Assembly: GCA_965140415.1 (NCBI GenBank)
Contig: OZ223209.1
Span: forward strand, 2,688,001 to 2,752,000
Origin: Myxococcota bacterium
GTDB lineage: Bacteria > Myxococcota_A > SURF-8
Direction of reading: 5' to 3'
Length of the DNA: 64,000 nucleotides
A model generated the notes under the pieces. The model searched no databases. It had not been told where the DNA came from and worked only from the letters and a program-made list of their open reading frames with translations. A program made the translations under genes and the position numbers. Positions 1 through 64,000 of this stretch are shown in pieces. Within the stretch, counting starts at the first letter, position 1. Each line of letters begins with the position of its first letter.

Positions 1-625
1 CGATCTGTTCCAGCGCTTCATCGCTGCCGACACCCGCAACATGCATGATACCGTCTAACTTGGCGTTATAATTGAAGATCCATTCTACGGATTCGCCGTC
101 GATGGCATCCAGTACGGATTGGTAATTTGTTTCTTCGCTCGCCCGCCAATCGGAAACGTGATAGGGGATTTTCGCCAGTTCGCAGGCGCTGAAAATATTG
201 TCCCCCTGCAAGATGCCATCCGGGGCGAAAATACTTTTCTTTTCGCAATAGTCGAACAGGTGGATGTACTTGAACGGCATGTTGTAGATTTGAAAGTAAC
301 CGGTATAGCCGTACAGATTTTTAATGACTTCCGAAATTTTATTGCGAATGCGCGCCCGTGACGCAAAGAAATCCGGCACCAGTCGCAAGGGCGCCAGCCA
401 CTTGAATGGGGAATGCTCCGGGTCGTAGTAGTAGAACGAGAAGTGCCCGTGTTCATTCGGTTTTCGCCCTGTGAGAATCGTGGGCACGGCGGTGCTGGAA
501 TACCCCAGAATCGACTCCAGCTTTTTACGCTGGGGCAGGGCGTCGTTCAGGAAATCCATATTTTTAAGGATTTCCCAGCCGAAGGCGTCGATGAATATAA
601 ATAAAGACAGTTTCTTGTTATTCAT
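1..625 (-). CDS. Alkaline phosphatase superfamily protein (nucleotide pyrophosphatase/phosphodiesterase-like), 3' end outside window
   Basis: Hand translation from ATG at 625: MNNKKLSLFIFIDAFGW...LGYSSTAVPTILTGRKPNEHGH; the FIDA and S/T..PTILTG..P..HG motifs are AlkP-like. Missing from the ORF track because it has no stop in the window. Confidence 0.75.
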   Translation of the reverse strand, partial: MNNKKLSLFIFIDAFGWEILKNMDFLNDALPQRKKLESILGYSSTAVPTILTGRKPNEHGHFSFYYYDPEHSPFKWLAPLRLVPDFFASRARIRNKISEVIKNLYGYTGYFQIYNMPFKYIHLFDYCEKKSIFAPDGILQGDNIFSACELAKIPYHVSDWRASEETNYQSVLDAIDGESVEWIFNYNAKLDGIMHVAGVGSDEALEQI

Positions 626-627
626 GC

Positions 628-2700
628 TCAATTCACCTCCCGCCACAGTTCCAGCAGTCTCCGGGTCGCTGTTTGGCGAAAATCATTGGTGGAGCCGGAT
701 TCCCATTGTTCCGGTGCGGGTAAAAAGAGCGCATCGGAAAGCAGGGCGGGGGACAGAATGTCATGGGAAGGTGCATACAGCAGCATCGGGGCTGCCACCC
801 GTACACGAGTCTGGGGATGGGCGACATAGCTGCGAGCCTTGTCCGTGGATGCCGGCAGACGTCCCGAAAAACGCAGGGTCTTATAGGCGTTCAATGGAGC
901 TTTCACTGTAAACGATGGATGTTCAAGGCGCTGCACGGTGTACTCGGACCAGGATTTGGCTCCGGTCGCAACCTGGATGAACCAGCGGTGCGCCTGCTCG
1001 AACAATTCCTTGGAGGAATTCCAGAAGGCTTGCAGTTCCTCTTTCTGTGTTAGTGGGAACGTGGGATGCAGGCGAAATTCACTGGCTTTTTGATAAGCCT
1101 GCCGAATCTGCTCGAACGGAGCCGGAGTCAGTCGTTCCAATTGCATCAGGCGTTGCAGGCGTTCCCGGTAGCTGTAGTGGTACAATCTCAGGCGCAGCAG
1201 CACGATGTCCCCAGCCGCCAGCATCGCTTTGTGGATGTTGCGCGTGACAAAGCTGACGTCCTCTTCGGAAAGGGAATCTTCCGCTTTATCAAGTACTTGC
1301 TGTGCTAAAAGAAGGCCGATTGCGCGATTCATCAATAGGCGCTCGCCTTCGTCGTAGGGAATGTCGCGTTCCTGTCGATCCGGCATCATTGCCAGAAATC
1401 GATCCGGGCCGTGCAGCATCCGGTGGCCGCGCCGCAACTCGTACCATTCGATGCGCGGTGGAGCATTCTTTAACTTCGTGGTGCTCACCGGGGCGATATC
1501 GACATCGATTCCCATCTGTTCGCTCAATTCTTCTCCGAGCTGGCGAACCTCTTCTACCAGTTTACGAGGCAGCTTCTGTGTTGGGAAATCGAAGACGGCG
1601 TACAGGTCGTAGTCATTGTACGGAACCGGACCGTTTGGAGTTTGCACGATGCCGCCTTCCCGGCGACCGTAACCGCCCCCAAGCACGATGCCTACCGGAG
1701 CGGGATACAACTGCAAAAGTTTGCTGCGGATCTGGTCGAAATCGGCAGTCAGGCGCGCTTCGAATTCCGGGTTATGCTCGATGGTGTACAAGCCTTCGGT
1801 CGGCTGGGACAGATCCGGGGCGACACGGCGATCCGGCAGGGGTGCGCTCTTGCCGCCGCGATGAACGCCGCGCCAGTGCCCGAGCTTTTCCGCAAACCGC
1901 AAAGGCAGGCTCTGTAGAGCCGCTTGAGTGTTGCTTTCCGTAATCGCATAGGAGATGTCACGAGCGGTAGTGGTGATCATCGGCAAAGCGACACGGCGCA
2001 GAAAGGAGGAGGACAGGGGAGAAAGGGAGTAGATCCAGCTATCGGCTTCTCCTTCTCCGATATGGCGCTTGTAGCTTTGCGATAGGGTGTAATTGTGGGA
2101 ATGAACGACGATTGAAGACGGTACGTAGAGCACTTTTTTGTTTTCCAGGCGAGCGCGGTAGGTCCAATCGATATCTTCCGAATATTGGATCGCTCCATCG
2201 AAGGGGCGCTTTTGCCAGTATTCGCGACGAATGGCGCTGCCTGCCATCGAGAAGAAGTGCCCCCAACTACGATGACCGCCTTCCGGACCGAAAGCACGCT
2301 CGTAGTCCATTTGGACCAGGGGCGTGGCGTCGGGTCGGGCAATCTGGCGGCTGAAGGTGGCGATCAGGTCAGGATCGGATTTGAAGGGGGCGATCAGATT
2401 TGCCAGCCAATCGCGCCCGACCGGGGTGGCGTCGGCATTTAAAAACACCACGACATCGCTTTCGCATAGCGACATGCCCATGTTAAGCACCTGGCCGGGG
2501 ATGTATTCGTTGGGACGAATGTGGTAAAGACGACCTCCCAATTCGCGGATGACATCCAGGCTGCCGTCGGTCGAGCCGCTGTCGATGTGAATCAACTCGA
2601 ACGACACACCTTGCTGATTACGCAATGATTCCAACGTCTGGCGGACGAGTTGCGGAGAGTCATTCATCGAACGCATGATAATGGTGGTTTTCTTTTTCAT
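628..2700 (-). CDS. GT2 glycosyltransferase fused to a Pol-beta-type nucleotidyltransferase domain
   Basis: N-term IDSGSTDGS, FLNADA, SEDIDW (GT2, rhamnosyltransferase-like); C-term LGGGYGRREGG...PYNDYD...DVD (NTase). Start at MKKKTT (2700) preferred over 2739. Confidence 0.8.
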   Translation of the reverse strand: MKKKTTIIMRSMNDSPQLVRQTLESLRNQQGVSFELIHIDSGSTDGSLDVIRELGGRLYHIRPNEYIPGQVLNMGMSLCESDVVVFLNADATPVGRDWLANLIAPFKSDPDLIATFSRQIARPDATPLVQMDYERAFGPEGGHRSWGHFFSMAGSAIRREYWQKRPFDGAIQYSEDIDWTYRARLENKKVLYVPSSIVVHSHNYTLSQSYKRHIGEGEADSWIYSLSPLSSSFLRRVALPMITTTARDISYAITESNTQAALQSLPLRFAEKLGHWRGVHRGGKSAPLPDRRVAPDLSQPTEGLYTIEHNPEFEARLTADFDQIRSKLLQLYPAPVGIVLGGGYGRREGGIVQTPNGPVPYNDYDLYAVFDFPTQKLPRKLVEEVRQLGEELSEQMGIDVDIAPVSTTKLKNAPPRIEWYELRRGHRMLHGPDRFLAMMPDRQERDIPYDEGERLLMNRAIGLLLAQQVLDKAEDSLSEEDVSFVTRNIHKAMLAAGDIVLLRLRLYHYSYRERLQRLMQLERLTPAPFEQIRQAYQKASEFRLHPTFPLTQKEELQAFWNSSKELFEQAHRWFIQVATGAKSWSEYTVQRLEHPSFTVKAPLNAYKTLRFSGRLPASTDKARSYVAHPQTRVRVAAPMLLYAPSHDILSPALLSDALFLPAPEQWESGSTNDFRQTATRRLLELWREVN

Positions 2701-2930
2701 GGTGTAGCAGATACCCTCGACAATCAACTTATTCCACACAATGACGCACTGTGACTATCACAAATCGCCGCTCAAGCGCAATTTTGGTGGGATGTCTTTG
2801 TGTCGCTATCTTCTTGCACTTTATGCTTGTCGCGTATTATCATACGAAATCATTGCTTTATCAAGAAATCAGTGGGATGTAAGGATCGGAGAGTCTCCGG
2901 GAGCTTGTGAATTAGGAGCTGGAGTGGCCG

Positions 2931-4091
2931 ATGAAAATACTGGTAGCTGAAGATGACAACATGATGCGGCGCATGCTGGAAGTGTCGCTGCTGCGCTGGG
3001 GTTATGCCTGCCAGGTTGCTGAAAACGGTGACAAAGCCTGGAAAAGTTTCGAAAGCGGCGAGTACGATATTGTCATCACGGACTGGATGATGCCGGGAAT
3101 GGATGGTATCGAACTGTGCAAGCGAATTCGAAAAGCTCCGGGAGTCGGCTATACTTATATCATTTTGCTGACTTCTTTGGACAGCAAGGGGCATCTGGCG
3201 CATGGCATTGAAGAAGGGGCGGACGATTACATCGAGAAGCCTTTCGATCCGGCGGAATTGCGTGCACGTCTGATGGCTGCCGAGCGAATCCTGAAACTGG
3301 AACGTTCGCTTGCGGCATCGAACCGCAAAATGTCCGACGATCTTCGTAAGGCCGCGACTACACTGGAAAACCTGTTACCCAACAGAAAAACCTTCTCCGA
3401 TCACTTGAAAGTGGATTGGCACTTTCAGCCGACCGGATATATCGGTGGAGACTTTTTCAACATTCAACGGCTGGATGATTCCAATGTCGCCGTGTACATG
3501 ATCGATGTCAGCGGGCATGGGGTTTCGGCAGCGTTGATGGTCACTTTGCTGCACCATTTACTGCGTCCGCAATTGGACCAGGGTGGCATTCTGGTAAAAG
3601 CGGACGTGAGGGGAAATACACGTCTGGCCAGCCCTTCCGAAGTGGCGGAAACTTTAAACCAACGCTTTCAGATTGATGCGAACACAAGTATGTTCTTTAC
3701 GTTTTTCTATTGCATCGTGAACGTGAAAGAACGAAGTGTGCGCTGGATGCGTGCCGGTCATCCAAGACCCTTATTGCTGTCGAATCATGAGTTGGTTGTT
3801 TTGGAGGCGGGCGATCCGCCCATCGGTGTGCTGGAGGATCATCATTTTCAGGAATATCGGACGGACCTGCAACCTGGTGATCGATTGATTTTGTTCTCCG
3901 ATGGATTGACCGAGCTTGAAAACCCTCAGGAAGAACAATTCGGTGAAGATGGATTGCGGGAGATTTTAGCAAAGGAACCGTATCATAACTTGCCGGAATT
4001 GATTACTTCCGTCGTGGCCGGGGCGCACTCGTTTTGCATGAAACGCGAGCCGGAAGATGATATCTCGCTATTGGCATTTGAAATTTTGTGA
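2931..4091 (+). CDS. Response regulator with PP2C/SpoIIE phosphatase output domain
   Basis: REC domain (AEDD, TDWMMP, KPF) followed by GGDFF, DVSGHG, SDGL and EDDIS motifs. Confidence 0.92.
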   Translation: MKILVAEDDNMMRRMLEVSLLRWGYACQVAENGDKAWKSFESGEYDIVITDWMMPGMDGIELCKRIRKAPGVGYTYIILLTSLDSKGHLAHGIEEGADDYIEKPFDPAELRARLMAAERILKLERSLAASNRKMSDDLRKAATTLENLLPNRKTFSDHLKVDWHFQPTGYIGGDFFNIQRLDDSNVAVYMIDVSGHGVSAALMVTLLHHLLRPQLDQGGILVKADVRGNTRLASPSEVAETLNQRFQIDANTSMFFTFFYCIVNVKERSVRWMRAGHPRPLLLSNHELVVLEAGDPPIGVLEDHHFQEYRTDLQPGDRLILFSDGLTELENPQEEQFGEDGLREILAKEPYHNLPELITSVVAGAHSFCMKREPEDDISLLAFEIL

Positions 4092-4098
4092 AGGTCCA

Positions 4099-6474
4099 CT
4101 AGCGTACCGGTTGATGTCCATGGCTTTTCTTGATACGCTGCATGGCCTGCCATAACCATCCTTTAGGAGACGGCAAGGGGATTTCGATTTGGTACAAGGC
4201 ATCTTCCTGCTGCGCCCAGGATTTTTTCCAGGAAGATCCCTCGCCTCCCAGTTCTACGTTTCGTATTCCGATTTCATGCAAACGCTTTAGCCAGTTGTAA
4301 AACGTGAATTGTCCCACTCCATAGCGATGATAGTCGCGGTCGTAGGCTGTGAGCAACGCATAGGCATTCGCTTTGCGAATCAATCCCAGATAGGTGGCAA
4401 CGGGTTTTCCTTCAATGCTGAGCAGAAAGAGGTCCAGTTCGCTTTTCTGCGCCCAATGTTCCGCAGCTTCTCTGAAATAGGCGGCAACCAATTTCGGATC
4501 GGAAAAGCCGGTTTTTGTCGCTTCTTCGATCTGCCAGGAATTCTTACGCAACTGTTCAAATTTCTCGAAAAGTTCTTGAAAGTCCGGGTCGGAGAAGGTT
4601 TTGCCACTGACGTGCTGAAATTCGAATCGGGAGTGGAAGTCCTTTTCGATTTTTCGTTCAGATCGTTTGATATTCTTGATGAGATTCTTGTGTTCTCTCT
4701 GAAGGTTCTGCTCGTATTCTTCAAACGTTTCAGGGAATTGGATGAGTTGACTTACTGTGAAGATGCGTGACTGAACGAAGTGTTGTCTGGCATGCAATTC
4801 CTGAAGCCACCGGTTCGCGTTGTTCTCGTCCTGACGGTACAGGCCGATCAGATCGGTCTGGGTGATCTCTGCGATTCGGGGAAGGGCATCCGTCATTTTT
4901 CGGCAGGCCATATCCTCCAAGCCTTGACGCATCGGAAATGCAGGAAGCCGCATGGTCATTTGATCCAGTGAGCGGAGAGTTGTAAAGGATATTCCCCGGC
5001 GAGTGACCTGTTCTTCCAGAAAGATAGCCGCAGCCAATAAGCCACTTGGGCGGCCTTCCGGCATGGGAATGCGGATGACCCAGCAGCGTTGATTCGGGAA
5101 GAAGTGTTTCCAAAGCGTGAAGGAATGTTCCCAACTCGACCAGGGAGTTGAAAAACTACTGTTTTCCAACTGTATGAATTCTTTTCGAATATCCTGCCAA
5201 TCGTTTTCGGATTGAAGAGGCGTTACTTGTATGTCTGGTGTCGCGTGAGCAGTTGACTTGGCTGTCGTTGTCTTACCGGTACCGGTCGAAGCTTCAAAAT
5301 CCTGGCGACTTTGAATGGCGTGGACCGGTTCGAAATGACTCGGTCGGAATCGCTGAAGTTGTTGTTGCAAACTAAAAAGGCGTGCTTTCCAGCCCGCTAA
5401 TGGCACTTCCAGCATATGAACGGGGCGTTCATGAGTGGACCAGCGCCGTTTCCATAACACGCCTTCACCACCGAAATCCAGCGTCCGATCGCCTCGGTCG
5501 TGGCTGTCTAAAATCATGTGCATCAGGTTATTGGTGCCGATGCCGTATTGCTCGAATTCCGTACCGTAATAGGTCATCAATAACCACAGGTAACCATCGA
5601 TGGCGACGTTGAAATAGCAGCTAAGTAATTGATCTCCCAAACGATAAGCGCAGAAGTCAAGCTGACCTAGACGACTCCATTCTTTTGCCGATTGTTCAAC
5701 GTATTGAAAACCCTGTGCAATTGGAGCCTGGCCGTGCTGTGACTGTGATTGCGTTTGCCAAGAGGAACGCCACAGATCGAGAAATTGCCTCCAAAGCCCG
5801 TTGTCTTTTAACTGCTGGAACACATCACCGCGAAATCGCTCGAAAACGGGTGAAAGTCCACTGTGCTCAGCCAGTTTGCGCTCCATGCGCTGCATATTGT
5901 GGCGTTTCTTTTTGACATTGGATTGTTCGAACCAGCAGGTCAAATCCAGTACTTGATCGTAGGTTAATAGTCGGTCTCGATAAGTAACTCCCGCCTTGTG
6001 TAATGCCTCCGTCCACTGTCGCCGATTTTGATGGTCTAATTGCCCGAAACACAACTGATCACAATCACTAGCTTTTCCTATTTGAGCCAATGCCGAAGCC
6101 AGGGCGTTATAAGCTTCAGGGCGATTTTCATCGGAAACGAGTATTGGTGGATAAGTCGCGGCCATCCAATCCAGCGAACGCAAAATTTTCAGCGTTCCAT
6201 ATCGTCGGCGAGAGTGTTCTTCTCGAAATACGCCAATTGCGATCAGATCGGACTTTCGCCGCATTTCCATCAGCCAGAAGGGAGCTTTTGGAAAACCGAG
6301 AGTGCGAGCCTGATGAATATGCAGCCAGCCGGACCAGGGATTTGAAGGGACGGTTTGGGAGAGGTGTTTGACAGAAAAACGGCATTGATCCCAGGCGGAG
6401 TCGTCGTTCAAGGCGATCAAGTGGATTTCAACACCGTTCGGGCAGAGAATCCTATTGGTTCGAGGGATTCTCAT
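4099..6474 (-). CDS. Tandem GNAT (Acetyltransf_6, CelD/BcsL-like) domain protein
   Basis: Two repeated domains ending DFGGEGVLWKRRW and ELGGEGSSWKKSW; ATG at 6474 overlaps the upstream stop (ATGA). Confidence 0.75.
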   Translation of the reverse strand: MRIPRTNRILCPNGVEIHLIALNDDSAWDQCRFSVKHLSQTVPSNPWSGWLHIHQARTLGFPKAPFWLMEMRRKSDLIAIGVFREEHSRRRYGTLKILRSLDWMAATYPPILVSDENRPEAYNALASALAQIGKASDCDQLCFGQLDHQNRRQWTEALHKAGVTYRDRLLTYDQVLDLTCWFEQSNVKKKRHNMQRMERKLAEHSGLSPVFERFRGDVFQQLKDNGLWRQFLDLWRSSWQTQSQSQHGQAPIAQGFQYVEQSAKEWSRLGQLDFCAYRLGDQLLSCYFNVAIDGYLWLLMTYYGTEFEQYGIGTNNLMHMILDSHDRGDRTLDFGGEGVLWKRRWSTHERPVHMLEVPLAGWKARLFSLQQQLQRFRPSHFEPVHAIQSRQDFEASTGTGKTTTAKSTAHATPDIQVTPLQSENDWQDIRKEFIQLENSSFSTPWSSWEHSFTLWKHFFPNQRCWVIRIPMPEGRPSGLLAAAIFLEEQVTRRGISFTTLRSLDQMTMRLPAFPMRQGLEDMACRKMTDALPRIAEITQTDLIGLYRQDENNANRWLQELHARQHFVQSRIFTVSQLIQFPETFEEYEQNLQREHKNLIKNIKRSERKIEKDFHSRFEFQHVSGKTFSDPDFQELFEKFEQLRKNSWQIEEATKTGFSDPKLVAAYFREAAEHWAQKSELDLFLLSIEGKPVATYLGLIRKANAYALLTAYDRDYHRYGVGQFTFYNWLKRLHEIGIRNVELGGEGSSWKKSWAQQEDALYQIEIPLPSPKGWLWQAMQRIKKSHGHQPVR

Positions 6475-7604
6475 GGATCTTCTCCGGTTGGGAAAGCCGT
6501 GTTTTTCTTTAGGAATCGATGATAGGTTGACCAGACCGTTGATTTGAATCCCCACAGTGGCAAGGTGACTTCATGAGTCGACACGAGTTCGTTCGACCAG
6601 AACAGTTTGCCGGATTCGGCAGCGCCTCCCAGGATGATTCTTCGGTCGCCATTATCGTAACTATCTTGTAATTGCTGGTGAAACAAGATTCGTCCCGGAC
6701 TGAATCGGGCCAGCTCCAGATCGTAGGACAGTAAAATCACCCACTGAATGTCATCGGTGATCACATTCACCTGACCAGCAACTAGACGGTCTCCGGCGCG
6801 CAGCAATAAGAGATCCAGCCAGCCCAAATCTTTCCAACCCGAAACGGCCTGTTGGAAAAAGCGGGTAAGCCGTTCGACATAACCATTATTCAGACGCTGG
6901 GCTTCCTTGTATTGCCAGGTTCGTGTGCGTAACTCCTCGAATTCCTTCCAGAGTTGATTGAATTCCTCTTTTTGAGCTTGCTGACCACGGATTCTTTGAA
7001 CGGCTAACGGCTGTTTTAATTCTTCTTCCAACATACGCATGGAACGGCGGATGTTGTACAGGGATTTTCTTTTCTTGGTTTTGAAATAAGCTTCTACACC
7101 ATCAACTAGTGATAGTTCGTGGCTGCGATTAAACTGTTTGTGATGATATGGAATATGTTTGTTTTCCAAATCCGAAACGATTTTCCTGCAACGTAACGGA
7201 TTCATTTTGTATAGCGAAATCAGATCGGAGTTGGTGGCTTTTGCAATGTCTTTTCTTTTTTCAAGGAAGGCCTGGCACACGGTATCTTCACAACCGGAAC
7301 GAACGATCATAGGTGCCATGTACATCACAGCAAAGTCCATCGAGCGTAATTCACGGAAGCGAAGACCATGACGTTTGTTGAAGCATTGGATGAAGAAGCC
7401 GGCGGAAAGGAGTTCTTTTCCAAGATAAATCCGAATTAGCCAGGCGGGTCTGCCTTCGCCATGCATTACCCAGACAGCCTTTTGAAAATTCCAGTTCATA
7501 TACGGATCGGGTGGAGCGGCTTTTTCCAACGCCTGAATCTCATCGCGTACACAGAGCCAGTCCTGCTCAGTGTATAGTGCGGTTGTGATTAAGGTCGGTT
7601 TCAA
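6471..7604 (-). CDS. GNAT (Acetyltransf_6, CelD/BcsL-like) protein
   Basis: SYDLELARFSPGRIL and LGGAAESGKLFW motifs; paralogous to the downstream tandem GNAT. Confidence 0.78.
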   Translation of the reverse strand: MKPTLITTALYTEQDWLCVRDEIQALEKAAPPDPYMNWNFQKAVWVMHGEGRPAWLIRIYLGKELLSAGFFIQCFNKRHGLRFRELRSMDFAVMYMAPMIVRSGCEDTVCQAFLEKRKDIAKATNSDLISLYKMNPLRCRKIVSDLENKHIPYHHKQFNRSHELSLVDGVEAYFKTKKRKSLYNIRRSMRMLEEELKQPLAVQRIRGQQAQKEEFNQLWKEFEELRTRTWQYKEAQRLNNGYVERLTRFFQQAVSGWKDLGWLDLLLLRAGDRLVAGQVNVITDDIQWVILLSYDLELARFSPGRILFHQQLQDSYDNGDRRIILGGAAESGKLFWSNELVSTHEVTLPLWGFKSTVWSTYHRFLKKNTAFPTGEDP

Positions 7605-7615
7605 AGTTCCTGCTC

Positions 7616-9217
7616 CTACGATCGTTTTGTAAAGGATCGAATGCGATCCATCAAATTACCGATTTGCTCTCGTTCTTCTTTAAGGGCCGTAATCTTGAAG
7701 AATACGAAATAATAACTGAATGCCGACAGCAGTCCGAATCCTGCGGCAGCCGCCATCCAGAGCCGACCTTCCGGTACGAAGCGCTGCATCAGTTCTGCAA
7801 GTCCGAAACCGATTGAGACGCAAACGGCAAAGGGCAGGACATGGGTGCGATAAACCATGCTCCACCAATATCTCAAGGGGACGTCCATACGTTTTGAAAT
7901 TCGGTTTAAAAAGAGCGGAATCATCAGGGTGACATTAAGAAAGAGTCCAGCCAGTGCAACACCTAAAGGCCCCCAAAGATTACCGCCGGTGTAGGCCAGC
8001 GGAATATAGGCCAACAGAAAGAGGATGGAGACGGAATTCGTCCAACGATGTTCTCCCGATAAGGTCAAGGCGTTACTGGCGGTCATGTAGGGAGCGCCTA
8101 AAGCCACGCTGGAGGCTAAAACAGCTAATGGACCGGCGGCTTCGGTGGCCAGATCGCCTCCAACCCAGCCTTTCAGGAAGGGGCCGCCTAAAGGAATGGC
8201 AACCGCAGCCAGTGGACCGCTTAAAAGCATTGCGCGTCGGGAAAGCGCCAGGGTCAGCCAACCGGCTTCCTTGCGACCTTCTTTGGAATTGGCGGAGAGT
8301 TTGGCAATCGTCGGACCACCTGCAAAAATCACCTGTGCGGACAATTCCGCACTGATGGAAGTCAGTCGACTGGCAATACCGAAGGCACCTGTTGACACCA
8401 GACCGGCGGTGACCTGTACCAGCAGTACTCCGGAACGCGCCAGAAAAACGGCGACGATTTGGCCCAGCCAGGCAAATACGGCAAACTCGGATAAGCGCTT
8501 GACGTGAGAGCTTTTAATACGGAAGGGATTGTAACTCCCAAGAGGAACAACCGAGCGGGACATGACGACATAGAGCAGGTGCTCCAGCAGCATGGAGCCT
8601 AAATAGGCGTAGGCCAGACCCATCAAACCAAGTTCCGAGGATAACGCCCAAAGCCCAAGGAAGAAGTAAATGATGTTGGCGATGCCCTGGGTAAAATGCG
8701 CACGCGCCATTTTTCGTTGAGAAATCAACACGGTGCTAAAGGTGCGCATTGGAATGGAGATGGCCAGTCGCCAGATGAAAATGGCGATCACGCCACCCGC
8801 CTCTTCCGTGAAATGACCTGGAACCTCAAAAAGATGTGCAATTTCAACTGAAAAGGGCAGGCCAATCAGCAATACCAACAGGCCACTGCCCATTGTCAAC
8901 CAGAAACTGACATTGGCAAGTTCCCTCATTTCCTGCGGATTGCTTAGAAAGTCGATTTCGCTCAGGTAGCGATTGGAAGCCTGGACAAGCCCCATTTCCA
9001 GGAAGCTTAGAACCCCGACCAGCGCCATGGCCAACGTCCAGATACCGTATTTCTCTTCCCCGACATAATGAATGATGATCGGAACCAGGATCATCATGGC
9101 AAGCAGTTGCGTCGCCATGCGGAATGCACCGCTGAAGGCGTGCAGAGTCATCCAATAGTCGGTGTGACCTTCCATTGGGGCAGGGATTTGATCTGGAATA
9201 TTAGGGCCTTCGACCAT
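7616..9217 (-). CDS. Wzx-type oligosaccharide flippase
   Basis: Many TM helices; PIIIHYVGEEKYGIW...FLEMGL N-terminal pattern. Confidence 0.85.
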   Translation of the reverse strand: MVEGPNIPDQIPAPMEGHTDYWMTLHAFSGAFRMATQLLAMMILVPIIIHYVGEEKYGIWTLAMALVGVLSFLEMGLVQASNRYLSEIDFLSNPQEMRELANVSFWLTMGSGLLVLLIGLPFSVEIAHLFEVPGHFTEEAGGVIAIFIWRLAISIPMRTFSTVLISQRKMARAHFTQGIANIIYFFLGLWALSSELGLMGLAYAYLGSMLLEHLLYVVMSRSVVPLGSYNPFRIKSSHVKRLSEFAVFAWLGQIVAVFLARSGVLLVQVTAGLVSTGAFGIASRLTSISAELSAQVIFAGGPTIAKLSANSKEGRKEAGWLTLALSRRAMLLSGPLAAVAIPLGGPFLKGWVGGDLATEAAGPLAVLASSVALGAPYMTASNALTLSGEHRWTNSVSILFLLAYIPLAYTGGNLWGPLGVALAGLFLNVTLMIPLFLNRISKRMDVPLRYWWSMVYRTHVLPFAVCVSIGFGLAELMQRFVPEGRLWMAAAAGFGLLSAFSYYFVFFKITALKEEREQIGNLMDRIRSFTKRS

Positions 9218-9502
9218 CTAGCGCCGTTTCTTAAAATACCGTTTTGGGTTTTAGTGTTTTACAAATTTCACTAATTTCATCAAACTATATAGCTAATCGG
9301 TCATCTGTTGGAAATCTTTACAGTTTTGTAAATTTCCACTTCCTGTTTTGCGTGCTGCTGGAACGGGTCGTAGATAGGTTTTGCCACCCATATTATTTCC
9401 AATCTTTTTAAGTACTTCGTCCATATAAGGGAAGCTTCGACCAGTCCGTTTATCTCGCGGTGTTATATTCTACACGAAAATTAGGTACAACTTGCAATAT
9501 GA

Positions 9503-9528
9503 TGTAACATTTCGTTATGGAAAACGTC
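9503..9528 (+). promoter_or_regulatory. ECF-sigma promoter (autoregulatory)
   Basis: TGTAAC-N16-CGTC just upstream of the ECF sigma gene. Confidence 0.6.
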
Positions 9529-9553
9529 CTATTGATGGAGTTGGAACTCCTGA

Positions 9554-10117
9554 ATGAAGGATGAACGTATGGATCGCCATCAATGGATCGACAGCTTGTT
9601 CAGAAATCATGCCGAGGATTTGTTTCGGTATCTTCGAACGTTTCGCTTACCGGAAGACGAAACCTACGACTTGGTGCAGGCTGCTTTTCTGGCGATTCTG
9701 AAGGAGGATTTAGATAGCATTCAGCGTCCGCGTTCATGGCTGTTCACCGTCGGACGAAACCTGGCGATCAACTCCTTGCGAAGTGGAAAACGAAGTGTTT
9801 CCGGGATCGAGATAGACGAAAAGCCGGGAGATGAACCTTTAGCTGATGAAGTGATGATTCAGGGCGAGAGTGATGAAGAGTTGTGGCAGGCATTTGCCAA
9901 ACTGCCTCAACGAGATCAGGAGTTATTGAGATTACAGATTCTGGATGAATTGTCCACACGCGAAATTGCAGACGTGCTGGCCATGTCGGAATCGGCGGTG
10001 CGAGTCGCTTTGCATCGAGCCCGCCAGCGTCTAAGGGAAGTGGTTGAATCCCTGGATGAAGAACCGGTTGTCGCCACGATGGCGGCTATGTCATTGAAAA
10101 CGGGAGAAGGAACATGA
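9554..10117 (+). CDS. ECF RNA polymerase sigma factor
   Basis: DLVQAAF, SWLFTVGRNLAIN (region 2); LSTREIADVL...VRVALHRAR (region 4). Confidence 0.93.
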   Translation: MKDERMDRHQWIDSLFRNHAEDLFRYLRTFRLPEDETYDLVQAAFLAILKEDLDSIQRPRSWLFTVGRNLAINSLRSGKRSVSGIEIDEKPGDEPLADEVMIQGESDEELWQAFAKLPQRDQELLRLQILDELSTREIADVLAMSESAVRVALHRARQRLREVVESLDEEPVVATMAAMSLKTGEGT

Positions 10118-10572
10118 CACCCGTACAAAAAAAAGATTCTTTGGATGAGCGCTTGGGAATACTGCTGCGCAAGCATGACAGCTCTGTCGATACGCAGCGA
10201 ATGGAAGAGATGAGAAAGAACCTGCTAAAGCAGGTACCCAGGCAATCGTTCTGGTCGAAGCGTCGGCTGCTCTTCGCTTTTGCCGATGCATTCGTTCTTG
10301 TGTTGATCGCATTCGGAGCGTGGCTGTACGTACAATCCGGGCCTGACAGTCTTCAAAAAGCGAGCGTACCTGATGCCTTGCAGGCGGAACGGGTGCTGGA
10401 TGTTGCCTCGGACGAAGAACGCCTGGAGCAGATGGTTGCCCTGCTTGAAACAATGACGACAACGGAAGAAACGGGCGATACGGCATTGGATAATGGTTGG
10501 AGATTCGATTCTACCGGATTGGATGACTCCGAGCTGGATAGCTGGTTGGGATTGAATTCCGGTTGGATGTAA
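10114..10572 (+). CDS. Single-TM putative anti-sigma factor
   Basis: Overlaps the sigma stop (ATGA); one TM helix; acidic periplasmic tail. Confidence 0.6.
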   Translation: MTPVQKKDSLDERLGILLRKHDSSVDTQRMEEMRKNLLKQVPRQSFWSKRRLLFAFADAFVLVLIAFGAWLYVQSGPDSLQKASVPDALQAERVLDVASDEERLEQMVALLETMTTTEETGDTALDNGWRFDSTGLDDSELDSWLGLNSGWM

Positions 10573-10593
10573 CAAACTGGAGCGGAGTGTGTC
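10568..10593 (+). promoter_or_regulatory. Second ECF-type promoter
   Basis: TGTAAC-N16-TGTC; shares GATGTAACA with the 9503 promoter. Confidence 0.5.
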
Positions 10594-10660
10594 TTTCATG
10601 CAGAGAGTGAACATAAGATCCGGATCGCATGGAAGGAAATCCACCAAAAGGAGTCGCACT

Positions 10661-11716
10661 ATGAAACAGCGAAAAACAATATTAGGTCAGATCGTGATGA
10701 CCGCAGTGCTTTATTTACTGTTTGCATTACCTGCTTACGCCAATCCCGGTATGCCAGGGTTTATGGGAGATGCGGAAAATGCTTCCTTGAGGATGCAGGC
10801 GGTCAGTTTGGCCCTGGTGCGGCATCTGTCTCTGACCGAGGAACAAAAAACGCAAATCAAATCCGAGTTGGAGCCGTTGCAAGCGGAATTGACCGAACTG
10901 CGGGAAATGGAGGACAACTGGCGCAACAACGTAGTGAAAGCGCGGCTTGAGCAGATTATTAGGGATCTGAAGGCGGATAAAGATCCAACGCCTCCCGATG
11001 CAAAAGAGCAAGAGTTGTTTTATGAAATGCACCAGAAGCGATTTGCCCAGCGCGATCGGGTAGACGAGGCTTTCGATAACATCGTTTCCATGTTGACCGA
11101 CGATCAGAAACAGAAACTGTGGGGTTTCGATCCGCGTGAATACCTGGGATTTCATCCCACGCTCAAGCCGGGCATGTTGTTGCAGGAAAATCCGATGGAA
11201 GTGATCCATGCCATTCGCAATGCCAGCGACAAAGAGTTCGTGCTTATGAAAGAGCGCCTGTCGTTTTTCAAGGAGCGTCCAGGTCGCAAGGGACGTTCCG
11301 AGGCGAAATCGAAACGTCACGAAAAACGAGTCGAGAAACTTGTTGAACTGATGACCTCGTTACGGGAAATGTCGGATGATCAGTTCGAAGCTCAGGCGGA
11401 GAAACTGGAAAAAGATCTTGCGGCGTTGCTTCCCGGTAAGCGTGGACGGCGTGGGCATCATGGCGGCTTTGGTATGAAGCGCGGCATGGGCAAGAAAGGC
11501 AAGATGGGCAAAGGACGAGGTCCGGGAAATGGTCCAGGCAATGGTCCGGGATGCGCTTCGGGTGATTGTCCGATGGGAGTCGGTCCGAACGGTGATGGCG
11601 GACCGGATGACTTCGCAGGTCGTGGCCCCGGTATGGGCAAAGGCGGTCCATTCAACTTTGACGATAAGCTGAAAATCTTGATCGTCGTTTCCGAAGAGTT
11701 CTATGAGACCCTATAA
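10661..11716 (+). CDS. Secreted helical Spy/CpxP-like protein with Gly-rich tail
   Basis: Signal peptide (AYA); LTEEQK and LTDDQK (LTxxQ) motifs; GPGN repeats. Confidence 0.65.
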   Translation: MKQRKTILGQIVMTAVLYLLFALPAYANPGMPGFMGDAENASLRMQAVSLALVRHLSLTEEQKTQIKSELEPLQAELTELREMEDNWRNNVVKARLEQIIRDLKADKDPTPPDAKEQELFYEMHQKRFAQRDRVDEAFDNIVSMLTDDQKQKLWGFDPREYLGFHPTLKPGMLLQENPMEVIHAIRNASDKEFVLMKERLSFFKERPGRKGRSEAKSKRHEKRVEKLVELMTSLREMSDDQFEAQAEKLEKDLAALLPGKRGRRGHHGGFGMKRGMGKKGKMGKGRGPGNGPGNGPGCASGDCPMGVGPNGDGGPDDFAGRGPGMGKGGPFNFDDKLKILIVVSEEFYETL

Positions 11717-11746
11717 AACACCCTGGTATCTGTAAAGGAACGAAAT

Positions 11747-11782
11747 CGGCGGCTGTCAGGCGACAGTCGCCGTTTTCGTTTT
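11747..11782 (+). terminator. Intrinsic terminator
   Basis: CGGCGGCTGTC-aggc-GACAGTCGCCG followed by a T-rich tail. Confidence 0.75.
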
Positions 11783-11879
11783 AACGGCTACATGAGACAA
11801 TAAAGTAGAAAAGCGCACTTTCAATTCTTGGAATTTCCATGCCGATTTCATTTAATGTCTATCGAAATTACAGGCATTC

Positions 11880-11909
11880 TTGACAGTTTCCCGATTCTCA
11901 CGGTATAAG
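11880..11909 (+). promoter_or_regulatory. sigma70-type promoter
   Basis: TTGACA-N18-TATAAG upstream of the HEAT-repeat gene. Confidence 0.5.
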
Positions 11910-11964
11910 TGGACAGTTCGAATCCTAAAAGGAATCCAGATTAACCATGTACCAGGAGGGAGTC

Positions 11965-13287
11965 ATGGAGGCAGTGCGTAAACACGTTTTTTTCGTGGCG
12001 TTTATTGTATTGATTCTCTGTTCGATTTACGCCTGCGATACCACACCTGAGAAAATCGACGTTTGGGCCGATTCCGTAAACGGTGAAACACGCATCGCCC
12101 AGGCGATTTCCAATGCCGATTTGGAATTGTCCATTCGTGTTTACGGCGTGATCAAGTTAATTAAGGTCCGCCAATTCGATCTGTTGTTGAAAACCCTGAA
12201 ATCGCTTCCAAAGGCGGATCGCAGCGCATTGTTTAAAGCCTCTGCGCCGGAAATCGGCAAGATGTTTACTGTGCCGGATCTCTCCACCCAGGCAGCCGGC
12301 AAAGATATGCTCTACCTGTTGATGACGATGGAGCAGAAGGCGGTGCAGAAATCCGCGCAGCAGGCGATTTTGCACTGGTATGAAAAAGATTTTCTTAAGA
12401 AATACTCTGCCGGAAAGTTCTCCGCCCACCATGTGTTGACTCAAATCGGTCCGGCTGCTGGAGATCTGCTGGTGAAACTCATGGAGAGCGAACCCAAGGG
12501 ACGCGTAAAAGTAGCTAAGATCGTTGCGGAAATCAATGATCCACAGGTAACTTCACAGGTGTCGGACTATTTTCTGACGCAGTTGAAAGAACAAACTCCA
12601 GACTTGAAACCGGATCTGTTACAGGTGATCTGTTATGCGCGAGATGATCGGGTTACGGAATTTCTAAATCACTATGTTGTAGAAAAAAAGAATCCGTTGG
12701 CGATCCGATTGAATGCCTTCAATACGTTGACTTTCCTGCCTTCCAAATTGACCTTGCCTGCGGCTACGCGAATCTTCATCGATCGAAACGAATCGATCGA
12801 CATGCGGGGGATCGCGATAGAATTGCTTCAAAAAATCGGAGACGAGTCCATTCTTAAATATCTGTATCCCTTCCTTAAGGACCAGGATGTAAAATGGGCG
12901 ACCTTCGCGGCAATCTTGAAAGTGGGAGGTGAAACGGAGATCGGCAAAATATTGGATTCTTTAAATCCCAGGGTGACGTTCTGGCGTGGAGACTACGATG
13001 TTGCACGACGTCATTTAAAAGAACTTAGCCCAAAAGTCGTGGAACAATTGGTAGGACGTTTGAAATCCAGGAATGTGCCGATTGTGGCGCTGGCTTTGAT
13101 CGGACTGCAATACACAGCGGACATTGACGTCGCCGAAAAACACATCAAGCCTCTGTCTAAAGATAAACGCAACATCAAAAACTATCTCACCGATAAGACG
13201 TTTACCATTGGCATGATGGCAACCGAGATTTACAATATCATCAAGAGTAACTCTTCCGGTTCGGTCAAAAAGACCAATGAGGAATAA
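11965..13287 (+). CDS. HEAT-repeat lipoprotein
   Basis: GGAGG RBS; lipobox IYAC; helical repeats such as MRGIAIELLQKIGD. Confidence 0.65.
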   Translation: MEAVRKHVFFVAFIVLILCSIYACDTTPEKIDVWADSVNGETRIAQAISNADLELSIRVYGVIKLIKVRQFDLLLKTLKSLPKADRSALFKASAPEIGKMFTVPDLSTQAAGKDMLYLLMTMEQKAVQKSAQQAILHWYEKDFLKKYSAGKFSAHHVLTQIGPAAGDLLVKLMESEPKGRVKVAKIVAEINDPQVTSQVSDYFLTQLKEQTPDLKPDLLQVICYARDDRVTEFLNHYVVEKKNPLAIRLNAFNTLTFLPSKLTLPAATRIFIDRNESIDMRGIAIELLQKIGDESILKYLYPFLKDQDVKWATFAAILKVGGETEIGKILDSLNPRVTFWRGDYDVARRHLKELSPKVVEQLVGRLKSRNVPIVALALIGLQYTADIDVAEKHIKPLSKDKRNIKNYLTDKTFTIGMMATEIYNIIKSNSSGSVKKTNEE

Positions 13288-14348
13288 TGGCAACCGCAGA
13301 TTTTGATCAGACTGCCGTACCACCTGAGAAAACGTTAGCAAAAACAGCCCAGAAAAAACATTGGCGGAGATCCGGCGATTCCACCTATTACAACTGGTTG
13401 TTGTTTGGTGGAAACCGGCCAACTCCGATTACCTGTCTTGCAGACTCGACAAGGCCTGAAGTTGGGTATCAATGCGCTTTTCCTCGTTTGTTTCGCTTTG
13501 GCGAGCAACTTAGCTGGTCTATGGAAATCGGGGAATCTCTTTTCGCAGAAAAGGATGCCGGAGAGTCTCAGGAACTCAGCCTATTCGGTCATATTTTGGA
13601 TGACGCATTAGAGAACCAGTTTGAACCGGTGATGTGTTTTCCAAATTCCGATCACGTTCAACGGTTATCCCAGTCGTTTTCGATGATCCACTTTCTGGAT
13701 CTGTGGAAAATGACGCTCGTTCTGCAACCGCACAGGCTGTTACCTGCAAACGTGCCCAAATTTTTCGCAACGGGCGGTTTTAGTCCGTTGCTGCTCAGTC
13801 GCCACCTTTCGCGAAGCATGATGCGCCGTCTGGACTCGGCGGATATCCGCATTCTTCGTCCTGGAACTTTTGGAACCTGGGCGGATGAACTCTGGCGGCA
13901 GACCAGGCTGCGCAAAGAGGCCGGAGTGGTGAAGGATTTCGATTATTTGCGCTGGCGATATGATGAGCATCCGGACACGTACCGTATCTATCAAGCCATG
14001 CAGGGAAACAAAACCGCCGGACTTTTGGTAACGAAGATTCGCGCTAAAAGCGAAGATGACATCTACGGCATGATTGTTGACCTGATGCTTCCATCTCATA
14101 ACCGCTTGGTGTTGCATAAATTATTGCTGGAAGCGGAAATGGATTTCATTTCCGAGAAATGCATTGCGATCGACACCTGGCTTGCGCCTCACGCTTTTTT
14201 CATTCCCGCCCTTTTTTCATTCGGTTTTATACCGACCACACGCCAGCCTTTATTGCTTCAGGCGTCTCAACTCTCGAACATTAAAAAGAAAAGATGGGGT
14301 AATCCCAGGCATTGGTTCCTTACGATGGGAGATACGCAGTTGGCATGA
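13287..14348 (+). CDS. GNAT-fold protein
   Basis: DFDYLRWRY, GMIVDL and terminal LTMGD motifs seen in tandem-GNAT-like proteins. Confidence 0.55.
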   Translation: MATADFDQTAVPPEKTLAKTAQKKHWRRSGDSTYYNWLLFGGNRPTPITCLADSTRPEVGYQCAFPRLFRFGEQLSWSMEIGESLFAEKDAGESQELSLFGHILDDALENQFEPVMCFPNSDHVQRLSQSFSMIHFLDLWKMTLVLQPHRLLPANVPKFFATGGFSPLLLSRHLSRSMMRRLDSADIRILRPGTFGTWADELWRQTRLRKEAGVVKDFDYLRWRYDEHPDTYRIYQAMQGNKTAGLLVTKIRAKSEDDIYGMIVDLMLPSHNRLVLHKLLLEAEMDFISEKCIAIDTWLAPHAFFIPALFSFGFIPTTRQPLLLQASQLSNIKKKRWGNPRHWFLTMGDTQLA

Positions 14349-14504
14349 TAGAGGGTTGATTTCTTCCGGAGAGGCATTTTTCGCGATTCTTGTCGCCCTG
14401 AACGTGATTTTCGTTTATAGTGGCTGCGGGGATTTTCCTGAAATCTGTGGAACCGACCTGCTAGAGAGATCAAAGCCGAATATTTCACGAATCGGAGCCG
14501 TTAT

Positions 14505-15665
14505 ATGACACCGGAATCTGTCGAAGAGACGAAGCTTCGTGATGCAATCGCCGAGTTGAATCAAGGTGCTGTGACGGAAACGGCGCAACGCCTGTATTTT
14601 TCCGTTACCAATACGGAATTGAATGAGGAACAACGCGCATTTATCGAAACTCCAGCACATCAGCATCATGGTGAAAAGCATGTCATGGCCATTCACTGGC
14701 ATCCGGAATACGTTCCCATGGAATGGATCGTTACTCGGGTCAGTAAAAGTTTTCCCGATTCGGAAGAACAACTGCTGATTCCTACACAGCACAACCAGTT
14801 GTTGTCTATCGGTCCATATACCGGTGTCGAAATAGACTGCTACTCGCCGGAATTCAAACTGAAAGTTCAGTTGCTGTTGCATTTCAAGAATGAGCGCTTG
14901 AAACAGGCCAGCACGTTGAAGGCGATGATCGATCATACCTTCCGCTACCGGGCAAGCCAGTTATTCGAATTTATCGATTCGTTGACGGAAGATGCCTTTA
15001 ATGCGCGGGTTCAGAAAGCAGCTAAAAGCAGTTTGACGGGGTCTGCTGAAATTGAGTTCGCTCGACATCACATGAAAACGCTGAAGGCGTTGATTGAAGA
15101 AAATGAACACCGTACCAATCCCATGATGCTGAGAAACAAATTGGTGCGGGACTATTTCAATGCGCTTTCCCCATATTTAGATCCAAATCAGATCCATCAG
15201 GTGCAGGCCTTCTTGCGTACGCTAAAGAAAATCGTCAAAGCGGAATTCAATCCCGGATTTTTCTATAACACGCAGGAAATCATTGAAGAAGCCAGACATA
15301 ATCATGCAGGGATCATCATTCCACATCCAGAGCAGTTCTGGCCGATTCTGCTAGCCGATTATGACGTGGATGGCATTGAAGTATGGAATCCGCAATCGTT
15401 GAAATATACCGATTTCCTGATTGAAACCGTGCATCGTCTTAATAAGGGACATCGAAGCTCCGAACATTCCATCCTTGTAACCATGGGCGATGACTGCCAT
15501 ATGGGAGAAAAAGTCTTGCCTCCCGAACGTCAGGATCGTAAAAAGGCGGCAAGAGAAATTGGTTCTCAGCCGGGATGGGAAGAACTGGGCATTCGTAAGT
15601 GCCTGGCAAGATACAACATCTCTAAAAAACACATGATACAACAATACCGGGAACGTTTGGATTAG
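14505..15665 (+). CDS. PHP-like metal-dependent hydrolase
   Basis: HWHPE, IPHP, DGIEVWN and MGDDCH motifs. Confidence 0.6.
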   Translation: MTPESVEETKLRDAIAELNQGAVTETAQRLYFSVTNTELNEEQRAFIETPAHQHHGEKHVMAIHWHPEYVPMEWIVTRVSKSFPDSEEQLLIPTQHNQLLSIGPYTGVEIDCYSPEFKLKVQLLLHFKNERLKQASTLKAMIDHTFRYRASQLFEFIDSLTEDAFNARVQKAAKSSLTGSAEIEFARHHMKTLKALIEENEHRTNPMMLRNKLVRDYFNALSPYLDPNQIHQVQAFLRTLKKIVKAEFNPGFFYNTQEIIEEARHNHAGIIIPHPEQFWPILLADYDVDGIEVWNPQSLKYTDFLIETVHRLNKGHRSSEHSILVTMGDDCHMGEKVLPPERQDRKKAAREIGSQPGWEELGIRKCLARYNISKKHMIQQYRERLD

Positions 15666-15695
15666 TTCCTGTTCGATAATGTGGAAGGACATACT

Positions 15696-16571
15696 ATGAA
15701 GATCGGGGTGATCGGCACTCCTGGGAAATGGTCCTCTGAGCATTTGGCGGATGAGGTACAGCGTTTAACCGGTTTCCGGTTATTGGTGGACATGAACGAT
15801 GTCTGCTTCGATCTTTCCAAATCGGAATGTCGCGTTGGAAACGTCGTCTTAAACGAACTGGACGCCTTAATCGTTAAAAAGATTTCTCCGCGATACTCGC
15901 ATTATTCTCTGGATCGTATCGATCTGCTTGATGTTCTGCAATCTCAGAATGTAAGGATATTCTCGAAACCGGAATGTCTTAACAAAGCCGTCAATCGTTT
16001 GACCTGCACGTTGGAACTCAGTAAGGGAGGAATCCCGATACCGGAGACCGTCATTACCGAAAATGCGGAAGAGGCGGCTTCGATGGTCAATCGATTTGAA
16101 TGCGCCGTGTTCAAGCCGCTATTCACATCAAAGGCTCGCGGTATGCGGGTGATCTGCGCCAACGAAGACGTCCGGGAGAAAATTCTGGCTTATAAAGCCG
16201 AGCATCCGATTCTGTACATCCAGAAGTTCGTAGAAACCTATGGGCGCGATTATGGCCTGGTCTTTTTAGGTGGGAACTATCTGTCTGCGTATTCGCGTGT
16301 CAAACAGCAGGGGAGTTGGAATACCACTACGCGTTCGGGCGGAAAGTATCAGCCGTATTCACCGCCGGATGATTACATCGAATTGGCGAAATGCGCTCAA
16401 GATCTGTTCGGTCTTGATTTTACCTGTGTCGATGTGGCCGAAACAGAGAATGGACCTGTGGTTTTTGAAGTTTCTGCATTCGGCGGATTTCATGGTTTGC
16501 GCGACACCAGCGGCATAGATGGTGCCACACTCTATGCGGAATATGTGGTGAACCAATTGTCGGAAAAATAG
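15696..16571 (+). CDS. RimK-like ATP-grasp enzyme, GAK-system type
   Basis: MKIGVIGTPGKWSSE, FKPLFTSKARG, SWNTT..GG, FEVSAFGGF. Confidence 0.85.
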   Translation: MKIGVIGTPGKWSSEHLADEVQRLTGFRLLVDMNDVCFDLSKSECRVGNVVLNELDALIVKKISPRYSHYSLDRIDLLDVLQSQNVRIFSKPECLNKAVNRLTCTLELSKGGIPIPETVITENAEEAASMVNRFECAVFKPLFTSKARGMRVICANEDVREKILAYKAEHPILYIQKFVETYGRDYGLVFLGGNYLSAYSRVKQQGSWNTTTRSGGKYQPYSPPDDYIELAKCAQDLFGLDFTCVDVAETENGPVVFEVSAFGGFHGLRDTSGIDGATLYAEYVVNQLSEK

Positions 16572-16625
16572 TCCTCCGATACCGATTCTTGATGAGTTGT
16601 AGGTTGTTGAAAGGAATGAAAAGCG

Positions 16626-18308
16626 ATGAGAAGAAGCCTTGGACTGTTTTGGGTCATAATGTCGATGTTGCTCATGGTGATCTGTTCTGCGTGTGGGGAT
16701 TCCGACGAAGAAACCGTTGATGGTGATTCTTCCGATGGTGACATGGATGTGGAAGCGAGTTCTGAAGGGGAACTTTCCGATGGTGATACAGAGACGGAAG
16801 CGGAAGTCGCAACCGGTTTGCCTGCGTCTCTTGCAATCGAGTATTCACGTGAGGATACCGGAGAGCCGGTAACGGAGCAGGAAGTACGTGACTTCACGCT
16901 CAACCTGATCCAGTTCATGAAAAAGGTCCATTATTACGACTACATTCTGTACACCACGCATGGTATCGATGCCTCGACAGGGCTGCCGGATTGGCAATTC
17001 TGGTACAACGAGCGCTTCAAGAAAGAGGGGGATCTGGTTACGTTTTACCATCCGGAAAACCTGAATGACGGCGGACACAACCTGCACATTCCGTTAAGTC
17101 GTGTGCTGGGCGATACGCTGGCTGCTTACATGCTGATCGGAGACGATACCATGGGCAAAGCGGCGGAACAGCTTTGCAAGGGTTACAGCGCCTCTATGCT
17201 GGGTATGGTTCACGATGAAGACGACGATCTCCCGCACTTGATGACGAGAAATGTGGTTCCGGCCTTAAACCATGAGTTTCTCACTCACGACGGCAAACGT
17301 AAAGCGGTGGATTACAGCGGGTGGTTCTCGCCGTACGACCGGTGGAACTGCTATCGCTACAAAATCGAAAACAATCCCTATTGGGGAGAGATGTGGGTAA
17401 CGAATTTGCGTTCCAAAGACGACGTGCCTCACGTTTTCCGTTTTGTGCCGGTATTGCGATATGCGGTTGAAAGTCTTGAGGAAGGCTCCGTAAAAGAGGC
17501 GTGTGGAGAAACGTTGGAATTGCTGGAAACGTTTGCCAAGGATATCGTAGAGTCCGACTACCGTATTCGCACGAAAGATGCAAACGGCGAAATCATGATC
17601 CCCGGTTATACCGATGATCCTGATTTGAACAAGCTACAGGGGGATCTCGCATCGTTTATCAACTATCGGGAGTTTCTGCCTGAAGGCGAATGCAACGCGC
17701 GGCGTGGTGCGGAGCTGATTGGATACCATCATTCCATCAATGAAGATTGCGGGCGCGGCGAGCCCAATGGCTATGACAAGATTTCATTTGCGATCAATCG
17801 CTACAACAAGCGAATCTGTCGCTATTTCCACCTGGCTCATCTTGCCAATGCCCTGGTCAATCGAGATAACGATGCCGCCCAGTTGCTGATCGATGGTTTG
17901 GACGAGCGCATGAACCAGGAAAAAGAAACACCGGAAAGCGAGATGGGATATGCTCCGGAAGACTGGTGGCGCAACGTGGCGCTCTATTTAACACAAAGTC
18001 ACAGCTTTGGGTATCCGCTCACCAGCGATGACGTTCGCCTGATCCATACCTACTACAAAAAAGCGATCAATGAGTACAACGGCTGGCCCTATTGGGATCC
18101 CTGGGACGAGTCCGTGCCGGATCTGGAAAGCGCGGCTTATCGTCCGCCAAATTGCCGCACTGAAAACGAGGAAACCGATTGCTGGTGGCGAGTGGAAGAT
18201 TTGGGGCAGATTTTCGAGAACTGCTGGTCACCGCTTGTGAATCCGACAAGCGCTTCCTTTGTGGACTGCGATCTGGTCCGTGATCCGGAACAGTGGAAGG
18301 ACAAATAA
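16626..18308 (+). CDS. Lipoprotein of unknown function with acidic DGD linker
   Basis: Lipobox CSAC then GDSDEETVDGDSSDGD; 560 aa, several Cys. Confidence 0.7.
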   Translation: MRRSLGLFWVIMSMLLMVICSACGDSDEETVDGDSSDGDMDVEASSEGELSDGDTETEAEVATGLPASLAIEYSREDTGEPVTEQEVRDFTLNLIQFMKKVHYYDYILYTTHGIDASTGLPDWQFWYNERFKKEGDLVTFYHPENLNDGGHNLHIPLSRVLGDTLAAYMLIGDDTMGKAAEQLCKGYSASMLGMVHDEDDDLPHLMTRNVVPALNHEFLTHDGKRKAVDYSGWFSPYDRWNCYRYKIENNPYWGEMWVTNLRSKDDVPHVFRFVPVLRYAVESLEEGSVKEACGETLELLETFAKDIVESDYRIRTKDANGEIMIPGYTDDPDLNKLQGDLASFINYREFLPEGECNARRGAELIGYHHSINEDCGRGEPNGYDKISFAINRYNKRICRYFHLAHLANALVNRDNDAAQLLIDGLDERMNQEKETPESEMGYAPEDWWRNVALYLTQSHSFGYPLTSDDVRLIHTYYKKAINEYNGWPYWDPWDESVPDLESAAYRPPNCRTENEETDCWWRVEDLGQIFENCWSPLVNPTSASFVDCDLVRDPEQWKDK

Positions 18309-18615
18309 CAGCCGGAGACAGTCCGGGGGAGGGGCTGGGTTCTCTAAAGCATCGTGCGTGCTGGCAATGGGTTCCACTCCTGCTTGAGTTGCCATTCCGC
18401 AGCTTTTCAAACAAAGTACATCCGATACGGGTATGTAGCAGAAAACTACCGGAAATCATAGGAATATGGTAAGATTCTGTCCAAGTCGTTTCTCGCTATT
18501 AAAATGACTTTACCATTGTTTAAGAGACCGAAACCGTGTTTGAAGCGGTTTCGGTCGCGGCAGAATAACCCCAGCGGAGAGAGCGTTTCCATTCTTGTAA
18601 TAGTGTTCACAGGCG

Positions 18616-21600
18616 GTGATGCGGGAGAAGAGAAAAATACGGATTCCGGGGAAAATAGGGCAGGTCAATCGGCGTAGATTGGTCGTGGGAATCGTGTTCT
18701 CTGCTTTTCTTGTATGTGTGGCTTTTACATCGATCCTTTGGAGTTTGACAAATCGTTTCGGTTCGGAAATTGCCGTTGGTGTGGCAAATCGCCTAATTTC
18801 TAAAGTAGGTTATGGACCGATCATCCGTGCAGATGTCAGCCTAGATATTTGGGATTCCAGCCTGACTTTAAGCAATGTACATTTGGATTTTCCTCAGCGA
18901 GGCTCCGTTGAAGCGGATCGCTTGACCGTTACATTGCAACCTCTTCAATTGTTCTACAATCGACTGATAATCCAGAGAATCGACCTGCTTCATCCAAGAG
19001 TGCATTGGAACCTTCTCGCAAAAAGAGATGTCTTTAATACGAAAGTGGGTTCCAGTGCTTCCGATTTGGCTTTCGATATCATTGTGAAGAAAATCGATTT
19101 GCGGCGAGGGGAGGTGCTGCTGGAATCTGGTGGCGAAGATCCTTCCGTGTTGACGGATATTCGTCTTAGCGCCAGCTATGACAAAGCGGGTAACGATTAC
19201 CCGTTCGTCTTGGAGAGTGGCAGCGGTAGAGTCGCTACCAGCGACCTGAATCTTCCGGTCAACCTGTTTCGTGTCAGTGGTCGTGGGAGCGAACGCGGAG
19301 TGGCGGTACACTCTCTAAAAGTGTTTTTACCGGAGATGGAACTGGAAGCGAATGGATCGCTAGATGGCATGAATAGCAAGACGGGAACCTTCCAGGCCAA
19401 CTTGAATATTCCATTGGAAAAAGTATCGGAAGCAATTCCCTCGATTCCAAAGTTAAAAGGAAACGCAGAGGTCGCTCTCTCTTTCGATGGTGGTGTCGAT
19501 CATCCGGAGTTGAAAGGAACGATCAAGCTTGCGGATGGTTGGATTGAGACTTTCCGTTTGGAAGACATAGAACTGGCATTTGATGTCAATCGTATGAGGG
19601 CGCATCTAAATGGCAGTGTTTGTCACTTCGCACAGGGAGTTGTTACGCTAGAGCAGGCGGAACTGCGTTTTGAAGAAGGCTATCCTATCGATATTCGCGC
19701 GAAACTGGATAATGTTGAGTTGGGTCATGTCTTGAGTAATGTCACGGATTTACATTCAAAGGTCATGCAATGGCAGACCGGTACCGCTTTTATGTCCGGC
19801 AAACTAGTGCCTTTCAAGATGCAAGGGCGTGCGAAATTGGATGTAAGAGGCCATCAGGTCAAAGATGTAGGTTATCGGAAATGGCCAAAAGGTATGGATA
19901 TCGTTGGTGTTAATTCCGCGAAAGTGGATGTCGGACTGTTCGTGGATGACAGCTGTTTTGAAATTCAAAAGGGAACGGCTAAATTCGGGAATACGGTTGT
20001 GGATGTAAATGTGGTTCATTTCGGTTTCGACAGCATCTTTCACATGGACTATTCCTCCACTCAATTCGACATGTCGGATCTTGAAACACTACTTGAACTT
20101 CCTGTGCAGGGGCAAGGATCGCTTTCTTGCATCATACATGGTCCTTCTGATGATCCAACGATCACGGCATGGGTCGATATGGAAGATTTTGGAATCGCGG
20201 ATTATCGGCTTGGTCACACCAAAATGGATGTCTGGTACTACGATGAAGTGCTGAAGTTGTCCAATGCAACGATACGAAAAGGAATCAAGTCCGTTTATCA
20301 TGCCAGCATGGGCTTCGATTTCAAACGTGAAGGGCCGTATACCTGGGTGAATGCTGCAACCGAAAATCTTGACATTCAAGATCTCCTGGATGTGATCGGA
20401 CGCAAAGATGACTTGGGTGGTATTTTAGAGGGGCGGATCACTGGAGCCGGAAGTCTAAGCGGACCTCTTGGACGATTCAGTGGTGAAGCTAGGCTTGTAT
20501 TGCCGGAATTTACCACCCATCAGCAGTCTTTCGATACAGCCAGGGCTGATTTTAGGCTGGAGCAGAATGACTTGTTGATTAAGAAACTGGAGCTTCGAAA
20601 AGGTTCGGGTCTTATCAACGTTAGCGGTCAGATTAAAGATCTGGATCAACTGGATTTACGTTTTCAGTCCAAACGCATGAGCATTTCCGATTTGGATGTG
20701 CTGTCTTTTCTATTTGGTGATGCGGCGAAAGGAGAAACGGAATTCAGCGGCAGCGTTCGTGGCACTCGGGCAAATACCATCGTTCAAGCTCAATTGCTGA
20801 TCGATGAAATGCAGATCGGAAAAGAGCTATTCGAGCCATCTGAAATCCATGCAGAGTGGACTGCACAGTATCTTGATTTAGATGCGATCTTCTTCAATAG
20901 AAAACTAAAAGCAAGCGCACTCTTTTCGTTCGATCAGCATCAGCAGGTTCAGATAGAGGCTAAAGCGAGTGATTTTCGATATGGGTTTCTTTTAAGCAAG
21001 TTGCTTGATCTAACTGTGGAAGATGGTTCGGTGTCGGGTTCTCTGTCTGGTACGATTCCACTGAAGCATCCCGAGAAAACGACAGGAACGGTGCAAATCG
21101 AAAACGTGACTGGTACCTATCGTTCGATTCCGCTAAAGAATAAAAGTCGAGCGACATTGAACCTTGCCAATGGTGTTTTTCGATTGGATCCGGTTGACAT
21201 CATCGGCAAAGATATCTCGATGGAAGTGCGTGGAGATATTGACCTGAATGGGAATCTGGACCTGATCTTCAATGGCGAAAGTGATTGGCGCCAACTTGTG
21301 GAGTTGAACGATTTACTGGAAAACGGGCAAGGACCGGTATCCCTTTCTTTCAATTTAGGAGGACAATGGGAAAACCTGCAACTGTCTGGTCAGGCTTCTT
21401 TCCGCCGCTCTACGTTGAAGATAAAAGATGTCGATCCGCTATATAACCTGCGCGGAACGATACAGGTCAATGGTGATCAATTGGCACTGGATCGTGTTTC
21501 GTTCCGGTATTTGGGTGGTACTGTCAGCATTAATGGAAACGTGTTTGCCTCGATAAACGATGGAAGCCTGAAACGTACCGATCTTTTCCTCAATCTGGAC

Positions 21601-22581
21601 AAGGTTGCTTTTCGGCTGGGTGATGGCATGATTCCCCTGGTTTCCGGGCAATTGGCGCTAAACGGGACTCCTTGGCCGATGTCGCTTTCCGGAAATGTGA
21701 CGATCGATGAACTGAACTACACCAAGTCTTTCAACTTGACGCGCACTCTCTTTTTGGATCGTGTTGAAGATCTCATACGACCCAAGAAAAAGAGAATGCT
21801 GGCGAATCAAAAGCCGTATTTAAAGTATAATATCGGAATTCGTGGGAATCGGACCATTCGAATTCGTAACAACCTGGCGGATATCCGATTGACGGCGGAT
21901 CTGAGATTGGTCGGTACGGACGTTCGGACCGGTTTGCTCAATACGCTTTCTGCGGATCGGGGATTGATCTTTTTTCAACGAAACGAATTCGATATCGTTC
22001 GGTTCATGATTGAGTTCGTGGAAAAGGACCAAGTTTATCCCGTTTGGGACATTCTTGCGGAAACGTCCGTGGATTACATCGATGATGATAAAGAAAAGCT
22101 TGTGAACATTACATTGCATGTAAAAGGGAATCTGGACGAGCCGGAAATCTCGTTGGAATCCGATGCCGGGCTAACTCGCGACGATATCATTTCTCTGTTA
22201 TTGATCGGGCAGCCCATGAGCAAGTTGCAGGAAGAGAGCAGTGTCGCTACCGGCTTAAATGCACTGTCGGATATATACGGTGTCAATGACACCATCAAAT
22301 CACAGTTCAAACTCGATGAATTCCGGTTGACCTCTGAATTCGACAACGCGAATTCAACCAGCGGAATAATCGTTCCGAAACTGGTGATCGGAAAGGAAGT
22401 TGCGGATAACATCTATCTTAGTTTTTCTACAACGATTGGTGAGCAGGAGACGAATGGAGAGCAACAATTCGAAATAAAGTACAGGCTGAAATACTTTACC
22501 TTATCGGGTGCTTGGGATAATAATTCCGTGCAGGCTTGGGGGAACTTCGGAGCGGATTTGAAGTTCCATTTAGACTTTTAA
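18616..22581 (+). CDS. tamB: Translocation and assembly module TamB
   Basis: N-terminal TM anchor, long beta-rich body, C-terminal TamB domain (LESDAGLTRDDIISLLLIG); adjacent to Omp85 gene. Confidence 0.85.
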   Translation: MMREKRKIRIPGKIGQVNRRRLVVGIVFSAFLVCVAFTSILWSLTNRFGSEIAVGVANRLISKVGYGPIIRADVSLDIWDSSLTLSNVHLDFPQRGSVEADRLTVTLQPLQLFYNRLIIQRIDLLHPRVHWNLLAKRDVFNTKVGSSASDLAFDIIVKKIDLRRGEVLLESGGEDPSVLTDIRLSASYDKAGNDYPFVLESGSGRVATSDLNLPVNLFRVSGRGSERGVAVHSLKVFLPEMELEANGSLDGMNSKTGTFQANLNIPLEKVSEAIPSIPKLKGNAEVALSFDGGVDHPELKGTIKLADGWIETFRLEDIELAFDVNRMRAHLNGSVCHFAQGVVTLEQAELRFEEGYPIDIRAKLDNVELGHVLSNVTDLHSKVMQWQTGTAFMSGKLVPFKMQGRAKLDVRGHQVKDVGYRKWPKGMDIVGVNSAKVDVGLFVDDSCFEIQKGTAKFGNTVVDVNVVHFGFDSIFHMDYSSTQFDMSDLETLLELPVQGQGSLSCIIHGPSDDPTITAWVDMEDFGIADYRLGHTKMDVWYYDEVLKLSNATIRKGIKSVYHASMGFDFKREGPYTWVNAATENLDIQDLLDVIGRKDDLGGILEGRITGAGSLSGPLGRFSGEARLVLPEFTTHQQSFDTARADFRLEQNDLLIKKLELRKGSGLINVSGQIKDLDQLDLRFQSKRMSISDLDVLSFLFGDAAKGETEFSGSVRGTRANTIVQAQLLIDEMQIGKELFEPSEIHAEWTAQYLDLDAIFFNRKLKASALFSFDQHQQVQIEAKASDFRYGFLLSKLLDLTVEDGSVSGSLSGTIPLKHPEKTTGTVQIENVTGTYRSIPLKNKSRATLNLANGVFRLDPVDIIGKDISMEVRGDIDLNGNLDLIFNGESDWRQLVELNDLLENGQGPVSLSFNLGGQWENLQLSGQASFRRSTLKIKDVDPLYNLRGTIQVNGDQLALDRVSFRYLGGTVSINGNVFASINDGSLKRTDLFLNLDKVAFRLGDGMIPLVSGQLALNGTPWPMSLSGNVTIDELNYTKSFNLTRTLFLDRVEDLIRPKKKRMLANQKPYLKYNIGIRGNRTIRIRNNLADIRLTADLRLVGTDVRTGLLNTLSADRGLIFFQRNEFDIVRFMIEFVEKDQVYPVWDILAETSVDYIDDDKEKLVNITLHVKGNLDEPEISLESDAGLTRDDIISLLLIGQPMSKLQEESSVATGLNALSDIYGVNDTIKSQFKLDEFRLTSEFDNANSTSGIIVPKLVIGKEVADNIYLSFSTTIGEQETNGEQQFEIKYRLKYFTLSGAWDNNSVQAWGNFGADLKFHLDF

Positions 22582-22593
22582 CATGCACGGCGA

Positions 22594-25500
22594 TTGTTCA
22601 TGAGGTATCTCTGTAACTCAACGACAATTCCTGGTAACTGGAAAATCACGCTGATTGCTTTGATTGGCTGTATCGCTTGGGTTTTGCCTTGGTATGGTTT
22701 CTCCGCAGAACGGATCGTGAGCGAAATCATACTGGACCGTCCTGGGGATGCGAACGAACCAGACTTTCTGGAAGAGATTGCCGAAATTGAGAAGTCGCTT
22801 TCGATCGAGCCTGGTGATCCCTTTTCGGCTGAAAATGTGCAAGAGCAGACTCGTAGTTTGTTTCAAAGCGGCATGTTTTCCCAGATCCGGGTATATTCCG
22901 ATGAAAAGGACGGATCCGTTTCTCTGCGCTTCTTTCTGATCCCTAAAACACATATCGAGCAAATAATCTTTTCCGGAAATGAGACTTTGGACGATTCCGA
23001 ATTGTTGCGTGCTATTCGGTTACGTGTTGGGGAATATGTTTTTCCAGATGATCTGAATCCGGCAAGTTATCGTCTGGAATCGGCATACCGCCGACGAGGA
23101 TTTACGCGCGCTTTCATTCGGGCGCAATTGGTTCCGACTTCGCGACCCTATCGTAGCGTGTTGCGCTTCGATGTGACCGAGGGGCGACCGGTGCGCGTAC
23201 AAAGTATCCGGTTTACGGGAGACACAATATTCAAGATCAGAAAGTTAAAGCGAGCGTTCGGCATCAAGCCGGGGGATCGGGTCGATTTGCCTGGAATCCT
23301 TGATGAAATTAAAAAGTTACGCGATCTGTACCGTAGCAAAGGTTTTGAAGAAGCACGATTCGAATTATTGGATGCGGACGAAGAGCGCTGGAGGGAGTCC
23401 ATACTTTTCAATCAGGGAATCCTGAAAATTAATATCGAAGCCGGTGATCGGATCCGGCTGCATTTTCGTGGAAACCGATTATTTAGCGATGACGAACTGC
23501 AACGTATCCTGAAACTGGACGAGCAGGATATCTTTTCTTACAACTATTCAACATTGGATAAAATCAAACTAGGCCTGATCGACTTTTATCAGCGAGAAGG
23601 CTATCTGCATGTGGATGTGTCGGTTGCGGTAAGCAAGAAACTACGGCGAAAAAATATTTATTTTCGAATTCGTGAAGGAAAACGGGTCAAGTTGCGGGAA
23701 GTCCTTTTTGCTGGCAATGATACGCTTGCCAGTCGTGATCTACGCAAAGAGCTGTTTGCCGTCGTTCGTGAACGTCTGACTCGCGATGAGGAATGGGAAA
23801 AGAGATTCGAACAGCGTTTCGCCAGCCCGAATGGCCGTTCTACCTATCGTATGGAGAATGATGCTCGCCGTTATGGTCGCTGGAGCGTCCCCGCTTACGA
23901 TCGCCCAGAACCTCTGGATTCCGATCAGGTTTACGTGCCGAATGTGTATGAAGAAGGACGCCTCGCTCTCGTTCAATTATATCGGGAAAACGGGTTTATA
24001 TCCTGTGAAATTGGAGAACCACAGCTTTGCTTCAATGATACGGGGCAACGGTTGACATTGACTTTTCCTGTCGAAGAAGGTCCGCAAACGATTATTCGTT
24101 CCATCACTGTGGTTGGAGAAAAGGTAAAAAGTGAGAGCGAGATTATCAAAATCAGCGGGTTTGCGTTAGATGCTCCACTTAATGACCTGGCATTCGAAGA
24201 AATCACCAGAACCTTGAAGCGGGCTTATGCGCAGGACGGTTATATCTACGCCATTATCGATATCAGCTATACCCTGACGAAGAACCGGATGGGAGCCCAG
24301 TTGCTGATCGGTATCAGCGAAGGTCCGCAGGTGCGCGTTGGTGATGTTCTGATAGCGGGAAACGTAGTTACAAAACGAAAGACGATTTTACAGGAACTGA
24401 CGTTTGAGAGTGGTGATGTATACCGACCTGATGAAGTCAAGGAAAGCCAGAAATGGTTGCAGCGTTTGGGAATATTCCAGGCTCTGACTTTAAAACCCTG
24501 GAATCCTGAAAAAGAAGAGGCCGTAAAGAAGGTGCTTCTTTCTGTAAAGGAGCGCAATCCAGGCCGCTTTGAGTTTTCCGCTGGCTTGGCTACGGACGAA
24601 GGCGTACGTCTGGGCTTTCTCTTCATCTATCGCAACCTTTTCGGCAGCGCGTTAGAGTATCGCATGAGAGGGAAGGTCAACTACAGAATTCCGCCTTTAC
24701 TGGATGATGAATTTGAAAAGCTATACAACGAACTGTCATTTTTAAATGCCCTGGAAAGAGAGGCTTCGGTCGGTTTCTATTGGCCTTCCATTCTTGGATC
24801 GCACGTTGGGTTTCGTACCGATGTCGTACATTTGCGCAGGCAGGAGCGCGCGTATGGACTGGACAAGAACTCGATACAAATCGGTTTCGATACGGAATAC
24901 ATTCCCTACCTGAAATTGGCGTTCCTAAACGAATTTGGTTATGTCAACAGTGAGAAAACGACGCTGAAAGCTATTTGGGAAAATGAATTCGTGCCCGAAA
25001 ATCAGCGTGGTTGGGAATATTCTCCAAAATTGCAGTTGATTTTCGACTATCGAGATAATGTGTTCGATCCTACATATGGGATCGTGATCAATGCCCTGGG
25101 GGAATATTTCGAGGCATTCGAGACCGACAATGATGTTGATTTGGTTCGGGTTTCCGGTTCGGTCGCCGGTTATATTCCGATCCCCGGTCCTAGGCATCCG
25201 ATTGTATTGAAATTCACTGCAAAAAGCGGCGTAATCGAGCGTGTTCACGGTTCCATTACTCCTGTCGATAAAACATTCAAACTTGGAGGGCGAACCTCCT
25301 TGCGAGGCTTTGGCGAAGAAGCCGTTTACCCCTCCGATGGGGCGGACGATCAAATCGAAGAGCCCTCTCAAGGAGGGAACTTTTACCTGCTTTTCAAAAC
25401 CGATTTGCGTATCCCGATTTACAAGAATTACTATCTTGGTGTTTTTAACGATATCGGTGCGTTGTGGCTGAAACCGGATAATATCAGTGGTTCATACAAC

Positions 25501-25644
25501 CAGTACAAGAAAAGCGCCGGTGGAGGATTGCATTATCGAACACCTGTGGGGGATATCAGCCTGGAGGTAGGGTGGAATCTGGATCCCAAGCCAGAGTTAA
25601 AAGAAGATGATTGGCGGCTGCATTTCTCGATCAGCCTGTTTTAG
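22594..25644 (+). CDS. Omp85-family (BamA/TamA) outer-membrane assembly protein
   Basis: Multiple POTRA repeats; FKLGGRTSLRGF; YRTPVG; C-terminal Phe. Confidence 0.9.
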   Translation: MFMRYLCNSTTIPGNWKITLIALIGCIAWVLPWYGFSAERIVSEIILDRPGDANEPDFLEEIAEIEKSLSIEPGDPFSAENVQEQTRSLFQSGMFSQIRVYSDEKDGSVSLRFFLIPKTHIEQIIFSGNETLDDSELLRAIRLRVGEYVFPDDLNPASYRLESAYRRRGFTRAFIRAQLVPTSRPYRSVLRFDVTEGRPVRVQSIRFTGDTIFKIRKLKRAFGIKPGDRVDLPGILDEIKKLRDLYRSKGFEEARFELLDADEERWRESILFNQGILKINIEAGDRIRLHFRGNRLFSDDELQRILKLDEQDIFSYNYSTLDKIKLGLIDFYQREGYLHVDVSVAVSKKLRRKNIYFRIREGKRVKLREVLFAGNDTLASRDLRKELFAVVRERLTRDEEWEKRFEQRFASPNGRSTYRMENDARRYGRWSVPAYDRPEPLDSDQVYVPNVYEEGRLALVQLYRENGFISCEIGEPQLCFNDTGQRLTLTFPVEEGPQTIIRSITVVGEKVKSESEIIKISGFALDAPLNDLAFEEITRTLKRAYAQDGYIYAIIDISYTLTKNRMGAQLLIGISEGPQVRVGDVLIAGNVVTKRKTILQELTFESGDVYRPDEVKESQKWLQRLGIFQALTLKPWNPEKEEAVKKVLLSVKERNPGRFEFSAGLATDEGVRLGFLFIYRNLFGSALEYRMRGKVNYRIPPLLDDEFEKLYNELSFLNALEREASVGFYWPSILGSHVGFRTDVVHLRRQERAYGLDKNSIQIGFDTEYIPYLKLAFLNEFGYVNSEKTTLKAIWENEFVPENQRGWEYSPKLQLIFDYRDNVFDPTYGIVINALGEYFEAFETDNDVDLVRVSGSVAGYIPIPGPRHPIVLKFTAKSGVIERVHGSITPVDKTFKLGGRTSLRGFGEEAVYPSDGADDQIEEPSQGGNFYLLFKTDLRIPIYKNYYLGVFNDIGALWLKPDNISGSYNQYKKSAGGGLHYRTPVGDISLEVGWNLDPKPELKEDDWRLHFSISLF

Positions 25645-25756
25645 CCCTGGACACTCCGATCAATCGCTGTAACAAACGGGAGACATAACTACGGAACCGC
25701 AGCAAGAACAAAATCCTTTAGCAACAAAGCGTCTGGCGAAAGTTTCCGGAAATCCA

Positions 25757-27031
25757 ATGCGCGAGTTATTGGCTTTTTATCTGCCACTCGCTTTGACTCA
25801 CATGATGATGGCCGGAGGAACTCCGATCGTCAATGCAGGGATTACCCGTTTATCAAATCCAACCGAACAATTGGCAGCATTTGCGGTTACCTTTTCGTTG
25901 TCGGTATTGCTGAACAGTTTCTGCTTTGGGATTGAACCCGCCGCAGTCAAATTGATCCGGGGTGGAAGTTCATTCGGACGAGTGATTCGATTTGCTCTGC
26001 TGATCGGTTCCGTTTTAGCAGGGCTAGAGTTGATTGTTGCACTTTCGCCGCTTTCGGAACTTATTTTCGAAGGTTTATTCGGGTTGACTCCATCCGTAGC
26101 GAGGCATTCTGCACATACGCTGCTCGTGTTTTCACCCTTACCGATCCTATTGAGCTTGCGTTCCGTCGCCAAGGGGACTCTTACCGCATCCAATCTGACA
26201 GCCAAAGTGGGGTGGGGGACGTTGTTGCGCTTGACTGCAATGCTGATTATCGTTCTGATCGGGGTTTTGTTTCTTCCTTTGCCTGGTGCGGTGTTGGGTG
26301 GTTTGGCTTTTCTGGGAGGGATTCTGGTCGAATCGGTTTATACAACGAGATTTGCAACCAAGAATCTTCATCGGCTTCCCGGTGATGAAAGCGGTGAGGC
26401 GGGTGAATCCTACCGCAGTATTTTACACTTTTTGCTGCCGATTATTTTGTCTACAGCAATAGGCGTGAGCGTGAACATTTCGACCAATGCGATTCTTTCC
26501 CGAACGCAGGATTCGGTTGTAGCCGTTTCCGCTTTTTCCGTCGTTCGTTCGATCGCCTGGTTTTTGACTTCGGTTTTACTGTCCTACCAGCAATTCGTGA
26601 TCGCCCGTTCTTCAATTGATGAACGTCCCTATGTCTGGCGATTCAGCGCAACTGGCATTGTTGTAATTTCTTCGCTGCTGGGGATTATCGCCTATTCTCC
26701 GGCGGGTGATTTCATTATGACGGTGCTGCTCGGCGTTCGTGGCGATGTGTTGTTATCGGCTAGTTATGGACTGTTATGGATTCCTGTTCTACCGGTCTTA
26801 ATGGGAGCTCGATCCTATTTGCGAGGCACGGCGATTCGAGACAATCATCCGCGAGACGTCTTGTTTTCAAGTACAACTTCGTTGATATTCGGAACCGCCG
26901 TGGGTCTGGTGCTTTGCAAAATCGTTTCGGAAGGTATACTTGCAGGGCTAGCGGTTTGGTACACTGCCACACTGGCAGAAATTGTCGTGATTGCATGGTT
27001 TCGATATTCGAGACGAAAAACGGTATATTAG
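25757..27031 (+). CDS. MATE/MOP-superfamily transporter (ANKH-like)
   Basis: About 12 TMs; FYLPLALT...PIVNAGITR...LAAF repeated in the second half. Confidence 0.7.
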   Translation: MRELLAFYLPLALTHMMMAGGTPIVNAGITRLSNPTEQLAAFAVTFSLSVLLNSFCFGIEPAAVKLIRGGSSFGRVIRFALLIGSVLAGLELIVALSPLSELIFEGLFGLTPSVARHSAHTLLVFSPLPILLSLRSVAKGTLTASNLTAKVGWGTLLRLTAMLIIVLIGVLFLPLPGAVLGGLAFLGGILVESVYTTRFATKNLHRLPGDESGEAGESYRSILHFLLPIILSTAIGVSVNISTNAILSRTQDSVVAVSAFSVVRSIAWFLTSVLLSYQQFVIARSSIDERPYVWRFSATGIVVISSLLGIIAYSPAGDFIMTVLLGVRGDVLLSASYGLLWIPVLPVLMGARSYLRGTAIRDNHPRDVLFSSTTSLIFGTAVGLVLCKIVSEGILAGLAVWYTATLAEIVVIAWFRYSRRKTVY

Positions 27032-27048
27032 CCGGGATGTAGAGACAA

Positions 27049-27080
27049 ACATGGCGGGAACTGTTACTTTCCCGCCATGT
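27049..27080. terminator. Hairpin between convergent genes
   Basis: ACATGGCGGGAA-N8-TTCCCGCCATGT. Confidence 0.75.
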
Positions 27081-27105
27081 GTTATACTCGTCTGAAATCA
27101 GTGGC

Positions 27106-28230
27106 TTAGTCGGCCAGAATTAACCGCTTGAAATTATCCAGGAACCTCTCGTTATCCTCACGCAGACCTGTACTGACACGAATCGCTTTGGGACCGACCG
27201 GACGGACGATCACACCCGCCTTTTGCAGTTCCTTAAAGATGAATTCGCTATCTTTCTGCATGTCGATAAACAGGAAGTTGGTTTGTGAAGGGGGAACTGT
27301 AATCGGAAGATCACGCAAGCCGTCTTGCAGGAAAGCCAACTCCTTGGTATTGAAATCACGAGAACGCGCGACAAACTCATCATCATCCAGAGCGGCCAGG
27401 GCTCCCGCCTGTGCGACAAGGTTGACGTTGAATGGGAAGCGACAGGTCATCATTCCGGCAATGATATCCGCAGGTGCGATTCCATAGCCGCAGCGCACAC
27501 CTGCAAGACCGTAGGCTTTGCTGAATGTACGCAAAATGGCGATGCGGCGACCGGCGTGGAAATGCTTGAAGGGGTCGGGCAGATCGTCCAGGGTTACGTA
27601 CTCGTGATAGGCGTTGTCGTAAATGACCAGGGTGTCTTCTGGAACTTTGTTCATGAACTCGTCAAATTCCGTGCCGGTGAACCAAGTGCCGGTTGGATTG
27701 GTCGGATTGGCGAGAATGACCATTTTTGTGTCGGGAGTAATCAGTTTGGCCATGGCTTCTAGATCATAACGATATCCACCGTCCGTCATGGGGGACAGTT
27801 TGAGATTCGCACCGAATTTCTGTGCTACCAAGGCGTATATGGCGAAGGTTTTCTCCGATGTGACGAAGCCATCTCCGGGCTTTAAAAATGCAATTCCCAT
27901 CTGTTCGATGGCTTCGACTGATCCTGCCAATGCGATCACGTTGTTCAACTCGACATTGAATCGCTTTGCGAGCTTCTGGCGCAGGTAGTAGGAGTTGTCA
28001 TCTGGATAAAGCCAATTATTTTCAATTACGCTTTTCATGGCTTCGATGGCTTTTGGTGACGTTCCAAGCGGGTTTTCATTCGAGGCGAGTTTGGCGATTC
28101 GTCCACTTAGTCCGAGTTCCCGCTTGACTTCCTCAATAGGCTTTCCAGCAACGTAGGGCTTGAAAGATCGTAACTCTTCTCTCAACAGGTTTCGCGGTGA
28201 CATCTGCCAGATCCTTTCATCAATAGGCAT
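27106..28230 (-). CDS. hisC: Histidinol-phosphate aminotransferase
   Basis: KLASNENPLG, NPTNPTG, DNAY, RTFSKAYGLAGVRCG. Confidence 0.93.
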   Translation of the reverse strand: MPIDERIWQMSPRNLLREELRSFKPYVAGKPIEEVKRELGLSGRIAKLASNENPLGTSPKAIEAMKSVIENNWLYPDDNSYYLRQKLAKRFNVELNNVIALAGSVEAIEQMGIAFLKPGDGFVTSEKTFAIYALVAQKFGANLKLSPMTDGGYRYDLEAMAKLITPDTKMVILANPTNPTGTWFTGTEFDEFMNKVPEDTLVIYDNAYHEYVTLDDLPDPFKHFHAGRRIAILRTFSKAYGLAGVRCGYGIAPADIIAGMMTCRFPFNVNLVAQAGALAALDDDEFVARSRDFNTKELAFLQDGLRDLPITVPPSQTNFLFIDMQKDSEFIFKELQKAGVIVRPVGPKAIRVSTGLREDNERFLDNFKRLILAD

Positions 28231-28550
28231 AAGAACAATCGCCCAGTGTGGCAGCAGGTTTTATAACGCACTCTTTTCTTGGGGTCAAGCACTGCTTGGA
28301 GCCATAAATGTTGTTCAATTCGAAGTTTGAAATTTCATAACAGTTACGTTAATTTATCGATTTGTGCTTTTTGGGAGATGCTACAATAAAGTCCAGAAAA
28401 TAGGTTGTCGATGATCGCGTTAATACGGTGATAGGTTGGCCGAAATCCAAGGCACTAGAAGCAAACCGCGATGGGGCGCACCATAAACTATTGAAGATTA
28501 CCAGTTTATGGTATAAGTACGACAAACGAAGCGCGTTATAGGCAGGAGGG

Positions 28551-30125
28551 ATGGATATGGAATGTTGCGCACTGATTATGGCCGGAGGGCACGGAACCCG
28601 CTTCTGGCCTTGGAGCAGCGAGTTGTTACCGAAGCAGTTTCTGCCCATCGCTCATACAGACCGCTCGCTATTGCAGCAAACCTATCGGAGGGTTAAGAAA
28701 CTTGCCGATCCTGCAAGAATACTGGTTCTAACCAACCAAGAGTATACGGCCATAGTACGTACCCAACTCCCTGAACTTCCTTTGGAAAACGTTATTGGTG
28801 AGCCATTGCTGCGTGATACGGCGGCGGCAGTTGGCCTGGGAACGATTCTGGCCGCCAAGCGCTGGCCGGATGCCATTCAGATCATCCTACCTGCCGATCA
28901 CGATATTTCTCCTGAAAGCCGATTTCGAGAGGTGGTGTTAGCTGCCGCAGAAGCCGCGAAGCAGGATCGTCGCCTTTACACGATCGGGATTCGCCCAACT
29001 CGTCCTTCTTCCGCTTACGGTTACCTGAAACGCGGAGAAAAGCTTGAGGCGCAAGAAGGAATCGTTCGTGCACAGGTGGACGCATTCGTAGAAAAGCCGG
29101 ATGTCCATACCGCTCGTCAATATTTGAAAAGTGGGAACTACTATTGGAATGCAGGAATGTTCATTTGGCGAGCAGATGCCGCTCGCGATGCGTTTGCGCG
29201 CAGATTGCCGGAGCATGCTCGTCTGTTGCCGGAGGTGCTGGAAACATTTACCGTTCCGGATTTCGACAAGCGTCTGCACGATGTGTTTTTACGTTTGCCG
29301 CGCATCTCTGTCGATTACGGTGTGATGCAGGCTGAAGGTGAAGCCGGCAACGTGCGCACGGTAGAAGGCGATTTCAATTGGAGCGACCTAGGTGGTTGGC
29401 AGGCATTTTCCGAGACGCTTCAAGCGGACACGCACAATAATCGTGTTTACGGCAACGGCTTCGATTGGAATGGTAACGACTGGCAGAATCAGTGTCAACC
29501 GAGAGAACAACGAAAAGATGACAAGGATGAAGATCTGACTTTGGGTGACGTGCTGACTATGGAGTCGAACAACAATCTCGTCTTCAACAATCGACGCGGA
29601 CACCGAATTGCGTTATTTGGTGTAGATGATCTGGCCGTCGTACACACCCATGCCGTTACACTGATCACCACGCGAGAAAAAGCGGAAGCCATCAAACCCC
29701 TGGTAAATGCGATGCCGCCGGAGGAGAAATCGGGCGGGATGATCAAACCGCAAAAAGTGACCAAGCCCTGGGGCTGGGAGTTATGGTGGGGATGGAGTGA
29801 CGACTTTGCAGGGAAAACACTTTTCCTGAAAGCAGGTAAGCGCTTCAGTAAACAATACCATGTGGTGAAAGAGGAAGTTATCTACCTACATCAGGGAACG
29901 GCAAAATTGACGACTGCGGCACGTGGCGAAGAACTGACTACCATCGAAATGCAGGCTGGAGATGCCGTGCACGTTGAACCGGGCCGAATTCATCGCATCG
30001 AAGCCGTTACGGACTGTCTCTTGTTCGAGTCCAGTACTCCATTTTTATGGGATGTTGTGCGCATGTCGGACGATTTCGGGCGCGAAGGCACTCGCCAAGC
30101 AGAAATTGATACGCAGGAAGATTAG
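28551..30125 (+). CDS. manC: Mannose-1-phosphate guanylyltransferase with C-terminal cupin
   Basis: MAGGHGTRFWP...PKQF, FVEKP, WNAGMF, WSDLGGW; cupin KPWG...QYH. Confidence 0.9.
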   Translation: MDMECCALIMAGGHGTRFWPWSSELLPKQFLPIAHTDRSLLQQTYRRVKKLADPARILVLTNQEYTAIVRTQLPELPLENVIGEPLLRDTAAAVGLGTILAAKRWPDAIQIILPADHDISPESRFREVVLAAAEAAKQDRRLYTIGIRPTRPSSAYGYLKRGEKLEAQEGIVRAQVDAFVEKPDVHTARQYLKSGNYYWNAGMFIWRADAARDAFARRLPEHARLLPEVLETFTVPDFDKRLHDVFLRLPRISVDYGVMQAEGEAGNVRTVEGDFNWSDLGGWQAFSETLQADTHNNRVYGNGFDWNGNDWQNQCQPREQRKDDKDEDLTLGDVLTMESNNNLVFNNRRGHRIALFGVDDLAVVHTHAVTLITTREKAEAIKPLVNAMPPEEKSGGMIKPQKVTKPWGWELWWGWSDDFAGKTLFLKAGKRFSKQYHVVKEEVIYLHQGTAKLTTAARGEELTTIEMQAGDAVHVEPGRIHRIEAVTDCLLFESSTPFLWDVVRMSDDFGREGTRQAEIDTQED

Positions 30126-30135
30126 ATCTCCTGCA

Positions 30136-30660
30136 TTAAAGTTCCGATTCCATTTCCCGTTCGACATCGAACGGACTTGTAAATTTGAAGCCGCAGATTT
30201 GATATACTCTCATTGCACGATGGTTGGTGGAATCTACCGTCAACCATATTTTCTCGTATCCTATAAGAGATGCTATTTCCTTGATCAATTTTGTGAGTTG
30301 CGTACCGATTCCACGGTTTTGCCAGTCTTGATGGACCATTACTTCATATTCACAACGGATTTTCGGATCGATATCGATCAGGCAGGCATGTCCAACAACC
30401 TTGTCATTAACCAATGCCATGACATTGATCGACTCCCGCAGTATCTTTGATACCCATTGCTGACGTTTTTCCACTGCTGCCGGAGGCAAGCCCTGCGCGC
30501 TCTCTTTCGGCTCGAACTCATCATACATGGTCAGTATTTCCGCATACTCATGCTCATCGCATGGTCGCAGTTCAACCAAGGCTCCAATCTTGTCTTGAAC
30601 GTTCCGAATAAAACGTTCGTTGTTGAAAATTTGTTCCAGATCCAACCGCTGTAACATCAA
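30136..30660 (-). CDS. GNAT N-acetyltransferase
   Basis: VHQDWQNRGIGT; N..A..VY...GF. Confidence 0.88.
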   Translation of the reverse strand: MMLQRLDLEQIFNNERFIRNVQDKIGALVELRPCDEHEYAEILTMYDEFEPKESAQGLPPAAVEKRQQWVSKILRESINVMALVNDKVVGHACLIDIDPKIRCEYEVMVHQDWQNRGIGTQLTKLIKEIASLIGYEKIWLTVDSTNHRAMRVYQICGFKFTSPFDVEREMESEL

Positions 30661-30793
30661 CTTGCTCCTCTCACTCGAATGACAACACCGGAACGCTTTG
30701 ATTCTACAATAACTTGCCTAAAAGTATGCTATATCTTTATGATGTGATGGTCGGATTCATGACGGACGAGTCACGAAGGATTATAGAAGAAGA

Positions 30794-31711
30794 ATGGCAA
30801 GGCAATCCAAACGAATTCATCCAGATCTCTTTTCCTTACGTAATTTTCGGCGCATTTTTCCGGATCAAAGTCAATTACTGCCTAGCGCACAAGATTTTGA
30901 GGATCTGCTCTCTGCTGATCATCAGGCTCGTTTGTTGCTCGGTCATTACAGTATGGAAAAAATATCCGAGCGTTTGGAACACTATGGCGTATTAGCGAAA
31001 CTAAAAGAAGAGGGGTTCGAAAAGATACTGGTTCGCTTGAATATGACCGACCCGGAACGACAACAGGTAATTATTTATTATGATCGTGTCAGCGTAGACA
31101 ACATCCTGGGTGAAATTTATTTGCATGATGGTATTTTCAGACCGCGGGCGTTGTTCATCGACAAGCAGTTGAAAAAGCGGCACTACATGCTTTATATCCA
31201 GTGGCTTACCATGCAGAACCCCACGTGTTCCTTTTCTCTTTCTCGCCCGGCGCTTCCCGGTCAACAGCATCCGGGGTTGAAAATCGGACATGAAGTCATG
31301 CATCTGCTGATCGCACTTGCCGAACGGTTGAAAATGTCCGGTATCATCAACATTCCGGAGTTTCCGCATGCTGCGGTGTTGTACTCCAGGCGCTTCCGCT
31401 TTTTCAATCCGCATGCGGAAGGACAATTACGGGCGCTACGTCGCGACTTCGTCAGCCGGAGCCTTTCCGAAACCAGTTGGGGAATCATGCTCAACTGTGT
31501 CCGCGAGGTATCCAGCGGAAAGCCATTTACCTGGTTTAAAGAAGAACAGGTTTTACCATTGGATAAGGAGTGGAACGAGTATTTTAAAAGCACGAAATAT
31601 CAGACTGCAATGCGGGCTACCTATCAGAAATCGCGTTTCTATTTCGATGAACAGTTGTTCTGTGAGATAAATCCGGTTGATGAAACAGGTGCTCCACGCA
31701 TCAGCCTGTAA
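30794..31711 (+). CDS. Conserved hypothetical protein resembling the C-terminal domain of some deacetylase-family proteins
   Basis: IQWLTMQNP...RPALPGQQHPGL motif (family assignment from recall). Confidence 0.5.
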   Translation: MARQSKRIHPDLFSLRNFRRIFPDQSQLLPSAQDFEDLLSADHQARLLLGHYSMEKISERLEHYGVLAKLKEEGFEKILVRLNMTDPERQQVIIYYDRVSVDNILGEIYLHDGIFRPRALFIDKQLKKRHYMLYIQWLTMQNPTCSFSLSRPALPGQQHPGLKIGHEVMHLLIALAERLKMSGIINIPEFPHAAVLYSRRFRFFNPHAEGQLRALRRDFVSRSLSETSWGIMLNCVREVSSGKPFTWFKEEQVLPLDKEWNEYFKSTKYQTAMRATYQKSRFYFDEQLFCEINPVDETGAPRISL

Positions 31712-31792
31712 CCGATATCCTAAGAATCACGACTAGTGCCAAGTACTATTCACCCGTTGGGCTATGACTTAAAGTTTTTCTTGAAAAAAGCT

Positions 31793-32860
31793 TTAAAAAA
31801 GGAGATACGCTGCAAAAGAACATGCAACGGGAATTGTAAAGTTGTCGTCGATGCGTGAAGTGAATACTTCGGCAACAGCTCCGGTGATTGAGATGATCAT
31901 GGCGCAGAAAAGCGCATAACCAAAGCTGAATTGAGGCAAAGCCAGCAGAATGAAGATCAAGGAAGAAATAAGTCCTACGGCAAGAAAGACGCTGGTGCCG
32001 ACATAGCTTTTGTCTCGATACAGTTTGACTCGTCCCCATAGCTTACCTGTAATTGTTGCTGCTGGATCGGCGAAAGCCAGCACAACCACACTGACCTGAG
32101 CAACCGATCGATCGAACAGAGTGCAAATCAACAATAGGGCTGTAACATAGTAACTCGCCGAATTGATGTGGTGTTTTTCAAAAGGTCGTGCAATTTTGCC
32201 GAACACTTTTTCAACCAGGAAGGTGTTCCAGCGTTCGGAATAACGTCTGCTGATTTCCAGGGACACAACAACGGTCATCAAAATTCCGAGAATCCAAAGT
32301 ACCTGTGTCCTGGTAAACAGGAATTGATAGACCAACACGCTACCTGCTCCCATGCAGACATGAAAAATGTTGCGTGGGTAATTGATCGGTTTCAGGTAGG
32401 CGCTACGAGAAAGCTTTTCAACTTTGGAAAGACGCAGGTTCTTTAATGTGACTAGCAGATCTTCGTACCCATCCGCCATCGATTGATAAAGATCCTGTAA
32501 TTTTTTTACATTCGGCTTTTCCGCTAATTCCTGGGCGTAAACGGTCAGGGATTCACGCAACTGTTCAACTGTTTGATCGAAGGAATCATGTGCTTCGCGA
32601 GAGTAGGCTCTTAATGAATCAGCCAGTTCCCCCAAGGAATCGTTCAGTAATTCACGCTTTTCCGACAGCGTTTCTTCAAATACTTCCTGTATTTGCACCA
32701 ATCGTAACGCAAGCTCTTCGCAAACGTCATGGATTGACTCTTTCCATGAGTGGTCAGACAGATCCGGTCGTTGAATGTTAGAAACAAACATACGCAAATC
32801 GTCCATGAGCTCGTTCAATTGTTCATTCAATAGTTCTTCACGACTTGCAACATTTTGCAT
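31793..32860 (-). CDS. CTP-dependent lipid kinase (diacylglycerol/phytol/dolichol kinase-like) with N-terminal helical domain
   Basis: RNIFH, FADPAATITGK, KSYVGT and IDDNFTIP motifs; multi-TM. Confidence 0.78.
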   Translation of the reverse strand: MQNVASREELLNEQLNELMDDLRMFVSNIQRPDLSDHSWKESIHDVCEELALRLVQIQEVFEETLSEKRELLNDSLGELADSLRAYSREAHDSFDQTVEQLRESLTVYAQELAEKPNVKKLQDLYQSMADGYEDLLVTLKNLRLSKVEKLSRSAYLKPINYPRNIFHVCMGAGSVLVYQFLFTRTQVLWILGILMTVVVSLEISRRYSERWNTFLVEKVFGKIARPFEKHHINSASYYVTALLLICTLFDRSVAQVSVVVLAFADPAATITGKLWGRVKLYRDKSYVGTSVFLAVGLISSLIFILLALPQFSFGYALFCAMIISITGAVAEVFTSRIDDNFTIPVACSFAAYLLF

Positions 32861-33158
32861 GGATGAGTTTCCTTCGTAAAAGTGTGAGCGGTACGTGTTC
32901 TTTTAGCAAGAGAGCCCATTTACATCGGGGCATTATCTAAAACAAAACATAAATTGTCAAGGTCAACAATTTGTGTTTTGTTAAAAGCAACTTGTTTCGG
33001 GGGTGGAAACACGGCAAAATTCATGTCATTTCCTCCGCGACGTAAATAAAAAAAAGTATAACGTTTTTAATCGACGTTCTTGACCGAAACATGCAAGTCC
33101 TGTATCATTACTCCAACTTTTTATTGAGGAAAGCAGGGATATCACGAAGGAGGCGAGA

Positions 33159-34064
33159 ATGAAGAAGTGCCCGAACTGTGAGGCCGGGAATCCTGATGAT
33201 GCAACTTTTTGCATGAGCTGTGGTTACGACCTTGTTCAGACGAGCGCAGAAATGGCTCCCCCGCCTGTGGACGAGCAGATCTGTTCCAATTGTGGCACCT
33301 CGAATCCTTCCGGTGCCTTGTTCTGCACGCAGTGCGGCAACAAGTTGGGAGATGCAAAAGAGAGTGAAGGCAGTGGAAAAACAATGTTTTTCGGTGCCAT
33401 GCAAGAGAAGGGGCGCGCAAAGCTGGTGCTTATCAAGGGCGGTGGATTTGAAGGCGTTTCCTATAATCTCAACAGCACGGACCATATGACGGGGCGCACC
33501 GAAGGTTTTATCCTTTTCCCTGAAGACGAGTATTGTTCACCTAAGCATGCCAATTTCTTCTACTTCGGCGGGAAATTCTTTGTAAGCGACGAGGCCAGCC
33601 TAAACGGTGTATACGTACGTATTAAATCACCGGTCGAATTGAAAGATGGGATGCGCTTCCGTGTTGGCGAGCAGGTTTTCCTTGCCAATATTGAAAAGGA
33701 GCTTCCGGCTTATAAGGATCGCAAGCTGGGGGATGACGGAACCAAGTTCTTGGGAAGTCCAACCGAATTCGAACCGGGCTTGAAGCTGACACAGTTGATG
33801 GAAGAGGGGCGTATTGGCGCCGTGATGTATCCTCGCAAGGAAATGCTGACGATTGGTCGCGATGGCTGTGACTTGAATTTTCCAAACGATGGATTCATTT
33901 CAGGCAAGCACGCTCGCATCACAAAATCCGGCGGCAAGTACTTTTTGGCCGACAACGGGTCCAAAAACGGTACTTTCTACAGAATTACCCAGGAGCAGGA
34001 ACTGTTCCACGGCGATTATGTTTTCATCGGTCAGCAATTGCTACGAGTGGAAATAACGCAGTAG
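33159..34064 (+). CDS. Double zinc-ribbon plus two FHA domains
   Basis: CxxC...FCxxCG twice; GR...S..HA...SLNG and GR...SGKHA...SKNGT. Confidence 0.88.
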   Translation: MKKCPNCEAGNPDDATFCMSCGYDLVQTSAEMAPPPVDEQICSNCGTSNPSGALFCTQCGNKLGDAKESEGSGKTMFFGAMQEKGRAKLVLIKGGGFEGVSYNLNSTDHMTGRTEGFILFPEDEYCSPKHANFFYFGGKFFVSDEASLNGVYVRIKSPVELKDGMRFRVGEQVFLANIEKELPAYKDRKLGDDGTKFLGSPTEFEPGLKLTQLMEEGRIGAVMYPRKEMLTIGRDGCDLNFPNDGFISGKHARITKSGGKYFLADNGSKNGTFYRITQEQELFHGDYVFIGQQLLRVEITQ

Positions 34065-34103
34065 AAGTTAAGTTCCAGATAAACGGAACTTTACTAGCGA
34101 GGG

Positions 34104-34138
34104 AACAAGGGAACCGCTTCTGGCTGTTCCCTTGTTTC
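34104..34138 (+). terminator. Hairpin downstream of the FHA gene
   Basis: AACAAGGGAAC-N11-GTTCCCTTGTT. Confidence 0.6.
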
Positions 34139-34273
34139 GTATGAGAAGAAGGAAGCGGGACGTTGCTATTATGGTATTGATTAGTGGGAGTCTTCTTAGT
34201 CGTTTCCTTAAAAGTGACTGAGGTTAAATAAGAATCAAGAATTGAAGCTTCCCTAAAAAAAGAAAAAGAATTG

Positions 34274-34301
34274 TTGACAAGTTCTTTATAATCGGTAAAA
34301 T
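34274..34301 (+). promoter_or_regulatory. Stable-RNA sigma70 promoter for tRNA-Ala
   Basis: TTGACA-N16-TAAAAT with an upstream A-tract; boxA-like GATCTTTAAAA at 34337-34347. Confidence 0.7.
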
Positions 34302-34355
34302 CCATCTCGCTTCGTTGCAGAAATTGCAGCGGAAGAGATCTTTAAAAGTTGAATT

Positions 34356-34431
34356 GGGGCTATAGCTCAGCTGGGAGAGCGCTTGAATGGCATTCAAGAG
34401 GCCGGCGGTTCGATCCCGCCTAGCTCCACCA
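34356..34431 (+). tRNA. tRNA-Ala(GGC)
   Basis: GGGGCTA...TAGCTCC-ACCA acceptor with G3:U70, anticodon arm CTTGA-ATGGCAT-TCAAG, GTTCGAT T-loop; 76 nt. Confidence 0.97.
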
Positions 34432-34435
34432 AGAA

Positions 34436-34470
34436 AATCAAGGACTTAGCGAATTCGCTAAGTCCTTTTT
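34436..34470. promoter_or_regulatory. IHF-consensus site overlapping a 28-bp perfect palindrome/terminator at the att junction
   Basis: AATCAAGGACTTA matches WATCAANNNNTTR; AAGGACTTAGCGAATTCGCTAAGTCCTT is palindromic and followed by a T-run. Confidence 0.65.
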
Positions 34471-34475
34471 TCTTG

Positions 34476-35663
34476 TCAAATTGACGAATATTGACAAAGG
34501 TGCACGGAAAGCCGCGCCAACTCCGCAATCTCCTCGTTCTCGTGATTCAGGAATTTCCTTCCCAACTCTTCCAGTCTGGCTCGCTCGTGATCCATGCTGG
34601 CCAGGTTCATCTGGCGACTCAGATAGATCGAAGTCAGATGCGAGTACGTGTCCATCGTCGTGCGGACATTCGTGTGCCCGAGCACTGCCTGTGCTGCCGG
34701 AATGCCTCCTCGCATGACCAGATTGGACCCACAGACATGGCGTAGGCTGTGCATGTCGAGTTCGGGGACTCCTGCCCGCCGACACGCCGCCTGTAACCTC
34801 CGGTGCAGATCGGTCCGCAGCTTGGGATACAGGAACTCGGATACCGGACGCCCTTCCACGGCCGGTTCGAGATGGGGGATAGCCACGTCCGGAATGCTCA
34901 GCACCCGCGGTTGTCCATTCTTGGGGCCCTTGATGTACTCGCCGCCCTCTTTGCCGTAAATCCGGACACGCGCCCGGCGGATGTACAAGAGCTTCTTCTG
35001 AAGATCGATATCCTCGATCCGCAGCCCCATGACTTCCTCGCGGCGCAGACCGCAATAACCTGCCAACACCAGACCCGGCCGGGCGCTATCCGATGCCTGT
35101 GCAAAGACACGCTCCAGGTCCTGGCTGTCGAGGATTTCGACCACCTTCTTCTTCCTGCTGAAGGATTGCTTGAAAGGCGACTTCGATAGCCAGCCTGCCT
35201 GGACCGCCGCATTCAGGACGATGGATAGCAATACACCGACATGCTCGCGCATGGACGGGGCGTCAATCTGCTCCAACTCCGCTTCAATCCGCTCCCTTGT
35301 CATCTTCTGAAGCCGAGTCTCCCGGAGTTCCTGCCCGATACGCTTCCAGCAGTTGGTATACGTGGCGATGGTCGTTTTCTCCAAATTCGGGAAACGTTCC
35401 GTGCTCCAATGATCATACCACTGACCAAGTGTAGCATCCCGCTCCGTCGCCAACGGCAGTTCGGTGGCTTCCTTCCTGAGCAACAGCGCCTTTTCGTAGA
35501 CTTCCTCCAGCGCACTTTCATCCCCAAGCACCTTCCGAATGACCTTGCCCTCCCGCCGGTAATCGAACTGAATCGAGCCAGACTTCAAGACCCTCAACTT
35601 CCCAGGGTACAGTTTCGTGTTCATTTTGCGCAGACGTCCCTCTTGACGTTTGGATAACGCCAT
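34476..35663 (-). CDS. int: Tyrosine recombinase/integrase
   Basis: Catalytic residues present: CGLRREE, PKNG, HSLRH, LGH...DTY. Confidence 0.93.
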   Translation of the reverse strand: MALSKRQEGRLRKMNTKLYPGKLRVLKSGSIQFDYRREGKVIRKVLGDESALEEVYEKALLLRKEATELPLATERDATLGQWYDHWSTERFPNLEKTTIATYTNCWKRIGQELRETRLQKMTRERIEAELEQIDAPSMREHVGVLLSIVLNAAVQAGWLSKSPFKQSFSRKKKVVEILDSQDLERVFAQASDSARPGLVLAGYCGLRREEVMGLRIEDIDLQKKLLYIRRARVRIYGKEGGEYIKGPKNGQPRVLSIPDVAIPHLEPAVEGRPVSEFLYPKLRTDLHRRLQAACRRAGVPELDMHSLRHVCGSNLVMRGGIPAAQAVLGHTNVRTTMDTYSHLTSIYLSRQMNLASMDHERARLEELGRKFLNHENEEIAELARLSVHLCQYSSI

Positions 35664-35697
35664 TTTCTCCTCCTATGCTTTCGGTGATTATGGTGAT

Positions 35698-35737
35698 CGC
35701 TGTAGCCCGGAACCCGGATAGGCTCCGGGCTACAGCG
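35698..35737. terminator. GC-rich hairpin between xis-like gene and int
   Basis: CGCTGTAGCCCGGA-N12-TCCGGGCTACAGCG. Confidence 0.6.
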
Positions 35738-35765
35738 TTTAGGTTCTATTTCCCTTATGCCTCAA

Positions 35766-36005
35766 TCACAGCGGCTTTTGCGTCTGCTGCACCAGGTAGC
35801 GCACCAGGTCGTCCTTCCAGAGCAACTTTCGCGAGCCAATGGTGGTGATCTCCAGCCCCTTTGGCGGAGAATATAAGACCGACCGGGACACTGGGATGTT
35901 GGTCTCCCTGCCGATGCGGTCCAGGTCCTTCCGCGCCAAAAGGTCGGGAAAACGCTCCAATAGGGCGTGTACACGCTCTTCCAGATTGTCGTCCACCGAA
36001 CTCAT
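35766..36005 (-). CDS. Putative excisionase (Xis/RDF-like)
   Basis: 79 aa, directly upstream of int; VSRSVLY...TIGSRKLLWKDDLVRYL resembles the Xis winged-helix pattern; GGGAG RBS. Confidence 0.6.
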   Translation of the reverse strand: MSSVDDNLEERVHALLERFPDLLARKDLDRIGRETNIPVSRSVLYSPPKGLEITTIGSRKLLWKDDLVRYLVQQTQKPL

Positions 36006-36091
36006 GACAAACTCCCGGTTCGCAATAATTTGGCTAGGCAATTGCTCCTGATCCTACTTTCTGAGCAGAGACTCGATTTCACTGCTTCCAT
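36002..36091 (-). CDS. 29-aa leader ORF translationally coupled to xis-like gene
   Basis: AAAGGAG RBS 6 nt before ATG; MEAVKSSLCSESRIRSNCLAKLLRTGSLS; stop overlaps the next start (ATGA). Confidence 0.4.
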   Translation of the reverse strand: MEAVKSSLCSESRIRSNCLAKLLRTGSLS

Positions 36092-36152
36092 GTCATGCTC
36101 CTTTCATCTGCGATGTGAATAACCCACGCGACGTCGCTTGGAGCATAACTAC

Positions 36153-36168
36153 AGCAGCATTCGTGCCA
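36153..36168 (-). promoter_or_regulatory. sigma54 (-24/-12) promoter facing xis-int
   Basis: Minus strand TGGCACGAATGCTGCT, i.e. GG-N10-GC with perfect TGGCACG. Confidence 0.75.
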
Positions 36169-36238
36169 TAACCGCAACTAGCCGGAATGACACATGTTGT
36201 GGCATTGTTACTAGGTCTGGGGATTGCAGAATTCACGA

Positions 36239-36270
36239 TTGGAAAGAATTCAATGCCATTTGGAAAGGAT
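36239..36270. promoter_or_regulatory. Candidate bEBP enhancer: TTGGAAAG x2, 21-bp period
   Basis: Copies at 36239 and 36260, about -97 to -125 from the predicted sigma54 start. Confidence 0.55.
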
Positions 36271-36325
36271 AATATCGAGAAAAGGACATCGCCCTTAGCT
36301 GGAGAGTGCTATCTGCTTGTAATAG

Positions 36326-38104
36326 TTACTCAACTGACTGTTTTGAACTCTTCCATGTTGAGTATTTTGCTTCAGTTTCTCCAGCAATCTCTGCAACTCT
36401 TGCTCCGAAGCCAGCATTTGGAGCCCAACCTTCCTGTTCCGCAATCTGTTCGGCGATCATCCATAAATAGCGCTCTATCTCCTCTTTTTCGAGAGAGCTC
36501 AAATATGATTTTAATTTTTCTTCGATTTCCAGATTCTCAACATGTATGGTTTTATTATGAGTCTTATTGACAGCTCCCATAATTGTAGTCTCTAGCTTTC
36601 CTACATTCCCCGTCCAATCATTGAGAAGCAGAGCCAAGCGAGCTTCTTTTTCTATTCTATCTACGCCCGTATTAACCAAAAACGATTTGGCAAGAGGCAT
36701 AATATCCCCCTTGCGTTCTCTTAATGGTGGAATTTCAATCTTGCATTGAATTCGTCGCTTAAGATCGTGCAAAATCTTACCGTTTTGTACAAGTTCCTCA
36801 ATATCCAGGTTACAAGCCATAATTGCCAATACATCCGCTCGGTAAGGATCCAAACCAAGCGGCTCGACTTCCTCCCCATCCATGATCACTTTGAGATGTT
36901 CCTGAATTTCAATCGATGAGTTCTGGAGTTCGTCAATAAACAGCGTCCCTTTATCGGCCTGCTTCAGCTTGCCGATTTCTGCTTGGTCACCTCTGTTGGG
37001 ATAATCCTTTGCCCTTCCAAGTAATTCTCCTCTCAATAAATTTGCATCTCCCTTGTCACCTTTATCAGCAGCACGAAAGATTACAAATTTGTGCGACCTC
37101 CGGCTCGCGATTAGCTGATGGATCAATCTCGCGACGTAGGTTTTTCCCGTTCCTGTTTCTCCAAGCAGGAGCAGGTTTGTTGGAGGAACGCGAGCATCCA
37201 CAACACTAACAAATATCTCCTTGATAAATTCGTAGAACCCTGGACTGTTGCCTACCAACTCCTTTCCCCATTTGCTTTCAGAAATTCTTTTTTGATAGGC
37301 GGAGAGTTTTTTGGACCAATTCACGTCCGACGTGCATATTTGGTTGAAAATCCTTCCTCGAACGAATTCTGGTAGGGGGTCGGAATAATCTCGGATGACT
37401 GGGCCCAAACAGTTATGATAATACGTTAATATCTCTTCATCTTTATAATCGCAAAAAATCGTGTATCTACCCTTTACCCAATCAATCGCAATGTGATCCA
37501 CCCAGATTTTCCCTTGCTCCTGTTCTTGAGAACAGTATTCATGTTCAATGATAAAGTGATCGCCTTGATCATCATGAAAATAAGTGCTCCTGTCATAATA
37601 ACTGGGAAACGAGAACTTGTTGAGCAGCCTTATTAAGCTTCGAATTTGAAAAGGGGCTAGTTTTCTTTGAGTATCGCTTGAGAACTCTTGACTTTCAGCG
37701 TTGACCTCCGAATTCGCTTTCAACAGCTCTTCTGCTCGATCAAACGCTTCGGGACTGAAGGCGCTGGTCATGAGTGCGAGTTCAACAGGTTTCATATTGG
37801 GTATTTCTTGATAAAAGTGGATTCCACCTTTCTCGTTTATCGAGATCAATAAACATCTAAAACCTTCCGCATGGGCCAACGAGTCCACTCTGTCAAAAAG
37901 CAGACTCAGTGGTTCCGATATGGCTACGGGCAATTTTTCAATGGAAGACAGGATTTGATTTGAGCGCAATGGTTTGGGAAAATGCTCAGAAAGGTTCGGT
38001 AATTCAAGAGAGCTGGATGCTCGCCGGAAAAAGTCTTCCCAGTACTCTACATCAATGTCAGCTAGCCGTTCCCAACTGGCTTTTTGTGACTCCGGCATGA
38101 TCAA
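36326..38104 (-). CDS. Atypical sigma54-interaction (bEBP-type AAA+) protein
   Basis: GETGTGKT, GTLFIDE, IPPLRER, W.GNV..L; GAFTGA loop replaced by KDYPNRG; unrecognised ~270-aa N-terminus; C-terminal HTH-like segment; AT-richer than its neighbours. Confidence 0.85.
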   Translation of the reverse strand: MIMPESQKASWERLADIDVEYWEDFFRRASSSLELPNLSEHFPKPLRSNQILSSIEKLPVAISEPLSLLFDRVDSLAHAEGFRCLLISINEKGGIHFYQEIPNMKPVELALMTSAFSPEAFDRAEELLKANSEVNAESQEFSSDTQRKLAPFQIRSLIRLLNKFSFPSYYDRSTYFHDDQGDHFIIEHEYCSQEQEQGKIWVDHIAIDWVKGRYTIFCDYKDEEILTYYHNCLGPVIRDYSDPLPEFVRGRIFNQICTSDVNWSKKLSAYQKRISESKWGKELVGNSPGFYEFIKEIFVSVVDARVPPTNLLLLGETGTGKTYVARLIHQLIASRRSHKFVIFRAADKGDKGDANLLRGELLGRAKDYPNRGDQAEIGKLKQADKGTLFIDELQNSSIEIQEHLKVIMDGEEVEPLGLDPYRADVLAIMACNLDIEELVQNGKILHDLKRRIQCKIEIPPLRERKGDIMPLAKSFLVNTGVDRIEKEARLALLLNDWTGNVGKLETTIMGAVNKTHNKTIHVENLEIEEKLKSYLSSLEKEEIERYLWMIAEQIAEQEGWAPNAGFGARVAEIAGETEAKYSTWKSSKQSVE

Positions 38105-38154
38105 CCCCTTTTCTGAATATAAAGATGCTTTATTTTATAAGAATATCCTTATGT

Positions 38155-38228
38155 TTGGAAAGAAAATAGCGTTACTTAGAAAGGATTTCAAGCGATTTGG
38201 AAAGCATTTGTCCCAATCTAAATTGGGA
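38155..38228. promoter_or_regulatory. TTRGAAAG x3 (21-bp period) plus palindrome upstream of the bEBP gene
   Basis: Copies at 38155, 38176 and 38197; TCCCAAT-ctaa-ATTGGGA at 38211-38228. Confidence 0.55.
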
Positions 38229-38310
38229 TTCTTTTAGGCCCCCCCCTAGGCTCGGCCGATCCGACAGCGGCTCAAAACCAGTCCGGAAAGATCCGCCGCG
38301 AATCCGTCCC

Positions 38311-39084
38311 TTACATCACGCCCAGCACCCAGCCTTCGATCGACTGCGCAATATGGTGCTCCGCATCCGTCAACTGCGGATGAAAGTACGCCTCTAGGCG
38401 ACCGGTACGGTCCATTTCGGATAGCCAGCGCGACACGGCATAGGCGTCGTGTTCGTGGGAATTGCGATCCTCTCGCGGATAGCGGCGGCTGAACATAGAT
38501 GGATAGATTTCCGCTATGACCGATTTGTTCTCCGGCGGCGTCCAACCATCAAAGGGCCAGAAATGGACCCGGTCGCCGATTTCCTTTCGGATGTGGGCCA
38601 ACCAGGGGATGCCCGCCCAGCTCGACTTTCCCACCGTGCCTGGACCGTCAAAGCGGAAAACGCTCTTGGCACTTGGTGTCCAAGTTTCCGTGATACACAG
38701 TTCGTCTGGAAAACCGCCCGGTGGCGGTGAGTCGTAAATCTCCCACAGCATGTCGACGTAAACGGCTTCATGAGCGGGCCACAGGCGGGGAAAGACTTCC
38801 AGCAACTGGTTCCAATCGCGCACGCCCTGGCGTTTGAACCAGGCAAGAGGCAAAGAGAAACAATGGTCGATACCAACGATGACGCGCTGCAAGTGTAGTT
38901 GTTCTATTAGCCACTCGGCAATGATCCGTCGGGACCATTTCTGAGGACCATGTGGTCGGGCGTCAGGAGTGGGGACGCGTCGGGGTTCCTCGCCTTGGGC
39001 GGATTGATAGACAGCCAGTCCCTTCAGGCGGCTTTCAGCCGTTTCTGCCCCGGAGTAGTCAATACCGATGTATGAGTCGTACAT
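38311..39084 (-). CDS. RNase H-fold hypothetical protein (DUF429-like)
   Basis: YIGIDYSGA, VGIDHCFSLP, HFWPFDG, AEIYP, HEHDAYA, EGWVLG. Confidence 0.65.
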   Translation of the reverse strand: MYDSYIGIDYSGAETAESRLKGLAVYQSAQGEEPRRVPTPDARPHGPQKWSRRIIAEWLIEQLHLQRVIVGIDHCFSLPLAWFKRQGVRDWNQLLEVFPRLWPAHEAVYVDMLWEIYDSPPPGGFPDELCITETWTPSAKSVFRFDGPGTVGKSSWAGIPWLAHIRKEIGDRVHFWPFDGWTPPENKSVIAEIYPSMFSRRYPREDRNSHEHDAYAVSRWLSEMDRTGRLEAYFHPQLTDAEHHIAQSIEGWVLGVM

Positions 39085-39146
39085 GGTTTCACCCAAACTT
39101 TTTACGTTTCGGAGGTCGGACGCAAACGAAAATCATGCAAAGTACC

Positions 39147-39360
39147 TTACCGTTTGACGAACATGCGAAAAAACTCCTGAAAGGAAGAACAGTCATCCGT
39201 ATCCCGCATCGTCACCCATCCACCGAAGCGATATCGTCGCCAGCATTTGATCCCGTCAATGAACACGGGGTTGTCACCGCCATCGTATGACTGAATGACT
39301 AGTATGCTGGAGTTTTCATTGGCTTTCTTCATCGCTTCCTTCGCTTCCGGATACTGGCTG
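39147..39360 (-). pseudogene. 3' remnant of an unknown gene joined to the IS4 fragment
   Basis: Frame reads QYPEAKEAMKK...DGIKCWRRYRFGGWVTMRD...; upstream sequence is transposase. Confidence 0.4.
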
Positions 39361-39861
39361 CAAGGCCTGCTGCTCGACGGCAACCATCGACCCTTCGCCG
39401 CTGTGGCGCACGATGGTCTTCCACCAGATCGGCAACGCCCGACCGTCTCTGGGCAGGGCGGCGCACAAGGTCTGATAGCGACCGTATTCGGTCCAATCGA
39501 GCAGGATGACGACCGGTGCATTGGGAGGAGCCAACTCGTTGGCGAGGGTCTGCTGGATGGATTCGATTTCCAGCCGCGCGTTGCGAAAGAAGCGCCAGAC
39601 GCGCTTAATGGCATGTTTGGCTGTAGTGCGGCTCTGCATCGCCCGTCCCAGGGCTAGCACGCCTGCTCCGGTCATGCACATGGCCGCCGCAACCACACTG
39701 GCCAAAGTTTTTTGACGTGATCGACGCATGGGCTTTACATGGCGCTCGATCCAGTAGAAAATGGCATGGGGACTCGTCATGGATCACCTCATTATGGAAA
39801 CTAGACACTTCCGATGTTACTCCATGGCAAGTCCCTTTCAAAATTACTGGGGATAGGTCAG
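39361..39861 (-). mobile_element. Truncated IS4-family (IS10-like) element: left end plus 5' transposase
   Basis: TAKHAIKRVWRFFRN, LLDWT, GRALPIWW; terminal CTGACCTATCCCCAG at 39861-39847; ATG at 39780. Confidence 0.75.
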
Positions 39862-40166
39862 ATCCGGTAACCACACCCCGATTATTCTATTGACAGCAAA
39901 TACAGACCTTTGTTATATTCCTCGGTAAATAATCAACAACGATCAAAAATCAAAGCAGTACTTTCAGGGGTCACTTTCATATTTGTCTCGGCAAACGGCG
40001 AGCCTGCACGCGATGTATCCCACATTAAGTGTGGAAGCGTGAATAATCCTGGCGGGTATGGTATTGAAATATACGAACGGAAATACTGAAAGTCGTTGCG
40101 AATAATAGGCTGATTGTGCCTTTTTAGGCTTCCGATACCTTTTCTCGAGCGCATGGGAGAAATAGA

Positions 40167-41324
40167 ATGAAGAAAAACACCGATCAATTGAAATTGAAAC
40201 GAATGAAAACAAAGGTTGTGCGCCCTTCAACTTTGTTGCTTGTTTTCGTCTTGAGCTTGTTGTTTCTAGCACCGGTTAACGCAAATGCCGGATTCGGCGA
40301 CATGTTGAGTTCGGGTGACTCAGAGAGCGACAATTCCGAATCCGACTCATCCGCTGATCCTCCGGCTGTAAACGAAAACAAGCCATCTGAAACAAGCCAG
40401 TCGGCTATTGGAAATGGCGAGGATGGCAATGAAAGCGTTTCTGCATTCAGCTTTCGCGGACAATCAGAGAGTGCATCATTGAATTTGGATAAAATGTACT
40501 CCGAGGAAGACTCGTATAAAAATTACACATCCAGTGAATTCGAACGATATCTCGGTGAAGATTTCGTATTGCCGCCAACTGAAAGACGAGCTGTGCGCCC
40601 CTTTACCACACCACATCTGACCAATGCTGAGATTAATCGTTTGGCGGAGGAAATAAGCATTTACAGCCGCAATTCCTTTCGGCGCCAGCATGACCGCGTG
40701 GATGAAATGTATTGCGTCTCCAAAAAGAATGGCTGGCTTACAGTGAAGCAATTAAACAGGCAGGTCAATATTGTAAACATGCTTTTTGGACGGTTTAATG
40801 ATTTCGTCAACCTGCTCGAAAAGCGCCCTTCAGATGATCGTATCAAGGAGCAGGTGATCTCGCTCGGTCTTGTTGTTCTGTACGAAGCCTATATCTATAA
40901 GCACATCATCGTTAAGTTGAGAACCGTGGCAGAATGCGACGTGAAAATGCTTCGGTATCAAATTGGTTTCATCGATGACATTATCCATGAAGTCGGCGAA
41001 TTGAGATTGAGGCGAATGATTGACAGCTTGGCGGATTCGTTGATTGTCATGAGTACACGAAAGGAAATGTTCGCCGTTCAACTTGCCATCCTTCTCGGCG
41101 AATCCAATCCGCCACAGTGCAATCTAAGCAATTCAATGTTTAAACCGGGTCAAATCGACACAAATGTTGTTGAGATGTTGAACTGGTGCGGATTTGACGC
41201 CCGTTTGAATGGCAGACATTCGGAAGCTGAAAACTATTTCAACATGGCAAAGATCAATCTCGGAAACCCGAGGGCTAGTTGGTACGCTTCGGATAACCTT
41301 CGAAAAATGCGCTATTCCAAGTAG
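40167..41324 (+). CDS. Secreted hypothetical protein (Ser/Asp-rich linker, helical, TPR-like C-terminus)
   Basis: Signal peptide ending ANA; GRHSEAENYFNMA; upstream TTGACA-N18-TATATT at 39890-39919. Confidence 0.6.
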   Translation: MKKNTDQLKLKRMKTKVVRPSTLLLVFVLSLLFLAPVNANAGFGDMLSSGDSESDNSESDSSADPPAVNENKPSETSQSAIGNGEDGNESVSAFSFRGQSESASLNLDKMYSEEDSYKNYTSSEFERYLGEDFVLPPTERRAVRPFTTPHLTNAEINRLAEEISIYSRNSFRRQHDRVDEMYCVSKKNGWLTVKQLNRQVNIVNMLFGRFNDFVNLLEKRPSDDRIKEQVISLGLVVLYEAYIYKHIIVKLRTVAECDVKMLRYQIGFIDDIIHEVGELRLRRMIDSLADSLIVMSTRKEMFAVQLAILLGESNPPQCNLSNSMFKPGQIDTNVVEMLNWCGFDARLNGRHSEAENYFNMAKINLGNPRASWYASDNLRKMRYSK

Positions 41325-41386
41325 ACAAAGTCGAATGGATATGCGATTTGAAAAGCCTTGCTACTGCTAGAATACGGAGAAAACAA

Positions 41387-42439
41387 ATGAGTACAAAATT
41401 GCTGCTTAACAGTTTGGTCCCACTGGCGATGATCGCCTGTATTTCGCTGATCATGTCTTGCTCGCCAAGCAGAATTTCCTACCCGGATATGCCTCCGCTT
41501 TCCAAAGTCGATACAAAGGGAGAGCGGATTGACCCAAGATCACAGCGTTATAAAATCGCCGTTTTGACTTTTGTCGATCAAACGGGAAAAGCAAGTCTCG
41601 TTACGGATGCTGCAGCGGACATCCTGACGACTGAATTGTTCCATACACAACGCTTCGACATTTTCGATCGAGCGGATTTAACCTTGGATCGTCCCGATTT
41701 TTACGAATTTGAAAACTGGTCGGCCATGCTTGCAGAAGAAGAAGCCATCTATCATAAAGACAAAACATCCAAAAAAAGCCGCTCGAAAAGCAAGAACAAC
41801 AAGAAAAAGAAAGAATCCAAGACCCGTAAATATACACGTGAATCAGGAATGGTTCAAAAAGAGCTCGATGCTTTCATCCCTGAAAGCAAAACACGACAGC
41901 AGTACCGCTCCGTAGTAAACAGAGTGGATGGCATTCTTCTGGCTTACATTACGGCTTATGAAGTTGATCAAAAGGGCAACGGTTATTTCGAATTCGATTA
42001 TCGCATCGTCAATGGGACTGTTGTGGCACCATGGCGCTATGAACTACGCAATCTTGTGGTTTTCAGCAATCACGGCAAAGTGCGTTTTACAACGGATAAA
42101 TCTAAATCCGTGCTTACACTGGATCGGAGAGATGTTAAAGATATTTCCGAAGATATCAAGATTGGCTTCACCGGTCGATTCGGCAAACTCAATCTCAACG
42201 ATAGCATTCGTGTTACCAGCATTGAAGGACGCAAGCTGACGATCAATTCGGGGGAAAGCGACAACATGAAACGCGGCTTTGTTGGTTTTATTGTATTACC
42301 GACTAAATTCCGCACTTACGACTATCTGGCTCGTTTCGTAATCGTCCAGGTTTTCGATCGTGCTTCAGTCGGCTACGTTCTCGATGGCGATGACACGCTA
42401 CTGAATATAGAAGTGGGGTCTATAGCCAGAATAAAGTAG
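41387..42439 (+). CDS. Lipoprotein with CsgG/TolB-N-like fold and C-terminal beta domain
   Basis: Lipobox IMSC; KIAVLTFVDQTG...ADILTTELF..RFDIFDR; LTINSGESDNMKRG. Confidence 0.6.
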   Translation: MSTKLLLNSLVPLAMIACISLIMSCSPSRISYPDMPPLSKVDTKGERIDPRSQRYKIAVLTFVDQTGKASLVTDAAADILTTELFHTQRFDIFDRADLTLDRPDFYEFENWSAMLAEEEAIYHKDKTSKKSRSKSKNNKKKKESKTRKYTRESGMVQKELDAFIPESKTRQQYRSVVNRVDGILLAYITAYEVDQKGNGYFEFDYRIVNGTVVAPWRYELRNLVVFSNHGKVRFTTDKSKSVLTLDRRDVKDISEDIKIGFTGRFGKLNLNDSIRVTSIEGRKLTINSGESDNMKRGFVGFIVLPTKFRTYDYLARFVIVQVFDRASVGYVLDGDDTLLNIEVGSIARIK

Positions 42440-42493
42440 CCGACGTTCTGAAAAGAACGGGGCGTTTGTAAACTTGAACCCCATTTAAAATTA

Positions 42494-42526
42494 AATCCCA
42501 TTCCACTTGATTGGTGGAATGGGATT
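42494..42526. terminator. Bidirectional terminator
   Basis: AATCCCATTCCAC-N7-GTGGAATGGGATT between convergent genes. Confidence 0.75.
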
Positions 42527-42563
42527 ATTTTATCGAATGATCTGAGGCAAATATTGTGAATTG

Positions 42564-44717
42564 CTATGGTAGTTTCCATAAATACAAATTCGGCATCGTA
42601 CCGCCGCCTAAAAGAATCCGTTTTTCTTGATGGTAGGCCAAGGTGTACATGGTGCCTTTCGGTACTTTCCACCAAGAAACCGGTGAGGCAGTTGATAAAT
42701 CCCAGAGCCTAACTCCCCTTTTTTTGCCGGTTTCTGCAAGCAGATTTCCACTGATGAATGTAATGGCAGATACAGGATTGGGATATCCTTCCAATTTTGT
42801 TTTACTCTGCCCCGTCATGGCTTCGTAAATCATTATCTGTCCCGAATCACTTCCCACGGCCACCCATTTTGAATTCGGTGAAAACGCAATGGCGGTCAGC
42901 GACGATTTGTTTTTTATCGTGTGCAATTTCTCCGCACGCGGTCCTCCCCAGATTATCAATCTGCCATCGGAACCGACGGAAGCCAATAGTTCTCCGTCTG
43001 GAGAGAAAGCAAGTTTATTAACAAATCCGCGATGCCCTTTTAAAACGGACAACAAACTTCCATCGGATAAATTCCACAGGCGAATAGTTTCATCCATACT
43101 TCCACTTGCCAGGATTCGGCCATCGGGAGAATAGGCAAGGGAATTTACGTCTCGTTTGTGGCCTTGGAGTTTGAAAATTGTACGTCCATCTTTGATTCTT
43201 GAAATGAGAATGGTTTTATCATAGCCACCGGACGCTATCTGCTTGTCGTTCGGAGAGAAGGCCACGGAAGAGACTGCTCCAAGATGAAAAGGGATATCGA
43301 CACGGATTTCAAAAGTGTCGATGCTGCGAACGTGCACTCCGCCGCGTAAACACAGAACATCGGAATAGTCTGCACAGCCCCCCTCTATAAACAGGTCTCC
43401 GCCGGAAGAAAAATCAAGAGCTTGGATACCACTGTCAAACGTTTTGATTTCGACGGGCTTGAGGTCGGAGAAAGAATCTCCCTGATTCAGTAACTTAAGA
43501 GAATGTTTCTCGTGATCGATACTTTTTAAAAGTTTTTCGGCTTGCAGGCGATGCCGATTTTCGAGATGGAAATCCTCTAAAAAATTGGCGACGCTTTCCC
43601 GCCGCTTGGATGCCGGTACGGCCTCCATTCGAGCGACTTTGTATACCGTACTCCAGGCATCTTCCAGTTTTTCCAGATATTGTTTGTGCTCTTCAGCATC
43701 TTCCTTTTTCTGAATTTCGATTTTCTCTGCATCCTTTAACAGGGCTCCATAGGCTTTCATGTCGGGAGTCCGGTAACCGTTTCCGGCTGAGTTCTCCGGC
43801 CTGGACGCCAATCGAAAAACAATCTGACCCGATCCGTACATAACCCCGAAATCAGGCGTTTGCAGACGATTTCTGGCACCTACATTCTGCTCGGTATACA
43901 TACCGATTTCCTTGAAAGTGACAAAACCGTCACCGTTATAATCCGCATTGCCTTGAAGTGCCTTCACCAGCACGGCCGTGAACAATCCGTCTATAACAGG
44001 TTGATCCTGCATTCCGGCCGTAATCCCGTATACTCCCCGTTTTCTGAGATAGTCTTCGATAAGGCCATCCGCGATTCCGGCCCTCGTCAACAACGTCCCT
44101 GAAAAGCAGGAATCCAGAATCACTAGGACGTGCTTGGCCTGGCAGTGGTTGAGGATCTCCTCTCGAAGTTGATTGACGGAAATATAATTGGAGATATCAC
44201 CGGATTTTCCTTCAACCGGAACGAGATAACCGGCAGCTGTGGCATCCCATTTCGATTTTTTAGTAAATCCGTGTCCAGAGTAGTAGACAACGAAGCGGCC
44301 ATGCCTGTCGGTCTTGGCTGCCATTTTTCTAAGCGTTTGAATAATGCCCTGGAACGTTGCCTGTTTGTTGAACAGTGTATGCACCGTGAAATCATGCTGT
44401 TCAAGCACGGTTACCATTCGTTTTGCGTCAGCAACAGCCTCCCCAAGTCGGCTCCAGCCATGCGAATAGTCATCGATTCCTATAACAAGGGCATGGCTGG
44501 CGGCATACCAGCCGTTAAGTCGTTTGTTACCGCTTTCTCTTACTCCGATACCGCGCTGTCTGATCCCATCGGATTGAGCCAGGTTTGACATCGGTGCGGC
44601 AAGGATCAGTAATCCAAGGCCGATTGAAGCCAACCAGTGAAAACAAATACTCCATCGAAAGGAAATCGCTGGTCCTTCCCCGTGTAAGAATATTTTGATT
44701 TTTGATTGCCGCCCCAT
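42564..44717 (-). CDS. Exported caspase-family (peptidase C14) protease with WD40 propeller
   Basis: ALVIGIDDY, YYSGHG, ILDSCFSG (His/Cys dyad intact), QTP; GH..VNSLAYSPDG..LASGS.D WD40 repeats; N-terminal hydrophobic segment. Confidence 0.9.
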   Translation of the reverse strand: MGRQSKIKIFLHGEGPAISFRWSICFHWLASIGLGLLILAAPMSNLAQSDGIRQRGIGVRESGNKRLNGWYAASHALVIGIDDYSHGWSRLGEAVADAKRMVTVLEQHDFTVHTLFNKQATFQGIIQTLRKMAAKTDRHGRFVVYYSGHGFTKKSKWDATAAGYLVPVEGKSGDISNYISVNQLREEILNHCQAKHVLVILDSCFSGTLLTRAGIADGLIEDYLRKRGVYGITAGMQDQPVIDGLFTAVLVKALQGNADYNGDGFVTFKEIGMYTEQNVGARNRLQTPDFGVMYGSGQIVFRLASRPENSAGNGYRTPDMKAYGALLKDAEKIEIQKKEDAEEHKQYLEKLEDAWSTVYKVARMEAVPASKRRESVANFLEDFHLENRHRLQAEKLLKSIDHEKHSLKLLNQGDSFSDLKPVEIKTFDSGIQALDFSSGGDLFIEGGCADYSDVLCLRGGVHVRSIDTFEIRVDIPFHLGAVSSVAFSPNDKQIASGGYDKTILISRIKDGRTIFKLQGHKRDVNSLAYSPDGRILASGSMDETIRLWNLSDGSLLSVLKGHRGFVNKLAFSPDGELLASVGSDGRLIIWGGPRAEKLHTIKNKSSLTAIAFSPNSKWVAVGSDSGQIMIYEAMTGQSKTKLEGYPNPVSAITFISGNLLAETGKKRGVRLWDLSTASPVSWWKVPKGTMYTLAYHQEKRILLGGGTMPNLYLWKLP

Positions 44718-44725
44718 AACGATTC

Positions 44726-46177
44726 TTACCGATGCTTGATCTGGAATTCAAACGCGGCTTGCCCAAGCCCCTCCAACGTTTGTTTTCCCAAGCTATTACT
44801 CGAGGAGGCCGCATTGACCACCATCGTCAGTTTCCGGCGAATGCCTATCCCGCGCGTCAATACAGCGACGGCCTGTTCCTGAGTGCCGGAGCCTGTTTTG
44901 CCGACTTCGTTCAGCGTCGTCTCAATGGCGATGCTCCTATTCGGCTGAACGAAGAAAAGCAAACGCTCGAGACCGGGTTTGTCATCCAGATAAAATTCCC
45001 GACTCTGACCAGTGGGAATCCGTATCCGTCCCTTGACCGGATTCTCCGTTCCTGTCAATTCTGCCGGATAAATCCTCGAAATCATGTTCGAGGAATCCAC
45101 CAGAACAATATAGAGGAAGGATTTTTGCGGGACATTCACCTCAAGGCGAAACCCTTGTCCGCTATTTAGGGAATTACCGCTATTCAGGCTTCTATCACCG
45201 GAAAAAACTCCGAGTTGAATCTGAATCGGCTGACCGTCGTTTTTCGCCTGGATTCCGGCCAATCCCTCTTGATACATCGGGAGATCTGTGTTGTTGATTG
45301 ATTGGTGCGGCATCTCGTTATTGATGTTTACCAGAGTCGCAAAGCGATCGAAAATCATCGCCCTCTTTTTAATGTAAGATTCGGAATCTATCTTTCCTGT
45401 TTTATGCAACATACACAAAATCATCGACTCGCGGAAATAGGCCTCGACGGTGTCTGAAAAATAACGGGTAGCCGGACTGGATTCATCTTTGATGTTCAGT
45501 AAGGTTCTCGCTTCATCTTCGTTATAACTCTTGCCATCGATTTCCAGTTCTCTCCGACATTCAGCCTTCATGGCGGACTTTATTGCTTCAATACTGGCCG
45601 CCGGGTGATCGGGGGGAAGTTCTTTACCGAAAAGTTTGGCAACGCTTTTAGGTACGAGCCTGAGAACAAGGCCGAGATCCCCTTCGACCTCCGTAAAGGA
45701 TCGACCAATGGTAACACCGCTACGCGCATTGATATGACTTAAACTCAAAACATAAAAAGGTTCGATTCGATCCAGATGGCCAGTGATAATTTCGGGAATG
45801 CCATAAGCCGCGCTTATCTCGGCGAGGAAGCCGGAATCGTCACTTCCACATTGTTGACGCTTCTCCGCTACATTGACCACTTTCGCCAGATCATATTCCG
45901 TGACGATTTTTTTATCGGTAGCAGCATCGATTTCAGCGCTAATGCGACTTGAAATGGCGTTCAATTGCTTTGCGTCGATACCGGAATCACCTTCCAGTTT
46001 CATAATGAGGATTTTATCGTTTGAGTTCGAATTTATTTCGGCATATGCTGTTTCAATCATCAATGCAAAAAGCAGCAAAGCGGTGCAGCCGATGGGCAGC
46101 GCCTGAATCAGGCCCGTAAGAACTCTACAACATATAGGTTTCATGTTATAATCCCTTTTTTGCCAGTCAACGTGCAT
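44726..46177 (-). CDS. Secreted DUF4384-domain protein
   Basis: Signal peptide (AYA; start may be 46144); RQQCGSDD..LAEISAA N-domain; SFLYIVLVDS...RIYP...FYLDDKPGLERLLF. Confidence 0.75.
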   Translation of the reverse strand: MHVDWQKRDYNMKPICCRVLTGLIQALPIGCTALLLFALMIETAYAEINSNSNDKILIMKLEGDSGIDAKQLNAISSRISAEIDAATDKKIVTEYDLAKVVNVAEKRQQCGSDDSGFLAEISAAYGIPEIITGHLDRIEPFYVLSLSHINARSGVTIGRSFTEVEGDLGLVLRLVPKSVAKLFGKELPPDHPAASIEAIKSAMKAECRRELEIDGKSYNEDEARTLLNIKDESSPATRYFSDTVEAYFRESMILCMLHKTGKIDSESYIKKRAMIFDRFATLVNINNEMPHQSINNTDLPMYQEGLAGIQAKNDGQPIQIQLGVFSGDRSLNSGNSLNSGQGFRLEVNVPQKSFLYIVLVDSSNMISRIYPAELTGTENPVKGRIRIPTGQSREFYLDDKPGLERLLFFVQPNRSIAIETTLNEVGKTGSGTQEQAVAVLTRGIGIRRKLTMVVNAASSSNSLGKQTLEGLGQAAFEFQIKHR

Positions 46178-46406
46178 TGGGTCTTTTCTTGCTCTGTGAC
46201 GATAATTGAAAAATATCAGAAGTTTGTGCTCTTGTCAAAATAGGGCAGGCTATGCCATTTAAGCATCAACGTAGAGCGATTTCAAAATAGCCTACCTTAA
46301 ATGATGAATATTTAAATCCAATCCGCTCGATTCGGCAGGTCGCTGTGTTGTGTTTGCTCAATTGGATATCGAAACAAAGTTATTTATCACCGTTTTTAAC
46401 CAAAGG

Positions 46407-46743
46407 TGATCTTCCCCTCGAAAGAGGGACACCCACAAGTTGGGTGTCATGCGGCGGCCTCCAGTTTGCCTGACCAGTACGCCCGTTCGTAATCGACGGG
46501 GCTCATCTGGCCGCTTTCGCGGACGGCTTTTCTCCAGAGTGACAGGGTGTTGACCGAGATGCCCAATTCTTCCGCGATCACCCGCATGGGTTTGTCCGAT
46601 TCTTCCATCAACCGGACGGTCTGTAACTTGAATTCCCGGTAGTAGCGCTTCGCTTGCGGTGTCATGCTTTCTTCCTCCCTTATATTGAGTAGACATCCTA
46701 ACTTACCCAACTTGTGGGTGTCCACTCTTTCGGGGGAAGATCA
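46407..46743 (-). mobile_element. Internally deleted miniature IS3-family element (337 bp)
   Basis: 39-bp imperfect TG...CA terminal IRs (46407-46445, 46705-46743); 72-aa ORF at 46447-46665 fusing orfA start and orfB end. Confidence 0.85.
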
Positions 46744-47270
46744 GAATCGTTGCTGCGAGAGCTTCTCACGGGCGAGTACATCGGGAAACGGGAAAACGTG
46801 TTGCTGATGGGCAACAGCGGCACGGGAAAAACGCATCTGGCGACGGCCTTGGGCTTTGCAGCCTGCGCCCAGGGGAAGAAGGTCCGCTTCTTCACTCTCA
46901 CCAATTTGGTCACCGAGTTACTTGAAAAGCGGGAGGACCGGCAGCTGAAACGCTTTCTGATCCAGCTTGAAAAGCAGCATCTGTTGATTCTGGATGAGCT
47001 GTGTTACGTGCCGTTTTCGAAAGCGGGAGCGGAACTTTTATTTGAAGTCATCAGCCGAGCCTACGAGCGTCAGAGCGTGATGGTGACAACGAATCTCTCC
47101 TTCGAAAACTGGGTGGAGATCCTCGAAATGAACGCTTGACAGGAGCCCTGCTGGATCGGCTGACCCATCGGGTCCACATCCTGGAGGCCAATGGTGAAAG
47201 TTTCAGGCTGAAAGAGGCGAAACGGCGAAAAAAAACGAACCAACGACAGGAAGAAGAAAGGAGACGATAG
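46744..47270 (+). pseudogene. istB: IS21 helper ATPase IstB, 5'-truncated and frameshifted
   Basis: GNSGTGKTHLA, LILDELCY, TTN; 1-nt frameshift near 47125 then NERLTGALLDRLTH. Confidence 0.88.
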
Positions 47271-47329
47271 AAGCTAAAAAACGGAAGCCAAAAACCAAGG
47301 ATTGACTTCCCGCTCATGGCGGGATATTT

Positions 47330-47390
47330 TTGAACCCGGCTGCCGCACTTTTCGACCGATACCCGCCGCACTTTTTAAAAGAGATTTACA
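47330..47390 (+). repeat. IS21 right end
   Basis: GCCGCACTTT repeated (47342, 47365); ends ...ATTTACA. Confidence 0.6.
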
Positions 47391-47495
47391 ATGATCGGTC
47401 TGGCAGACGCGACGCTTTTTCCGGGGACTCCCGATGTCGATTCACCGTCAACCTGACCTGTTTGAGAGACGGCTCTGTCTCCCGATTTGGGACCC

Positions 47496-47620
47496 CTAGA
47501 GGTGCAGGTCCGCACCGTCCGTCACGATCCGCCATGGCTGCTTGTTCGAGGCGGACGGGCCGATGCGCACCATCTCAAGCACCTCGGCGTACTCCCCGGC
47601 TCTCTCACGGCTCAGCGGGT
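47496..47620 (-). pseudogene. Nitroreductase fragment
   Basis: Hand translation PLSRERAGEYAEVLEMVRIGPSASNKQPWRIVTDGADLHL*. Confidence 0.65.
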
Positions 47621-48058
47621 ACGGAGCCCATAGCAACGCCAGCGGACGATGGGTGGAGGAGGAAATCTGCTCCGGCGAGCAGATCTGTCAAACACTCAGC
47701 CCCGCTGAAGCGGCCTGTCAATAACCCGGAAAACACCCCAAAAATTTCTGAAACGGCCGGATGCGGGAGCGCGTTCAATCCCGCCCGGTCTCGTTTCTTT
47801 TACCTGCCGACCGACAAGCATACTGTCGGATTTTCCCGATTTTCCGGAAATCGACCCAATTGGTAGTAGAGGGAGGCCCCGTTTCCAGGCCGAAATCGAA
47901 AATTCCATAGGCCTCGGGCTATACGAGTATCGGTGCCAGCATAAAAGATTGGGAAGTGCATCGGACACGGCGGGTAAAGAAGAAGGTTGGAACCTTCTTC
48001 CGCCGCGGGATGGATGCGGCTGGTGGGTATGAATGGTAGGATAGTCGGTGGGATATGC

Positions 48059-48169
48059 TCACTTCACTTTCTTCTTCAATCGCTTCGCCGCCTTGTCGAA
48101 CAGCTTGCCGGTCAAGATGGCCATGGCCTGCACGACAGCGGCCTTCAGAATGCGCGTGGTCTCCTTCAT
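48059..48169 (-). CDS. 36-aa cationic amphipathic peptide
   Basis: MKETTRILKAAVVQAMAILTGKLFDKAAKRLKKKVK; ATGA overlap with the upstream ORF; GC-rich third positions; below ORF-track cutoff. Confidence 0.55.
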   Translation of the reverse strand: MKETTRILKAAVVQAMAILTGKLFDKAAKRLKKKVK

Positions 48170-48456
48170 GCGTCGCGCTCGCTGTCCGCATCCCAGGTTT
48201 CAGGATCGGCGTTGTCCGTGAAGTCATCGTTCAGGTTGTCGATATCCTCGTTGGTCATGGTCAGGCGATCGAGCGCGTAGCCGACCAGGCCGCCGATGGC
48301 TCCGCCTGCTGCCGATCCGGCGGGTCCGGCTACAGCAGCGCCGACCGAGGCCAAGACCCCAGCGCCTATGGCGGCATGGCGATTCTCTCGGATGATGGCG
48401 AAAAGTCCCTTACGCGTTTCGTCCAGGTCCGTGTTCAGGTTGTCCAGGTTGTTCAT
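48166..48456 (-). CDS. Small glycine-zipper protein with acidic tail
   Basis: AAIGAGVLASVGAAVAGPAGSAAGGAIGGLVG; GAAAGGA RBS. Confidence 0.65.
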   Translation of the reverse strand: MNNLDNLNTDLDETRKGLFAIIRENRHAAIGAGVLASVGAAVAGPAGSAAGGAIGGLVGYALDRLTMTNEDIDNLNDDFTDNADPETWDADSERDA

Positions 48457-48476
48457 TCGGGTTCCTTTCCGTCAGG

Positions 48477-49184
48477 TTATTCGACCGCCAGCCCGAAGGC
48501 CGAGCAGTCCACCATGATCTTGCGCAGGAGCGGCTGCCCCAGCGCGTGCTTCTTCACCAGGATGGCCACCAGCGCGCCGGTGAGCATCGAGTTATAGATC
48601 ACCGCCCGCGCCGTGCAGGGCAGCTGCATCGACTCCTCCGCCGGGTGCAGCATCTCCTCGTAAGCCTGCGCCCCCATCAGGTCGCCGTGCGATTTGGCGG
48701 TGTAAATCACGATGTACTCGCCGCCCTGTCGTGGGTCGATGATGGTGACAGGCCGGGCGCGGCTGCCCTGGGCCTTGGCCTGATGCCAGATCATCCGACG
48801 CGTGTCCATGCTGTCAACGCAGGAGATGACCAGGCGCTTGGGTTCATCGCGGCCAAGCATCTGATCGGTGTATCGCTGGCGGAACTGACCGGGCAGAAGC
48901 CCGGTGACACGGTAGATCTCGACACCCAGCGCCACTGCCTTGGATTGGCCCAAGTACTCAGCGCCGAAGACCTGATTCGGCTGGTTGTGAGGTTCGACCG
49001 TATCATCGTCGTAGATGTTGAGATCCGTACAGCCCATCTTGGCCAAGGCCAGCGCGGTGTAAGAACCGGAGGCTCCCGCGCCGATGATGGTGATGGGAAA
49101 ATCCAGCTTGTCGGGATGGATGATGTCCAGCTGACGGTGAAATTGGGTGTCGATGGTCGTGCGATCCATGTTGTTTCGGTCCAT
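48477..49184 (-). CDS. ThiF/E1-like adenylyltransferase
   Basis: RQ, IIGAGASGS, YDDDTVEPHNQPNQ, KA, SCVDS, PCTAR; GAAAGGAG RBS before ATG at 49184. Confidence 0.88.
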   Translation of the reverse strand: MDRNNMDRTTIDTQFHRQLDIIHPDKLDFPITIIGAGASGSYTALALAKMGCTDLNIYDDDTVEPHNQPNQVFGAEYLGQSKAVALGVEIYRVTGLLPGQFRQRYTDQMLGRDEPKRLVISCVDSMDTRRMIWHQAKAQGSRARPVTIIDPRQGGEYIVIYTAKSHGDLMGAQAYEEMLHPAEESMQLPCTARAVIYNSMLTGALVAILVKKHALGQPLLRKIMVDCSAFGLAVE

Positions 49185-49277
49185 GGGGGCTCCTTTCTCC
49201 AATGGGTTGGTATTGTTCGGAATTCTTGTCACGGTTCCCATGCCATGCTAGGTTGAAGATCTTGCTTGGAGGGATAT

Positions 49278-50558
49278 ATGCGGACAATCACGAATCTTGT
49301 CTTTCTGCTGATGGGAGTGCTTATCGTATCGGGTTGTTCTGGTGGCTCGGACTCCTCCCCTGGCATAGATGGCGACTTCGATCATGAAAATGCGGAAGCG
49401 GCAGACGATGATACGGAATCAGAACCCGACGAGGAAGTTGTAATTGCCCCGGATCGCGCGGATCCACCAGAAACCGTGACCGTATTTGAGGCCGGTACGG
49501 ATGGGTATGCTTCTTTCCGTATCCCCGTGATTGTGGAAGCTCCTGATGGCTCCTTGCTGGCCTTTTGCGAAGGCCGGGTGAATTCGGAAGTGGACTGGGG
49601 CGATATCGACCTGGTCATGCGACGCAGTATGGATGGTGGAAGAACCTGGGGCGATCTGGTCGTACTTGGAGACGATGGCGAAAACATGGTCAACAACCCA
49701 TCGGCTGTTGTAGACCGGAGCAGCGGTACCGTTTTTCTGCTTCACACCCACGGGCTTGGGGGGGACGCAGAATTTATGATCCGCGAAGGCTGGTCCACCG
49801 GCACACGCACCGTCTGGCTCATAAAAAGTGAAGATAACGGCCTGACCTGGTCGGAGTCGATCGAAATTACCGAGAGCGTGAAGCCCGATACTTGGCGCTG
49901 GTATGCCGTGGGTCCGGTGCACGGCATTCAACTGATACGTGGACCGCATGCCGGTCGTTTATTGATCCCTTGCAATCACTCCACCGATGGTGGCGGGGGC
50001 AATGAATTCCTGGGCGCACATGCCATCTACAGCGACGATCATGGCCTGACATGGCAGTTGGGGGCTGTAGACAGCCAGGGTGAAGGGGAGATGAATCCCA
50101 GTGAGTCCACGGTCGTCGAACTGAACGATGGACGACTGTATTTCAACAGTCGGAACCAGGGCGGTGAAGGTGGTGCCAGCCGGGCAGTAACTTATAGCAG
50201 CGACGGGGGCGAAAGCTTTAATGGTCTATATGCCGGGGATGCGCAATTCATCTCGCCTGTTGTTCAGGGCTCGGTGCAGCGTTATGGCGCGATCGATCGG
50301 GGATACGAGCGCAATCACCTGCTCTTCTCCAGTCCCGGCCATCCAAGTGAACGGCGGGATCTGACCATACTCAGCAGCTTTGATGAGGGAGAAACCTGGG
50401 AATCACCTGCCGTCATTCACGAAGGACCGTCCGCGTATTCGGATCTTGTCGTCACGCAGGATCGTTGGATCGGTGTGCTGTACGAATCCGGCGAAGAAAA
50501 GACTTACGAACGTATCGTGTTCACCCGATTCGGAGTTGACTGGCTCCTCGACCAGTAG
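49278..50558 (+). CDS. Sialidase-family (GH33, BNR/Asp-box) lipoprotein
   Basis: Lipobox VSGC; FRIP motif; five SxDxGxxW/F Asp-boxes; AYS. Confidence 0.9.
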   Translation: MRTITNLVFLLMGVLIVSGCSGGSDSSPGIDGDFDHENAEAADDDTESEPDEEVVIAPDRADPPETVTVFEAGTDGYASFRIPVIVEAPDGSLLAFCEGRVNSEVDWGDIDLVMRRSMDGGRTWGDLVVLGDDGENMVNNPSAVVDRSSGTVFLLHTHGLGGDAEFMIREGWSTGTRTVWLIKSEDNGLTWSESIEITESVKPDTWRWYAVGPVHGIQLIRGPHAGRLLIPCNHSTDGGGGNEFLGAHAIYSDDHGLTWQLGAVDSQGEGEMNPSESTVVELNDGRLYFNSRNQGGEGGASRAVTYSSDGGESFNGLYAGDAQFISPVVQGSVQRYGAIDRGYERNHLLFSSPGHPSERRDLTILSSFDEGETWESPAVIHEGPSAYSDLVVTQDRWIGVLYESGEEKTYERIVFTRFGVDWLLDQ

Positions 50559-50591
50559 AAGGCATCGCTTTCATCCAACCTCACAAATCCT

Positions 50592-50945
50592 TCACTGTTG
50601 ACTGCGCGTGATCTCCGGGATCTGGGAGAGCGGTGTGGGGGTGAAGTGGATATCGCGTTCGATGGCCTGCAAACCGGGAATGCGCTGGCCGTTGATACGT
50701 GCTTCCAGGGATTCGAGTTCCTTCAGGCTGAAGTAACCGAGTTCGCCGCAGCCGGAGTGGATCTCGGCCCAACCAAAACAGGTGTCGCCGCCGTCATGGT
50801 CGAACTCGGTCAGGTACCAGACGCCGTTGGATGAATAGGCGCTGAAGAATCGCAAATGCGCGATGGCGTCCATGCCTTTGCCGTCCTGAGCGTACAAGGG
50901 CGGGATAGTCTTGCGGATGGACTGGGGGAGCAGTTTCTGTTTCAT
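50592..50945 (-). CDS. DUF2958-like protein (mobile-element associated)
   Basis: WYLTEFD...FG......ELGYFSLKELE...IERDIHF; GGAGG RBS. Confidence 0.85.
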   Translation of the reverse strand: MKQKLLPQSIRKTIPPLYAQDGKGMDAIAHLRFFSAYSSNGVWYLTEFDHDGGDTCFGWAEIHSGCGELGYFSLKELESLEARINGQRIPGLQAIERDIHFTPTPLSQIPEITRSQQ

Positions 50946-51134
50946 GGATTGACCTCCTTGTTTGGTGGAAAAAGGACGCACCGGTCCGGGCCATCCGGGG
51001 TGGATGGCTGGTAAGTGGCTGGGATGTAAGGGAAATTCAGGCTAGAATGCGCTGTCTTCTTCTATACTTATAGCATATCTGAGAGTGGTTTTTCAGATTT
51101 GGAAAAATGGAGTTTGTTACATCGCCAGAAGTGG

Positions 51135-54100
51135 TCACCCGTCCAGAACCGCCCGCACCTTCTTCGCCAACGCCTGCGGCGTGTAGGGTTTGCCGATGAA
51201 GTCGACGCCTTCGTCCAAAACCCCATGATGGGCGATCACGTTTTCCGTATAGCCGGAGGTGTAGAGGACTTTCATGTTTCCGAATCTCTCTTGAAGCTTC
51301 TCGACCAGTTGTCTGCCGTTCATGTTCGGCATGACGATATCCGTCAACAGGAGGTCGATATGCAGGTTTTCGTCTTCCACTTTGGCCAGCGCGTCTCCGC
51401 CGGAATCCGCGTGGTGGACGGTGTAGCCTTGCCGCTTGAGAATCCTGATGGCGATTTTGCGCACCATGGATTCGTCTTCCACCACCAGGACCGTCTCCGT
51501 CCCCTTCGGCAGATCGTCCATTTCGGTCTTCCTGATGAACGCTTCCGCCCGCTCGACCACCGTCGGGAAATAGACTTTGAAGGTAGTGCCTTCACCCCGT
51601 TCGGAATACACCTCGATATGTCCACCGTGCTGCTTGACGATGCCGTAGACGGTCGCAAGACCCAGGCCCGTTCCTTCGCCTTCCTTCTTTGTCGTAAAGA
51701 ACGGGTCGAACACCTTCTTTCGGGTTTCCTCATCCATACCCTCGCCGTTGTCGGAAACGGCCAGCATGACGTAGTCACCGGGCTCCACGTGCGGATGGGC
51801 GCGGCAATACGCTTCATCCAGCTTCACATCGGCGGTTTCTACGGTAAGTTTTCCTCCGTCCGGCATGGCGTCACGGGCGTTGACGGCCAGATTGACCAGG
51901 ATCTGCTCCACCTGGCCGACATCGGCCTTGACGTGTCCCAATCCTCGCGTCGGGATCGTCTGGAGATCCACATCCTCTCCGATCAGGCGTACGAGCATTT
52001 TGTGCATGTTGTCAATCAGCTCGTTTAGATCGAGCACCTTCGGCTTGATGATCTGTTTGCGGCTGAAGGCCAGAAGCTGGCGAGTCAGATTCGCCGCGCT
52101 GTCTGCAGCTTGATTGATCTCCGACAAAGCATCCAACAGCGGATCACCCGGCGTCAGGTCCATCATGGCCAGCGACACGTTGCCGGTGATGCCGGTGAGC
52201 AGGTTATTGAAGTCGTGGGCCACACCTCCGGCCAGCCGGCCGACCGACTCCATCTTCTGGGCTTGATTCAGTTGCTGTTGCAGCTTCTCTTTTTCTTCGG
52301 CGTCCTGATTGGCTTTTGTAACGTCGTAAATGGCGCCCTGGATGTTTACGGGATTTCCACTGGCATCGGGGATGCAGCGAGCCACGTCGCGCACCCAGCG
52401 CAGGCCTCCGTCCTTACGTTGAATCCGATACTCGCTGTCCGCTACAAACGAGGGGTCGTTCATCAGCCTTTCGCCCAGTTTCCTCACCCGGGGCAAGTCC
52501 TCCTGCAAAATAAGATCGCTCCATACGGTCCGTCCGGAAAGGAAATCCTGCCCATCGTAGCCGGAGATTTCCTTCACCATGCCGTGAAAATAGTAGGGCT
52601 TGAAGGTCAAATGCGACGCCTGATACGCGATGCCGTTGAAGTTTTCGATGAACAGGCGATGCTTCTCCTCGCTGGCCCGCAGCTCCGCTTCCGCCTGTTT
52701 CCGCTCTGAGATGTCTCGTGTGATCCCCTGAACGGCCGTGGGCGCACCCTCCTTGTCATAAACCCATGTGGCGCTTGCCTCGATGTCAAGAATCGATCCG
52801 GCTTTGGTGTGCTGCTGGAATTCTTGCACGATGGAGGGCAAGCGTTCTTCTTTTGGGAGTGCAAGCTGTTCGGCCATGAGATTCATGATCGCTTCGGCCG
52901 ATTCCTCCGTTACATAGTCGGCCACCGTCATCTGCATGACCTCTTCCTGCGTAAAGCCGGTCATCCGCATTACGGATGGACTGACGTAGGAAAAGCGGCC
53001 ATCAAGCTCCATTCTCCAGACGACGTCCGAGGAATTCTCGGCGATGAGACGGTATTTCTCCTCGCTATGTCGAAGCTCCTCTTCGGCGTGCTTACGCTCG
53101 GAGATGTCGCGGATCACCACCAGCGTCCCCTGCCGATCTCCCGATTCAAACAGGGCTCCGTTCAACTCACCCACGAAACGTGATCCATCCCGGCGTTTCA
53201 TCAGCAATTCAAGGTTTCTGGATTTGCCGCCTTCGTTCACCGATTCTTGAAACCCCTGCATGGCCTTCGGAATGGAGGATTCATCCAGAAAATCCATGAA
53301 ATGCCGCCCCAGCATGTCTTCCGCCGCCAAACCGAACACCGACGAGGCCGCTGGAGAGGCATAGGTGATAATCCCCTCCGTATCAGTTAGGGATATGAAA
53401 TCAGTCGACTGTTCTGTCATGGATCGGAAACGCTCTTCACTGGCGTGCAGATCCGATTCCGATTGTTTCACATCCGTGATATCCCGCACCCACTCCACCA
53501 GGTATTCCGCATCGCCATGCTCGTTGTGTATCGGAAAGGCGCGAATTTCCGCCCAGATGCCCTCGACAACCTTTTTTCGCACCAGCACGGTTTCGCCGTT
53601 TTCCAGCACCCGTTTCGCTTCACAATCGGGACACAAATCGTCGAAGCCGCGATAGGTCGTATAGCACTTGCTTCCCAGGACGCGCTTTTCCTGCTCGACA
53701 GCGCCGAAGCCATTCCAGTTGGAGTAGACGATATTCATGTCCCGGTCGTGGACGGAGAGCATGTCGGGAATGGAAGTGAACAGCTTGTCCAATAGCAGTC
53801 TATTCTTTCTGATTTCATCTTCGGACTGCTTGCGTTCGGTGATGTCGGTCATGATGGCGACCATGCCGGTGATGTTGCCGGATGAATTCCTCATCGGTGC
53901 TGCATTGACGGAAAGCAGAATTCGTCGACCATCCGGCGTTTCCACACCGTGCTGAACGTCGAACACGGCGTGACCGGATTGCATGACCCGATTGAAAGCC
54001 AACTGATCGTCGGGAAATGGACCGCCATCGATATCACAGATTTTCCAATGCGGATCGTTGTACGTCCGCTTAAGGAGTTTATCTTTCTGCAACCCGAACA

Positions 54101-55055
54101 ACGCTTCCGCAGCCGGATTGGCATAGCTCAGTCGCCCATCTGGATCCACCACGGTAATGCCGATCGGGCTGGTGTCGGTGATGTTTCTCGTCAACTCGCT
54201 TTGGGAGTATAGCTCTGCTTCGGCGCGTTTTCTGTCCGTTATGTCTCTGACATTGACCTGAATGCCCTCCACCCGTCCTTTTTTCCGTATCAGAGCGGCA
54301 TGAAACTCAACGTAGATCGTATGCCCGTCCTTGTGTCTACACTCCATTTCGACCTGATGCAGTGGATCGTCCTGGGAGAGCACCCGCTTGAACAACTCCA
54401 TGATCCTGGCTACGCTGACCCTGGCGTATTTGGCGAAATACGTGACACGTTTGCCGAGCACCTCTTCCGGCTCAAGGCCGAAAATGTCACGGACGCGGTC
54501 GTTGACATCCACCACCTTTCCCCAGCGGTCGATATACAGGATTTCATCGGGCGAATTATGGAAAATGAGCCGATAGGTGTCCTCCGCCTCGTTGCGCTCC
54601 CTTTCTGCTCTCGCAAGTTCGCTGATGTCCGTTGCGATGTGGACGATGCTCTGCAGGTTTCCAGCGTCATCGAATATCGGTGTACAGGCCACATGATAGG
54701 TTCCATGCATGCCCTGCATGATCATGGTTTCAGCTTGCGGTTTTTTTGAAGCGACTGCTTTTTGAAGGGGACAGCCTTTCGCAGGTCCGGATTCCAGATG
54801 GAACACCTGGTGGCACTTGCGGCCCTTGAGTTCTTCCAAAGAAAGACCGGACACATCCTGGGCGGCTTTGTTGGCATGAAGAATGGTATGATCCGGCGCT
54901 ACGATCAACGCATTATGCGGGATTGCGTCAAGCAATTGAGGCGGCCGAACCATGGAGGCGAGATCATTATCAGTTTCTTTCAGTCTCGCGATCTCCTCCT
55001 TGGCTGCCTGAAGCTCCTCGATCAGCTGCGCCTTGGTTTTTGGGTCATCGGACAC
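51135..55055 (-). CDS. Hybrid sensor histidine kinase with 7 PAS domains and REC
   Basis: [35 protein letters not shown]-terminal REC; GTG start at 55055 after AAGGAGG. Confidence 0.93.
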
Positions 55056-55299
55056 TGCAGCCTCCTTTGCGGCCTGGTGCATACTGCCCTGATAATACAG
55101 CGAATATACTTGCCAATACTGCAAGTCAGTAGCTTACAATGATACCAGATAAAAGGCTAAAGAAAAGTAGGAAAGCACTCTCAATGTAGCAATATACGGT
55201 TTGATCCTGCCGACATGCATCTGAACTGAGATGTTGGCTGAATTCAATCTGTTCTGGTCGCGCCGTTTCCGCGAACTCACCTTCAAGTGACCCACTGCT

Positions 55300-55860
55300 C
55301 TTCCTGTTCGTGCCAGTTAAGAGAATAGCTCTGCATTTTTCCACCGCCAAACCCTCTGGCTCCTTGCCGCTCAGTATTGCCCGGACAAGTTTGGGTGACC
55401 GTCTCCGGTTTGACGATGATCAGATGTTCTTTCCAGTCTGACCAGCCAGATATTAGTGCATCGCCGTCCACAGGCTCTGCTCACCGAAAAAGACAAATTT
55501 CAAGATGCACTCGGATTTTACAGAAAGCACAAACCGTTCCGAATAGGCGTTCAGGTCGGGGCTTCTGATCGGGAGGCGAATCGGTTTCACACCAGCGTCA
55601 TTGAGAATACGCCGAAATGATGCGCAGAATTTCGTATCTCGATCCATGATCAGATAGCGTTGGCCGTCCAGACACCCCAAATCCGCCATCGCCGCGTTGA
55701 TCGCGCCCCGTTTCATCCAGTCCTCGTTCGGGTTGGGCGTGATGCCTGCAAGATGAACCTTCCGGCTGCCGACCTGGATGAAGAACAGCACGTAGTACGT
55801 AATCAGCCCGAAAGGCGTGAAAACCTCCGTCGTAAAGAAATAGCAGCCGGAAACCTATGT
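55300..55860 (-). pseudogene. Integrase-core (rve) transposase fragments
   Basis: FFTTEV...[28 protein letters not shown]; separate WKEHLIIVKPETV fragment; in-frame stops. Confidence 0.75.
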
Positions 55861-55924
55861 CATGTTTTTTATTCGGTGACGAAGTTTCGTCGGTAAAACT
55901 TCAAAATGCCTTGGCGCGTAGCAC

Positions 55925-56016
55925 CGCGAACATTCGCGCACAATCGACGCACATACGTGACAACTGGGGGAAATATACTATGACCATACGCTGGAGTTGG
56001 GTCTTCCTGTTCCAGC
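55925..56016 (+). repeat. 92-bp regulatory leader, copy 1
   Basis: Near-identical to 58952-59043; ACA-phased repeats, TATACT -10, GCTGGA...TCCAGC hairpin. Confidence 0.8.
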
Positions 56017-56070
56017 GTATTGTTGCCGAATTTCAGCGAGTACACGTGACATGGAAAGGAGAAGAAAGAA

Positions 56071-56520
56071 ATGAGAGTATATGTTGCCCTGTTGGGAATC
56101 CTGATGATGACCTGTATCGCCTGTGGAGACGATTACAACGACCTGGATGTCGAGTTTACGTCCATTGAGGCCGAATACGACGGCATGTATGTCTACGCTT
56201 GGCTGACCCGTGCTGACAATTGTGAAACGCAGTCGGATCGAGTGCAGGAACGGCGCGCGTTGATTGACGGGGCGGAAGCATCTGTGAACTTCATGGATAT
56301 TTCTGCACGCGAGTACCTTCTTTGCGCTTTCGTCGATGTCAACGGCAATGCCGTATATTGGCACGAAGACAGACCAGACGAGGCCGTATATTGGCACGAA
56401 GACAGACCAGACGAGCATCTGCTGGAGTTTGATGCCGGAGATCTTCATGGGTCTACGTATGTGACGCTGGGCGAGGTGGAGTACACGTTTCTCGACACGA
56501 GCACTTGGGAGACTCAGTAG
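56071..56520 (+). CDS. Small lipoprotein with internal 33-bp tandem duplication
   Basis: Lipobox CIAC; AVYWHEDRPDE twice (56350-56415). Confidence 0.7.
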   Translation: MRVYVALLGILMMTCIACGDDYNDLDVEFTSIEAEYDGMYVYAWLTRADNCETQSDRVQERRALIDGAEASVNFMDISAREYLLCAFVDVNGNAVYWHEDRPDEAVYWHEDRPDEHLLEFDAGDLHGSTYVTLGEVEYTFLDTSTWETQ

Positions 56521-56670
56521 TTCGGATCCGGTCGTCGCATCAATGCTCCGGGCCTGCATCCAATGTCGTGTCCGAGTGCTCGAACTCGAGACTGGCGGAA
56601 TACTTGTGTTCTGTGGTATTTTAGACAGCGAAAACGTTTCGCCATGAGACAAAAAATGGAGTGACAGTAA

Positions 56671-57384
56671 GTGGATTCTCGCAATTCCATCAATGTAGTC
56701 TTGGTCGAAGACGATAACCGACTTGCCAAGCTTATCGCACAGTACTTCGAAAGACTCGAGGTCCGTGTAGACGTCGCGGTCGACGGGCCCACGGGTGTAC
56801 GTTTGGCGCTCCAGCCGCACGTCGAGTGCGTCTTGCTCGACATCATGCTCCCCGGTTTCAACGGCCTCGAGGTCTGCCGCAGGATCCGCGCGCGCTCCGA
56901 TGTGCCGATCATCATGCTGACAGCGCTCGAGAGCGAAGGAGAGCGCGTGATGGGACTTGAGAAAGGGGCCGATGACTATGTCGTCAAACCCTTCTCGACC
57001 CCGGAACTGCTGGCCCGCGTTCAAGCCATTGTTCGGCGCTACCGTGGCGAGCTCAAACCGGTCGGTGACGTGGTCGAGGCCGGCGATATTCTCGTAAATC
57101 GTCAAACGCGTGAAGCCTGGCTCCGGGGTGAACGATTGGAGCTCACCACCCACGAGTTTGAACTACTTCAGGTCATGGCCGAGCGCGCCGGGCGGGTTCT
57201 CTCTCGCGATCAACTGCTCGAGCTCACTCACGCCGATCCGGCGGCGGCTTTCGACCGCAGCATCGACGGCCATGTCTCGCGTCTTCGCGCCAAGCTCGGG
57301 GATTCGCCACAAAGTCCCTGTTATCTGCGCACGATCCGAGGTGTCGGGTATCAGCTCAATCCGTCTCGCGGGGACGAACCGTGA
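56671..57384 (+). CDS. OmpR/PhoB-family response regulator
   Basis: VEDD, LDIMLP, KPF, DRSIDGHVSRLRAKL, TIRGVGY. Confidence 0.93.
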   Translation: MDSRNSINVVLVEDDNRLAKLIAQYFERLEVRVDVAVDGPTGVRLALQPHVECVLLDIMLPGFNGLEVCRRIRARSDVPIIMLTALESEGERVMGLEKGADDYVVKPFSTPELLARVQAIVRRYRGELKPVGDVVEAGDILVNRQTREAWLRGERLELTTHEFELLQVMAERAGRVLSRDQLLELTHADPAAAFDRSIDGHVSRLRAKLGDSPQSPCYLRTIRGVGYQLNPSRGDEP

Positions 57385-58781
57385 AGCGACGGATACCTCT
57401 GGCGCTCACGACCTATTTGATAGTGTTCGTGGCCTTCATGGTGTTGTGGTTCGGTCTCGTGTTTCTCCGGGGGCGTGCCGACGTGTCTTGGCGAAGGGCC
57501 GGCAATACGGGGCTCGAGACCGAGCAGCAGGCGACGGCGACCCTGCTGGCGAGAGCTCAGGACGAACCTTGCACGTTAGAGGAGATCGTCGAGTGGAGCC
57601 GCTACAACTACCCGAACCTCAAGTTCGCACTCTTTAACGTCGATGGTGACTTGGTCGTCGGGCACGGTGTCGAGCATCTCGCCGACGTGGACTTCGGAAG
57701 CATCGTCTGGGGAAACCACGACGTCGTCGTGCTCGACGACGGGGCCGAGGTCTCACGCCATCGGAGCCGATCGGGTCGGACGCGTTACGCCATCACCCGT
57801 TACGTTGTTTCGTCGGAACAGTGGCATGTCACCTACGTCAGCTACGGGATCGGCATCGCCGTGGTATTGCTCACGTGGTTCGTGGTGGCGACGATTTTCG
57901 CCCGCATCTTCGCCGTGCCCATTCGCAAGATGGCCGGGACAGCGATCGAGCTGGCCGACGGCAACCTGGCAGCCCGCACGGACCTCGTTCGCCCCGACGA
58001 GATCGGGATGCTCGCGTGTGTGCTCGACCAGATGGCCGAGCGCCTCGATGGTATGCTCCGGTCGCAGCAGGTGCTGATGGCCCAGGTCTCACACGAGCTG
58101 CGCACACCGCTGGCCCGGCTCCGCGTCGCGGTGGATCTGGTGGAAGTTACGAACGGGGAGGAGGCCCGGGAGCAGATCCTGGCGATGAGTGACGACTTGC
58201 TGGAGCTCGAGACTCTGGTGTCGGATGTGCTTGCGCTGTCTCGATTGGACGTAGCGATGGCCCGCGGGGAGGATGGAGGCGCTCTGCGCCGCGACTCCAT
58301 CCAACCATCCGACTGGATACCTTCGGTGCTCGATCGCTTCTCGCGCGCCCACCCCGAGCGTGCGCTGGAGAAACACCTGGCGGCCGACTTGCCGGCGATC
58401 GAGGCGGATCGAGTCTTGATCGGCCGAGTCCTAATGAACCTACTCGACAACGCAGACAAGTATTCGTCCAGAGACTGCCCGATCCGGGTCGAGGCGTCGG
58501 CCGACGGCGATTATCTCGAAGTCCGCGTCGGCGATGATGGTCCCGGCATCCCGGATGAGGATCTAGAGCGGGTATTCGAGCCTTTTTACCGCGGGCGTGC
58601 TGCGACGGAAACGACAACCGGCGGCTACGGTTTGGGGCTCAGTTTCTGCCGCAGGGCGGCACGCCTCTACGACGGCGAAGTGACTCTGGAGAACCACAAG
58701 ACTGGTGGGGTCGACGCCGTGCTGCGATTTCCCACAAAAGCTTCGGACTCCGGATTTCCTCGGGACCATAGCACCAACTGA
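57381..58781 (+). CDS. Membrane sensor histidine kinase (HAMP-HisKA-HATPase)
   Basis: 2 TMs, SHELRTPL, NLLDNA, DDGPGI, GYGLGL; GTGA overlap with the RR. Confidence 0.93.
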   Translation: MKRRIPLALTTYLIVFVAFMVLWFGLVFLRGRADVSWRRAGNTGLETEQQATATLLARAQDEPCTLEEIVEWSRYNYPNLKFALFNVDGDLVVGHGVEHLADVDFGSIVWGNHDVVVLDDGAEVSRHRSRSGRTRYAITRYVVSSEQWHVTYVSYGIGIAVVLLTWFVVATIFARIFAVPIRKMAGTAIELADGNLAARTDLVRPDEIGMLACVLDQMAERLDGMLRSQQVLMAQVSHELRTPLARLRVAVDLVEVTNGEEAREQILAMSDDLLELETLVSDVLALSRLDVAMARGEDGGALRRDSIQPSDWIPSVLDRFSRAHPERALEKHLAADLPAIEADRVLIGRVLMNLLDNADKYSSRDCPIRVEASADGDYLEVRVGDDGPGIPDEDLERVFEPFYRGRAATETTTGGYGLGLSFCRRAARLYDGEVTLENHKTGGVDAVLRFPTKASDSGFPRDHSTN

Positions 58782-58951
58782 CACTCACACCCGAAGCCTT
58801 CGCGTTTTCGGGCTCACACGCAAGAACCGCAGACCCCTTCCAGCCGCTCGGGCCAGTCCCCTGCGGCGCAGAACCGCACCCAGCCAAGGGTAGTCGAGGG
58901 CCGGGCAGGCTAGGCTGCAAAAGGCATATTGGTCGCCAGCAAAGGCCATTA

Positions 58952-59043
58952 CGCGAACATTCGCACACCATCGACGCAAACACGTGCCAATTGGGGGAAA
59001 TACACTATGACCATACGCTGGAGTTGGGTCTATCTATTCCAGC
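58952..59043 (+). repeat. 92-bp regulatory leader, copy 2
   Basis: Near-identical to 55925-56016. Confidence 0.8.
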
Positions 59044-59112
59044 ACTGAATTGCCGGTCACCGTGCATCTCAGAAGGCACGTGCGACATGGAAAATAAACA
59101 AGGAGGAGAATC

Positions 59113-59803
59113 ATGCGCAGAAGTATTTTTTTACCAGGTCGTTTACTTGTTGTCGTATCGTTTCTGGCCATCGGCATTGGAATTCGATGATCCCCAAGAG
59201 TTTGTAGAAGTCGCCCACCACTCTGACTTCGATTTCACCAGTTCTGGCGCTACCTGGGAGGTGTGGATTAAGAAGCCAACCACGACGTCAGGAAGACTGA
59301 TAATTGGGAAATGGGTAGCCTCGTTTGAGGAAAAGTGGCTATACACGAGCAATAAACGTTACTACTTCAGATTATGGAGTGGAAATGATATTGTTTGGCT
59401 TGTGTCAACAAGAGGTTGCGAAACCTTACAAGAATGGAACCACGTTGCTGCAGTTTATGATGCTGACAACGATGAAGTAAGAATTTATCTGAACGGCGAT
59501 TTGCATGATAGTGAAACAGAATCAGGTCGTTCAGCAGGCAATAAGAACGGAAAAATACGCATCGGACAGCATGATCGATTTGATAGTACCTGGGATGCTT
59601 TTAAAGGTCAAATTGACGAAATCCGCATCAGCAACACAGCTCGCTATGGCCAGGAGAGCTTTGAGCCGCCTTTGACTTTCACCAACGACGAGTATATTAC
59701 AGCTCTTTGGAAGATGGACGATGAGAATCCGAGTCAACTGACTGATTATTCTGGCAATGGCCACCATGGCACCATTAACGGCCCGGCGTATGTGCCGAGG
59801 TGA
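59113..59803 (+). pseudogene. LamG/concanavalin-like domain protein, out of frame with its signal peptide
   Basis: GGAGGAG RBS, ATG 59113 gives MRRSIFLPGRLLVVVSFLAIGIGIR*; LamG motifs (WNHVAAVYD, IYLNG, FKGQIDEIRIS, DYSGNGHHG) are in the +1 frame. Confidence 0.65.
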
Positions 59804-59808
59804 GTTAA

Positions 59809-61085
59809 GGCAACCTCTATTAATGCGTTTTGAGACCGGCGACTTTCACATTTCCTCGATTTCAGTTTGAGTTCCTATTTGCTTTGCAGATTTTGAGACC
59901 CATCCACCATAGACTTTCGATCCATTTCGCATAGAGCTGAAGAGATCAGCTGCCATGTACCCCGATTCATCCCGCCGCCTGCGCCAAACCGGCGTAGCGA
60001 TCCAGGTTGTAGGCCAGATTGCGCAGGCCGATCTTGACGCTCGCCCGCACCAGACCCTCCACGTGGACGATCCCATCACCCACCCGCTTCGCCTGAATCC
60101 CGAACACATGTTCCACCCGGCTGCGTATCCTGGCGCGCGTGCGGTTGCCTCTTTGCTCCCAATCCGTCAAGGGACGATTGCGATAACCCTTGCGTTGCAG
60201 ATGCTCGCGGAATCCATCGGCCTTCAGGTTCTGCATGTTCTCTTCCGAACGATAGGCCGAATCCGCCCATACGTCACGGCTGGTGTTGGACTCATCCAGC
60301 AACTCCTCAAACACCCGGCTGTCGTGAACCGCCGCGTCGGTCACGGCGTAGCTGCGGACGAACTTGTGTTTCACGTCCACGGAAATATGATTCTTGTAAC
60401 CATAGTAGGTGACGCCGCGCTTCTTCGTCCAGCGCGCATCCACATCCTTCTGCCGCCGCTTCGCTTCACTCCAGTCGCCCGGAGCATCGCCTTGCTTGAT
60501 CGTCTCGTTCTCGTCCCGACGGTTGCGCTGTTTGGGCACGGACACGATACTCGCGTCCACGATTTGACCCTTCTGGGCCGCAAAGCCATGCTCTGTAAGA
60601 AACGCATTGAACTGTACGAAAATAGTCTCGACCAGACCCGCCTCCTTCAACCGTTCCCGAAACAGCCAGATGGTTTTGGCGTCCGGCACGGCGTCGCCAA
60701 GCTCCAGCCCCAAAAAACGCATGAAAGAAAGGCGGTCGAGCACCTGCTGCTCGGTCTGGTCGTCGGAGAGATTATAGAGCGACTGCAACACCAGCATCTT
60801 GAACATCAGGATCACATCGAAAGGTTTGCGCCCGGCCGTGCTTTTACGCGGCTTGTCGTGAATCGTTTCAAGCCCCTCGCGAAAAGATTCCCAGGGAACC
60901 AGGGCGTTCAACTTGCTCAACGGGTCGCCGTTGCGGTCGATCTTTTTCAGGCGGAACTGTAAATCGAAGAGACCGGGGGACGACATGGCAAAAGGCCTTT
61001 CAATAGTGGGGAAGAGCGATAATACTGAGTATATCAGACAATCATTTTCACTTCATGGAAATTCAGTTCATTTTTAGAGGTAGCC
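59809..61085 (-). mobile_element. Complete IS5-family element with TTAA target duplication
   Basis: IRs GGCAACCTCTA / TAGAGGTAGCC; TTAA at 59805-59808 and 61086-61089. Confidence 0.9.
59967..60986 (-). CDS. IS5-family transposase
   Basis: GRKPF, LSD..E..DRLSF..F, VDAS, YGYK.H, ADSAY, RSRVEHVF. Confidence 0.93.
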   Translation of the reverse strand: MSSPGLFDLQFRLKKIDRNGDPLSKLNALVPWESFREGLETIHDKPRKSTAGRKPFDVILMFKMLVLQSLYNLSDDQTEQQVLDRLSFMRFLGLELGDAVPDAKTIWLFRERLKEAGLVETIFVQFNAFLTEHGFAAQKGQIVDASIVSVPKQRNRRDENETIKQGDAPGDWSEAKRRQKDVDARWTKKRGVTYYGYKNHISVDVKHKFVRSYAVTDAAVHDSRVFEELLDESNTSRDVWADSAYRSEENMQNLKADGFREHLQRKGYRNRPLTDWEQRGNRTRARIRSRVEHVFGIQAKRVGDGIVHVEGLVRASVKIGLRNLAYNLDRYAGLAQAAG

Positions 61086-61094
61086 TTAACTTGA

Positions 61095-61119
61095 CCCTCG
61101 CATAAAGGCGAGGGCTTTT
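61095..61119 (+). terminator. Hairpin terminator of the LamG gene, displaced by IS5
   Basis: CCCTCGC-ataaag-GCGAGGG-ctttt. Confidence 0.55.
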
Positions 61120-61429
61120 GACCTGCTTTTTCCGACTTGTCGCGCAACTCGTCTCATCATGACCGGGGGGGTATTGGATTCTTGCGGGAGCCGTCTTATC
61201 TTATCTGCTTTTACGTTTGGCTGCTCAATACCAGGGTGGCAAGCTGAAACAGTGGTTTCGTTTTCATCGTCTGACTCCTTTCTGAAATCGCATTCTCAGA
61301 TTGCTAACTGTCTTTACATAAAAGATGCTGAAATCGGTTTGACGTTACAATATTTTTTCGCACCGAAGTGTTTTTCTAGAATGATCATTGCTAGCTTGTT
61401 GACACTAAAAGAAGAGGCCGAAACCTGCG

Positions 61430-61688
61430 AGCTTTACGCAATAACATTATGGAAGAAATAGAGCGAGTTGAGCAAGAAGGCAGTGATTTCTCGGCTCTGT
61501 TCCCGCTCATTTCGGGCGAGCGTGCCCGTCAAGTCTGGAAAAACGGTGATGCTCAAAATGCGATGCTCACGGTAGGGCAATCTGTTGGTCGGATCGATGA
61601 TATCCCCACCGTTGCCGAACTCGTCTCTCGCATGGTGACAGAGTGTCAGCAATCGTTGAATTTAGCGCAACAACAGGTAGGAAGTTAG
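61430..61688 (+). pseudogene. C-terminal fragment of a nitronate monooxygenase-family gene
   Basis: LISGERARQVWKNGD...GQSVGRIDDIPTVAELVSRM; N-terminal majority absent. Confidence 0.65.
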
Positions 61689-61743
61689 GTCATATTGGAT
61701 CTGTTCTGCCGCTGTGTGTAGATTAAAGGATCTGGGCAGCTTA

Positions 61744-62160
61744 TTAAGATAAGCGATGCCACACTGCTCGTTCTAATGTCTCCGTTAAATTCGACAGGAC
61801 ACGTTGTTGGATAAATATCGTCTCCATAATGGCTTTTAGGCTGTTGTTTTCGACACTTGCTTCCTTACTTAAATCAACCTTCCGCATAGACCAGTCTGGG
61901 AAGATCCTTTTGGCAACATTGTCTTCTTGATTTAATACCAGAACATCCTGATGACGACTATCGCTTCGAATTCGTCCCATTAGCGGGTCAATTGTTTCCT
62001 CTGGTCCTTCGATTATCTGGAAAAACAGGTCACCTGAGACCATAAAGACCCCAGTGATGTCATCCCGCTTGTTGTTAGCGGCAGCCTTGTCAGCCAACTC
62101 TTGAATATCCTCAGATGAAAGAGCCTGCGCAAAACGGCTGATATACTTGATTCTCTTCAT
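61744..62160 (-). CDS. BLUF-domain blue-light sensor
   Basis: YISR, NN..DITG, FFQIIEG, I.SDSRH, RIFPDWSM. Confidence 0.92.
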   Translation of the reverse strand: MKRIKYISRFAQALSSEDIQELADKAAANNKRDDITGVFMVSGDLFFQIIEGPEETIDPLMGRIRSDSRHQDVLVLNQEDNVAKRIFPDWSMRKVDLSKEASVENNSLKAIMETIFIQQRVLSNLTETLERAVWHRLS

Positions 62161-62184
62161 CGCTATCTCCTTATCATTTGCTAA

Positions 62185-62634
62185 CTATGACTTGTCTGCG
62201 TATTCTTTTATTCGAGTCGCCAGCCATCTTGCATGGTCAGCTTCCTGTTCGGCAATTTTCAAGAGTGTTTCACGATCGTTTCCTTCAAACTGGTCTGCTA
62301 GGGCGGAGTAAAATAGCTCAGCATTGTTTTCGGCGTCTTTGGCCAAGACGAGAGCATCCTCATAAGAGATTTCATCAGCGTTTTTCCATATGGAAACCGT
62401 TTCGACAAAATCAACCTCTCTGTCTGCTTGATCCGGCAGGGCGGCAGCATCCATTGTCCGCCATATTTCTTCTATCTGCCGTTTGTGTTCTTGTTCCTTT
62501 TCCGCCATTTCATCGAAAAAGGATTGAGCACTTTCGTTATCCGTGTATTCTTTGAGTGACCTGTAAAAGTCGCTCGATGCCTGCTCCGATTCGATGGCAT
62601 TCCGTAGGGCTTGGCGTATGCTAAATTTCTCCAT
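62185..62634 (-). CDS. Rubrerythrin/ferritin-like protein
   Basis: AIESEQASSDFY...EKEQEH and AENNAELFY...EQEADH. Confidence 0.85.
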   Translation of the reverse strand: MEKFSIRQALRNAIESEQASSDFYRSLKEYTDNESAQSFFDEMAEKEQEHKRQIEEIWRTMDAAALPDQADREVDFVETVSIWKNADEISYEDALVLAKDAENNAELFYSALADQFEGNDRETLLKIAEQEADHARWLATRIKEYADKS

Positions 62635-62789
62635 GTTGCACCTCTCGATTTCCCATTTATTAAACGGAATTGTACCGCACACCTTTAAAACTTCCAACGA
62701 TTAAACAAATAGATTTTCATTTCACTTAAATCGAGGGTACTATGCTATGATCGAATCGTGAGGAAACATAAACAACGAGGAAATGAACA

Positions 62790-63512
62790 ATGAAAACAAG
62801 GAATATGGGTGGTGACCTTGTATGGATACTTTGTATATCGTTAACACTAGCTTTTGCTTGCAACGACAAGGATGATGATAACCAAACAGATGGCGATCAG
62901 TATACTATTGTGGATGGAGACACGACTGACTCCGAAGAAGATACAATGGTCGATGGTGACCAAGACTCCATGGAAAATGAATCTGAAGATGACAACGAGG
63001 AGTTGATTTCTCAAACCGTCTTTTCTCCTTATGTAGAAGAAGAGAAAACAGTGGCCTATGTAGATCTCCCCCGATATTTGGGAAAATGGTATGAAATCGC
63101 AACCTACACCATACCCTTCCAAGAAGGTTGTACTGGCTCAACCGCAACGTATTCCCTAAACGAAGATGAAAGCATTTCCGTCGCCAACGAATGTTTCCTG
63201 GAATCGCTCAACGGAGAGTACAAGATTGATACGGCACGGGCTGAGGTTGTGAATACGGACTCCAATGCAGAGTTGGTCGTGTATTTCACCGAAGATTTCG
63301 GGGCCGACTACTGGATCATCGAGCTTGATGGTCAGGATACGGAAGAACCTTACGAATGGGCCGTAGTCGGAAGCAGCCTATCTATTTTTCTTTGGGTTTT
63401 GAACCGAACCCCACAGATGGACAATGGCCGACTTGATCTTATTTTAGAAAGGCTGGAAACCAGAGGATATGATCTTGATAACCTCGATTTCACCATACAG
63501 CCAGAAGAATAA
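62790..63512 (+). CDS. blc: Lipocalin (Blc-like) lipoprotein with DGD linker
   Basis: VDLPRYLGKWYEIA, ATYSL, DYWII, LWVLNRTP; lipobox AFAC. Confidence 0.85.
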   Translation: MKTRNMGGDLVWILCISLTLAFACNDKDDDNQTDGDQYTIVDGDTTDSEEDTMVDGDQDSMENESEDDNEELISQTVFSPYVEEEKTVAYVDLPRYLGKWYEIATYTIPFQEGCTGSTATYSLNEDESISVANECFLESLNGEYKIDTARAEVVNTDSNAELVVYFTEDFGADYWIIELDGQDTEEPYEWAVVGSSLSIFLWVLNRTPQMDNGRLDLILERLETRGYDLDNLDFTIQPEE

Positions 63513-63523
63513 AAAGCTGTTTC

Positions 63524-63991
63524 ATGGGACTCCACCGTATTAATCAGAAGTTGGAGCTTCCCATTTCCGTAGAGGAAGCATGGCACTTTTTCTCCGATCC
63601 GCGGAATCTTTAATGCATCACCCCGGAGGAAATGGGGTTCACGATCACCAATGATATCACTTATCCGGTCTATCCGGGAATGATCATCACATATCGTGTT
63701 TCACCATTATTGGGGATTCCCATGACTTGGGTTTCGGAAATAAGCCATGTAATTGAAGGCAAGCTTTTTGTTGATGAGCAACGCTTTGGACCCTATCGTT
63801 TCTGGCATCACAAGCACCTATTCCATCCAATGACTAGCGGGGTGATTATCGAAGATATTGTAGACTATGCATTGCCTTTCGGCCCATTGGGAGACTTGGT
63901 CCACGCGGTTCTGGTTAGGCGTCAATTAAAGGGCATTTTTGACTATAGGTCAAAGGTTCTGCTGAAACTCTTTAGCTCAGATTCAGAGTGA
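63524..63991 (+). pseudogene. SRPBCC-family protein with an in-frame TAA
   Basis: MGLHRINQKLELPISVEEAWHFFSDPRNL*CITPEEMGF; TAA at 63611-63613; FVDEQRFGPYRFWHH downstream. Confidence 0.75.
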
Positions 63992-64000
63992 TTCCTTATC

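Follow-up and report, generated by a model that had tools for sequence, protein, structure and literature searches.

An integrative and replicative island of 62.5 kb, inserted in a tRNA-Ala gene, has its left end in the window, that is, in the whole 64,000-nucleotide stretch of DNA that was analysed, and continues past it. Within this island, a composite of two phased repeats followed by a sigma-54-type -24/-12 box occurs upstream of the excision genes and of two sets of replication genes, and nowhere else in the host genome. In our judgement, a sigma-54/enhancer regulon that serves excision and replication very probably exists. The best explanation of these features is an island-borne, enhancer-dependent regulon of three sigma-54 promoters that would be switched by the island's own AAA+ protein; this we put forward tentatively, the case for and against being close to balanced. 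The AAA+ protein has the fold of enhancer-binding proteins (bEBPs), and its role at the promoters is the most delicate part of the proposal.

Integration site and gene content

The features at the left end of the island, from the integration target to the leader ORF, are the following:

34356-34431, plus strand: tRNA-Ala (anticodon GGC), the integration target, located with ARAGORN
34385-34432, no strand assigned: attL, a 48-bp perfect direct repeat of the 3' part of the tRNA-Ala (blastn, 48/48 identical)
G000:C1:2784896-2784943, outside the window and 62.5 kb rightward: attR, the second 48-bp copy (blastn)
34476-35663, minus strand: tyrosine integrase gene int, 395 aa, ribosome-binding site GGAGGAG (Pfam Phage_integrase, E 8.4e-17; PHROG_1 integrase, E 2.7e-50)
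35698-35737, minus strand: hairpin between xis and int with an 18-bp stem, from RNA folding
35766-36005, minus strand: xis-like gene, 79 aa, a candidate recombination directionality factor (RDF), ribosome-binding site GGGAG
36002-36091, minus strand: leader ORF, 29 aa, with a GGAG 6 nt ahead of its ATG and a stop codon that shares bases with the start codon of xis (ATGA)

The preliminary description of this locus as part of an integrative element is borne out by the att repeats, which bound the island. The attL copy lies within the tRNA-Ala gene, 45 nt separate this tRNA from int, and no tRNA is present at the attR copy. A search for attR inside the window returned none, the second copy being located beyond it. 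Among the contigs of two DNA runs, one covers the segment 34403-38395 without interruption, and contig breaks fall at the tRNA and at a repeated block of 38.3-39.8 kb.

The island carries a replication module composed of a family-A DNA polymerase (PolA) and a DUF927 primase/helicase, together with IS fragments, host-like cargo and many ORFs without family assignment. The reading frames of int, xis, the AAA+ gene, PolA and DUF927 are all open. The relaxase and type IV secretion genes by which an ICE is recognised were found in none of the 46 island ORFs (Pfam, E up to 1e-5; the scan left out one 546-aa ORF spanning two loci), and the island is therefore not classed as an ICE.

For the xis-like protein, searches of Pfam, PHROG and NCBIfam gave no family, nor does it match a known RDF family. 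It has one homologue cluster, at 78% identity (P0127/P0128). Its profile aligned with the small ORFs beside int homologues at five loci with an hhalign probability of 91% (E 1e-6); the best tblastn match of the protein to int-homologue loci had an E of 0.55. Between xis and int, the 111-nt stretch 35660-35770 that includes the hairpin folds at -47.7 kcal/mol (z -6.7), and none of 200 shuffles was as stable. With a hairpin of such strength, read-through to int is not assured. No U-tract follows it on the minus strand, and it might act as an attenuator, a processing element or a stability element. Outside the hairpin, its 13-nt arm sequence recurs once in the genome, at 3859603 on the forward strand.

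Sigma-54-type boxes and phased upstream sites

The putative regulatory features surrounding the AAA+ gene, all on the minus strand, are listed below together with this gene:

36153-36168, minus strand: sigma-54-type -24/-12 box TGGCACGAATGCTGCT, with a start predicted near 36142
36237-36267, minus strand: putative P-xis enhancer, distal site CTTTCCAAAT and proximal site CTTTCCAATC, spaced by 21 bp, with 70 nt left between enhancer and box
36326-38104, minus strand: gene of the bEBP-derived AAA+ regulator, 592 aa from a TTG, or 590 aa from the ATG at 38098
38132-38191, minus strand: two overlapping sigma-70-like promoter matches of the AAA+ gene (TTGAAA-17-TATTTT and TTTCCA-18-TAAAAT), from a consensus scan alone
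38153-38204, minus strand: three phased sites CTTTCCAAAT, CTTTCTAAGT and CTTTCCAAAC that precede the AAA+ gene and are not followed by a sigma-54 box

The sigma-54 box claimed in front of leader-xis-int was recovered at 36168-36153 of the minus strand; the predicted start takes the GC at 36155/36154 as -13/-12. It is the sole match of the window to TGGCACGN4TTGCW with at most one mismatch. At up to two mismatches, the window holds 7 matches for 9.8 expected, and the loose pattern is thus not enriched. Genome-wide, 53 boxes with at most one mismatch were counted (26-39 in controls), four of them in the island, which makes up 1.05% of the genome. Given these control counts, a single box is weak evidence. 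Six of the eight genome matches to TGGCACG-N5-TGCW are intergenic in a genome that is 91% coding by a crude ORF mask. The host possesses rpoN, as an open frame of 514 aa with a Sigma54_DBD match at E 3.8e-66.

The two repeats reported to precede the predicted start by 97-125 bp are likewise present, as TTGGAAAG at 36239-36246 and 36260-36267, downstream of the AAA+ gene. Upstream of this gene the same motif had been said to occur three times: two copies are exact (38155-38162 and 38197-38204), but the third, TTAGAAAG at 38176-38183, is a one-mismatch variant. The bare 8-mer TTGGAAAG is mildly enriched in the window (8 against 3.6 expected, a count reached by 3 of 100 shuffles). The phased form TTRGAAAG-N13-TTRGAAAG occurs at only three places of the 5.98-Mb genome, those of the repeats flanking the AAA+ gene, and at none in the control genome read backwards. 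The 10-mer CTTTCCAAAT has 26 copies in the genome, four of which lie in the island (0.27 expected): one at each of the three predicted promoters and one in the region upstream of the AAA+ gene. An assignment of the two repeat sets as transposon ends was discarded, all five sites having the same orientation.

The composite pattern, TTKCYAA-N14-TTKCYAA followed by a sigma-54 box, is found three times in the genome, always in the island and on the same strand. The three composites precede leader-xis-int, orf221-PolA and the DUF927 primase/helicase gene, and their boxes TGGCACGAATGCTGCT, TGGCACGCATGATGCT and TGGCGCGGTCTTTGCT are intergenic, each with one mismatch to the TGGCAC-N5-TTGCW consensus. 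The first box is 147 nt before xis, the second 31 nt before orf221 and the third 89 nt before DUF927, so that all three modules directly precede core mobility genes equipped with ribosome-binding sites. For the second and third boxes, the predicted starts fall about 12 nt past G000:C1:2779254 and 2781562 on the minus strand. The gaps between phased sites and box measure 70, 71 and 77 nt, with no overlap with the boxes, and the sites span -97 to about -130. In the reversed genome, 0 of 5 phased pairs had a box. A looser scan (box with up to two mismatches, any two sites in either orientation between -170 and -40) returned the same three loci only; its reversed control gave two matches, both with two-mismatch boxes and with sites that were neither phased nor uniform in orientation. 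Among 151 genomes, the composite is present in the source genome and in none of the 150 related ones. Five matches in metagenome contigs were judged to be due to chance, with no -12 TGC in register and no island protein nearby, and about 1-2 chance matches would be expected by a rough estimate. Because this architecture is replicated three times in the island and nowhere else, it covers the replication genes besides xis-int.

The conservation among the three modules is uneven. In each of the three pairwise comparisons, the distal site is identical at 10 of 10 positions and the proximal site at 7-9 of 10, whereas the stretch between the two sites is identical at 4-5 of 11 positions and the spacers at 36-49%. 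The boxes keep TGGC.CG and TGCT, and their N4 spacer varies. Identity thus clusters where sigma-54 and a site-binding protein would recognise the DNA. The spacer blocks retain a residual similarity. The modules may share ancestry by duplication and would not count as three fully independent events.

The box is absent from 9 homologous int loci and from 7 DUF927 loci of other genomes, which indicates a wiring specific to this element rather than a family trait. A search with int over 400 genomes of the phylum yielded nothing closer than 48% identity, and a search of genome contigs with the DUF927 primase/helicase gave no close relative.

The AAA+ protein

In the protein encoded between the two repeat sets, an orphan N-terminal region of 280 aa is followed by an AAA+ core that lacks GAFTGA and by a C-terminal tail of three helices. 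Its description as bEBP-type holds for the core and the fold: Pfam detects Sigma54_activat (PF00158, E 2.7e-25) and AAA_lid_14, a phmmer search of the PDB retrieves NtrC1 (E 3.6e-26), and the model superposes on NtrC1, LuxO and FlrC with a Z of about 25 and an rmsd of 1.7-2.4 over about 240 residues (VIA-align). It does not hold for GAFTGA, the sigma-54 contact at the tip of loop L1, which is replaced by DYPNRG; in addition, no HTH_8 was detected. In an ungapped alignment with NtrC1, DYPNRG stands opposite GAFTGA and the L1 insertion has its full length. By comparison, 25 of the 28 host paralogues carry a G[AS][FY][TS]G[AS] loop and two more carry GAFSEA and GAFTDA. The asparagine of the NtrC1 segment ALNVAS, the "glutamate switch" partner, is aligned with an arginine. 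With GAFTGA replaced, a role as activator would clash with one defining feature of bEBPs.

The sole relative of the protein, P0123/P0124, is 27% identical. P0123 is also devoid of GAFTGA and has no aromatic residue at that place; the ATPase motifs, Walker A and B with the sensor and arginine residues (GETGTGKT, LFIDEL, N432, R451 and R462/R464), are intact and invariant between the two proteins. The relatives of the AAA+ protein (P0123/P0124) and of the xis-like protein (P0127/P0128) lie in both cases on contigs of 739,058 and 378,016 bp. Profile scans of genome, metagenome and viral contigs returned no AAA+ or xis relative.

At the C-terminus, HTH_8 was not detected even at E up to 10, nor was any other DNA-binding family. 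AlphaFold2 (AF2) predicts three helices there, in a block of pLDDT mostly 77-87, the last few residues falling below 50. These helices are co-linear with the C-terminus of NtrX (residues 1-313 of the model against 140-452 of the chain). The N-terminal 280 aa belong to no known family and have no Foldseek match at E 0.001 or better; AF2, run from 3 sequences, gave a pLDDT of 59, and the best wide VIA-align match a Z of 6.4. An Atlas feature search pointed weakly to GAF, with 0.85 against a level of 0.9. PADLOC matched the AAA+ core alone to RtcR-type CARF_AAA_HTH models, with no CARF domain detected.

The AAA+ gene is the sole Sigma54_activat-like gene of the island, while the host has 28 other bEBP-like genes. 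Its G+C content is 42% between neighbours at 57%, and it may hence be a later insertion. The repeats upstream of it overlap the sigma-70-like promoter matches and extend across the -35 element.

Proposed regulation, alternatives and known systems

In the proposed mechanism, the leader ORF and xis, and probably int as well, would be transcribed from P-xis, orf221 and the family-A DNA polymerase from P-pol, and the DUF927 primase/helicase from P-pri. Ahead of each promoter, at a constant distance, would lie an enhancer of two sites phased by 21 bp, CTTTCCAAAT-N11-YTTKCCAAWC, and the three boxes would be used by the sigma-54 holoenzyme. The AAA+ protein, descended from a bEBP and made up of a putative N-terminal sensor region, an ATPase core and a C-terminal helical tail, would bind the enhancer sites through its C-terminus, and would repress or tune its own sigma-70 promoter through the three further sites. 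A signal perceived at the N-terminus would lead to oligomerisation on the enhancers, by which excision and replication would be switched on together. Binding of the AAA+ protein to the putative enhancer sites is likely. That it is the direct activator of the three predicted sigma-54 promoters is plausible, at slightly less than even odds. This would entail remodelling of the holoenzyme despite the missing GAFTGA, and the boldest form of the proposal, a GAFTGA-less ATPase that activates the sigma-54 holoenzyme from phased direct-repeat enhancers as a single master switch for excision and autonomous replication of a Myxococcota element, is possible but rather doubtful. The sigma-54 switch for excision advanced in the preliminary description is thus kept as a regulon and extended to the replication genes, but its regulator is not a standard bEBP.

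The foremost alternative is that the AAA+ protein binds the CTTTCCAA sites without remodelling the holoenzyme, as a sigma-70-type regulator, a repressor or an architectural factor that controls its own promoter and holds or modulates those of the island, and that the three sigma-54 promoters are fired by a host bEBP, which could act from solution. The loss of GAFTGA, the change at the aligned glutamate-switch position, the sites across the -35 of the sigma-70-like promoter that serves the AAA+ gene and the 28 bEBP-like genes of the host are all in line with this reading, as is the behaviour of the studied GAFTGA-less bEBPs, which act at sigma-70 promoters according to the available text of PMC10274813. 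However, the sites lie 70-77 nt before the -24 element and off the boxes, a geometry that suits an activator and not a repressor. The same sites occur at no host promoter and the composite in 0 of 150 relatives, so no host bEBP of matching specificity is evident; moreover, the L1 insertion is at full length and not deleted as in the cases of the available PMC10274813 text. We regard this alternative as unlikely.

Less likely again is that another host or island protein binds the repeats, the AAA+ gene being a fourth co-regulated target or unrelated cargo. The low G+C content of the AAA+ cassette relative to int-xis would fit, and so would the lack of a detected DNA-binding family in its product and the many island ORFs without family assignment. 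Against this, the AAA+ gene alone has three sites without a sigma-54 box, an arrangement usual for an autoregulated regulator, its product is the only bEBP-type protein of the island, and the AAA+ and xis families co-occur on the same two foreign contigs. It is improbable that the boxes and repeats are remnants, without present function, of an intergenic cassette that was duplicated in an island now decaying and ridden with IS elements: the IS fragments, the host-like cargo, the box counts in controls, which make a single box weak evidence, and the residual spacer similarity are compatible with this reading, but the att repeats are perfect, the five core frames are open, identity is focused on the readable positions and the modules immediately precede core mobility genes that have ribosome-binding sites.

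As compared to the classical bEBP/sigma-54 systems (NtrC-glnAp2, PspF-psp, XylR/DmpR, Aquifex NtrC1), the island shares the -24/-12 promoter, phased upstream sites about 100-125 bp from the start, sites at the regulator's own promoter and a Sigma54_activat core set between an N-terminal sensor region and a C-terminal tail. It departs from them by DYPNRG in place of GAFTGA, by the orphan N-terminal 280 aa, by the absence of a detected HTH_8, by sites that are direct repeats on one strand and by its targets, the excision and replication genes of a mobile element.

A core without the sigma-54 contact motif likens the AAA+ protein to GAFTGA-less bEBP relatives, among which TyrR regulates sigma-70 promoters. 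Its model superposes on NtrX over 275 residues including the C-terminus. R. capsulatus NtrC, Caulobacter NtrC, NtrX and V. cholerae VpsR are the GAFTGA-less bEBPs that the available text of PMC10274813 places at sigma-70 promoters; in these cases the L1 loop is deleted, whereas the island protein keeps its L1 length. Also unlike these relatives, its sites occupy the enhancer position of sigma-54-type boxes, except at its own gene.

With CI/Cro, ImmR/ImmA, SetR/SetCD, AlpA and the ICEclc cascade, the island has in common an element-encoded regulator beside xis-int, which would couple excision and replication, and with integrative elements at large a tRNA insertion, a tyrosine integrase and a small RDF-like gene. 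Unlike in those regulatory systems, the island promoters are sigma-54-type, and no repressor/antirepressor pair was seen at this island end. No case of sigma-54-driven xis/int was found in the literature searched, and a 2017 ICE review mentions RpoN in one reference title only (PMC5812530).

Should the proposal hold, a single enhancer-binding ATPase in command of excision and replication would form a "lysogenic switch" unlike CI, ImmR, SetR or AlpA, and would illustrate how an element adapts to hosts with many sigma-54 regulators. In the absence of an activator, sigma-54 promoters stay essentially silent; a mobile element relying on them would thus have a very tight off state with no need of a repressor. 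Activation by a GAFTGA-less protein would be a counter-example to the GAFTGA requirement. With this loop missing, either sigma-54 can be activated by way of another loop, or its promoters are gated in another manner by a recruited bEBP relative that lacks GAFTGA. Three promoters, a 10-bp site and one AAA+ protein make a compact and directly testable system. A mobile-element-encoded, bEBP-like AAA+ protein without GAFTGA has a parallel in Htm (Gp204) of Mosigvirus AV110, a likeness by description that follows the available part of its report (10.64898/2026.10.06.757011).

Boundaries, integration genes and cargo of the island

The last 47 nucleotides of a tRNA-Ala(GGC) gene and the next base (34385-34432, 48 nt) have a perfect second copy 62.5 kb to the right (genome coordinates G000:C1:2784896-2784943), where ARAGORN predicts no tRNA. 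The "integrative element" of the preliminary description is therefore a bounded island of 62,559 bp, with the AAA+ gene inside and the right repeat (attR) beyond the window. The int, small xis-like and leader ORFs described there were all recovered, as was the AAA+ gene of bacterial enhancer-binding protein (bEBP) type:

34356-34431, tRNA-Ala(GGC), predicted by ARAGORN
34476-35663, int, a tyrosine recombinase
35698-35737, hairpin with a near-perfect 18-bp stem between xis and int (z -6.7)
35766-36005, small xis-like ORF, 79 aa, upstream of int
36002-36091, leader ORF, 29 aa, its end joined to the xis-like ORF by an ATGA overlap
36168-36153, minus strand, sigma-54-type box TGGCACGAATGCTGCT
36239, 36260, 38155 and 38197, plus strand, repeat TTGGAAAG
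38176, plus strand, one-mismatch repeat copy TTAGAAAG
36326-38104, minus strand, AAA+ gene between the two repeat sets, matching Sigma54_activat and AAA_lid_14

The 79-aa protein matches no known excisionase family and has a single homologue cluster (P0127/P0128, 78% identity). These homologues lie on contigs of 739,058 and 378,016 bp, and P0123/P0124, the foreign relatives of the AAA+ protein, lie on contigs of the same lengths; the xis and AAA+ families thus co-occur in the sole other known lineage. The xis-family profile matches 81-91-aa ORFs flanking int homologues in related genomes (five loci; probability 91%, E 1e-6), which supports a putative int-associated, RDF-like role. The xis-int hairpin, which is followed by no U-tract on the coding strand, may limit the transcription that reaches int. 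Besides the hairpin's own two arms, a 13-nt arm sequence occurs once more in the genome (forward strand, 3859603). A bidirectional terminator-like hairpin with a 12-bp stem (34440-34467) is located between the tRNA 3' end and the int stop codon, within the island and immediately right of attL, the left repeat.

Pfam matches among 46 island ORFs, a set without one ORF of 546 aa, comprise IS fragments, PAS histidine kinases, a caspase-WD40 protein and ThiF-like genes; genes for a relaxase or for type IV secretion were not seen. Close to attR lie a Fic protein, a DUF927 protein (a primase/helicase by PHROGs, E 3.4e-62), a 221-aa ORF without assignment (orf221) and a family-A DNA polymerase (PolA). 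The genome has 52.4% G+C, and the composition here is a mosaic: ~57% in int-xis, ~42% in the AAA+ cassette and ~58% in the repeated 38.3-39.8-kb block. A 261-aa ORF without Pfam family (38302-39097) has three further genome copies (88%, 85% and 69% DNA identity); it looks like a piece of a repeated mobile unit, since assembly contigs of DNA runs break around it, and it adjoins an IS4-family transposase fragment (39316-39780). The caspase (Peptidase_C14)-WD40 gene (42564-44717; PADLOC caspase model, E 1.3e-18) could be defence-type or cell-death-type cargo.

Sigma-54 boxes and phased sites at three operons

The claimed box TGGCACGAATGCTGCT differs from TGGCACGN4TTGCW solely at the weakly conserved -15 position and is the only match in the window at ≤1 mismatch. 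The two repeats described beside it, 21 bp apart, are present; of the three described upstream of the AAA+ gene, two are exact and the third is the one-mismatch copy. All five lie on the plus strand with the same 21-bp spacing inside each set.

A genome-wide census at ≤1 mismatch yielded 53 boxes; the island makes up 1.05% of the genome and has four. Both intergenic boxes near attR carry the same phased motif upstream as xis: these CTTTCCAA enhancers and their boxes, outside the window (G000:C1:2779253-2779368 and 2781561-2781682; L018:10253-10368 and 12561-12682 in local coordinates), stand before orf221-PolA and before the DUF927 gene.

Composite promoters of the island: enhancer; gap to box; box; distance from box to ATG
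Leader-xis-int: CTTTCCAAAT-N11-CTTTCCAATC; 70 nt; TGGCACGAATGCTGCT; 147 nt (xis)
orf221-PolA: CTTTCCAAAT-N11-CTTGCCAAAC; 71 nt; TGGCACGCATGATGCT; 31 nt
DUF927: CTTTCCAAAT-N11-GTTGCCAAAC; 77 nt; TGGCGCGGTCTTTGCT; 89 nt

When the three regions are aligned, the distal site is identical (10/10) and the proximal one nearly so (7-9/10), while the inter-site stretch (4-5/11) and the spacer (36-49%) diverge; the boxes keep the sigma-54-read positions and vary in N4. The regions also have in common a block, CAYGT..A..C.G..AG.T.CG, between enhancer and -24 element (alignment columns ~88-116; window ~36172-36199, minus strand). It could be a site for a bending protein or a third regulator, and contains no clear IHF consensus. 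The fourth island box, TGGCACGACCATTGCG (one mismatch; G000:C1:2780813-2780828, L018:11813-11828), lies within the DUF927 coding sequence, has no enhancer pair upstream and is possibly due to chance.

A lone box is weak evidence, with 53 real matches against 26-39 in controls, although the genome is ~91% coding and six of its eight matches to TGGCACG-N5-TGCW fall between genes. The composite is not a chance pattern. TTKCYAA-N14-TTKCYAA has 10 genome matches, and the island holds five: three with a box after them, and an overlapping pair within the three-site array upstream of the AAA+ gene. In the reversed genome, none of the five matches has a box after it. CTTTCCAAAT has 26 genome copies, four in the island (0.27 expected), one in each of four regulatory regions. 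A looser genome scan recovered the identical three promoters and no host promoter with the composite, which occurs in one of 151 genomes, the window's own. The host has rpoN.

Conservation of the box at homologous int loci, proposed in the preliminary description as a check, was not found: a comparable upstream box is absent from all nine int-homologue loci (39-48% identity), as from all seven DUF927-homologue loci (31-34% identity). Judged from these comparisons, the sigma-54 wiring would be specific to this island.

The AAA+ regulator and the proposed switch

The AAA+ core is unmistakably of bEBP type (NtrC1, E 3.6e-26 in a PDB search; AF2 pLDDT 86; structural match Z ~25). Its L1 loop has kept its length and reads DYPNRG opposite the NtrC1 GAFTGA, the sigma-54 contact motif, and an arginine replaces the asparagine of NtrC1 "ALNVAS". 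Among the 28 other bEBP-like genes of the genome, 25 match G[AS][FY][TS]G[AS], two read GAFSEA or GAFTDA, and one lacks the motif in the matched piece. The N-terminal 288 residues, to which family, fold and feature searches assign no family or fold, match only one relative in a set of 1.84 billion representatives, namely P0123, which is 27% identical to the AAA+ protein over its full length (E 8e-49) and also devoid of GAFTGA. The remaining matches in 5.8 billion clusters cover the AAA+ part only. Upstream of the gene a sigma-54 box is missing and sigma-70-like hexamers overlap all three sites, a layout usual for an autoregulated regulator.

The favoured reading is an island-encoded switch of the enhancer-dependent type. 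Its AAA+ protein would occupy the phased sites and control its own expression, and a signal would cause it to activate all three sigma-54 promoters; excision and replication would thereby start together. The sigma-54 excision switch first proposed keeps its promoter and enhancer layout, broadened to a three-operon regulon, and is weakened in its bEBP, which lacks GAFTGA. Three features favour the AAA+ protein as binder, and an activator geometry: enhancers at a fixed distance, no targets in the host, and an array of sites at the gene for the protein itself. That the protein activates the three promoters directly is plausible, and we hold it tentatively, the absent GAFTGA being a serious objection. 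Binding without remodelling would accommodate that absence, and in the accessible part of one source the studied GAFTGA-less bEBPs act at sigma-70 promoters (PMC10274813); we consider it unlikely, if worth keeping in view. It is rather improbable that a different protein binds the sites; no HTH family was detected in the C-terminus of the AAA+ protein, which has three predicted helices co-linear with the NtrX C-terminus. There is a slim probability that the promoter modules are non-functional relics.

Control by bEBP and sigma-54 and control of island excision are each already known; their present combination has been seen so far in one genome. Among the papers listed by full-text searches, whose coverage does not extend to subscription journals, none reports xis/int driven by sigma-54 or excision controlled by a bEBP that the element encodes, and in the available text of a 2017 ICE review (PMC5812530) "RpoN" occurs in one reference title only. 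The phage protein Htm resembles the island AAA+ protein in being bEBP-like without GAFTGA; it also lacks a DNA-binding domain, and the accessible part of the 2026 preprint describing it (10.64898/2026.10.06.757011) leaves its function unresolved. The island system poses a testable puzzle, whether activation can do without GAFTGA. Elsewhere in the genome, many boxes with ≤1 mismatch lie within ~1 kb of bEBP-like genes (e.g., 652089/652500, 821042/821312, 2884774/2885291 and 4629266/4628282), which suggests that bEBP-adjacent sigma-54 operons are widespread in this organism.
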